Positions 1 to 64,000 of a stretch of DNA of 64,000 nt are shown in pieces. The stretch covers positions 271,843 through 335,842 of the forward strand of contig CBFFRP010000133.1 in the NCBI GenBank assembly GCA_965644295.1, written 5' to 3'. Each line of letters starts with the position of its first letter. Position 1 is the stretch's first letter. Position numbers and translations under genes: made by a program. The notes beneath the pieces are model-generated. The model was not told the origin of the DNA. It saw only the letters and a list, made by a program, of their open reading frames with translations, and searched no databases. The stretch is from Paraphysomonas bandaiensis. Lineage: Eukaryota; Protista; Chrysophyceae.

Positions 1-160
1 GAATGATGCTGGAAAAATAGTTCCAACGAGAAAGAGAATTACTATAGTTTTCAAATTTAATCACTACATAACCTAGAGTAGTAAGCAATCCTAACAAGTT
101 ACCATTTCTTTGTTACTATGTATGAATGCTACTTCTCCTGTTGTGAAAGAAATTACATAA

Positions 161-1796
161 TTAATGATCTGGCTTCATATTAACCGCATGTACTCTCGTA
201 GCTTTACCATTAATCAAAGCCTCATATAGAACCGGATTAATTCTCTTAGTCACCCTATATGGTCCTCTTCGAATCTCGGCTGTAATTTCATCGACACCTT
301 TTATTTCTCTTTACCCGACGCTGATGAAAATACTCTCACTGGACATCTGCTCCTAAAGAATAATTCTCTAACCTGGTATTCCGTAAATGGTAAATGTCTA
401 ATCTTACAATCTCTCCTTGCTTCTTCATATCTTATTCCCGCGCATGATTATAAGTACCTCCATTATTCCTTAACCAATTTTCTCTAGTCCTTTGTGTAGA
501 AGCTATCCATGCTCACTGAAACGCTGTTGTAAGTCTTTCTACCCAAGTCTCATCCCCATCCTTCAATCCTTTGTCCTTCTCATACTGATCATCTATGTCA
601 TACATTCCAACTCCTTCTGGTGTTGATGACTCTCTTCCAAAAATCATATAATATGGCGTATACCCTGTAGCATCATTTACTGTGGAGTTATACATCAGTT
701 GCACCGTCGTTAAGAACACATCCCAATCTGATTGTCTAGCATTCACATATAATGGTGTAGTTGATCCTTCAATGTTTGATTCATATTCTTCACTAGTCCA
801 TTAGACCTTTGGTTATGTGGTGTAGTACATACTCGGTGAATCTTGTAAAGTTCAGCTAATTTAGCTCTAGCTGGTTCCTAAACTCTCCCCACTGTCTGAC
901 ACTACCATCTTCGGTACTCCAAAAGCATTATATACATTCTTCACCAGTATCTTTGCAACACTCTCAGCTTCCTTATCCGTAATGGGAATAGCCACACAAA
1001 CTTACTTTTAGAATCATTACACACCAACATATATATTATGCTAATTGCCATTATCCGTTTCAGGAAGATCAATCACCAGATCTACATGTAATCTCTCCAT
1101 CGGTTTTTTCACTTCCGGATACTCCACAGTCGGTACCTTAGGTCTCCTATAGTACGTTTGTCGCAATTCACAAAATATACACGATCTACAATGCGCTCCC
1201 GACTCTTCCTTCATATCCTTCCAATAATAATGTAAGGCCATATAGATAGTATTAACTGCTCTTGTGGTTCCTGTATGCCCAAATCCTTCATGAAACATCT
1301 TATATATATATATACGCCGCCATCTTTCTGGTACCCATCTCTGCCAAATGGTTCTTCCAGCTGGTATCCATCGTCTGTGGATTTCATAGACTTCTTCGCC
1401 CATGTCTCTTTTACTTATCACCAATCCCTTGCCCACTTCCCTCATTTTTTCACCATCTTGCAAATCTTTATCCCAATTACTCAATTGCTCATCGCGAATT
1501 TGTTCCGCTCTCCACTGTATCGGTGTCATAAGCCATTTAACATCATCCTCATGCTCCATATCGTAAAGACCTGTTAACATCAACAATCCCGAAGGTCCAT
1601 GCACATAAAATGGATCATCATCGAACTTATGAGCCTGTCCTGTCACTGCCTTTTCTGTTTCCGAATAAAAAATATTTAGCACTTCTTCATATAATTGTCC
1701 ATTCTCATCATCTATAATCTTTTTACCCACTAAGCACTGTAATTCACAAATAAAATTAAACGTTGTTGCGTTCTTTTTAATCACATTTTGGTTCAT
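161..1796 (-). mobile_element. Degenerate Ty3/Gypsy LTR retrotransposon integrase region
   Basis: ORF 1041-1796 has the H2C2 zinc-binding motif (HEGFGH...YYWKDM...CRSCIFC) and the start of rve (PMERLHVDL). ORF 513-746 has DWDVFL..VQLMYNSTVNDATGYTPYYMIFGRE. A GPY motif (GPYRVTKRINPVLY...HAVNMKP*) ends at ~161. Broken by stops and frameshifts. Confidence 0.85.
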
Positions 1797-2266
1797 TTAT
1801 CCATACCATCCTTAGGTATGATTTTGCACAGAATGACGAGAAAGGGTTTGTCTGGGATCTTATTTGACATTGAGAAAGAATCTTCTTCCAATGTCTCAAA
1901 GTAGCATTCAATATATATTGCTGTAATTTGAGTGCTTCTCGATTACTGTAATTTTTTGTTTCTAATCCGAATAAGAATCTTCTCTTGTAGCTTTTAGTGT
2001 TAAATTGCAATAGCGGAAAGGCTATGCTCTATTTATGTCCTATTACTAGCCGAGCTTCGTCATACATCACTTTGCGTGTATGACAAAGTAGAGTAGTTTC
2101 AAAACCACACCGTGAAAGTGCAAGGCTATTATAAAATTACTAATTTTATCCATGATGCAGATCAATAAAACATGATGTCAGAGGCAGCGAAACAGAAGTT
2201 GCGTCTAGCCAACAAGTATCTTCATAAATACTTGCAAATTTTAAGTATTTCCCAAATTATCAATAT

Positions 2267-2932
2267 CTATGGTTCTATGACATACACATTGACAAGGAGA
2301 TCGAAGTCTTTGGGGTCCTCTTCTTCTAAAATAGACACCATTGTGTTGATGTCATTCTCAGACATACTCATAAAGTTTGACCATACTCTGTTCTGTACCA
2401 TACCTTTCAGAAGGTCCTTGGTTATATTTAAATTTACATTAAACCGGGAAGTTCTCGCTTTCTCATACGTTAAATCGAAATTGCTTAAAAATAGTTCGTT
2501 AAAGTGTTCATGACGAAAGCAGCGAGATTCGTTGGATACACAAAAAAATATCGCCTTGCCATGTGCAGTCAATTTTGACCTAATCAAATTTGATGTCTCC
2601 TCGTAATTTCCAAATAGATGCAAGCAGCATTTCCCAAATATCAGGTCATACTTATCGGGGGTCTCATGGAGATACTCCACTGCATATTTCTGCACAACAT
2701 TCCCACCCTCAAAAAACGGATCCACGCTAACTAAATGAGGTAAATTCAATGCCCTTCCAAATGATCCATCCCCACAACCGAGTTCACATGCAGATCGTAC
2801 AGGGTCTGGTGAGTTATCGCGTATATACTGCTGACACGCACGTACGAATGTGGGATGACGTAATATGCCATACGTCTCGAAATAAGAGTTCCAATCCTCC
2901 CCATTAGTTGGTTGAGAAGAAGTGGTTGACAT
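2267..2932 (-). CDS. Class I SAM-dependent methyltransferase, single exon
   Basis: 221-aa ORF with motif I ACELGCGDG, acidic post-beta2 VSVDP and motif II KYDLIF..CCLH. Confidence 0.8.
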   Translation of the reverse strand: MSTTSSQPTNGEDWNSYFETYGILRHPTFVRACQQYIRDNSPDPVRSACELGCGDGSFGRALNLPHLVSVDPFFEGGNVVQKYAVEYLHETPDKYDLIFGKCCLHLFGNYEETSNLIRSKLTAHGKAIFFCVSNESRCFRHEHFNELFLSNFDLTYEKARTSRFNVNLNITKDLLKGMVQNRVWSNFMSMSENDINTMVSILEEEDPKDFDLLVNVYVIEP

Positions 2933-3402
2933 CAGAGCAAAGGTAGGGTGAGGTCGGTGCCAGTGGTGTTTACACGCAGTTCCTGTAAGTACGAAGTCAT
3001 GTATGTACAGCTAGCTGCAGTGTATCATCATGTCATCTCTATCTAGAGGGGTTTACGGGTGCACACTATTATGCGTTTTTTATCTATAAAAACTAGTTTT
3101 TTTCTGATATTGGACCTATATTTCCTGGTTTTAGTTGAACTCGAATAATTCTGGAATATTATGAACCTGCTGTCCGTATGTGTACGCAAGTGCAGCGATT
3201 GCACTGGACTCTTACGACCTCCTCCAGTACCCTGCAATCTCCCTTCGCTCATATCTGCCCCCAGCATGTGGATAGATATCACCCCATTAGTCGTTGTAGG
3301 CAGCTTGATATATCACTTGCTCAGTCTTAGCTACCCCCCCCCTCATCATCCATCTCTCGTCTCCGTGCCTTCTTCATGTAGCCTGCTCTCTGTACCCCAG
3401 AC

Positions 3403-4440
3403 ATGAACTCCCATAACGTCTATCTGTGCTGGTTGATCCCGTGTATCTTATCGTTCATCTCCTCTTTTGCTCTCATATGCAATGTCCTTCTCACTCCCGG
3501 ATGCAGAGGGCAATATTTCCAGCAAGTGTCTGCGCTGTTAGCTCTCGCAGATATGATTCAAACAAGTGCCAGCTTTCCCGGTAATTATGGTAAGCCCGAG
3601 TCTCCCTATCTGCTCTGCTGCATAGAGAATTATATGCTTCAAATAGGAGTTATTTACAAACTGTCTATTGTGGTGGTTATGTGTGCTGTGTCCATGTTTA
3701 TTATTCTTGAACTTCGGATCCCGGACAAGAAGGGGACTTATCTCATGTCGAGTTTAGCTTTCGCGACGATACTGTTGAGTATATCTGTCTATTTTCAAAC
3801 CGCGAATGTATATTGTCATAATGAGGAGTTCCATTATTCGGATGCGTCAAAGAAAGAGCGCATGTCAGCACTGATATTGTACTGTCTAGTATTTTTCCCA
3901 TTGTACATTTCGATCACAGCATTAGGCATCTTCTGCATCGTAATGGATCGGAAATTCTCTCAAATGACTGCAACCTTAACTCCTGGAATGAGATCTCTAC
4001 TACTTCGCTTCAAACTGTTTCCTATCTTATTTGTTTTGTGTTTCTTTCCTGGTACACTCGAACTTATTCTCTTCTCTGTGGCCAACAAGCGTTATATTGC
4101 CATACACATGCTGTCAGGAGTAAGTGTTTCGATAAATGGATTTACCATTGCAGTGTCTTATTTTTACTACCAGAGATCATACCCAGGAATCATTACTTCA
4201 TTTTTTAAATGTACCAGCTCATTATCGACACATTTAAGTGCCAGGTCCTCTGTGCTTTCGCCCTCAATGGGTTGCGATTCCGATATTCACTCGTCATTTG
4301 CAGATGGTGTCAACAGTCATGTGTTAGATACCAATATTTCTGGTGATGAGTTTTTATCTGAAGATACACCAGTAGATCACACAGTATACTCTCCTTATTT
4401 AATGAAATTTAGTGACGGAAGTAAGGGCTCATTCAATTAG
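3403..4440 (+). CDS. 7TM GPCR-like protein (cAMP receptor/GCR1-like), single exon
   Basis: 345 aa, seven hydrophobic segments, TM2 LALADM, Cys at top of TM3, TM6 FPILFVLCFFP, TM7 NGF, Ser-rich C-terminal tail. Confidence 0.7.
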   Translation: MNSHNVYLCWLIPCILSFISSFALICNVLLTPGCRGQYFQQVSALLALADMIQTSASFPGNYGKPESPYLLCCIENYMLQIGVIYKLSIVVVMCAVSMFIILELRIPDKKGTYLMSSLAFATILLSISVYFQTANVYCHNEEFHYSDASKKERMSALILYCLVFFPLYISITALGIFCIVMDRKFSQMTATLTPGMRSLLLRFKLFPILFVLCFFPGTLELILFSVANKRYIAIHMLSGVSVSINGFTIAVSYFYYQRSYPGIITSFFKCTSSLSTHLSARSSVLSPSMGCDSDIHSSFADGVNSHVLDTNISGDEFLSEDTPVDHTVYSPYLMKFSDGSKGSFN

Positions 4441-4955
4441 TTCACCGGGTATTGATTTTCGACTCAAGACAGCAACTTGAATGCCAGAATGAGTCATCAA
4501 TGTATCATTGTTGTTTGTGTGTAATATGTGGTATTTAGATACCATATTTAGCTTATTATACAATTGTGGAAGATTTTAATAATGCTAATATGATAGATAT
4601 TGATAATCATCCTAACAGGGGTACTTTTTCTTTTGCATAGATAAAAATATGCTTAATTATCGTTACTTACGACAACTATTGTTAAATTCTGAATTACATT
4701 GGATTAAGGATTAATGATATGTGCGTGGTAATATGCAATTGTGTTCCTAATTCGAAATATGTATTAATTAGATTTATTTACCAAGGCGAGCCCAAAACAG
4801 ATATATACGAGTTACTAGAGGAATGTGGATTGTGGTCGAAGTAATTCTCAGTAAATTCGATAATCAGTTAGAAAAAAAAATTCATCTAAACTAACTACGC
4901 TTTTGAACGCAGAATTTATATCAATCACGACATGAGTATGAGCCCTACACACGAA

Positions 4956-6050
4956 ACAAAGTCGGACTCGGACTTTTTTGTGGTGTTTTGGGGGATTAGT
5001 ACCGGAGAAATTTCTCCGGGATATTAACGTGTGCCTCATATATTGTCAGTGTGTTAGCATTGGACATTTCACTGAAGTTATCTTTGCTCTACACGTAAAC
5101 GTTAATCTTGCTTGTTGAACACAATGCACTTTCAAGTAAGAAAGTAAAATTGTTAATCTAGCCACTTCACAACATCTGCATGTAACATCTGGTGAAACAT
5201 CTGTTCTTAGCAACATCGGTTTATCATATGTTCACCAGTCACTCCTATATCTTATATAGTCACACATCAGTAACTGAATTTAATTCCTTGGTAACTATAA
5301 TCACCGGTTACACGTACGAGTTGACTTCACCTATTGCACACTATCAACTCACTTCAATTGCACAATATATACCACATCATATTGCAGAACTCAACAGTTA
5401 GCAGATTATTTTCTGCACAATCATAGCCAAATGCTTGTGTGGTACAAGGGACACTAATATACGTGTGACATGTGTAGAAGTCTTTGGGCCCTGACAAATG
5501 TGAAGCAACCGAGCTGTTCACGTTAAAAACTCAAAAATTCTGAAGTCATCAGATGCCCGGTATATCTGTTGAGATCTGAAGATTCTATATACTTGCAATG
5601 GAGTGCAGTATTATGTGAGATGCAAGGATCGAAAGATATATATGTAATTAGTACATTATATTGTGTAGTATGAAACTGAAGTAGAAGTTGATGACTATAC
5701 AGGACACGATCACTGAGTGTGTGGTTTGTACACTATAGTAGTAAATGAATGGTGTTGAACACATCGAATACAACTTAGGTTCTTTATCATGTAATGATTA
5801 TAATTTCATCTTATCAATTGAAGATAGCAAACCTTAGCAAATAATGTAAACTTCTGTTAATATCAACATTCTGCTTGTTGCTCACCGCGTTTTTGCTTTG
5901 AGTGATAGAGCAAAAGCTGTTGGACCTTGGTGCTTGCGGTGACGCACAAGCAGCTTAGTAGTAGGATAATTGAGTTTGTACTAGTTAGCAAAATAATTAC
6001 TAAATTAGTTCTGAATCTTACATGCTCATTGTTAATAACAAGACATTTAC
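4956..6050 (+). repeat. Dispersed repeat R1, copy A (interrupted by a solo LTR and a second insertion at ~5045-5396)
   Basis: Shares CAAAGTCGGACTC...GGGGATTAGTACCGG, CAAATGCTTGTGTG and GCTTTGAGTGATAGAGC...GACGCACAAGCAGC with copies at 12541, 24622(-), 33270 and 49355. Confidence 0.85.
5567..5859 (+). mobile_element. Solo LTR (293 bp) of the Copia element at 60961
   Basis: Near-identical to 60961-61253; flanked by 5-bp TSD ATATC (5562-5566 and 5860-5864); the empty site is seen in R1 copy C (~12812-12830). Confidence 0.92.
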
Positions 6051-6238
6051 TTCTGCAGTATACGATAGCGTGATTACTGTACAGTTACTATTGATGAATT
6101 GTCACTAAGCCCTACTGTACATTAAAACTCCAAATTAACTTAGAAGTACGTACTAACTTAAAATTAAAAAATAACACTGTGCTAAACCATAATCTGTTTC
6201 ACAGTGTAATGTATATTCTACGATACATCAATGCTGTA

Positions 6239-8671
6239 TCACGACATTGAGATTATGATAAAAACAACAGCTGTAAGTGCCAAAAGTCCGACCACGAGAT
6301 GGTAAAAAGCTATCTTTAGGTCGCGATTAGGATCTTTGGATGCGGAGTTGTTGCGCTCCAAGTGCAGCGCGACTACATGGCCTCTTGTTCCCGCATTGAT
6401 ATGTTCACACTCGAGCTTCAATGTGCCCCATATACAACGCCTGCACAGCTCAAAAGTTGCTAAGAAGGGGCCCAATTGATCTCCCAAGGAATAGGAAAAC
6501 GGAGATCCCGATGTACCCTGTCGATATGCAATAAAACAACAAACAAGTACACGCGGCAATTAACACGCAAGTACGACTGACTAGCAAGACGAGTGCTGTC
6601 CACATCTATGCATTTTACAGTAACGCAATAATTAAAATAAGCCTACCTGCGGTATAAGGGAGAGTGTCCACATTGCTCTCAGTACCAAGTCCAGCACAAT
6701 GGCAACATAGTAATACACAGTACTTTTCTTGTACATCAGGTTTCGTCGTAGGAACACATGACTACCCAACTTACTCCAGTTGAGTGTAAATAAATCACTC
6801 CAGGTGGGCATAATTTGCATCAACCCCCAATCATTATATACATCCCAGTAAAACTGGTACAGAGTCGTGCAAACTAAAAATATAATAAACACAACCTTGT
6901 ATATAATCAGACCCGCAGTGGACGCATGCTCCTGCAACGGGTGGGCGAGACCTAAAAATACAACTATCATACCCATTAAGTACTTCAGGGCATTGTAGGA
7001 ATGCGGCCAAACTATGTATTTCATTTCAGCTGTCTTGAGAGACGTGTCATACACACGCCTCAGACACTGAGCAAACCGAAACCAGAGAGGAAGAATAGCA
7101 AGAAGCCCTGTAATTACGGACATATACCCTCGGTCACAAGTCCCAAAGGTGTGTAATGAGCTCGATTCATCGTCATACGCACCGCTAATAATATAGCACG
7201 CAGCGAATGCGCAGTTACTAAACACCTTAATACAGGATGTCATCACATCTGCAGTGTAATTTTCACGCAAAGTTACAGAACTGAAGGGTGATGTAATGAT
7301 GCGAAATATGACGGATGGTGAATACAAGCGATGAGAAGCATGATGCCTCTGCTGCACAGCATGCACCACGCCGTACAATATATACATTAATGCCAACCCC
7401 AACGGGAAATAGTGCGGGGCAACGCTCGTGTATAAATGATTTCTGCGCGCTTTATAATATAATATTAAATTCGCCAAATATATCATGCTTATATATGATG
7501 CTTCAGTAAATATTTCATGAGGACTTGGGGAATGGTCGGAATTCAAATCCAAAAGCACCAAGTAGTTCACATGGGACCGTTCCCACAAATATACGTTAAT
7601 GCCCCACAGCCAATCATATACAACTAAATTGCCCAGGAATGAGTATAAGTATATCGCAGGGTCATTCCAGAGAGTTCGACCTTCACCAGGGTCCATGTAT
7701 GCATCCCATACGAACCACAGGAGCAGAAGTGTAACGACTCCAATCTTGTATCCCAAATACCAAGAATCATGCTCCGTATGACCGCCTTTAGACATTCGGA
7801 GCTTCCCCTTCGCCTCAACAAGATCTCCATCACAACAAAAGTCCGCACATAGAGCAATTGTTCGCTTGCGTACAATGTGCAACCGCGTGTTACTCTCCTG
7901 CACACACTCCCCAAAAGATGCAGGATAGACAGCAGAGTCCATTAGATTCGGAAAAAGGGGCTCAATATGATCAGCTCTAAGCTTGTCGTGTTTTTTTAGG
8001 ATTTTAATACAAAGCATCACATTTAAAAAGGCAAATGACTCCAATTCATCTAACTTTTTATAGATGGATATATACGCACGCAACACAGACAATTCGCGGT
8101 CTTTCTTCTGTTTTCGAATAGCTTTGGAGAGGCCATCATTCGTTTCCATTGAAGAAAAAACGCCTTGCTCATTGGCCTTTTCTAATGATGCTGATAGTTG
8201 CTGCTCAAGATCGTCCAGTTTTTTATCATAGAAACTAGCCACACGTTTAACTTCGGCCAAAAACATAACTACGAATTTCGATTCCTCCCATCGTTTGGCT
8301 TTTTCTTTACGAGTTCCAGGATTATAAACATCTCTTTGCTTCTTGCTTTGGTCATCAAGTAGGTCCCCATTATTCTCCATGTCATCACTATCAGATTTTT
8401 CCCTTCCTTGTTTTTTGTGTCTGATTGCAGATCGAATGGTGCCCATAACATGCGCTGTGCTCTCTCCTGACACCGACAGGAAGTGATGCACCACTTCCCT
8501 ATAGCTGCATGTAAACACAAGAACAAATTAATTGTTTCACTTCACGTACTTGGGCTTATCGAAATCATAGTGCTCGTGCTGGAGGTAGCTCTTTAAAGTG
8601 TCGTACTCGAGGTAGCGAGCTGACCATTTTCTGATTAAATGAGCCTTAAAATTCTTGTCTAGTCGAACCAT
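6239..8671 (-). CDS. SPX-EXS domain phosphate exporter (PHO1/XPR1/SYG1 family)
   Basis: Exon 1 MVRLDKNFKAHLIRKWSARYLEYDTLK (SPX start), 45-nt intron 8549-8505, SPX motif FAFLN..IKILKKHDK, EXS motifs ADVMTS, PLWFRFAQCLRR, HSYNALKY, YQFYWDVYNDWGL, and ELCRRCIWGTLKLECEHI in the last exon. Confidence 0.93.
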
Positions 8672-8767
8672 ACCAGTGCAGGAGGAGAGTGAAGGCGAAT
8701 GGTTCCCTATATATACGACCTAAACCGATCACAGTAACTTAACTGACTGCTTGATTTCATGACTGTG

Positions 8768-8916
8768 TGGTACATGGACTGGTACATAGACAGGTACATA
8801 GACTGGTACATAGACTGGTACATAGACAGGTACATAGACAGGTACATGGACTGGTACATGGACTGGTAGACAGGTACATAGACAGGTACATGGTACATAG
8901 GCTGGTACATAGGCTG
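8768..8916. repeat. 12-bp tandem repeat (GGTACATRGACW-like, ~12 units) in a divergent promoter
   Basis: Directly visible ggtacatagaca / ggtacatggact units. Confidence 0.95.
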
Positions 8917-9287
8917 CTAGAGGGTGCAGTGTACCAGTGCAGACATAGTTTTCGTACCTGCGTACAAAAATTGTTGTACGCAAGTACATCCATGTACTGG
9001 TGTACTCAAGTATTCACATACTTCAGGAGTACAACTGGCTGTTTTTTTGAATTCGTACATGGACATGTTTATTGTGTCTTCTTGGGCATATCTATACATT
9101 CTTCATGTCAAAAACTCCTAATTTTAAAGAAAACTAGCTGAATATCAGATTTTCTATGTACTATCGGCTATAAATACACTACTTGGGGAGGATTTGCGAC
9201 AAGACCGCCCAGAAACTAACACCACGTGAATAGAACCAAGTTATGAAGCCCCCAGCAGTATATACTTCTGATAGCAGATGACATAAC

Positions 9288-12051
9288 ATGGATATTGACA
9301 ATAAGTCACAAGTAGAGAATGATATGAACAAAATACCCATGTCAGACACACCCACTGATGTGATTAGTTTGTTCTCGTCTCACTCGGAAGTGTTCAGTGA
9401 AGGGGAGTGCAGGGCGACTCATACGAATACATGGTAACATAACTGCACACTATACATGCGTTTGTTTATCTTATATAGCCACAGTCCCTCTGCTGGTGGG
9501 AGTGATGTATCGCCCCTCTTGTCTCAGTCCTCTACTCAGGAGGAGACTCAGTCCTCTACTCAGAAGTGGTCTCAGGAGTTGATCGAAGACGGCGTGATTA
9601 TCGATTCGCTGCTGCTGTTGGCCCGCTCTGGTGAACGTGCCAGAAATGACAGTAAAGCTGTCGGGGCGACACCAGTCAGAGAGGATAACCGCCCAAAAAA
9701 GTTACCGAGGGTAGATGAAGGATTGTTTCGGAGAGACTATAAATATGACAGTGGACATTATGTTATGAAGCAGATGTTACCTCCAGACGTACGAAGTAAG
9801 AATTATTCTGGAAGTGAGTTTAGAACTCGGAATAAAGTGATGTCAAGTAAATTACCATCCGAATCTCTGCCGCCCTCGGAGGGGAGGTGTGAGGCTAGTG
9901 AGGTAATAAAGAAGGCATACATTGGATCGACTCTGCGTATAGAGCTCCCGGATATATGGTAATATATTACTAAATAAACTTTAAATACTCTAAGTGATGT
10001 GAACCATAGGTCCGTTCGTTCCCCATCGAATATATCATTGAACACAATTCATGGCAATTATAAGGTGGATGCGGTAAGTGTAATGAGGACTCTCTCTCAC
10101 TATGATATGTTTATCGTCTTCATAATTAGGAATATATTGATGTCGAATTTTTGCCGAATGATGTTGCTGGGATTCGTCTGCATATCGCTAACTCCAGGAA
10201 TAATGAATCATTGATTGGAGAAGAATTCGCTGTATCAATCATCAATTCGAAACATATCGATCCTGTCATACGTCGTCTAGTGGATCGGAAAATTGTTATT
10301 GAAAACTTGGATTGTAATGAGGAAACACAGTACGTAAAAGCCCCCGCTCCTCGTAATTACAAGGAATTTATATTCAGTATTCGAGATACGGATAATTCAA
10401 TTGTTGAAAATATCGAAGACGACGCTAATATTGAGATAATGCTATTGTTGGCCAACTCAGATGAACCTGTCATAAAGGACGGCAAAGCCGTCAAGGTGAC
10501 CCTAGTCGGAGAGGATAACTATCCAAAAAGGATTGATAAAAGGAAAATTGAAGGGTTTTTTCTGAGAGAGTTTGCAAGTGGTAATGGTCGTTATGTTGTG
10601 AAACAAAAGTTATCCCCTAATGTTCTGAGTAAGAACTATTCTGGAAGTGAGTTTAAAACTCGGATCAAAGTTACTGCTGGGAGTAAGGTGCTAACTGCTT
10701 ATTCTGGTTCTTACATGGTTAAGTCGAGGGCCGAGCCCTCTGGCGTTGGTGATAAAAAGAAGAGGCTAATATGTCAATTTATGAAGGAGTTTAGAGACTG
10801 TCTCACTAAACTAGAAGTTTTGGATGGAACTGATGTTGCGAATTACGAAATGATATTCGCTAATATTAGACATGGGCTTTTGAAGCTCAAGGCACCTAGT
10901 TCATGGACTTCCTTAACACTTAGTAAGCCCTTCCTAAAGAACAACATTAGCGACAACAAATTGATGACAAGTAAATTACCATCCGAATCTCTGCCGCCCT
11001 CGGAGGGGAGGTGTGAGGCTAGTGAGGTAATAAAGAAGGCATACATTGGATCGACTCTGCGTATAGAGCTCCCGAATATATGGTAATATATTACTAAATA
11101 AACTTTAAATACTCTAAGTGATGTGAACCATAGGTCCGTTCGTTCCCCATCGAATATATCATTGAACACAATTCATGGCAATTATAAGGTGGATGCGGTA
11201 AGTGTAATGAGGACTCTCTCTCACTGTGATATGTTTATCGTCTTCATAATTAGGAATATATTGATGTCGAATTTTTGCCGAATGATGTTGCTGGGATTCG
11301 TCTGCATATCGCTAATTCCAGGAATAATGAATCATTGATTGGAGAAGAATTCGCTGTATCAATCATCAATTCGAAACATATCGATCCTGTCATACGTCGT
11401 CTAGTGGATCGGAAAATTGCTATTGAAAACTTGGATTGTAATGAGGAAACACAATACGTAAAAGCCCCCGCTCCTCGTAATTACAAGGAATTTATATTCA
11501 GTATTCGAGATACGGATAATTCAATTGTTGAAAATATCGAAGACGACGCTAATATTGAGATAATGCTATTGTTGGCCAACTCAGATGAACCTGTCATAAA
11601 GGACGGCAAAGCCGTCAAGGTGACCCTAGTCGGAGAGGATAACTATCCTAAAAGGAGTCCCAGAGTAGACGAAGGGGTCTTACTGCGATACTTTAAAAGT
11701 AGCAGTGGTCGTTATGTTGTGAAACAAAAGTTACCTCCGGATGTTCTGAGTAAGAACTATTCTGGAAGTGAGTTTAAAACTCGGATCAAAGTTACTGCTG
11801 GGAGTAAGGTGCTAACTGCTTATTCTGGTTCTTACATGGTTAAGTCGAGGGCCGAGCCCTCTGGCGTTGGTGATAAAAAGAAGAGGCTAATATGTCAATT
11901 TACGAAGGAGTATAAACATCTAATTGAAAACCTAGATATTTGTAGCAGTGCCAGTGTCGAGGATTATGCTGAGATTTTGGCAGATTTTCATAAGAATGTG
12001 TTGCTGGAAATTTCAACTTCTGCGTACAATCTCAATAATCAATTGCACTGA
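9288..12051 (+). CDS. Internally repeated protein with ~2.5 copies of a beta-rich, putative Ig-fold (CudA/CBP60/p53-like) domain; predicted exons 9288-9433, 9479-9958, 10010-10073, 10130-11082, 11134-11197, 11254-12051
   Basis: All five introns are GT-AG and join ORFs 9456, 10151 and 11275 into one frame. The domain call rests only on motif resemblance (LSKNYSGSEFKTRIKV...YSGSYMVKSR). Confidence 0.65.
9845..11901 (+). repeat. Tandem duplication with 1124-bp period, including both introns
   Basis: 9845-10780 is near-identical to 10969-11901 apart from one short divergent patch; an older partial copy lies at ~9580-9838. Confidence 0.95.
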
Positions 12052-12214
12052 AGATGAATGTACTTAATGTATGAATTTAATATGATTTCTCTTTTGTTTC
12101 ATTATAACCGTGTGTTCGAAATAGAAGTATCATTTCCACAGACCTAGGAAGCATATATATTATAGATCCCGCATGTTGATCAGGGCTGCGCAACAATTAA
12201 TTGCAGATATATTA

Positions 12215-12449
12215 TTGAAAGACTTATTATTAGCAATAGGTGTTAAGAATCAGCACCAGCTTAGTAGCTAGATGAAAACTAGTTAAGCTAGATAGACGTC
12301 TACATGTTACTAACTAGTGCTAACTCTGATGTCCTACTATTTAACGCTACGAAAACTACTTGTGCGTCACCGCAAGCACCCAGGTGCAACTACTTTTGCT
12401 CTATCACTCAAAGCAACAAGCAGAATGTTGATATACCTGATATCTGCTG
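12215..12449 (-). repeat. Dispersed repeat R1, copy B (3-prime part, inverted relative to copy C)
   Basis: 12311-12440 is the approximate reverse complement of 12810-12955. Confidence 0.85.
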
Positions 12450-12540
12450 AAATGTTGATAGATATAGTGTCGCATAAAACGTGAGCATAGAAGGTATATA
12501 TTATTATAATAGGACTTACGTATAAAAGGCAGTCACTTAT

Positions 12541-12956
12541 CAAAGCCGGACTTCCACCTTTTCGTGGTATACTGGGGGATTACTATCGAACATATTTCTC
12601 CCGGAAACTAACATGAGCCGCAAAGATATTCAGAAGATAATTTTCTACCCACTCATATACTCAAATGCTTGTGTGGTACTTACACAAGCGACACTAATAT
12701 ATGTGTCACTTCTGTAGGCCCTGGTGATGAATAAACAGACATCCGAGTTATTGGGAATGTACCGGGTTGTTCACGTTAAGGACTCGAACATCCTGAAGTC
12801 AACAGATGATAGGTATATATCAACATTCTGCTTGTTGCTCACTGCGTTTGCTTTGAGTGATAGAGCGCAAGTGGTTGCACCTTGGTGATTGCATTGACGC
12901 ACAAGCAGCTTTCGTAGCGGTAAATAGTAGGACATCAGAGTTAAGCACTAGTTAGT
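12541..12956 (+). repeat. Dispersed repeat R1, copy C
   Basis: Colinear similarity with copies A, D, E and F. Confidence 0.88.
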
Positions 12957-13996
12957 AAAATAATTGCAATGCTGAATTAGATATTCACATCGATAAAAGA
13001 CAGTAACTGTGACATATATGCATATTCATAACATGAATGAAAATACAATGAATATCATTGTCAAAACAATTCACATTCATTCAACACTAATCCTTTCGCA
13101 CTCAACTACCCGTACATAGAGCTGCAATATTCTCTTGTGTGATTATATACTCGGTGAAACTGGAAAATGACTTTGTGGTGAGATTACGACAGATGTCAAA
13201 ACATCTTGCTAAAAAGTCGGGGTAATTCTAAAGCCTAAAAAAATGAATAAACCCTGGTCGACAAAGGGTATTACTATATGCACGATAAGAAGCTATAGAT
13301 AATTCAACAGTGTGAATAATATTAATTATAATAATTTTGCCCACACTTTCCAACATAATATTATTTTGCTTCAGCTCTAAAACAAAATAGTGTTGATGGA
13401 ACGCTATCTAACGATAGTATTGTTTCCTACTTTATATGTCGCTTCTTGCCTCATAAATAATACCTTAAAGGACCAGCCGCTATCACAAAGTTTGGAAAAT
13501 AAGTTACGTCGCATGAACATTGTTTTCAGATTAATATATACCGGGAGGTGTTAACGGTAGTAGAGCCCAGTAATAAATGATGTCGTGATTTGAGTTTCTG
13601 ATTATAAGCACCCTCAGCCATTTAAAATTAATCAGTTACAACTGAAACGTAATATCAATACAACAATAACTACTGCATAAACAAAACACTGCGTGATATT
13701 AGTTTGCAGTGTGATATTCGTAGTTTCCCCCCTGTTTCACTAGGTTCCATCTCATATAAATATGGGAGGCAGAGCTCTCATCGGAAGCAACATCATACTT
13801 AGAAAATATCGTAAACAGATAATTTACGCACATACAAACCAAAAACCAAAACCCAAGTCCCACTTGAAGCTATTCGTATGTTATAAATTACTAAATCAGA
13901 AACACCAGGTGAAATTGACACAGCCACCATATAATCGCACATTTCACTACAATCATTCTAGCTAGGTATAATACTAGCACCTTCTCATACTTCGAT

Positions 13997-16197
13997 TCAC
14001 GAATTCCACCCACCACTTCGATCATGATACATTTGACTGTAATACGACGGCATGTTTTGTGCACTTTGTGAACCCAACGGCAAACTTTGCTCCATAGACA
14101 TCATATCAGCCCCGTGCGAACTTTGGAGAGTTGAAGTCGACACCCTTGAGCCAGGAGGATATGTAGTCGAACTATGCCCGCCGGCAAGCCCACCACCCCT
14201 ACTTATATTCATTGGCAAATGGCTTGCAGCTGGGCCACCGGACCCAGACATTTGGTGAGGCGCCATGTTAGAGTGTTGTTGTGATTGGTGCAGTAAGTCA
14301 ACAATTGACATTTCCATACACCTGCCAACAGATACATTATTTACAACATAGCATTGAAAAAGCAGAACCTTCGAACATCACTGAAAGATACAGCCAATAA
14401 ATCTTTTCCATCGCGAGAACTCAACAAAATTTTCTCAGGATCACCTGCATCAAGTTTATTTAGTGACGATACAACATGTCCCATGTCAATTACAGGAACT
14501 CCTTCCAAGTCAGTCTGATGAAAAAGGTAATCTCTGAACAGTTGCAATACATATCTGTCCCCAGTTTCGCTCCATGATGGCGACAATGAAAACTCCGGCC
14601 TTTCGTTTATTAGCCCCAGCTTTGCAAGAAGTCGAAACATTCTTCCATTCTCATATTCACTTCTGAGATTCAGATGTAGAGCATCGCTTGACGCCATCGC
14701 AAAATCCAACTCATCACACATTTTGTCGTACATCATATGACAGACTACAAAGTACATAACACGACAAGGAAGAAATAAACACACTCGTAAATACCTTGTT
14801 CAGCACTGCGATTACCCGTAAGCAATGCAGCAACGACACGACAGAGGTCTGAAGAAAAGTGCTGTTGAAGAAGGTTCATCCCTGCCTCCATCGTCTTGGG
14901 TGTGACCATCGATCGAGCAGCCACAGATAGTACCACACATCCCAGTCGAAGTAGGTCCTCAATTTGCATATCCTCAGTAGACTTACGACTTTCAAACTCT
15001 AGTACATCCGCAACACCCACATTGGTGATACGAAAGCGTGCGCCAGAAGTAAGGAGAATATGGGCCGGACTGATGGATCGCACTGCCATGTTCCTTGAAT
15101 GCACAAGACGCACGCCAGCCAGAAGCTGAGCTAATAGCCGCCACAAAAGCGACTCGCCAACCAGACCACCAGATGTTGCACTTCGTGGATCTAAAAACCG
15201 CTGTTTTAAAGTCTGTGCAGCCGGGTGATGTGCGTGAGCGAAAAAAATTGCTCCTTTCTCTACGGAAATGGAGTACAAGGTCACAATCGAGGGATGCCTT
15301 ACCGCAGTCCACTTCGATTGCGAATTCTTCAACACCGAAGGATTGATTAGTCTTACGTTGTCAAACCTGCGCAAGGCATATAGCTGACTATCCGCACGAT
15401 CCACGACCTTATAAAGACTGCTGGGATACCCAAAGCTTCCACCTGCACCACGTTGAGACGAAGGGTCGTCCAGGGGATACGCGGAATGATAACGCACTGG
15501 AATCTCCTTGTAGCGGTCGTCATCAGGGTCCATTTGTCGCAAACAATCCAGATCAAGACTTTGAAAATGTTGTCGCATGGGTTCAGGAATTCCCACTGCT
15601 AATAGGCTGCGCTTGGGAGGCGCTGGGAGAGTTGATGCGGAAGCAGCCCATTCCATACCTTCCAACATCAACTGTTGAGACGACTGCCCTTCGATTGCTG
15701 CACTATATGCATACGCCATGCTTTCAGGAACAAAAACAGTACTGCCATTCCAAGTCACCTGCATACACTATTATTAAAGTATGTAGAGTATTGATGTCCA
15801 CACAGACACGTACTTCAACCATCTCTTCTGCACTATGTTGACCAGCAGATTCGTTCTGAGGGTTAGATTCATGGTAGCCCGACTCTACTGATTTCGTAGG
15901 AAGCCATTCGTTTGCTGACAAATTTAATCCCGTTGTTGAATAGGCATCGCTGCTACTTGCTGTCAGCGGCTTACTGCTGCTGGGTATAAATTCTTTCGCT
16001 GTCACTGCAAGAACAGAAGACGATGACGCCTCGGCTGTTTTTGTCTTATCCATACGAACGCCGCCTAATTTAGAGGCTGGGGACCAATAAGGCGCATTGT
16101 CTGATAGTTTATTACCAGGTCGTGGGGGGGTGTCGCTGCTGATGTCATGAGTATGAACGAGTCCTGTGCCAGGAACAAATTCTTTGATAGGATTCAT
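13997..16197 (-). CDS. PAN3: PAN2-PAN3 deadenylase subunit PAN3 (pseudokinase), multi-exon
   Basis: PAM2-like motifs (TAKEFIP, SANEWLP), pseudokinase (FGYPSSLYKVVDRAD..LYALRR) and the C-terminal knob signature ENGRMFRLLAKLGLINERPEF...WSETGDRYVLQLFRDYLFHQ...LNKLDAG..EKILLSSRD. Confidence 0.95.
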
Positions 16198-16864
16198 TAG
16201 AGGTAATCTGGGGAAAATTAAGAATATATTAGCATGAGTTAGGACGCGTTATGGTTGAGGATATAGCGACCTAGCAGCGAAACGTCAATAGACTGCCTGC
16301 TGTTTAAAAGAGCGACATGCTCTGAACATACTGCAGGTGCGGTATATACAGATATACAGCAGTATACAGTGATAGACTGGATATGTTGGAGTTCTACACA
16401 TACGATCATAGAATTTAACAGAAAAACTTGTATTTCCTGTAGGAATTCCCAGATATACACTGTATAATACTATTTATCCCCATTTTTTATGTCAACAGCA
16501 GATTTTTGGTTTATTGATATTAAAAATGGTACAGTATAGAGAAGTGGAAGTGTGATATGCAACTTCCAGCTTTCTGATTGGTTAATACGAGTGAGAGTGT
16601 CTTATTTTTGAAGGAGGAAGTCGGCGTGACGCACAATGCATTCTGACGTATTGGCATCCTTTGTATATTTTTGTTCAAAGATGCCTCTAATATTGAGACA
16701 AAAAATATCTGTATTCCAGCTGTTGTTTTATTGCAGATATATAGAATATATTTGCTTCAATTTATTTCCGAAAAATAAGATGCTGACAACCTACACGCGT
16801 GTAGGTTTACATACAGCATGAAGATAGTGTCCCTCGTAGAGACCACAAGTTAAATCTGTTACAT

Positions 16865-18941
16865 ATGGCCCGCCTCAGTATGAGAGGAATGAATGGAGCA
16901 GAGAGTAACTCATCTCCTGAGAGTCTTCTGGGATTTTTTAAGGGAGTTGGAGAGTCCATAGCCGCCTATCGCCTCCCTATGATAGAGTGGTTGCCGGGAT
17001 ACTCGGTCCATGATTTGTATAATGACATGAATGCGGGTGTTACAGTGTTTGTCTTGTTGGTGCCACAGGGAATGGCTTATGCATTGCTAGCTGGCGTTCC
17101 TCCCGTGTATGGTCTCAACTGCGCTACAGTGCCATTGATAGTGTATACTCTCTTAGGCAGTAGCCGACAACTATCTCTAGGAGCTATGGCACTAACTTCT
17201 CTACTTTCTGCTGAAGTTGTTAGTGATTTAGGATACGAACCTGAATCAGCTGAGTATATCCATGCCTCTCAGTCTCTTGCTTTATTGACTGGCATATGCT
17301 TGACACTGATGGGTATTCTTCAGATGGGTAATTTAACTAATTTGTTATCCCCTTCGGTCTTGACTGGTTTCATTACGGGTGGTGCAGCTGTTATATTTTT
17401 ATCTCAGTTGAAGCATATTTTTGGATTGTCTGTTAATCGCGGTCGATATTCTCATGAAATATTATATCGCATATGCGTGAACATACCAGAGTTGTCACCG
17501 CTGGCATTGGCAATAGGTATAGCTAGTGTAATAGTACTTTTAGGCATCAAAAAGTGGCGTCAGTGGTATAAGAAACAAGACAAATCGACACGTTCAGAGT
17601 GGAACGATAGATTGTATATGATATCGAACTCTGCGCAATTATTTGTTGTTTTTTTCACCACGGTTATTTCTTACGTAGTACACAAGTCGTCTTCGCTTCG
17701 TATTCCGATTGTTGGCCATGTACCAGCTGGTTTAAAGACTCCAACATTTGTAGGGTTGGACATTAGATTACTTCCTGGGGCTGTGGCAATCAGTCTTATA
17801 TCATTTGCTGGTATGCATGCTGTTTTGTGATGACTGTTCACTACAATGTGATTGCGCTGTAGTGTCTACCTTAAGTGTTTTGTCGTTTTGTCTGTGATGG
17901 AGTGATTGACGAAATATGTCATTTCTGCGGCATGCTTTATGTATAGTCTTATTCGTACTTGCTTCAGGCAATTGGGCTGTCGGTAAACAGTTTGCCAAAG
18001 GCTATACACTGTCGGCAGCAAGTGAGCTCTTTGCAACAGGCGCGGGCAATATAGCGTCATCTATATTTAATGGTTTTATTGTGTCTGGTGGTCTGTCAAG
18101 ATCTGCTGTCAATGCTGAAGCAGGAGCAGTGACTCCGATGGCTGGGACAATTAGTGCGATATTCATGATTTTGGCAATTCAGTTTTTGACGCCACTGTTT
18201 CACTTTTTGCCAATGGCCACACTAGGAGCAATTATAGAAGTTTCTGTTGTATCAATGATAGATATTGCTTCTATTAAAAAGGCGTATGATACGAAAAGCT
18301 ATTCTGATTGTTTCGTAATGTGTACCACTGCGTGTGTTGTATTTTTTCTGGATATAAATATCGGTTTAGTGGTGGGAATACTTCTATCGTTTTTGGTGTT
18401 TTTGTACTACAATATATATCCAGATATAGCCTTTGAACAGTTTTTGCCTTCACATTATTCGAATTGTTTTGCTGATAAAGAAAAGGGCGCAGACAACGAC
18501 GGCTACGGTTATTTCAATGCTGTAATAAAGACGACAGCACCTTTGTTTTTCGGAAACTGCGAGGTTGTGGTCGATTCAGCTTTGGACACGCTTCGGGATA
18601 TTCATTGTAGCAGTGATATTAGTGGTGAAAGTACAGGAATAGTTTTTATGGATGCATCTTCTTGGGGTCGTCATATCGACATGCCCAGTGTAGCGGCTAT
18701 TCGAAAAGTTGCTGAAGAAGCAGAGTCATACGATAAGCCTAAACTGAAAATTGGATTTCTCAACCTGCATGACAATTGTCTACAAACCCTAGTTAATCAT
18801 GGAGTTGTTGGCAACATCGATACGTGCTCCATTGGTTATGAATTAGTAGTACGTGACCTGCATGCTTACGAAAATTTAATGCCGCCGTGCGCTCAATCTG
18901 GAGAAGTTTCACTGGGAGAACGTAAGGAAATCGAAATTTGA
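16865..18941 (+). CDS. SulP/SLC26 anion (sulfate/bicarbonate) transporter with STAS-like C-terminus; intron 17811-17967
   Basis: VPQGMAYALLAGVPPVYGL, LGSSRQLSLG, GGLSRSAVNAEAG, and STAS-like APLFFGN...MDAS...IDMPSV. Confidence 0.93.
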
Positions 18942-19359
18942 AGCTATTGTGAGTATATTTCTATTAATTAATTTTATGTGCGTTTTGGTGTCTGCTGCAG
19001 TTTTATATATCGCTTTTGATTCATGGATTTTATTAAAGCAGAATTGAGTGTCAATCGGAAAATTTGTAAGAAACAAATTGTCCTAAGAAGTACACATATA
19101 TGTCTTGAGAGTAAACCGATTGTGTTTACTAAGTGTAGTATTCCATAAAACGAGCTCAAAAGTAGAGTGGCATCTAAAATGAGTATCTTAATTTTAATGG
19201 GAGCAAATTTATTGCTAAGGGCTTTTGACGAAATCTTAAACGGATGCTTGTATAAAATGAAAAGCCCAATAGAATAAAGTTACACACTATGATACCACTT
19301 ATAGGTACACAACTAACAACTACTACGACGTAAATCCCATAGAACACAAAGATATCTAC

Positions 19360-19545
19360 TGTTGAGTTTTGCTGTTTGTGAGCAATTAAAAGCTGTAGTT
19401 TCCAAGATATTAGAATTATATCCGTTACTCAAAGAATACAGTAGTAGCTAGCTGTAGTATGAGAACCAATAATATGATAGCCATTGTAGTGATAAAACTG
19501 AAATATACTGACTGTACAAGATAGTGACGATGTAAGATCGTGTTA
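19360..19545 (+). mobile_element. Copia-type LTR fragment related to 33822-34109
   Basis: Starts TGTTGAGTTTTGCTGTTTG.. AATTAAAAG, matching the reverse complement of ~34070-34109; no TSD found. Confidence 0.55.
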
Positions 19546-20051
19546 TACGTTTTATGGAGAGAAACTTCGCATTATTTACTCTTCCAGATACAACTTTTAC
19601 GAATACTTTCATCTTTCACGCTACCAGTAGACCAACAGCTCTCTGTGTAGGCCGCTGTACGAAGAACACCCCCCCAAAATGACCCTCAAATATAGGTACA
19701 TCCCACGGCAATACGATGATTGACATATACAAAGCGCATATATGCAATCAACTTTGCCTCACTATCAATACCACGTTCTTGAAGCATACACTTCCGCCTC
19801 ATTCTCTTCAAGTTTCGTGTAGATTCGTGTAGAATACGATCTGATTAACATCTGAGAAAATTATATTGCTGTGTTGGGCGTGGCGAGATATCGACAGCAC
19901 AGTCAATCCCGCGTAATCTATTTCAATGGAACACCCACTCGATATCACTCATTCAATGGAAAACGACGAACAGATTAACATCAACTGCAAAAGGCTGCAA
20001 ATCGATAAACTAAACAGCTCTCCATTATCAGATACGGCAGCCCGATAACCG

Positions 20052-20202
20052 CGTATCGGCAGTCAGCATCTTCTTTTTCGGTAATAAAATGAAGCAGAAA
20101 TCCTCTTTATAACTGCAGTATAAATACGGCTGGAACACACATAATTGTTGTCTCAATATTAGAGGCATATTTGAACAAAAATACACAAAGGATGCCGATA
20201 CG
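20052..20202 (+). mobile_element. MITE R2, copy 1 (151 bp)
   Basis: TIR CGTATCGGCA...TGCCGATACG; 2-bp TSD CG. Confidence 0.88.
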
Positions 20203-20653
20203 CGATAAGGCTTTTCAGCACTTTATTTGAGGAAATAGTGATTGAAGTCCACAAATCTTTGAACTTTTGTTTACAAAAAATGTCCAAAAAAATGGCTGAA
20301 AATGGCGTATCGAAAGTAGGAGCAGCAGACGACAAAGAGGTTATGGCTATATTCAGTGTTCAGATTTCAGTTTTGCTTAATAAGCCACCAAAAAAGCCAT
20401 TTTTGACCACTGAATTTTCAGAATTCAGTATTCAGAAATTCAGTTTTCCTAATAAGACCCAAGAACCGATATCTTAATACGGAGAATACCGGTAGAATAC
20501 TATAGTATTTCTGGGAATGGTTCGGATATTTCTGACCTTGTCTTCGCACTCTTCCTCCTCAAGTACTGCTGCAGTATGGCAACACATAGAGACACATCGA
20601 CATCATAATTATTCACATATCTGCACACTGAGAGAGAAGAGAAGATCAATAGA

Positions 20654-22744
20654 ATGTCCGCCTTTGTACCTGCACCTGCACCCATGTCTGCCTTCAAGCA
20701 AGCTGTTCTTAACAGTGAAAATCCTGATGATGGTATGCTGCGCACACGAGGAGAGAACAGACACCCTGCTCTAACAGCTGCTGGACTCGGCGACTCTCTT
20801 CTGGCTCTCTTCGATAAATTCTTTCAAGGAATTTCAGAGAATGATCTGCGTGAAAGCATCCGCAGAGTGATCGAAGAGTCTCGCGCACAGTCTGACATTG
20901 AGATCATCGTCAATCTATTCGTAATGGCGTTCCACACGAGATGGTGTCGAGGAGGAAAAGGCGCTAAGTTACCTTTCTATCAGTGCCTCAAGATTCTCTA
21001 TGAAGTGTTTCCTGTTCCCGTAGAGCATTTAATAAGCCTTATACCACAGTATGGGTACTGGAAAGATTTACTGTTGTTACTAGAGGAGGTCAAAGAAAAT
21101 CCTGTGCGTGGTGTAAACTATGAACGTCTTGAAGATGTGGTTTGGAATGTATATGCTAAACAACTATCTGAGGACTACGTTGCTTTACAAACTCATAAAG
21201 CAGCTGGAACTACACCTTCTTTATCTTTTGCGGGAAAATACGCCCCGCGGGAACATAAGCATTTGGATGGATCGCTGAAGGGGGTCAAAAATCTTGCGAA
21301 GAGAATGTTTAAAAGCGATTCTAGCATTGTTATTTCCAGTCCTGGGCCAATCCATCCCAATGAAACTGATGACGGTGTACTCATTGACAATCAAGGCGAA
21401 GAAATATTGGAAGGCAGCGGTAGCAAGAGTCTCCCCCACACCTTTTCTCTGAAACGTAAGTACCGAGAGGTGGTGTCATCACTTGCGACCGCATTAGACA
21501 TACCGGAGGTTAAGATGTGTGCACATCAATATAGCGAGATTAAAATATCAGCTATTCCCTCAAAATGCTTATCAAAGAACGAGAAAGCCTTCGCAAATGA
21601 AAAGTTGCATGAAGCCCCTCATGGCCCCGTCGAGGAAGAGAAGGGAAACCGATACCCAGATAACCCTGACCGCGTCGGGTGTCGCAAGAACCTTGTCAAC
21701 ACGCTCAGCACAGGAAATGTAAAGGGTGCACAAAACTATCCACACGAGTACGTAGAAAAGGTTTTTAAGAGCAGGAAGATGTCATTTGTGAGCAAGCTGA
21801 CGGTGAATGCGCAATGGGTCAGTATGAGGGGAAGTATTGAGCGCATGGTAACTCAGAGACGCGAGTCCAAGGGATCGGCCTTATCTGAAGTGTCTCTTGG
21901 AAATCTTGTCCCAATATCGGATGTCTCCGGGTCAATGAATGGGACTCCAATGGCGGTGGCTATTGGCTTGGGAATTCTATGCTCAGAGCTCGCTAACCCC
22001 GCTTTTAAAGACCTTGTAATGACGTTTTCCGCCGACGCGACGTGGGAGCACTTAGGTGACTGCAATTCTTTTGTAGACAAGGTGAAGAAGCTCAAAGCAG
22101 CTCACTGGGGGTATAACACTGACTTCGTAAAAGCCATGCAACGAGTTGCAGATGTGGTTCGAGACCATCATCTTGCTCAAAATGATATACCTAACCTCCT
22201 GGTAATATCTGATATGCAGTTCGATGAAGCCTGTGGCAGCGATGAAACGGGATTGGCATGGAATACAGCATATGAAAATATAGAAAAAATGTTTCATGAC
22301 CTTGGTATAGACATGAATGGCACACCATTCGCCCCGCCCACTATCATTTTTTGGAACGTACGGGGGTCAGTGGGGTTCCCGGCAGCAGCAGATGACAAGG
22401 GAGTGATTCTTCTGTCGGGATACTCCCCTGCCTTAATGAAGTTTATCCTGTCGGGTGAGATGGAGAAAGAGGAGGAGGAAAAGAACCAGAATGATCAAGG
22501 GGAGGTCATGGTGAAGAAAAGGAAAGTACAAGTGACCCCAGCAGAGGCATTGCGTAACGTTCTACATGACGAGGCATTGCTACCTGTTAGACATGCTCTC
22601 AGCGGCCTGTCCGAACACCTCGTTGTTCATTCTGAAAATTTGCTTTCTGATTCGCCACTTCTGAACTCCAATACGAATCGGAATCGAAATCGAAATAGAA
22701 GTAGTAAAAGAAGAGGAATTAGAGGAAGATGTAGATCGCTTTAG
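20654..22744 (+). CDS. DUF2828-family protein with C-terminal vWA (MIDAS) domain, single exon
   Basis: 696 aa; RWCRGGKG, YGYWKDL, GKYAPRE, PEVKMCA, NAQW, vWA DVSGSM, WGYNTDF, ISDMQFD, IIFWNVRG, LLSGYSP. Confidence 0.88.
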   Translation: MSAFVPAPAPMSAFKQAVLNSENPDDGMLRTRGENRHPALTAAGLGDSLLALFDKFFQGISENDLRESIRRVIEESRAQSDIEIIVNLFVMAFHTRWCRGGKGAKLPFYQCLKILYEVFPVPVEHLISLIPQYGYWKDLLLLLEEVKENPVRGVNYERLEDVVWNVYAKQLSEDYVALQTHKAAGTTPSLSFAGKYAPREHKHLDGSLKGVKNLAKRMFKSDSSIVISSPGPIHPNETDDGVLIDNQGEEILEGSGSKSLPHTFSLKRKYREVVSSLATALDIPEVKMCAHQYSEIKISAIPSKCLSKNEKAFANEKLHEAPHGPVEEEKGNRYPDNPDRVGCRKNLVNTLSTGNVKGAQNYPHEYVEKVFKSRKMSFVSKLTVNAQWVSMRGSIERMVTQRRESKGSALSEVSLGNLVPISDVSGSMNGTPMAVAIGLGILCSELANPAFKDLVMTFSADATWEHLGDCNSFVDKVKKLKAAHWGYNTDFVKAMQRVADVVRDHHLAQNDIPNLLVISDMQFDEACGSDETGLAWNTAYENIEKMFHDLGIDMNGTPFAPPTIIFWNVRGSVGFPAAADDKGVILLSGYSPALMKFILSGEMEKEEEEKNQNDQGEVMVKKRKVQVTPAEALRNVLHDEALLPVRHALSGLSEHLVVHSENLLSDSPLLNSNTNRNRNRNRSSKRRGIRGRCRSL

Positions 22745-22789
22745 ATGTATGATAGAAGCACTGCATCACATGTAGGAAGAAGGATGAAG

Positions 22790-24150
22790 TTGGTCTTAAC
22801 CACACTCATTAACCACAGTCAGTAACCACACTTATAAGAAGTAATATATTTACGTCCAAATCAATTAAATTTATTGTATTACTCTGCTAAATAGTACTAT
22901 CAGAGAGTGTGCTTGCATACTCATACAAATCGTTTGCTAGAGTTTGACAATAACCAAAGTACTCAAAATCTTCGGAATCGACATTCATTATATGACGATA
23001 TGCGTTGACAGTGTTTTCTATTATACAACCAACATAAACGAATTGTGCTCTCCCGCCTCACCCAAACGCCCATTGCCACCATCCCTGTGTGGTCATACCC
23101 TCTGTTTGATTTGCTTGTTGTATTTGTCATAGGCATAAAACAGCTTGTAATAGTCATCACGCACAGGAATACATATATGATATCGAGGCCTTGGTTGTCC
23201 GCCTCGTGTACGCATACTTAATACTGTGTGTTGCTTCCCATCTTTCTGCTGAGCGTGCACAACTATTTGCTTCTTTCTTTTGTTCTATACCCATTCTATT
23301 TTCCCCACATATATCTACTCCGTGCTGCACCAGTCGTGTCAACGCAGGAAATTGCTTCGGATTAATAATCCCTCTAAGAATACTCTTAAACTTCAAGGAG
23401 ACATCTTCAGAGTAGAGCTTGTCACATGTAAAGTTGGCAGTGAATGTTTCGGCAAATAGTATGCCAAACGACGAAATCGTAGGATAATTTCTTCTGAACT
23501 CTTTTCGGTATTATTCCAGTCCTGAACACAGTGGACGGACCTTCCTCTGGACACCAGTAAACACGAATTGTTCGCCATAAATACGAATCCAAATAGCACG
23601 CATCTTGTTATATCTTACTCACAGTGAACACCTCAGAGCTTCCTCTGTCGAAAAAGAGGTGCTCAGGATCTATATCTCGGGCAATTGTTGTGACAAGTGC
23701 AGGTGTAACAAACTAAAGAAATATGCTCAGGAGCGTTAGCCTTCGCAGCTCTAACGTTGGATATTGACTGAGAAGGTCTGAATCTGGCAAATGAAACAAT
23801 TTATGTCTCAAACCAATCCGCTTCCACTGTTTTTTAGCCTTCTTCGACTCAGCCCCTATTTTGGCTTGCCGTGCAGCCTTCTCTGTGCGCTCTTTTGTAT
23901 TGGATCTGCTCTGCTTTGGAGACATCTTTAAGTATAAGAATGAGTCGAATATAATGAAGTTACCTGCACATCATTTTGCCCTGTGGTTGGGTCACTGGGA
24001 GTGCTGTCCGCTGCTGTCATATGAATTCACATACTTCATTTGAGTTGAGTCCGAATTGACTGTTACGTTTTTTCCGTACATAACAACAGTGTTTTTTGTG
24101 TTTTTTGTGCTGTGATGGTGAGTGTGGTTTTTGAGTGTGGTTAAAACCAA
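22790..24150 (-). mobile_element. Degenerate TIR DNA transposon (possibly piggyBac-like)
   Basis: Inverted ends TTGGTCTTAACCACACTCA (22790-22808) and TGAGTGTGGTTAAAACCAA (24132-24150) with subterminal AACCACACT repeats; fragmented minus-strand ORFs inside. Superfamily not established. Confidence 0.55.
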
Positions 24151-24621
24151 GTGTTATTTAATAAGAGTCTACAAAAGAAAAACTTTTACGTACTAGCGTT
24201 TTCGATTTTATTTGTGCATCTTAAGGAGTGAAATACTTGCAACATAAAATACATTGTAATTAAATTCTAATCCTTTAACAACTCAGAACTCTTGAGATAC
24301 TGATATCTGATATATTTACAGTAAACATTAATTGACGTTGTAATAGATTAGTTTATCTTTGAACACAACTCAGAATCAATCCTTTTTTTTTTTTATCAGA
24401 TTATTTACACGGAGATTATATGACCCGCAGCCGTTCAGTTTTCACTGGAACAGAAGTAATAAGTGAAATATTATACTCAATTTTATAATATTATATAATC
24501 CAAAAAAGCCTCAGTCATAATCCATGAAAAATTGTCCTCTATGTTAGATTCTGCAGAATGAGGCAATATATATAGTGCTATTGAAATGAGTTAATAGTGT
24601 GCAATATTCTACTATTTACTA

Positions 24622-24990
24622 TTTATCGCTACGAAAGCTGCTTGTGCGCATCACTCAAAGCAAACGCAGTGAGCAAGCAGGGTGTTGATATACCTGATAT
24701 GTGCTGACTTCAGGATATTTGAGTCCTTAAGGTGAACAGCCCGGATGCTTGACTTCAGCAGGCAGCACAATACCCCGGATGCCCTTGAGGTGGGCTCTGT
24801 TCCGGATGCCTGTTTTACTGTTTATTCGTCAAAGCCCAAAGACGTCTACAGAGTGTTTGGCAATGAGCTATGACTGGGCAGAATAATATCTGCTGAATGT
24901 ATATGCGGCTCGCGTTCGTTTCCCGGAGAAATATCTCCGGTACTAATCCCCCAGAACACCACAAAAAGGTGCGAGTTCGACTTTGTTGAG
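24622..24990 (-). repeat. Dispersed repeat R1, copy D
   Basis: Reverse complement is very similar to 33270-33700. Confidence 0.9.
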
Positions 24991-25371
24991 GAGATATGTG
25001 ACACGGTGAAGGTTTACGTGTGGAGCAAGGTTAGCTTCATCAGTGTAATGCCCATTTCTAGCATTCTATAGTGTGGTGATATTCTCTTCTAGTAACAAAA
25101 CCAAAAAAACACAGATATTGCAAAATATCAATTAAGAAGATTTGGACCACCGTGAAGGTGTATAATCATTGGGTTACATACTGCAAGCTTTCTTCATTTC
25201 GTTACAACTGAGATATGGCGTCACAATTTTTAATTCGCCAAACACCTTGGTGAAACCATTCTTACGAAACGTGTTACATGTAAAATTCAACTATAAGGGT
25301 TCTCATAAAACTTCCATATAATACTCACGATAAATAGTCTTCGGCTCCATAGCAGCTACCGCCTTATGTGT

Positions 25372-28300
25372 TTACTTGCCAAGTGGCGTCTTATTGGATC
25401 GCACAATAACTGTCGCCTCTAGCCACGTATACACTCCCACAATATTTTTGAGTTCACAGGAGTAGGTTCCTTCGTGTGACTTGTCTACATTATTCACAAT
25501 GAGATTCGATTTCGTCTCATTGACAAGGGCGATGCCATTACGGAACCATTGGACAGCAGGGGGTGGTGACCCTTCTGCTTGGACGTGTATATATAATTGA
25601 GATGTCCCAGTCGTCAGAACCAGGTGCTTCGGCTTCGTTTTAGATGATGGAGAAACTAAATACATACTTAAACAGATATCAATACTTTAGAATAAACACA
25701 CCTCCAATATTGATATAAATTCTTGACAAAGTCTTGACGATAGCTTCAGAGCTCGGAGTAAAGCACCCCGGCGGTGGTGTCCTACACACGCCCTCGGTAT
25801 TACATAAAGGGTCCCGCTGCCCCCCTTTTACAACCACAAAGGAGTATAATCCCGGTGTCGTGTTGGAGTTAACAGAGTTGAAGGACAGGTAGCCATCATG
25901 GACACAAGTCCCTCGGTCAGTTCGATAGGCCTCTCCATTTTTTAGCCACATTCCATGGAGTTTCTGTGACCCGTCGGTAGTAAGGTAATATAACATGTCT
26001 TGAGCCATTTTGTTCAAACCAACTGTGGCATCATCTCCATCAACAAGCCACATCTCAGCTGCTTGGATGTGTGCTTCAAGCTCTACTTCATCTCCATTGT
26101 AGTCCTCCAGAAATCTAGAATCTATAGAACGAAACAGGGTCAAATATCTCAGCAAAGATAACTTTATACGAAACACTCCTCAATACTTATAACTAATATT
26201 TGTACATTGCCAATGAGACTTACATGGCGTGGAGTTGGATTTTCCATTGGAAATAATTTGCACAATAGGCATATCTTTTGACCATATCGCAGTCCTATTG
26301 CGGTGACCCAAAAAACTCAAGATATTTGACAAGTCAAATACATCACCCGAACAGTACAGGAGAAAATGCGATGCCACCACAACAAGGACACCAACAACTA
26401 CAGCTGCACTTACTACCTGACTCGTATTATATATGATTCTATTTTTCATTATATGTGACGACTGACTACTAGTTCGATTATATATGGATTCTTGTAATTC
26501 TGAGTAAAACAGGTTCGTTAAGGTACTACACGTATAAGCGACAATAGACTTACCTGTTGTACTATCTTTGCTGACTGATTTTTCTAGTGACTCTATAGAA
26601 TCGGTACTTACCCTACAACTGCTTTGTGCCTCAAATATACTACACGATGGCAAGGGTGCAGGAGTAGGAGATTCTCTGACCACGCGGCCTTTCTTCTTCC
26701 TTGATTTGTTCTGTCCTGTATGAAAAGAGGACGGTTGGTCGCCGACTCGACTTTGCATCCTATCAGGTTTCGTCGCAGGGATTAAGGGCGGTTTGCAGGG
26801 CACGCCTTTTTCCCCTGAAGACTGTTGGAATTCAGTGACACATATACGCTGATCTGTTCTACAAGCCAAAGATCTCTTTTCGGAAAATAAATCAACCTCT
26901 CCTTTGGCACACTGCGCAGCACAGTCACCACACTGCTCCGTTTTACATACTTCAGTTCCTTGCTCTGAATACAAATCGTGTTCCACCTCGTTACGGTCGA
27001 CTATGTGATTGTACACCACAGGTATGTCTTCAGGTTCATCGCTGTCCAAATGTATATCTTCTATGGAAACATTACCAGAATCACCTGGGGACGAATGTTC
27101 ACCATCAGTGTTCACTGTTTCCGCATCTCCTCCCTCAGCAGGAGTGGGTATACTAATATCAATAGGTATCGATCGATTCGGTGATGCAGAGCATGTGGGT
27201 AAGAGTGGTGCATGTTTTAGAGCCTCCCACATTTCCTCCACATCGCCGTCCAGTGATGTCTGGGAAATCGGGCAATCGCTAGACTGAGACTGTGGTGAAG
27301 ATATCTGAGAAGTCAGCGAGCACGAGCTTGATCGCTTCCGCTGAGCACTATCGATGGAATCGGCAATACCTTCCGGCGGTCGAAATACAGACATGCTTCG
27401 ATGGGAGCGGTTCCCTCCACCTTGTGAATCACTCGAAAATGACTGAAGAGCGAACGTCTCAAGTGCATAATTTCCTACACAATTTGGGAAGCAGCTACGG
27501 AGGAACGTGAAATCAGGAGAACTGTACGGGTCGCCTGATGGGACAGCAGAAAGTGCAGCTGGAGGGAGAGAGGGGCCGGCTGTCTGCCTTGAAAACGATG
27601 AGTGTTGACCCGATATTGAACCAGAAGATATTGACGGAGCAATAGGTACAGATACCGGGGCCGTTTTGGTGTTTGGAGTAGGAGTACTAGGAGTAGGAGT
27701 AGAGAGACCGGGAGCAATACCCATAACGGGAGACACTGAAAAATCTAATGTGCCAGGCATGTATGTATACGCCGCACCTCCGTCTGCAATCGGCAATTCA
27801 CTCAAATTTGCGCGATCAGCGGGCTTCAAAATAGATAACGTAGCAATAACAGATTCCATATGACTGCAGCCATTCATCAGGGCGGATTTGATCAATTTCA
27901 AGTTACGCCAAGAGACAGATATTCCCAGGTTGTTGGCGGTATCCACGGGATCCACGATATTACAGCATCGCAAGGAAAAGCGGCTAGGCGTAGCGCCGGA
28001 GACAGCTGAATGTGCAGGGCGCTTGTTAGGGGCCATGGCAACATAGACCTTCTCTGCAATCTCTCTGAAAGGGTTCGTGATGGAATGCATATCCGAAAGT
28101 GGTGATTGGGTTCCGTTACGGATTGGAGCAACCCCTTCCAGAGTCACCACGTAGCTATAAATAGGTACGTTAGAAATCGATGAAATACCACGGCGGAACA
28201 TTCTTTACGAAACGCACCCACTGTTCACCAAGTAATACTACACTGCATACATACCTGTCCCACTGGAATCTAGAGAAAATCTGCAGAAAAGCTCGCAGAA

Positions 28301-29202
28301 CATGCAACGGGTGAGATAAAGGTGATTGTCCCTTTCTGTCATCCGAGGGATAGTACACGTTGAATAAATAGAGCGCGAGTATACTGACAGCGTATGATGA
28401 CAACATACCCTCCTTGGATCCAAGGATGGACGTGCCGCAATAACGTACACTCTCGTGTAAGCACCACGCCTGTTACACAAACATATATGAGAATGTTGTG
28501 ACCACGCTTCACATTGTAACATGAGACACTTGCTTAATCATAACTAAAGAAAAAAATGATGTGGCCAGTCCTTATGACTCACCTTTATTAATAACACGCT
28601 CCTCTTATACAGGTGATTATTGCCAATAATCCGATCAGCTTCTTCGAGGAATGTCGCACTTGCTAAGGAGCTGCGCTGGTTTGCTGTTATGTCTAAACTT
28701 GTTTTGTTAACCACACATTTTACAACCCTGATTCTAGCATTCACGAATTCAATACTTTGAATTTTATGTTCCTGTGATTTGAGGTTATGCGCACATATAA
28801 ATTATTTATAGTGAGCCCTACCTCGAAGTCTCGTAGTAACTGCGCCTTTTCATTCTCTTTAATTGCTCCACATAAGCACGAAAATATTTGAAGTATCTCT
28901 TGAAGGTCATCTTTCTCTTCAAACGATTGAGGTGTGAGAACAACGACATCCAAATCACTTTCCGGTAAATAAACACGCAATGGAAAGCTACCTCCCATTG
29001 CCACATAACAACCAACATTGCTCCCCCGAAAAATATCGCTTATATAATTTATGAGGGCTCTGGAGGCAAACCAGTCATACAATGAAGTGATGATACAAGA
29101 GCAAGTGGCATACCTTCTCTGTGAGTTACTCTCCTCTGTGGGAGAAATAGCTTGAATTAACACATCCACATCAGACTCACATATGCTCTCTGCCGCAGAC
29201 AT
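25372..29202 (-). CDS. Pol-beta superfamily nucleotidyltransferase (PAP/OAS1-like non-canonical poly(A) polymerase type) fused to a transmembrane helix and C-terminal Ig-like domain(s), multi-exon
   Basis: GGSFPLRVYLPESDLD, VVKCVVNKTSLDITANQ, HLYKRSVLLIK, LSSYAVSILALYLFN, FSRFQW, NIVDPVDTANNLGISVS; TM VVSAAVVVGVLVVVASHFLLYC (26416-26351); I-set motif AEGSPPPAVQWFRNG...LIVNNV...EGTYSCELKN. Predicted introns include 28821-28772, 26553-26500, 26223-26122 and 25701-25656. Confidence 0.8.
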
Positions 29203-29786
29203 GTTGAGTCAGTGAGGTGGGAGTGTGGATTATTTATTCATCAACTCTAACTAACTATGATAATATTTACAATACCACTCAAGTTCTGTTATGCCTTTCA
29301 AATCGAGTAGATGGTAGAGGGACAAGAATATATTCGGATGTGGAATAGTTGAAACACTGTCGTGTGATGGTGAACTGAATGCGTCGACTCTGAAGCCTCA
29401 TCTCACAAGTATACAAGAGAGCCTATAGAACCATATACTGCTATATACAGTACCGCATATACCATATCCCCATATACGTATGTATACACACAGAATGAAA
29501 CCTTTCCCAACTTTACGTTGAAGATTTCCATTTTGTTGCCTATGCATTTTTTTGATGGTATTATTGGAATATTATGGAATAGCGCCACTTTTTATTCATA
29601 TAGGTCATAAAAATGGCCTTTTGCATGTGGTAGGGTAGGAATTTCTAGATACAACTCCAGACTCCAGAACTTACTTGGAGCTACGAAGACGTACTCCAGT
29701 ACTGGTACTGCTGTACAGGCTGCTGTAAAAAACAACACCTAGAATGTAGAGAGTATGTATGTACACGCATGTATGCCCGTCTCACA

Positions 29787-29937
29787 CGTCTCGGCAGTCA
29801 GCATCTCATTTTGCGGAAATAAATTGAAGTAGAAAACTTCTATATTACTGAACTACAACTACGGCTCGAATACACATCATTATTACCTCAATATTAGAGG
29901 CATCTTGGAACAAAAATAAACGAAGGATGCCGATACG
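29787..29937 (+). mobile_element. MITE R2, copy 2 (151 bp)
   Basis: CGTCTCGGCA...TGCCGATACG; 2-bp TSD CA. Confidence 0.88.
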
Positions 29938-30002
29938 CAGTTGGATATGTACAGCACAGTGGAGATACTGTATATTGGAGGTCGAAAGACAGCTAGGACG
30001 AT

Positions 30003-32395
30003 ATGGCCAGTCACGGAGTGAGTGATGCTGATGATGGAGAGTCAGCTGACATGAGCGGCAGTGACGTTCCTTTCTCGGTTCTCATGCAACAAGCAGCGAA
30101 CATTAAAACCAAACAGAATGAAGTGTTCAGACATCGATACGACTCATGGTATCGGCAGATCATGCGTTAGTTAATGGCTCATCCTGTCAACAGGCCGAAA
30201 TGGTATCAGCATTCGATGTTTGCTAAGGAGGATGTGGCTGCTGTTCGGTCAAGATGTTTTTCTGGTATAAAGTTCTGTTACACTGTCTGCAAGGTCATGA
30301 TGTCTACCATGCCATAGACAAGCTACAGTTTGCACTATCATGCAAGAGTAAAGGAAATGAATTCCTTGCAGAGGGGAAAGAGTATGAGGCGATGCATGAA
30401 TATGAACGTGCAATGAGTGTGTTTAAGTGGGTGGTCAACAAAAAAGAAAACTGGAAAAAGCAAGTAAGTTGATGTTGTGTTTATCAACTTAATCATATCT
30501 ACTCGTATATTATAGTGTGATATCTAGAGTGGCTGTTTTTAATATGTATTCCAGGAAATTGAAGACGAATACTTGGAGGAACACTGCTATGAGCCCTCAA
30601 CCGAACGGGAGAAGCAAGACATCGATGCGATGTTCTGTGCATGTTTACTCAACCTGGCGATAGTGTACCAGAAGCTAAATCAATGGCAGGATAGGTACAT
30701 TATGTTGCTGTCACATATTTCGTAGTCAATATGTGGTGGTAACATGACAGGATTTTCGTGTGTTGTTTGGATACATAATGGATATAGATTGCAACATAGG
30801 ATTGATTGGTGATATGTATCACCCTTCTACTGTTGATTACTATTTACATAATGTATTGTGTTGTCAGCATCGCTGCATGTACTGCAACCCTGGAGATCAA
30901 CCCACAGTCGTGTAAGGCGTATTACCGTCGAGCACAGGTGATGTTCGGAGTATATATTGATACTCTGTATGCCTTATAATAACATGATATCACCCTTATT
31001 GCCTGGTGACTGTGGTCATGTTGTTGGATAATTCAGGCCCGAACGCTTCCGCTATCCTGTGGGTCTACAGATAATGAAATGGCCTTATCTGATCTGAAGA
31101 GAGCATTGACCGTTGACCCCTCTGATACTACTGTCAAGAGGTGCGTTGCAATACCATCATGTATTTGTATTTCACATTCAGTCTTTTATGTTCTATGTTA
31201 TGTAGGGCTTACATGAAATTGAAGAATGAGCTAACTGCTCAAAAACGAAAAGACCTAAAAACATTCGGTGGGCTGTTTGATCGCGGGTTAGTATACACCA
31301 CCGAAGACAATGGCAGCACTAGTTTATCGTTCAGTGATGCCGAAAATAATACAACGAGTATGACATTAGAGGAGGCATTTCAACGTCTACAGGACATGGA
31401 AAGCACTGCAGATAGGTACGACAGAGATGGACGTCGAAGCGAGGCCCATCAGCTGCGAGAACACGCTGCCAGCCTGAGAACTGAACTCGACAATTTTGCT
31501 GCTACTCATGCCCCAAAGCCTAGATCAGAATTTAGTTTGTTGGACGTGGACTTTAGCAACCCCACTCAAGAGATGATTGAGGAAGCTAATCGGGCTGGGT
31601 TGGATATATCAGATCCCAGGTTATCTCAGTTGTTGCTACATTATTTATGTGGCGATAAACCGTGTCTTTTTAACTTTGCGCCTATTATTTAGAGTGGTGA
31701 ACTATATTAATGATCTTCGTGACAACCTGAGGGCACGTCGTTCGGGGTCGCAATCGAGTGGAGATGTGCACCAAGCGATGCAAGATGTGCACTACAAACA
31801 GACATTACAGATGGCGACTCTGTTGTGCGATAAAATGAACGACAAAGAGGTCGACATGATGGTTCAATACAGAATGAAATATGCGAAAGTACATAAAGAG
31901 AGTCCAAAGGAATTGTTGCAGTGGTCAACATGTAGTGATAATGAAAGTAGAATGAAAACTTTGATTGCTTGCGTTACAAGTGATATTCTTGCTATGGATG
32001 AAACCCCTGACACTAATGACAGCAGCGAAGACTCAGCTTTTCCTCAATCTGCATCCCCTGATGCCATATTTGCGATGCTTAATGTAAAGTATGGTCTGGA
32101 CAAAGTGGAAAAGTTTTATAATTTAAAAACAGGTACGCCATTATAAAGCTGTCTGCATGGTAAAATAATTTAATACTTATTTTTAGAAAAAGGTGGATGG
32201 ACGTCGATGATGGTTTTTATTGTTGCTACAGTTTCATTCGTAGTTATATTTGTACTGCCAAAGTATATTCGAATGTGCACAATTCATTGTGAAAGGTATG
32301 ATTGTTCAACTCTTGGTTTTTGCACCCTTTACAGTGTTTTTTATCCAAAAATGTATCAGGAGAGTGTAGTCAGTGACATTGAAAATGAATTTTGA
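30003..32395 (+). CDS. TPR-repeat protein (FKBP-type TPR triad) with a C-terminal hydrophobic anchor, multi-exon
   Basis: KSKGNEFLAEGKEYEAMHEYERA, ACLLNLAIVYQKLNQW, LEINPQSCKAYYRRAQ, ALSDLKRALTVDPSD; last exon hydrophobic MVFIVATVSFVVIFVL. Confidence 0.8.
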
Positions 32396-33269
32396 AAGAA
32401 TTGATAGCAGTTATGAAATAAAATTATTTTCTCCGTATATTATTTTATTTAGAATTTTCATTTCTCTCTCTCTCCTACGCGCTCTTTCTTGCAGTTAGGG
32501 CTGCTTTAATGGTCGAGCAATTCATATTCGTAATCAAGATCTCATAGCATACTCCCAGCCCACACTTAAATAATTCAGGACCACTGTGGAGTAATGTCAG
32601 CAATGTGGTTCATACCTAAAAAGCTGACTCCTCTCAACTCTCATACGCTCTATTACACTTGTACTACGAATAATTTTTACTTACTCAAAAACACAATTAT
32701 TAATATCTGTTCTAATTCACTTAACTCAAACAAAGGAATGTTGGTAGATACAGTTCACAACTATAACGAATTCACAGGACAAATTCAAAGCAACAAAGCT
32801 TACGTAGTTTTCGTTGATTATATAACATATAGAATGACGTTTTTGTACTGATTGCTGAGTTTTGCTGGGTTTTGTACGCAATTAGAGGCTTTTCGTTACT
32901 GAAGGACTGCAATAGTTAAGGACAGTGTTTTATATAAACATAAGCAATTATAAAAGTTAGCTTGAAACACTGAAATATATAATATATTGAATGTATAACC
33001 TTATTGTGTTTATCTAAAATCGTGAAATTTTGGTTGGTAGTAGTGAATGACAATAAATAATGAAAAACTCCTATTATAATTTTAATCAATTGAGTATGTG
33101 TGAATTCCTAGCTCAGGAACTTTTTCCTAATTGTTCAAATGTCAAATATTGATACTGATGATGAAATTATTAATTTACTGCTCTTGTTTGCTGTTGTCTG
33201 CCTATATCAAATCGTAGTAAGCGCCCTCAAGAAAGTCGGACTTGCATCTTTTTGTGGTGTTCTGCTTTC

Positions 33270-33818
33270 TCAACAAAGTCGGACTCGCACCATTTCGTGG
33301 TGTTTTGAGGGATTAGTACCGGACGCGAGCCGCATATACAATCAGCAGATATTATTCTGCCCAGTCATAGCGTCATAGCTCATTGCCAAATGCTTGTGTG
33401 ACACAAGAGACACAAATAAGTGTCACTTCTGTAGACGTCTTTGGGCTTTGACGAATAAACAGTAAACAGGCATCCGGGACAGAGCCCACCTCAAGGGCAT
33501 CCGGGGTATTGTGCTGCCTGCTGAAGTCAAACATCCGGGCTGCTCACCTTAAGGACTCAAATATCCTAAAGTCAGCACATATCAGGTATATCCACACTCT
33601 GCTTGCTCACTGCGTTTGCTTTTTGAGTGATAGAGCGAGAATGATTGCATCTTGGTGCTTGCGGTGATGCACAAGCAGCTTTTGTAGCGTTAAATAGTAG
33701 GACATCAGAGCTAAGCACTAGTTAGCTATATATATTGTTTTGCTACATTAATTTTGACTCTCAAACGCCTATTACTGCTAATAATAAAACATTCACTAGT
33801 ACTCATCATAGCAAGAAC
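33270..33818 (+). repeat. Dispersed repeat R1, copy E (most complete)
   Basis: Colinear with all other copies; ends ...GCAAGAAC as copy F does. Confidence 0.9.
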
Positions 33819-33821
33819 AAT

Positions 33822-34390
33822 TAACATTTGGATGGGTAAAAACTTAATTAACTGAACATTGAACTCGCCCTATAGTTAATCAGTAAAATTATACTCAACA
33901 TCTCTTATCATTCATTAACATTCGCTACATTTACTCTCTCTCAACTACCAATCAAATCTTAGATAGTGACGATCTCTTATCAGCCAAATTCAGCTTCTCT
34001 AATAGCATTCATATCATAATAATATCATTAATTCATGTACAACTGTATTCTTTTATACTATATATCTTGAAATACAACTTTTAATTTCTCCAAACAGCAA
34101 AACTCAACACTCCCTCTCTATTCAAGGCTGTAGTTAAAATCTTCACAACATCAACATCATTATGAGACATAACTGACGGATACGCAACCAATCTGGGTCT
34201 ATGTTTTCTCTTCACTGGTGATATTCGATCTCTGTGCTTCGAACGTATATGAAATACGGGGTTCAAAGCTAAAAGCTAAATCATGAGAGCACTTTGACTG
34301 TCCAGTCACATATATTCTCGAGTGACACTAACTTTTAAGAAGTGCCTCATTTCTCACAAACAGCAAACTCAGCGCTCCCTCTCAATTCAT
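33822..34390 (-). mobile_element. Copia 3-prime remnant: RNase H tail, PPT and 3-prime LTR (33822-34109)
   Basis: ORF 34081-34266 NPVFHIRSKH...DVVKILTTAL resembles the Copia RNase H end; PPT AGAGAGGGAG is followed by LTR TGTTGAG...TGTTA; the PPT/LTR start is duplicated at ~34357-34390. Confidence 0.7.
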
Positions 34391-34418
34391 TGCAATACAA
34401 CATTTAATTGCTTTCAAC

Positions 34419-35997
34419 CAGGGCCTGATAACCATTAATGGCCCATTAATGGTAGTCCAGTTCCCGGTATTTATAATGGCATTAATGAAAAATGTCCCGG
34501 CAATTATAGTGGCCATTAATACCTACTAACTTAAAGTAGATAGCACCACTCATATATAATAGATAGTGTTGTGTACCCGACAGAAATAACGAGGACGAGA
34601 GTGAAGGAACTGATTTTGCACAGCGTGTTCTGGACAGCGCCGAGGTCACCAAGAGAGCTCGACTTGGTACCTATGAGTCCAACTACCGCTGCTTGCTTCA
34701 TATATTGAAGCACAATCTAATGTTGTTGAGAGTTAGTCGTGCAAAGTTGATTATGACACCTGAGCGTAGAAACATGAATCCATATCGTCTAGAATCGTTG
34801 CTATTCCTACGAGCCAATTACATGTTGTGGGATGTTTATACCCTCCATAAAGCCCTGCAAGAAGATCATGATGTGCCAGTAGAAAGCGAGAAGTAGTTAA
34901 AATTTGTAGTCTGCCATTTAACTAAAAATTAGCAATTAACCATGGATGAATCCAGTTTAAAAATGTCTAACTGCTCTTTTCTCATTGCCTGTCAACTCTC
35001 TTTCATCGTTCCCTTAAATTTTAGCCACTGTTTTCTCAAAATTTGCACTGGCAACAATGCTTGCATTCGGGGAATGGTATGGATGCAGCTCTGGAAATTT
35101 TTGTAGCAGCATATCAAATAACTGGCGGGCTTGGTACAAATTGGTTCCATCTCTTCCGAACATACTTATTCTCCACGATAGAAAATGGTTCGTCGTTCAT
35201 AGCTATCCATTCCAGCCACCGAAATAAGTTCCTTGCAGCAGGAGATACTTTCTTTCTTACAAAAGACAATAAATCGCCCCCGTGAAGTCTTTCACTTCCC
35301 AAAATTCTCTCGAGTTCCTCTCGCCAAGAAAAATCCGCATGTTTGGTGCCCTTCTTGGCTATATGATTCACACAAGTCGTGTAACCTCGCTGTATATCTT
35401 GTTGAAGGCGAGCATTGCACAACGAACAAATAAGATACAGAGCACTGAGAGGATTCTCTGAAACCACTCGGAAGAAGACTCTGTAAATTACACTGCCATC
35501 AATTGTTTTGGCCATCATCGTTGCTTAATATGCTGTATATATATATGGTATAAGTACAGAGTATATTACTTCGCTTATTTGTGTACTGGTACTGTAGCTT
35601 CTTTCAACTTTGGGGGAAAATAGTGTTTTTATGAATGTTTCTAGGTGAAATATGCATATTTTCAATGATTATTTTAGAGTTTTTGGGTATATGGGTACGT
35701 TGCTATGCATATCGCTCAGGACACTATTCTCTAACTCTGGAATGCATTAAGAAGATAGTGAACAAGGCTGCCACAGAGTGCCTGTAGAGTTGCATGAACA
35801 TTGTTGTCTAATATTGTTTAGAGTTTCTTCGGGGTTTAGAGGAGATACTATATTCTATATTATCTTAGTAACTCTCAGTTCTATATATAATATATAGCAG
35901 TACAGGTCATTAACGGGATACCATTAATGGCCCATTAATGGTAGTCCAGTTCCCCAGCAATTATAATGGCATTACCATTAATGGTTATCAGGCCCTG
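34419..35997. mobile_element. Non-autonomous hAT DNA transposon (1579 bp) with BED-finger and hAT dimerisation-domain fragments
   Basis: 23-bp TIR CAGGGCCTGATAACCATTAATGG; 8-bp TSD CTTTCAAC / CTTTCGAC; BED-like CSLC...H and LFRWLEWIAMNDEPFSIVEN (35114-35518, -); SRAKLIMTPERRNMNPYRLESLLFLRANYMLWD (34693-34896, +). Confidence 0.92.
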
Positions 35998-36318
35998 CTT
36001 TCGACTAAGCAAAAATAACTAGCACAACGTATAATCGGCGCAACCAATAATATGAAAAGCAGTTACTTGTGTTGATACCGGACTTCAAGGCGATATACAT
36101 TCTTACTTCCATCGCACTTACCACTGCTTGTAGTTATAGTTGGTCGCAGCAAGATTACGTAGAATCAGGTTTCTTAAGACAGTACGATAGCTCGACAACA
36201 CGATAACACAACCCGCTCTCTTTATTTAATGACCTACATAGTTAGGAATATACTTACAGAAAATAATCCATTTAAACTTAATGTTCTCAATTTATAATTT
36301 CAACTGCACACTTCACGA

Positions 36319-44919
<8,601 letters not shown>

Positions 44920-45527
44920 GCAATGCGTCGTTATTAACCGGAACGCAGCACTGCTGACCCATTACAGCTTCTGCAGTTATACAGACATGATCGTCTTTGT
45001 CTGCCTGAGGGACAAATCCAAATTACACTACTTCTACTAACCAAACTACCCTTCCAATTACTGATTCAGATGAGTTGAGTCTGATAGTAGCAGGTGGGAT
45101 TAAAATTGTGTTCAATGAAGTAGAAGCTGCACCACACTACGCTGTATATACATATACATATAGCTATATGACAGATGTAGGATGTAAGATATACAGTATA
45201 CAGAGTGGAGGTATACACAGTACAGTGTACTGCAAATTCGACACCAGTGCTTCTTGTTTTTTTAGCTATATTTGAAGGTGTGAAACTTTTTTTATACTGT
45301 TTTTTAGGTATGTGGACTCAGATATACGAAAATTACTGAGATACGATCGTTTCAACTGTATGAAAACCACGAGATTTTTGCTTAACTGGAAAAAATCAGC
45401 TCTCAAAAAGAAGTCCGAATATTACTGTGTTTATTTTTCAATGCTCTTGACGTCCCTGCTGGAGAGTATGAACACCTCGAGCCATTAGCTTCTTATCTTG
45501 ATTGACTCTTAAACGGGTAATTTTGCA

Positions 45528-46519
45528 ATGCACCTCACTTTGAAAGTTCCTGACTATTCGATCCCTACCGAATCAATATTCCTATATTCCACTCCTAGTC
45601 ATGGTAATGTAGGGCAGCTTTGCACGGATTGCATGATTGCAACACTAGCAGCCGAAAATAAAATTAGATTGGTCGGGTATTGCCATTCCAGCTTGGTTTA
45701 CCCCATGACTGGACACGAAGAGTACTGTGCTGCGTGGGGAACAAGTGTGTGTATGCCCATTGAAGGTAGTTGTGAATATTTATCTACTGTACCAGTTCTA
45801 ATTATTTTGAAGTTTACAGCATTCCATCAACACCATATGTGATTCTACACCAACGAGCACCTTGTATTTCCGGCAAAGAAATATTACTTGCCACCGAAAT
45901 ATTGTCGTTTTTGCAAGGCCTCAAATATCGCCACCTGTTCGTACTTTGCGGCTCCACTACGTCGGGTTTGAACGACGAAATATTGCAGCGGTAAAACTTA
46001 CACATATCTATTTCACGAAGTATCTAATCGCTTTTTTATAGTGGTCGCTTTTTCCAGTACAATACTCCTGTTGCAGAGAAATCGCTGGCCAGCCAGAAGG
46101 AATTTTCCAAGTTTCTACAGGTAACTCAAAGTGTACAGAACACCTCCAGAGTGTGGATTCGTACACCCACACCCACAACGGGTTTAGTTCCCAATGACAG
46201 TGACCATAGTAATCGCAATCTGATGGATGAGAACAGCTTGCACTTTTTCTCACCGGTGCCGGATGCAACAGAGCGTTATGAGATCGACGGGGCTGAGATT
46301 GCCTCTCGTGTAATGGATGCTGCTGCTGACTGTGATTCTGTTACTTGTTTTGGGAGATACTGCGATGAAGGTAATAACCTCGGAGATGGGATAGATTTTG
46401 TGAGAATAGTGTGTGCTGGGCTATGTATATGGGATAATGCAACAGTGAAACTTAAGTTTCCTAAATCGTTTAGTACCCTTTTTGGACGGCCTATTACTGA
46501 CGAGAGTACATTGTTCTGA
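45528..46519 (+). CDS. PSMG2: Proteasome assembly chaperone 2 (PAC2/PSMG2-like), multi-exon
   Basis: SHGNVGQLCTDCMI near the N-terminus; CDEGNNLGDG and PKSFSTLFG near the C-terminus. Confidence 0.8.
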
Positions 46520-47857
46520 AAGTGATGGTAATTATTAACTTCAATTACTTTATTTGTCAATTCTATGTAGTATATATCAGTAGTGTTGCTCGCTATCAAT
46601 GTACGGATAGTATCGCTAATGGGATATTCCGTATTCTAAGATTCTAAGGATCGTAAATAACAGCCTTATGGGTCATAAAGAATGAACCATTGTGGATACG
46701 TGCGTACTTAACATATGAATTGCGACTATAGAGGAGAAATGAATAACTCATATTATTGAATTTCACAGTGTTGGTGAATGTATATATATGTATATATCGT
46801 AGTTGCAGAGATATGATGAAAGTAATATTGACAAAGCAAGTCAAACAAAAGTTGGCAAAATAATTCAAGCTATAAGCTGACTTTTCAACGGCAGCAGTAA
46901 ATATTTAATCAATGTTTCTCTTCTTTCATAATGCAATTCCAAGTAGATATGCTTAAGTAGATTACGGTAGTCGGTAGTCTTTTACAATTTATTTGAATGT
47001 ACTGCACACAAGCACGGAAGTAACCTATAAAAATATAAAACACGAAATAGAAAATATCAAGAGTGCTTCTCCTATAATTCATAAACACAACCCGCACGAA
47101 CCGGACAAATTGAAATTGAATGTGTCCAGCAGGAATATGACGATAAAGCGTCATAGAAATCTGCACCCCACGCTCCAAGATTAACAAAGATACGACCATT
47201 ACAACATTGGACATACTAGAAAAACCCACTGGTAAAATATAACCCTTGGAAACTGTAATTGTAAGAGGACTATCCCAGTGAAACATCTACCATAATGATT
47301 GAACTGAAATTCAAACTAAGAAGTCCTCTGGAAGCGTACTGAATGCTGGATATAACATGGACTACTGAATTCCGACGATATGAAGAAATGTAATATCCTA
47401 ACCACGAATGATACACACAAAATGTACTTGTTTGTATCTTCTCTAGTTGATCAGTTGAATCAATGGACATTAAACAGTTTAGAGGCAACTATGCAAAACA
47501 TTGTAAATAATCACATTGACTCATCAAGAAGACGCAGTTGAGACTCTCGACCACACTGTATTTACAGAAAACATACAGATGTAGTAGCCACTCTCCTCAA
47601 ACGCTTAGTCATATACATCTATTCCAGCAGGAATCCGGTGGAGACATAGATATCTTCTAACTACAGTTTTGCTTTCTGTTCATTGTCCTTTAATTCGAGT
47701 ATCGTCCCTGCTTATAGGGTGGAGTATATTTCTCTATCTGACACACTTCTGTCCTTCTTCTATGTAGTTTCCAAATTAACATGCATTCATGATATCTACC
47801 ACGCCAGAGGAGTTTGATATCACCTACAGAGTACTACATACTGTACATATCATGCTA

Positions 47858-50570
47858 GGAAGTAGGGTCCCAACTAATGCCGATTTCAGATTTTTTGGTT
47901 CCTGCTTGTGCCGATTTTTTTATAGAAAAGTGCACGATTGGTATGAAGATTAACTGACTTCAGGCAGATCTCTCATACATACATGCACTGAGTCACACAT
48001 TGCACATAAGGTTGCACATTGTACTGCGCACCATTCATATCAGACAATGTCACAACAGTATCAATGTAAGCTCGTGCCCAATACATAACGTAGGGGCTCT
48101 GAATCCATGCCGTTGTTGGGACCATCGACCAGTCAGCAGTGATATCGCAACAACAAGGGATCTTCCTGACTATGTGCCTCATAGGACAGTAGTGAATCGT
48201 GTACTTTGATCATTGGGAGACTCGCCTTTGCCTGATAAAGTATCTAGGAAGGATGGAAACATACCAACTATGACCAGAGAGAGGTCTCATGGTTGGAGGT
48301 ATGAAACTGGGGTTAAGCTCCTATCTCTACGGTGAATCTTCACTCTGAAGTAGCGCAAAATATTTGTTTGCAAGGTAGTTGTTATTTTGTGCTTATCTAC
48401 TTGTGTATATGTCTACGATTTATAATATCATGTATATCTAGTTGCCTTGTTGAAGGGTGTCATCTCCACAACTGGAAGAGAAAGCATACTGGAAAAGTAT
48501 GGTGCTGTATTGTACACACAAATCGATGATAGGGCACAGTTTCGGGATATTCTTCGGTTAGACTTTGGTAGTACTGAAGATGCGTCCTCTTTTCGCTACT
48601 TCTGCAAAAGACCCTCCAACTACACCATTGTGGATATGGTCTTCCCTCTTGGTCGTACCCAGAGCCATATTTCCAACAGCGTTGACCGCGATATTATGGC
48701 CTCGACGTCTGAACTTCTGGACCGATTAGACGTCTGATCTTCATAAACGATTCATGTAGGAAGTACTACATGTGCATTCACATTCATGCGGTTGGAAGAG
48801 GCCTATTGCGGCAAGAGTTCAATTCGCTCCAACTTTATGGTTCCCGGAAAGCTTTGAATTCCAGTGACGCCAGGCTTCTCCAGACATGGTATTATGTGGA
48901 GCCGTATGAGGGGGGTTCAGACTTCTGCCTTCTCATCAAGAGCACCACGGCATATTTCCATGAGAAGGGCTGGATCACCCCCGCCCGCGAATACTAATAT
49001 TTGTAGTAGTTTATATGTTAATATCATGTAAACGATGTGTGAACTGCACACCTTTACACCTGCCATATGTGAACAACTACACACCACATTTTTCTCCTAT
49101 AAGGGTACTCATTATAAATATCTCCTATACTCATTATTAATTTCTTTTAATACTTAAATCTTATTTCCACTACTACTTACCAGGGTTGCGAAAAAATTAA
49201 TTGGTGAGATGCAAACACTACCCAAGAATCCAATTATTGTCGTTGCAATTAATTGCCTTCTATTCTAGTGCTTGATTTTAACATAGCTTTCACTACTTAC
49301 TTCTGCTAGCTACCTTCGCCCTCAAAAAAGTCTGAATCGTACCTTTTATTCTGAGTTTCTCCGGGAAACTAACGTGAGCCCCATATATAGTAAGCAGATA
49401 TTGTTCTGCCCACTCATAGCAGAATGTTTGTGTGATACACGGGACAAAATAAGTGTCACTTCTCGTATAAACGTCTTTGGGCCTTGACTATTAAACAGGA
49501 ATGGGCCCACCTCAAGAGTATCTGGGGTATTGGACTGCATACTGAAGCCATGCATCCGGGCTATTCACCTTAAGGACAGAGAGGGAAAGTGGCTGCACCA
49601 TGGTGCTTGTGGTGACGCACAAGCAGCTTTCGTAGCGCCAAATAGTAGGATATCTTAGTTAAGCACTAGTTAATTATATTGCTTGGCTACATTAGTGCTG
49701 ACTCTTACACGCCTACTGCTAATAATCAGACATTCACTACTAGCTACTTTCGCAAGAACTATATACTGAATTGATCCGAAGTCACCAATCAGCATCATCT
49801 GAACACTGGCCAGTGGATAGTCCCTTTCCAGCGCTTACAGTGCATTCCAACACGCGCTTCGTCGACAAATGTGTCAAATATAGTGATATATATTCTTTTA
49901 CCATTACTAACATCACCATCACTATCTGAAATGTCGGAATTGCTGGCCATATGATTGCATAGGTGTCAACCTCTAGTATTGAGGTAGGTGCATTGCTTTG
50001 GATTAATAGGAACGTAATGATGATATCATACAAAATTCATACACAATTATGAGTGCACAGTATCTACAGAGCTCCATTCTACAAACATACAGGCTGTGTA
50101 GAGTCATGTGGTGTTTGTATTCCAGGTGATACACACAGTCATGTGTGCTACACAGAGTCTTAAATATCGGGCTACATTCAATGTTTTGAGGGAATTAGGT
50201 CTCGGATTCGAGTCCAGCACTATTGAATTAGTACAGAATGCTGTTTGTGTCCTCAGAGTCACATGGTGTGTTGATGTATCGTGTAGAGTGTGTGACGGAC
50301 TGTCATCAGTGGAGTGAGGCGGGTCATGAAAACCGGCACTAATAGGATCCTAAAAAAAAAGATAACTGAAAAACCGCTTAAGGGCACTCACTTTGGACAT
50401 GAATAACTCGAGATCCAAATCATGAATCAAGGTGGTCAATTATAATGCATCTCACACAAAATCATTCCACATCTGATGACGTATTTGCTAACGTCATCGC
50501 CACTCTGTGACTGAAACTGTGATTGACTGAAAACACCTAAAAAACCGGCATTAGTGGGGACCCTACTTCC
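47858..50570. mobile_element. 2.7-kb TIR element with TA target duplication, containing a nested R1 copy
   Basis: GGAAGTAGGGTCCCAACTAATGCCG (47858) versus CGGCATTAGTGGGGACCCTACTTCC (ends 50570), 1 mismatch in 25; TA on both sides; only short broken ORFs inside. Confidence 0.7.
49355..49758 (+). repeat. Dispersed repeat R1, copy F
   Basis: TTTCTCCGGGAAACTAACGTGAGCC...GCCCACCTCAAG...GACGCACAAGCAGCTTTCGTAGCG...TAAGCACTAGTTA. Confidence 0.88.
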
Positions 50571-50793
50571 TACACGAATATATATATATGGAATACCTTG
50601 TACATGCATAGTGTATACATCTAGATTGCTTGTATACGTGTAGTCAATCTGATATAAAAATATAAAAATATAAAAATATGGATTTTTGATAAATAAAAGC
50701 GCAGAAGGAATAAAAATACCTCACAATATGAGAACTATTGAAAGCTCTGTTGTATATAGTATACAGTGGAGTACCGATACCTGAATATACGGA

Positions 50794-50945
50794 CGTATCG
50801 GCAGTCAGCATCATATTTTTTCGGAAATAAATTGAATCAGAAATACTCTACATTACTGTAATACAACTACGGCTGGAATACAGATAATTGTTGTCTCAAT
50901 ATTAGAGGCATCTCTGAACAAAAATATACACAGGATGCCGATACG
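50794..50945 (+). mobile_element. MITE R2, copy 3 (152 bp)
   Basis: TIR CGTATCGGCA...TGCCGATACG; 2-bp TSD GA. Confidence 0.88.
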
Positions 50946-51149
50946 GATAATTTTGGGAGGATGAAAGTGGTTCGAGTAGCAGGTCAGTAGAGCAGACCAT
51001 GCATGCATGCATGACACGACCTGCTGAAGTAACTATCGCGACTCTATTCGAATTATTTAATTCTTTCCACCTCAAGTCGCAGTTCTGAGCTGAAGAGTGT
51101 GCGCATAAGATTAAATCAAAGAGATCTCTGCGGGAAAGTGTGATCTACT

Positions 51150-54100
51150 ATGGACGGAGCTAATAGAAGGAAGTCAGTAAGCCGCCCTCAGATGGACCCC
51201 TTAACAGAGAGCAAGACACATCAGCATCAGACAAATGAAGATATGAAAACAACGAATCAGATTGAAAACTCTGAAGTGGTGTTGATGGCTATCGCACCCG
51301 CTGTACTCGTTTTGCTTGCATTTGGCGGCAAACCATCCTTGATAGCTTTGTGCTTCGGGACTATGTTCGCTTACGTTTTTGATATTTTGGGAGCGATGGA
51401 GGTGAGTAGGTATAAACTGACTAGTAGCGTCTAATGCGTATGTTCATAGGCAACTGTTCTTACTATAATAGTCACCCTGATGTGTTTGTGGGGGACGTTA
51501 CTCTTTGCATCACGTCTTCTCCTTGAGGACTCTCTGCTCAACATTGGAATACTGGTCGTACTAACTATTATTCTAATGCATATATTTTTTGCATCTTCGA
51601 GTCAATTCAGAGCAATGAGACAGGAATTTGAAAGTGGGTACTGCTTTATCGAAAGCGTGATGGTTTGTACGATTCCTCTCATTGCCAGCGTGGTTCTGAC
51701 ATGGTTTATGTGTGTGGAGTTCCCGACTTTAGATTTGTCTCATACATTTGCGGCAGTCTACTATGTCTATCTCCTAGTTTTACTTTCACCTCGTACGCCC
51801 ACGCGCACAACTATAAAACACGACAGTACTCCTGTCACTTGGTGGGGCGGCCCTTACGTGTTGTCCTTGCCAATGGTGATCGCAGCCTATGCAGTTCCAA
51901 TTATTCTCTGCCCTGCTCTTCATATTACACTGCATCATAATGTCCCTATGTCAACCTCTAGCCACAGAATATTTGACTTGATCGCTTCATTTCTGTTTCC
52001 TCTGATTTTGGTTATACTTGCAGCTGAGAAACACATTACGTATTGGCCTGAATCAGCTCGAAGTCATATCTCGAGAAACCTGTTTCTCTTGAAATTGATA
52101 TGTGCTGCTGCACTTACTTTATGTCTACAAACGCATCCATTCTTTGAAGAAATAAAAGATTTTTCTGGAATTGAAGAGCCGTTTGTATCCGTAGCTATTC
52201 TTGCCATGGTGTGTCTGGTGTTGATCGCAATTTATATTCATCGATCAAGTGGTAGAGGGAATTCAAGTGGGTTTGAACTTTTTTTGCTCCATATTACATA
52301 ATTGTACTGTCCTTTATTTAGAATTTGATGTTCACTCGAGTGATATATGGAGCGCTGCCCTGACAGATGGTTGTATCGTTGCCGCTATTGTTTTAGCTGC
52401 AGGTAATCAATACTTGAGCTTTCATCGCAATCATAATTGGTACAGGAATTTTGGGAGTATTGAATGTTCAAAACCGTGGCGAGTTGTTGTACAACGCACC
52501 TAATATTGTTGCGGGTGCTTTTGCTATTACCGAGTATTACCGCAGTAGTGCTTCGCAGCCACCAACTGTTTTCACGGTGGGCAAGAGTACATGTCTCCTG
52601 ATGTAGTGATAATATGATTTAGCAGGTTGCAAAGAATGCAATATGCCTCTTGTACGCAGCATTTTCGGCTGGTGTTGTCTTGTATATGTTTACACGAAAA
52701 CATTTGGAGTTCTTGGACTTTACGATACCTTGGCAGGGCTACAATGTACATGTGCAGACACTGTGCTGTGTGGCGTCCTTTTTTGGCAGTGTTGCAGTTA
52801 TCATACCGGCGTTATTGCGTAATTACGCGAAGACTGATGCTGGAGCTCTGGGACACATTCCTAGTTCTGGTAAGATCAATATAAATGTTGAGTGTAGTTA
52901 TTGTACCTACGTAGGTATGTCGGTTCATCATGTACCTCGCATATCGAAAGGACTTGGTTCTTTGCTGCTCCTCTTTATAAGTTTCTTCCAAGTATCATTG
53001 GAATTGATGATTTGTGAGCAGGTATTTGATGTACACAAACATGTACGTTTTTTGCATAAATGTGTTATATATTATAGGACTGGAGTACTGTCGTTCCACC
53101 GAATGAATCACAGTCATCTGCTGATGTAATATATCCCACATATGTATTTGTTGGTTCCTCGGCATTGTTGTGCATTAGCTGTGCTCGATTGTTTTCGATT
53201 GGAGCCATCGGGTAAGCATCACACATGACCTCATATGTGCGAAACAATAATCATTACTGTGTAAGGGCAAGTTCATGCACTCTGGTGTGTGTTATTCAAA
53301 GCTGTAAGCTTCTTCATCTCGTTGGAATACCGTCAACAGCCTGTTTTTCCGTAATGTTTCTGATTGGTTCACTGGCTTTGCCGTTCGTTGTGCATTTTTC
53401 TACAGGCTGGATTGAACGTTTACTGGATAGTAGTGACGCTGATATTGGGATCATTTCGAGTACACCACAGCTTTCAACTTTTGAGATGTTTTTTTATCCG
53501 CTGGCGACAGGGTTTTCTTGCTACTGGTCGTCCACGAATATATTCCCTGTTCTTTTGACTGTGTGGATGGAAAGGCAACCGTCTGTGATGCAGAGCAACG
53601 CTCTGGCGATGTCTATTTGGTTCTCTTTTTGTGCCGTACTTGTACTTGTTTATTGTCGCAAATCGGCACTGCTCAGAAGGTTCGTCGTTTTTTACACAAT
53701 TTTGGTGTTTGTGTTAACATTTCCATTAGTGTACTATGCTTGTTGAGTGGAGTTTGTTTGCTCATTTCGAGTGGTGTCCAAGGTCCTGTAAATATAGTAT
53801 ATGATTCCGGATCACCAATTCTGTTCAGTCTGCAGCCTTCGGATTTTGATGGCGATAATAGAACCAATAGCGGAGGGATATATATACTTTTGAGTGCATT
53901 ACTTTGCTTTTCTGCATTCTCTGGGGTAATGCCTCTGAGATCGCTCCTTCAAAGGGTATTGTTCGTGGCCCTCTTTGCGTACTGTTCCGCAAAATGTTTA
54001 GAGGTATGGGCTTTTCCAGCTGTAGGATACGAAAGTGGGATTGAGCTATTTAGCCTTCCGTGGCTTTGCTGCATTATTTGTAGCCTGCTGGGCACATCGA

Positions 54101-54945
54101 CAGTACTGCATACATCGGCTGCACCTTCCCTTTCAGGCGGCTGGCTTCTTGCTCTGTTCTTGTGTTCTCCGTTTGGCTTTCTGATATGGATTCTCTTATC
54201 ACCTGAATACGAACATTATGTTGATGGTATTTGTTGGGTTGCGTTAATTTCATTTGGTTTTACCACAGTTTGCTGCCGGATGTTAGAATTTTCCAGGTCT
54301 CATGATACATTCATTAATTCTCACCGGGCAGTTTCTAGGAATAATTCAGTTGGATCGACGTCAACATTTCCGGATGTTGTGTGTACATTATGCTCAGTTG
54401 CAGCATTTGTGTATGGATGCGTGATCTGCATAGCGCTGTCTCATCATACTCGATGTGACTTCGCAATACCAACACTTTCGTTGATTTTTCTGACTGTTCG
54501 TTCTGGTGCCCTCCTAACTCGAACATCATCGATTACTCTCGCTACTGGCATTTCGTCGTTTTGGTGGACGTTGTCAGCAGTTTATTCATTGTTTCTCTCT
54601 GATATTGATGGGCTAAGCTTTTTGCATGGTTTTGTCAATGAAGGCGAGACGAAGGGTTTTTTTGCAGAGGCAAATATATCTTTATGGAGCAATGATGGGA
54701 CCTTATGGATTCCTTATATTCATATGGTGATGCTTGTTTTAACTTTGCCATCCATTGTTCTGTCAATTGCGCGCTGGAGTGATTCTGAGGACGTAATGTT
54801 TGTGTCCTCACTCGTCAGTTGTTTGCCATTCGTTGGTGCACAGATTTGGAGCATTCGGTTATTGGGTATTACAGGCGCATTGTATGCAGCGTGGACCTGC
54901 TACGACATTGGTTATACACACAAGAAGAGCAGCAGAACAATCTAG
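51150..54945 (+). CDS. Large multi-pass membrane protein similar to plant NO EXINE FORMATION 1, multi-exon
   Basis: APAVLVLLAFGGKPSLIALCFGTMFAYVFD, SSQFRAMRQEF...IESVMVCTIP...LTW and YYVYLLVLLSPR parallel the recalled NEF1 N-terminus; many hydrophobic segments. Confidence 0.72.
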
Positions 54946-55579
54946 GAGTAAAATATTTGAAAGAATAATAATTAGTATACTTAGATAGAAGAAGAAGAAG
55001 AACGAAACCTCAACTGGACTTTTAGTATTGTTTCAATGATAATTAGGGCTAATCATAAGTGATAACCAAAAGTTTTTCGTTTTTTTGTCCCCTCTCATAG
55101 GATAAGTACGGGATTTTGTTTACCAACTGCAAAAACCTGCAACTGTTAAAACATCTCAACACTTGTGACACTTACATCTACACTGCTGATCAGTCAATTC
55201 AATATAAAATTAAAGTGCAGGTAATTGGCATTAATTGCCACTTGCTGACAACTAACAATGGTTTCAGGAGCCACTCAAAAGCGCACGAAAGGGACTAAAA
55301 GGAAGCGCACGAGAAATGCTGCTGCCGACGCCTGTAAGCTTAGAGAGAAAAGACCATGGCGTTTGATTCATTTCGACAAAGAGTCATTCAAGCGGCCTCA
55401 TGCTATACGCGAGAAACGCCATCTGTGTTTTAATGTGCGATAAGGGGGTCGATTTTCTTGAAGTTTTTACCTCCTGCATTTGTCACTAAGATTGCATCGA
55501 AAATTTCTACACATGAACTAAGATACTTCAATAGATGGACACTGCGGTTAAGGTTAGTGTTAGGCATAGAGTTGCGTTG

Positions 55580-55676
55580 TAACATAACATATATAACATA
55601 TCATATATACCATACTATCATAATATGTTATATATGATATGTTATATATGATATGGTATATGATATATGATATAGT
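55580..55676. repeat. AT-rich simple repeat (ATATG-based) with an orientation switch near 55622
   Basis: catat units followed by atatgatatg units. Confidence 0.85.
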
Positions 55677-56614
55677 AGTTGGAGTATGCGTAGAGCTAAA
55701 TGATGATTCGGTATAGAAGTCTTCGAGTGATGGAAATGAAAGTCAACGTGCACATTCGTTTTTGTTACAGTGATTATGTTTTCAGTTATTGTACATGTGT
55801 GACTCTGTAGGGTACGAGTGAGAGTGTACAGTAGAACATGATCAGTTGTGGTATTATTGTGTTGTAGGGAGACACCATAATTTCCTATCACTAACGATTT
55901 CTGTAGTATTTGCAAAGAGACTAACGACTGGGGTTGTGGGGATAATGGGCATTGGACTATGTCTTGACACATCATGCATATACCTTGTTGTCATGTCTGC
56001 AGATGTCTTCTTACTACGTGCTGTGACGTCTGATCTTATAGAGTGTGTAGCGGGTACTATTCAACCACACCTCTAGGCCCTGATAATTAATACTTATTAT
56101 GACTTCATTCCTAGAAGAAGAAGTGACTTAACATAGCAATCTTGCACTTACAAGCTGGCTCTACACTCATTAGCATCATATCATACTTCTCATATTCTCT
56201 AACCGCTCAGACGGTCCCATACATTGCACTACAATCCCTCCCTACGTACTTATATACGCACCATGCGTACTGCAAGGCGCGTACTTATGCACATGTACCA
56301 CACGAGATGTAGACGTATACACAGGTACACCACCATATACCTCTCAGTCTAACCTTCTCCTTAACCATATATGGGGTCTAAACGACAACAATAGCATATC
56401 TTTCATTATTCTACCTACAACTCACATTTTCCAGTCAAATGACGCATCTCAGAATCGTCACATTTCCCCCGAATCCACGACCTGAACAGGTCTAAACAGT
56501 TTAAGCACCTCGTGACCAGGTTCATGAAAAGCTAACACTCAGAATTAGAAATATGTCAACCGTATTTGATACTTGATTGCTCTAATAGTTCACATTCCTG
56601 TTTCTGAACCGCTC

Positions 56615-58543
56615 CTATACAGTATACTGGTCACTATGTACTGTATACTCGATCTGACCACCACCTGGGTCACCTAACCCATTCATCCACCGAAGATCCA
56701 TATCAACAGCATCATCTACGATAATGGTTATAACCCCACCGTCTCCTAGCGTCGCTCTCGTCCTTTGCATCTGCCAGGTCCCGTTGAACTTCCTCTCTAT
56801 ACCCTCATGCTCCTCCCGTGCATGTCTTAGCCGCTGACTTTCTCCAAATCTCGTCCACACACCTCTTCGTATCACGATACAAACAGATAAAATCTCATGG
56901 CACCCTGTTGATTGCTCCTCTTTGAATAATACGCCTGACCACTTTCCCATCTCTACTGACGCTTCAGTGTCTGAAACACTGTCCTGCTTATTCCCTAATC
57001 CTTCTTGTATGCTGATGTTTTCATTCCCTATATTCTGTTCAACCTCCATAATTTGCTGAACGACATGATCGGACAAATCATCTTCTTCCTACCCTACATA
57101 CTGGACTTCCTCTCTCAGCTCCGCACTGCTCCCTTCAGGTGTAGCTCTCACGGATACTTCCAACGGCCTACCTTCCTCAATGACGTGACACTGTTTCCTT
57201 ACTATCGCCTGGACTCCACGAACTCCTCCCTCTCCATCCCGACAGCACTCGGTCTCTATCTGTAACTCATCAGACCTCCCACCCAATTCTTCACCTTTCG
57301 TTTGTTGAGAACTACACAGTGAGCCTTCGTTACTTCTACAACCAGGCTCATACGTCCCCCTTTGTTGATACCAACACAACCAACATCGTCGAGCGGAATA
57401 TGGTGCTGAACCCTGTCGAAGAATATAGCCTGCTGCTGGCAACTGTCGCACTGTCGATCATATATATAAAGATCTGATTATTACAGGAGAGAACTACTTT
57501 GTTTTTAGCTATCTACGACTTTAGACTAGTGGTATCAAAGTTGCTAAATACTGAGTTGTCTCGGGACTGCTTGTGCATTGCTGACTGTCGATCATAAGAG
57601 GGAGCTGGAACAACTCTTCCTACTCCCAGTTCTATATACGGCTGTTGTCTTCTCATCCCTATTATATATCTACCTGTCGCGAGATAACCCACTCTAGTAG
57701 CACATTCCTCGGGGTCTCCTCCGTACTCCAACCCATTGCCTTCATTTCCTCGTGAAACACACTCTCCTGATATTCCTCTCACTCGGAATTATCCCTAACC
57801 ACCTTGATTCTTTATCTTCACTATGCATAACTCCCTCTACATCTTGACGGTGTTCAATCTCCATCTGTAACTCATCAGGCCTCCCACACAATTCTTCACT
57901 TTCCATTATTCTCTCCCTCACGTTCTCCATCTCTCTCCTCACCAGCCCCTCACCCTGCCTCGCATATCTCTCTTGTCGCTCTGGTTCCGCTGGCTTCGCC
58001 TGATGCAGTAGCATATTTATCTGAAGCAATTCCTTCCTCTCCTTGGGTAGTTCCACTGGATGAGATGCTGCAGGAATCTCGTCTTGTATCCATCCTCCAT
58101 CTCATCCCCCTCTCTCTACATCCTTATCGGCTCTCCTTTGTTCACTAGACCTGCTCCTTATACTCCAGCCGCCCTCCTGTGGTAATATCTCTTTTCCCCT
58201 CGTCTTCCCCCTAAGACTCCTGTTTCCACTGCTGCTAAGTCCTCCATGACTGGTGTATTCTGATGGTCTCCTCCCATCTCCTCCCTACTGGACTGCCTTC
58301 TTGTTGCTGTCCTTGCTCCTACGTACTTCACTGGTGACTTCATACCCTCTTCCATGAGCCTCTCCCCTGCCTGACTTCTCCGATACCCGCACACCTGTGA
58401 CCACGTGGCATCTCGCGTGCCCTACTTACGTGGCTATAGTGCGTTACTACAAGTGATACTTCAAGTCTATAATGTTGTGCTTGGAAGCGCAGAGCGCGAC
58501 TAACTATTAATAACGCATTCATCAGCAGACAACAAATAATCAC
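56615..58543 (-). mobile_element. Decayed purine-rich coding remnant, possibly retroelement gag-like
   Basis: Short charged coiled-coil ORFs with an internal duplication (EELCGRPDELQMEIE / EELGGRSDELQIETE), lying in the TE cluster; no diagnostic motif. Confidence 0.3.
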
Positions 58544-58816
58544 TCATATTATTATTCATAGCCAAACACAGAAGTAAAGAACTCGTTCCACGATGACTAA
58601 AGCCTCAAGCTTCTCTCATACCTGAACCAGTACTCGGACTGCAGCTCTTCAGCATTGAATAGGACTCCTAGCATGGCAACCCAGCCTCAGCGACCAGTAT
58701 GTCAGAGACAGGCCATGCAGACCCTCACACCCGCATCGGAAGTATTGCACAGACCCTACATACACTGGTCACGGGTAGAAGGTGCATCCAGAGACTATTA
58801 CCTCCATTTGTGGGTA

Positions 58817-59106
58817 ATATATGATATGTTATATATGATATGTTATATATGATATGTTATATATATTATGATATGGTATGTATGATATGGTATATATGAT
58901 ATGGTATATGCGATATGATATATATGTTAGGTTTATATGATATGGTATATATGATATGTTATATATGATATGCTATATACGATATGTTATATATGATATG
59001 GTATATATGATATGGTATATGCGATATGATATATATGTTAGGTTTATATGATATTGTATATAAGATATGTTATATATGATATGTTATATATGATATGTTA
59101 TATATC
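58817..59106. repeat. ~14-bp minisatellite (TATATGATATGKTA-like)
   Basis: Directly visible; same motif as 55622-55676. Confidence 0.92.
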
Positions 59107-60960
59107 TTGGTGTCCAGCAGGTTCCCTTCACGGCCACTGACACTGTCTCGCACAAGTGGTGTCTCGACTACATCGCCGCCACCACCATCTGTCTCCGACA
59201 CAAATGCGCCACACCCGACTGCAAACTACTAGTCCTCAACATGCAAGTCCTACCTACCCTATATTACAAGGCCGCAAAGGCCTCTCCTGGACTTACAACA
59301 AATACCTCGAGATTCACAGAGCGTACGCCCAAGCGGCCGCGCAATACTTCGTCTGCCCCCCGGATACCCCACAGCCCTCATTTACCTGCCCACCACGTAC
59401 AAGGGCTTGGACTGCGCAAATTCTCGACTCATGCGCAACTCCAAAAATGGCACACCCTACAACGGGCAATTGCACTCGGCAGACAACCAATGTCCGAGGC
59501 CCACACCCTCCTGCAACGCGCACCGCACCTCCCCCAGATAATTGACACCTTCATACAAAGTCTTGTCACCTGGGGCTCCCAACTTGGCATTCGATTCACC
59601 AGCCCCCGACCAATACAGAAACACAATAAATGATATCAGATCTCGACTCGCACTACACGACGACCCACCACATACCTAAGGCGCCTTTTTCACAGATGAA
59701 TCGTACAAAAGTACAGACCTCACCCCTGCACACTTGCTAGGTGACTCACACCCCCAACCCAATACACATTCGGGGGGTGCCGCAATAGTCTGGCTCCCGC
59801 CGAAACACCAATGAACCAACACAAACGTCAAAATACTTAGACTCGCCGCACCTCATACGGACACCCCGAGAATACACGCCTACTGCTATGAAACTCGTGC
59901 CACCACGGCAACCCTTACGGTGACAGGTTCCTCCCACTACACAATCTCCCTCTGCACAGACTGTCAAGCCGTCCACACTAGAGCTGCAGAGGCCCTCTCT
60001 GGCTCACGGAGAGCACTTGGTTCTAAATCCCAAGGTATATTCTACAAATGTTTAGCTGCCCCTACCCACACTAGACGCCCCATACACTGGGTACGCTCGC
60101 ATCCAGAACGTCACACCACTGACAAAACCAAATGGACCTTTCGAGAAATGGGTATCTTCATTGCTGATGCGGCAGCAAGTGGACATTGGAAACCTCTTGA
60201 TGATCTCATTGGAACCCGTAACGTCACCACGGCCAACGTCCCTCAGCTCATGGAAGACTTTCTCACTGCCGGACAGTGGCACTGGCGTCGCTATGACATA
60301 CATCTCCACTCCGACATAGGACCACTTCTCGGGGACGCACTCGACCTTAGCTTCAAACACGACCTCCAGCAATACACCACCACCCGGGACGGTGTCTACG
60401 GCCCCCTTTCGAATTGTGATCCCCTTTACTGGACACAGAGCGGAGCAAGGCTACCATATAAACTCCACCCTCTCCGCACCAACAACACCCCCCGACAGTG
60501 CCCGAGAAACTGACTATACGTCTGGGAGGAGATATTCACAAATGGTCGGAACGTGCAAAAGGAAAACAAGAGAACGAAGCTACAGCTGTGCGAAATGTAC
60601 CGACTGCAACCATGACCACGACAGCATCGCACATATATATGGTCCTAGAGTGCTCTCACCATGAATGACGTCGCACAAGCAAGGGAAGAAATATACCACC
60701 AACACCGCCAGGCCATTGACAAAGCCAAGAACATCAAAGTCCGACCACGGTTTTCCACTGTTCTCACCAAAATCTCCTCCGCAGCCTGGAATCCCCCCAA
60801 GTTGAGAGATACTGGACGGCCTCCCAACTAGCAAACGCATTCGGCCACCACATCTCCACTGCCATACAACCCCAGGAATTCCACCAGCTCGAAAAACTAA
60901 TAATAAAAATACTCAGATCACTTTACAATGGCTTCCGCATGCTTAAGGACAGAGGAAGGC
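59107..60960 (+). mobile_element. Degenerate 3-prime part of a non-LTR retrotransposon with RNase H and a zinc knuckle
   Basis: RNase H-like motifs FTDES (~59689), AYCYE, LCTDCQAV, IHWVRSHP...GIFIADAAA; C-terminal CTDCNHDHDSIAHIY; C/A-rich strand bias; frameshifted. Confidence 0.7.
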
Positions 60961-62755
60961 TGTTGAGATCTGAAGATTCTATATACTTGCAATTGAGTGC
61001 AGTATTATGTGAGATGCAAGGACCGAAAGATATATATGTAATTAGTACATTATATTATGTAGTATGAAACTGAAGTAGAAGTGGATGACTATACAGGATA
61101 CGATCACTGAGTGTGTGGTTTGTACACAATAGTAGTAAATGAATGGTGTTGAACACATCGAACACAACTTAGGTTCTTTATCATGTAATGTTTATAATTT
61201 CATCTTATCAGTTGAGAATAGTAAACCTTAGCAAATAATGTCAACTTCTGTTATGGTAGCGGATGGTAGTTGTAGGGATGGGGAAGATGACAAGAAGCTA
61301 CGGTTTGACAAGAACCAAGCAGACTATTCAGCGAGAAAAATCAAGATGCATCTAATGAAGAAAAACCGAAACCATCTTGGCTTGGAGGACCCGCCAGCCG
61401 GAGGAAGGAATTTAGAGTCATGGAGAGAGCGTAATGATACCTGTGTTAGTACTATTTGGGAGGCTTGCGAGCATGACCCTGATGTGTTGGAGGTAGCCAA
61501 TCAATATTTGGAGGGGAAGGCAATTTTACCTGCTGATGATCCTGCTAAGGAGGTGTTATCCAGTGAGCTCCTTCAGACACTGGTTGATAGGTTCAGAGGC
61601 GAGATTGGGACTGTATTGGAGAAGACTACGGCAGAATACCATTCGTTCAAAATAAGGCCGGGGGAAAAGGTGTCTGTTGGGGTAGATCGACTGAACGGTA
61701 TAATCCAGAAGCTCATAAAATTGGGACAACCGCAGACAGAGGCAAGTAAATTAGCAAAGATAAAAGCAGCGCTGCAGATAGAGGAATTACATGATTTATG
61801 GATGTCGGTAGCGATGATGCCTAAAGCAACAACTACATTTGATTCGGTGAAAGAGGCTTGTGAAGAGTATGACGAGGCTATGACGCAGCTGAAGAAACTA
61901 AAGGGAGACAAATCTGAAGAGATCAATTTTACGGCGTCGAAGGAGCCAGTGGTTTGTTCATTTTGTCGGAAGAAGGGACATGTAGCAGCGAATTGTTATG
62001 CTAAGGAACGACAAAGAAAAATGGATAAGTTCAAAAGAAAAGGGAAGACGAAGGAAAAGGCCTCGAAGAGTGTGCAGCAGCCAGGATCAAAGGACTATAC
62101 TGGTTGTCATATCTGTGGAGATTTTAGTCATAAAGCCCGACAGTGCAAGTCGAAAAAACGGAAGAACATAAAAAACCCGGATAATGAGAATCCTCGAAAA
62201 TCGAACAGGAAATTCGAGACAGAATGGAAGAAATACGTCAACGACGGAGAGTCGTCGGATGATGAAGCGAATATGTTTGGAGAAGAGGTTTTGCTATCGG
62301 TGGATACGTCGGAAGAACCTCGTGTATATCTGGACAGTTGTGCAAGTAAAAGACTGTTTATAGTAAAGGATAAAATTGCACTGGAGTCATTTACTCCTGA
62401 GTTTGGGGCAATCCAACTAACTAGAAAGGGTTCTCAATTGGAGACACAGGGGGCTGGTACATTCGGGGAATGGAGAGACATCAGAGTTAGTGAAGAAGCG
62501 GTGAAGAACATTGTGTCAGGAGGGATGCTGAGATCAATGGGATACGGATTACAACTGCTTCGAAAGCCTAAAATCGTGGAATTGGACTCTGGAAACGAGG
62601 TGTTGACTGGAGAGTACGATGAGCATGGAGGGATGCCGTATGTGGACTTGATGGAGGTGTTAAATCTGCCAAATGTGTCTATGTGCAATCAGATGGAGGA
62701 GGTAAATTTGTCGGATAATGCAGGACAAGATGCGTTGGATCGCTTACATGAACAA
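60961..62755 (+). mobile_element. Ty1/Copia LTR retrotransposon 5-prime part: LTR 60961-61253, PBS TGGTAGCGGA at 61254, gag-protease ORF, truncated before integrase
   Basis: LTR matches the solo LTR at 5567; ORF 61238-62809 has CCHC knuckles CSFCRKKGHVAANC and CHICGDFSHKARQC, protease YLDSCAS and the GAG-pre-integrase start LDRLHE. Confidence 0.9.
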
Positions 62756-62913
62756 CGTATGCTCAAGCAAAAAACAACACTGATCTACAACGTTTTAAAA
62801 AGATTTTAAGTGCACGCCAGCGGGCTGCTACACTGTTGAACTCACCAGCGGGTGATGTTCCTCAATCCAGACGCAAACCGCGAAAGAATTTAAATAAATC
62901 GTTATTTAAAACG

Positions 62914-64000
62914 TGTAATAGAAAAGTGAGTAACATGCTATACAACTCTACAGTAACACACACATACAACATCATGTTCAGCATTTCACTTCAGCACACA
63001 ACACACCAGATCAGAAGTATTTTATCCGGTACGTATGTACAGCCTCAACACTCCGTGTATACACTGAAAGAGTAGAAACTGAATATGTAACTGAAAACTG
63101 AAAATACAAAAACACTCTGTACGTGTTAGAGAGTACAACAGAAGAGTAACATATAATACTACTACCAACGCAGAAAATAACCAGTACTGCGTTACACTAC
63201 CCTCTTTCCCCCCAGCTGGAGAAATTAGATTGTGAATACAGACTGTGATTCATGTATGCAAATACTTAAATCAGCCATACTAGATAGCGTCATGCTAAGT
63301 ATAAACAAACAAAATCAGATTTAAACAGAAATTGAGAATAAACTAGATAGACAAGGTAGTATTATAATAGAAATAAAAGAATATTGCAAATATTATCATA
63401 TAATATAATAGAAGAATAAAACCTGTTTACAAGAGTATATCAGGGAAACTCTTGCAAAACTCCACATCAACAAGCACCATGGTAGACGGATTGAAGTCGA
63501 AGCATAGTCCATAGCAGTAAACATCATAGGCACTCCACTCATAAGTAGTGTCAAATAGTGGACAGTATAAGTCTATTCGTAGACGACGTTTGCCTGCCCA
63601 TCGTTTATAACGGCATAATACTACATAATTTGTGAAATAACAATCCGGTAAAGCCAATGCATCGTAAAAATCTGCTCCCCAAGCTCGTAGGTTGATGTAC
63701 ACCTCTTGGCCTGGTTGAACTCCATCAATCTGCTGTTTCCGCATTCGTAGTCGTTGTTCCTTAGCTTCCTTAGCAGAAAACAAAAGTGGAAATAACGCAG
63801 GAACGTCTTTACAATACTGCTGAAAAGCCCGTGCTGTTGCAAGATCGGAATTGTATGGAATCCACACTTGTGAATCATCACTAAATAAAACGAGAAAATC
63901 CATAGTAGATCTCTTTTCAGGATCTCCCCGATAAGCCACAATCTTTCGCACTTCATACTGGTTATAGTCTACTAAAGCAATGCGAAATGCCTCATCATGA
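62914..64000 (-). mobile_element. Chromodomain-bearing Ty3/Gypsy 3-prime end: integrase C-terminus (to 63427), PPT 63197-63213, probable 3-prime LTR 62914-63196
   Basis: YEVRKIVAYRGDPEKRSTMDFLVLFSDDSQVWIPY chromo-like segment; PPT GGGGGGAAAGAGGGTAG directly followed by TGTAA; candidate LTR ends TTACA. Confidence 0.75.

Follow-up and report, generated by a model that had tools for sequence, protein, structure and literature searches.

A Paraphysomonas gene that joins a nucleotidyltransferase of the RNA-tailing kind to a predicted transmembrane helix and tandem Ig domains

Enzymes that tail RNA 3' ends are usually regarded as soluble proteins that receive their specificity from protein partners; to our knowledge, those of the TENT kind are all soluble nuclear or cytoplasmic enzymes, none of which carries a transmembrane helix or an exoplasmic domain. 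A locus of the marine chrysophyte flagellate Paraphysomonas, located on the minus strand of a 64,000-nucleotide stretch of contig CBFFRP010000133.1 (the whole of which is referred to here as the window), raises the question of whether a family member with intact catalytic motifs can form part of a membrane protein that also has an Ig ectodomain, and what such a protein might do. From four minus-strand ORFs (28741-29202; 26180-28201, of 673 aa; 25679-26176; and 25372-25665), a sequence-only reading had proposed a single protein made of a nucleotidyltransferase (NTase), a disordered linker, one transmembrane (TM) helix and Ig domains. The ORFs, motifs, helix and Ig sequences that it listed were all found in place, and its interpretation was partly supported, as detailed below.

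The locus is indeed one spliced nuclear gene that encodes the NTase, the linker, the membrane helix and the Ig domains in a single protein. Splice joints were read from transcript contigs of RNA or probable-RNA runs, of which a 3706-nt contig (run X2) comprises eight exons and all seven GT-AG introns. Another contig (run X1) covers 25141-28154 and extends 94 nt into exon 4, the 3' joints are also present in contigs of runs X5 and X7, and identical joints were seen in other runs, including a poly(A) metatranscriptome. The three introns that had been predicted, of 54, 102 and 46 nt, were all recovered as GT-AG joints, and the contigs added an in-frame 54-nt intron inside the first ORF (intron 1 in Table 1) that had been missed. 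The spliced CDS encodes 1103 amino acids, its frame is open through every joint, and in-frame stops lie upstream of its ATG. A Paraphysomonas transcript protein marked 'type:complete' (P0001, from MMETSP1103) differs from it by only three residues (99% identity). It is to be noted that the transcript evidence consists of assembled contigs and not of single molecules, and that it is compatible with an extra isoform from an internal promoter, starting near MKNRIIYN. As a separate observation, the high-depth stretch beside the gene is a dispersed repeat, and an Rfam search gave no match.

Table 1 Features of the gene, in order of transcription; positions are those of the window
Feature	Position	Strand	Basis
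Whole mRNA	25153-29377	-	3706-nt transcript contig
NTase domain entire, residues 1-345, with introns	27851-29202	-	Pfam and profile
Exon 1, CDS part; start ATG at 29202, exon reaches at least 29377 as 5' UTR	29114-29202	-	
Intron 1, 54 nt, in frame, GT..AG	29060-29113	-	joints in X1 and X2; inside first ORF
Exon 2: hG[GS] motif (G53 S54), DLD (D65, D67)	28822-29059	-	transcript joints, alignment
Intron	28772-28821	-	GT-AG joint in transcript contigs
Exon 3: third catalytic Asp (D136, SLDIT), K165/S167/K172 motif	28583-28771	-	transcript joints, alignment
Intron	28470-28582	-	GT-AG joint in transcript contigs
Exon 4: central helical part, LSSYA motif (S196, Y198)	28255-28469	-	transcript joints, alignment
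Intron	28155-28254	-	GT-AG joint in transcript contigs
Exon 5: NTase C-lobe (NIVDP..NNLG.SVS, D312 N318 N319; end ~27851) and most of Ser/Pro-rich linker	26554-28154	-	joints, profile
Intron, 54 nt	26500-26553	-	GT-AG joint in transcript contigs
Exon 6: linker end, TM helix, start of exoplasmic stalk	26224-26499	-	transcript joints
Predicted TM helix, V806-Y826	26354-26416	-	Kyte-Doolittle scan
Intron, 102 nt	26122-26223	-	GT-AG joint in transcript contigs
Exon 7: stalk, Ig domain 1 and the opening strands of Ig domain 2	25702-26121	-	joints, AlphaFold, Foldseek
Ig domain 1, residues 889-972	about 25814-26065	-	AlphaFold, Foldseek
Ig domain 2 (I-set), containing the 46-nt intron	25393-25747	-	Pfam, AlphaFold, Foldseek
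Intron, 46 nt, within Ig domain 2	25656-25701	-	GT-AG joint in transcript contigs
Exon 8, CDS part: remainder of Ig domain 2; stop codon 25372-25374	25372-25655	-	transcript joints, Pfam

In the first ORF, Pfam detected NTP_transf_2 and MTPAP-like_central; on the protein, MTPAP-like_central scored at E = 7e-10 and the PAP_assoc model gave no score. PF26180 (PAP-OAS1) was not reported by our own Pfam scan of the protein, but existing annotation assigns it to P0001 and to each of the 18 relatives listed, and the Atlas clusters carrying it score 0.96-0.97. A single-sequence phmmer search of the PDB with the NTase retrieved nothing at E up to 1; matches came only with a profile of 42 relatives, which found TUT4, TUT7, Trf4, Cid1, GLD-2 and URT1 at 1.6e-13 to 1e-8. 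All of its matches were either RNA tailing enzymes of the Cid1/Trf4/GLD-2/TUT type or canonical PAPs; TUT7 aligned over profile positions 18-323, and positions 274-323 (NIxDP..NNLG.SVS) corresponded to the C-lobes of TUT4 and TUT7. The sole NCBIfam match, to an archaeal CCA-adding enzyme model at 19.6 bits against a cut-off of 281, was far below threshold and was rejected. An AlphaFold model of the NTase domain from the single sequence had a mean pLDDT of 34, i.e., a fold without confidence.

The alignment of the 42 relatives confirmed the Pol-beta NTase with its GS...DLD motif and third Asp, since G53, S54, D65, D67 and D136 are invariant among them; the same residues are invariant in all 115 non-membrane rows, and 27 of the 28 TM- or Ig-bearing relatives retain them. 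Most of the latter also keep the K/S/K and S..Y motifs common to the RNA-tailing TENTs. Judged by its motifs, the domain appears to be a catalytically intact NTase of the Cid1/Trf4/GLD-2/TUT (TENT) kind, within the PAP-OAS1 subfamily that includes plant proteins. With TENTs (Cid1, Trf4, GLD-2, TUT4/TUT7, URT1) it shares, at low identity, the Pol-beta core with hG[GS], DxD and third Asp, and the PAP-associated C-lobe. The sequence-only reading had also considered nucleotide second-messenger synthesis of the OAS/cGAS kind, which the profile result disfavours: OAS, cGAS and CD-NTases belong, like the protein, to the Pol-beta fold superfamily and are linked to it by the historical domain name 'PAP/OAS1 substrate-binding domain', but neither Pfam nor the PDB profile revealed sequence similarity to them at E up to 1: the 45 PDB profile hits include no chain of OAS or cGAS, and Pfam gave no match to OAS1_C or Mab-21.

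An NTase that does not tail RNA would offer a different explanation: it may nucleotidylate a protein or a small molecule, or be a membrane scaffold or nucleotide sensor, as are the NTase-fold proteins MiD49 and MiD51 on mitochondria. Substrates are known for almost none of the PAP-OAS1 family. Moreover, the genome encodes paralogs of the NTase family that are fused to PX domains, and two of these have lost the DxD motif; thus, non-catalytic use of the NTase fold does occur in Paraphysomonas. The metal-binding carboxylates, however, are kept here and in all but one of the membrane or Ig relatives, as are the TENT motifs in most, and the nearest solved relatives are without exception RNA 3' tailing enzymes. 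The plant 'NTP' members of PF26180, which we take to be the Arabidopsis NTP2/6/7/8 clade, share the family consensus, and the Zingiber and Heracleum proteins are full-length relatives at 29-35% identity. Plant NTP6 and NTP7 cytidylate pre-miRNAs, which argues for RNA as substrate, and NTP8 is found in P-bodies, according to a review (PMC13030794). Overall, we consider it unlikely that the enzyme is other than an RNA-tailing one in these ways.

The linker that follows (residues 346-804) is Ser/Pro-rich, as had been described (16.7% Ser and 9.2% Pro over residues 346-800), and its ~450 residues show an identity of only 0.04-0.2 among relatives in most blocks. The helix was called by a Kyte-Doolittle hydropathy scan (19-residue window, threshold 1.6), in which a sole family of windows exceeded the threshold, spanning residues 799-832 with a peak of 2.55 and, as previously proposed, coming just after basic residues (K796 and R798). 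A hydrophobic segment recurs at the same relative position in relatives, those of brown algae being weak (1.41 to 1.66). There is no signal peptide: the protein has an acidic N-terminus, and its NTase domain begins as early as residue 5, as it does in orthologs, the match to the NTase profile starting within residues 1-6 both in this protein and in P0008, P0009, P0010, P0017, P0022 and P0166; for this reason only an N-in / C-out arrangement fits. Within 15 residues of the helix, K+R summed over 20 relatives amount to 46 before versus 27 after; in the Paraphysomonas protein itself, K+R are 2 before versus 0 after, and D/E 0 versus 2. The type II orientation that had been suggested, i.e., a single-pass N-in / C-out protein, is so predicted from sequence: it is the only topology compatible with one helix and no signal peptide, and it also fits the bias in charge. 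The sequons cited earlier (NRT, NST, NTT, NET) do follow the helix; nonetheless, the topology argument drawn from them fails, as 59 post-helix sequons were observed in 20 family members against 56.3 expected from composition, which is no enrichment, and they were therefore given no weight. Cys is also not enriched after the helix, and its density is lower there in most of the 20 members.

Past the helix, a ~55-aa stalk leads to two tandem I-set Ig domains, as judged by AlphaFold and Foldseek. The I-set domain recognized at the outset (Ig domain 2) scored above the Pfam cut-offs for both Ig_3 (40.7 bits, cut-off 30) and I-set (33.8 bits, cut-off 23.7); on the last ORF alone, the E-values were 1e-11 for Ig_3 and 6e-10 for I-set. 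The ectodomain model, built with 16 sequences, had a mean pLDDT of 76, with Ig2 above 90 and Ig1 mostly at about 80-93, and consisted of two beta-sandwich domains. Foldseek matched these at 1e-10 to Ig modules arranged in tandem in LAR, MuSK, Robo and titin, the best matches being the Ig1-2 modules of the first three; thus, the segment that had been described as degenerate and Ig-like proves to be a genuine Ig domain, the first of the two. I-set clusters of the ESM Atlas gave TM scores of 0.5-0.58. Apart from the NTase, Ig2 is the region with the highest conservation, and in five aligned orthologs its F-strand Cys (GTYSC) and C-strand Trp are conserved. The B-strand Cys, in contrast, is absent from all five, its position being taken by H, R, E, Q or D, so that Ig2 gives no positive sign of an oxidising compartment; in Ig1 of the Paraphysomonas protein, Phe replaces the F-strand Cys. 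Since neither Ig domain has the canonical B-F disulfide, the C-terminal part bears no positive mark of being lumenal or extracellular. An ectodomain search found no paralogs elsewhere in this genome (E up to 0.001) and, in a set of 5.8 billion proteins with a limited length window, only generic Ig proteins besides the protein itself; orthologous ectodomains were missing there because of the length window, and were recovered by the NTase search.

When the same layout was sought elsewhere, the order NTase, one helix and, in many, Ig was found in ~20 cluster representatives, with relatives in P. imperforata, Mallomonas, Chlorochromonas, Chrysophyte H1 and the brown alga Discosporangium. In the tree, a 22-row clade (SH-aLRT 95), with 10 TM+Ig rows and 4 TM rows, is rich in proteins of this layout from P. 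imperforata, Mallomonas, "Chrysophyte H1" and metagenomes; the brown alga is in a sister clade. The plant-like PF26180 clade differs from the Paraphysomonas protein in this respect, as none of its 102 representatives has an Ig domain or a helix that passes the hydropathy threshold. In the relative P0018, the whole layout is contained in one intronless genomic ORF of 2640 nt on a 16.9-kb contig. Several clade members have the helix and a 19-41 residue tail without Ig, for example Mallomonas P0008 and P0041; thus, Ig is dispensable for the core function. By sequence, the NTase-TM(-Ig) layout is conserved in chrysophytes and extends to brown algae. The searchable literature yielded no account of such an architecture, in line with the initial impression that it was undescribed.

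The reading that we favor, with a confidence somewhat above even, is a membrane-tethered RNA 3' tailing enzyme: a single-pass protein with the NTase in the cytosol and the Ig domains across the membrane. The NTase would add untemplated nucleotides to RNA 3' ends near one particular membrane, and the helix and the Ig ectodomain would set its location and perhaps its clustering, through binding to another copy of the protein or to a partner in the lumen or outside the cell. In animals, TENT5 (FAM46) is held at the ER by the transmembrane, Ig-fold-rich FNDC3 proteins, resulting in spatially restricted tailing (PMC13291444), and the protein described here may be viewed as a one-polypeptide counterpart of that pair. 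TENT5 with FNDC3A/B is alike in being a membrane-held RNA tailing enzyme, and differs in being two proteins with an NTase of another subfamily. Furthermore, FNDC3 exposes its FN3 domains to the cytosol, whereas the Ig domains here would be separated from the enzyme by the membrane. The likeness is one of functional analogy, not of membership.

Alternatively, the protein could be a receptor enzyme, in which binding of an external ligand or of another cell's surface by the Ig domains brings about clustering or activation of the cytosolic NTase, and so leads to tailing of specific RNAs or a nucleotide signal. The layout is like that of receptor kinases and phosphatases: the LAR-type phosphatases, MuSK and Robo, to which the ectodomain is most similar in structure, also join I-set Ig domains in tandem, through a single helix, to an effector part in the cytosol. 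Also in its favor, no part outside the NTase is better conserved than Ig2, and the membrane-bound clade keeps its catalytic residues. The effector here, however, is a nucleotidyltransferase, the signal peptide and the canonical Ig disulfide are lacking, and the polarity is reversed, with the enzyme N-terminal and the Ig C-terminal. The poorly conserved linker makes allosteric coupling unlikely, although clustering alone could pass a signal; the Mallomonas proteins with a helix and no Ig, and the NTase profile without similarity to OAS, cGAS or CD-NTases, further count against a receptor. We therefore regard a receptor enzyme in general as improbable, and assign a still lower probability to the specific form in which clustering by a ligand, a prey surface or another cell turns on RNA-tailing or nucleotide-signal activity. 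Very improbable, and already largely refuted, is an artefactual fusion of adjacent NTase and small Ig membrane genes by read-through or assembly, or a stretch that is not a membrane helix, since the higher depth of the X5 and X7 contigs over the 3' exons and the fact that contigs do not prove a single molecule are opposed by the uninterrupted frame, the same domain order in many species, the intronless P0018, and a hydropathy peak recurring in relatives.

The membrane-tethered tailing enzyme would provide a one-protein model for how membrane position chooses RNA substrates. Conservation of the layout from chrysophytes to brown algae suggests that spatially confined RNA tailing arose independently of the animal TENT5-FNDC3 system, and the PX-domain fusions of the same enzyme family in the same genome point to repeated membrane recruitment of the family. 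With this gene, stramenopiles gain a further clear example of I-set Ig domains arranged in tandem as in animals. Were the receptor-enzyme reading true, it would represent a new receptor-enzyme class, in which a membrane event would be tied directly to RNA fate in ochrophyte protists and brown algae.

The open reading frames (ORFs) listed in the sequence-only reading were indeed present on the minus strand, from 29202 to 25372, and Pfam assigned a nucleotidyltransferase (NTase) core to the first of them (NTP_transf_2, 4.8e-6; MTPAP-like_central, 6e-6) and an Ig domain to the last (Ig_3, 1e-11; I-set, 6e-10). Splicing was examined on contigs from four public sequencing runs aligned over window 24300-29900; according to its record one run is a metatranscriptome of poly(A) RNA, two others are RNA by guess, and X1 was flagged as probably DNA, yet its contigs were spliced. 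Three introns predicted by the same reading coincided exactly with contig joints, although it had overlooked an in-frame intron within the first ORF. A single 3706-nt contig of run X2, spanning 29377 to 25153, contained all seven joints. A 2900-nt X1 contig, carrying a different organism label, ran from the 3' UTR through the Ig, helix, linker and NTase C-lobe regions into exon 4, and the 3' joints were also found in X5 (a poly(A) marine metatranscriptome) and X7 (a 2024 study). Joining of the exons produced an open frame of 1103 codons, beginning with the ATG at 29202 and preceded by in-frame stops, and the encoded protein differed by three residues from P0001, a 'type:complete' protein of MMETSP1103 with the taxon id of the genus Paraphysomonas (chrysophyte stramenopile). 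Since X2 is possibly the same data set as P0001, the two were counted as one source, to which X1, X5 and X7 are additional; all four runs were used as contigs, which say nothing on exact transcript ends or minor isoforms. It is to be noted that X1 was polymorphic at 27688 (a 6-nt in-frame deletion inside the TPTPSTPTP repeat of the linker), and that organism labels A and B were distinguished by a handful of single-base differences.

Introns of the window gene and PX-linked NTase paralogs of the same genome assembly. Every splice joint found was GT..AG on the minus strand.
Feature	Position	Strand	Observation
Intron (54 nt)	29060-29113	-	GT..AG contig joint; in frame, within first ORF; overlooked earlier
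Intron (50 nt)	28772-28821	-	GT..AG contig joint
Intron (113 nt)	28470-28582	-	GT..AG contig joint
Intron (100 nt)	28155-28254	-	GT..AG contig joint
Intron (54 nt)	26500-26553	-	GT..AG contig joint; predicted exactly
Intron (102 nt)	26122-26223	-	GT..AG contig joint; predicted exactly
Intron (46 nt)	25656-25701	-	GT..AG contig joint; predicted exactly
L004	G000:C280:38048-41779		GS/DLD/D intact; PX and NTase in separate ORFs, ~0.8 kb apart, same strand
L006	G000:C288:616341-619745		PX + NTase in one continuous ORF; DxD lost (LPDDPISLS)
L007	G000:C338:136362-139778		PX + NTase in one continuous ORF; DxD lost (LPDDPISLS)

At 24650-24990, roughly 160-500 bp past the end of the 3' UTR and about 400-700 bp beyond the stop codon, is a dispersed repeat about 340 bp long, with a second copy at about 33269-33631. 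The genome holds at least 40 scored copies at 73-82% identity (2519 first-look candidates); over the repeat, transcript contigs added up to a very high depth (as much as 28,000 in X1) and had numerous loose ends, and Rfam gave no match. The adjoining plus-strand gene (20654-22744) is an uninterrupted ORF of 696 amino acids, vWA/DUF2828-like by eye, and the other flank (30-32 kb, plus strand) contains short exons that are TPR-like in appearance.

The NTase occupies residues 1-345 and, on the spliced protein, matched MTPAP-like_central at 7e-10 (Pfam). When 1.84 billion representatives were scanned in full, 1324 relatives were retrieved, and in an alignment of 42 relatives G53, S54, D65, D67, D136, K165, S167, K172, D312, N318 and N319 were invariant. 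The profile of this alignment matched the solved structures of TUT4, TUT7, Trf4, Cid1, GLD-2, URT1, MEAT1 and CutA (1.6e-13 to about 5e-6), with weaker matches to canonical poly(A) polymerases; neither OAS nor cGAS chains were found among solved structures at E up to 1. The OAS/cGAS-like second-messenger option raised earlier was thus left without sequence support, in Pfam as in the profile comparison. The precomputed Pfam family of the NTase is PF26180 ('PAP-OAS1'), which includes plant proteins (e.g., Zingiber and Heracleum, 29-35% identity), and of which Arabidopsis NTP6/7 and NTP8 are presumably members. As judged from its sequence, the enzyme part belongs genuinely to the superfamily of RNA 3' tailing enzymes, all its catalytic motifs being conserved, and because of this membership RNA tailing is its presumed chemistry. 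An NTase with a non-RNA substrate, or one with a scaffold role, appears unlikely; the catalytic residues were intact in 27 of the 28 TM- or Ig-bearing relatives.

The linker (residues 346-804; Ser 16.7%, Pro 9.2%) is poorly conserved except for two islands, at about 445-480 and 541-560. It is followed by the sole hydrophobic segment, a helix at residues 806-826 (Kyte-Doolittle 2.55 over 19 residues), with K and R before it and D residues after. No signal peptide was seen by inspection, and the NTase profile begins at residues 1-6 in this protein and its orthologs; with the NTase at the N-terminus and a single helix, the NTase would therefore be cytosolic and the Ig domains across the membrane from it. 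The distribution of charges around the helix, summed over 20 proteins (46 K+R before versus 27 after), agrees with a cytosolic NTase. The sequons following the helix, which had been offered as a further argument, did not hold up, as they numbered 59 against 56.3 expected by composition and were no denser than before it. In the aligned orthologs the canonical Cys of the B strand is missing from both Ig domains, while the F-strand Cys and core Trp are retained. Considering the sequon counts and the absent Cys, we infer the membrane side of the Ig domains by logic rather than from lumenal signatures. The length and variability of the linker argue against allosteric transmission; it may instead be a tether, from which the enzyme could sweep a zone close to the membrane. 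A receptor enzyme activated by clustering is an improbable alternative.

Among the representatives compared, the NTase-helix(-Ig) layout is conserved and not a one-off. Of the long proteins among the closest representatives, nearly all carry a single strong hydrophobic helix behind the NTase, and in many the C-terminus is formed by the same Ig domain. Helix and Ig were both found in P0009, P0010, P0014, P0018, P0022, P0029, P0072, P0095/P0177, P0125, P0166 and P0172, and a helix with a short or non-Ig tail in P0008, P0015, P0017, P0021, P0023, P0026, P0030, P0041 and P0167. Most relatives are metagenomic, so that taxonomy is seldom assignable; the named sources are Paraphysomonas imperforata (P0166; 1340 amino acids, 53% NTase identity), Mallomonas annulata, Chlorochromonas danica, 'Chrysophyte H1' and the brown alga Discosporangium (P0056), in which the Ig is present and the hydrophobic segment weaker. 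A maximum likelihood tree was built from 143 NTase domains by a quick search; several of its branches are long and its deeper order is uncertain. In this tree the protein fell in a clade of 22 (SH-aLRT 95), including 10 members with helix and Ig, 4 with the helix, and 5 helix-less ones, most of which are short and probably truncated. The brown-algal type falls in a sister clade (SH-aLRT 97), and the plant-like clade of 102 (SH-aLRT 100) showed no Ig and no helix above threshold. An artefactual fusion is essentially excluded, since P0018 carries the whole layout in a single intronless ORF of 2640 nt on a 16.9-kb genomic contig, which rules out a splicing or assembly artefact as its source.

In the same genome, three NTase paralogs are linked with PX phosphoinositide-binding domains (Pfam PX, 1e-16 to 1e-18); the two ORFs of L004 are assumed to be one gene, and L006 and L007, having lost the DxD motif, look like pseudo-enzymes. 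The PAP-OAS1 relatives P0032, P0071 and P0171, from outside the window, have long N-terminal TPR arrays and a C-terminal NTase. Judging from these PX and TPR combinations, the family is evidently prone to gaining localisation modules.

A full-text literature search of incomplete coverage returned no account of a TENT that is transmembrane or joined to Ig domains. The closest functional parallel is animal TENT5, which transmembrane FNDC3 proteins retain at the ER, where it polyadenylates mRNAs encoding secreted proteins (PMC13291444). In plants, NTP6/7 act in pre-miRNA cytidylation and NTP8 is located in P-bodies (reviewed in PMC13030794). What appears to be new is the domain architecture together with its conserved subfamily, the kind of enzyme itself being known. 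Some clade members keep the helix with almost no C-terminal tail; this points to anchoring as the core feature and to the Ig pair as an additional module, with a role in sorting, retention, self-association or the binding of a partner.
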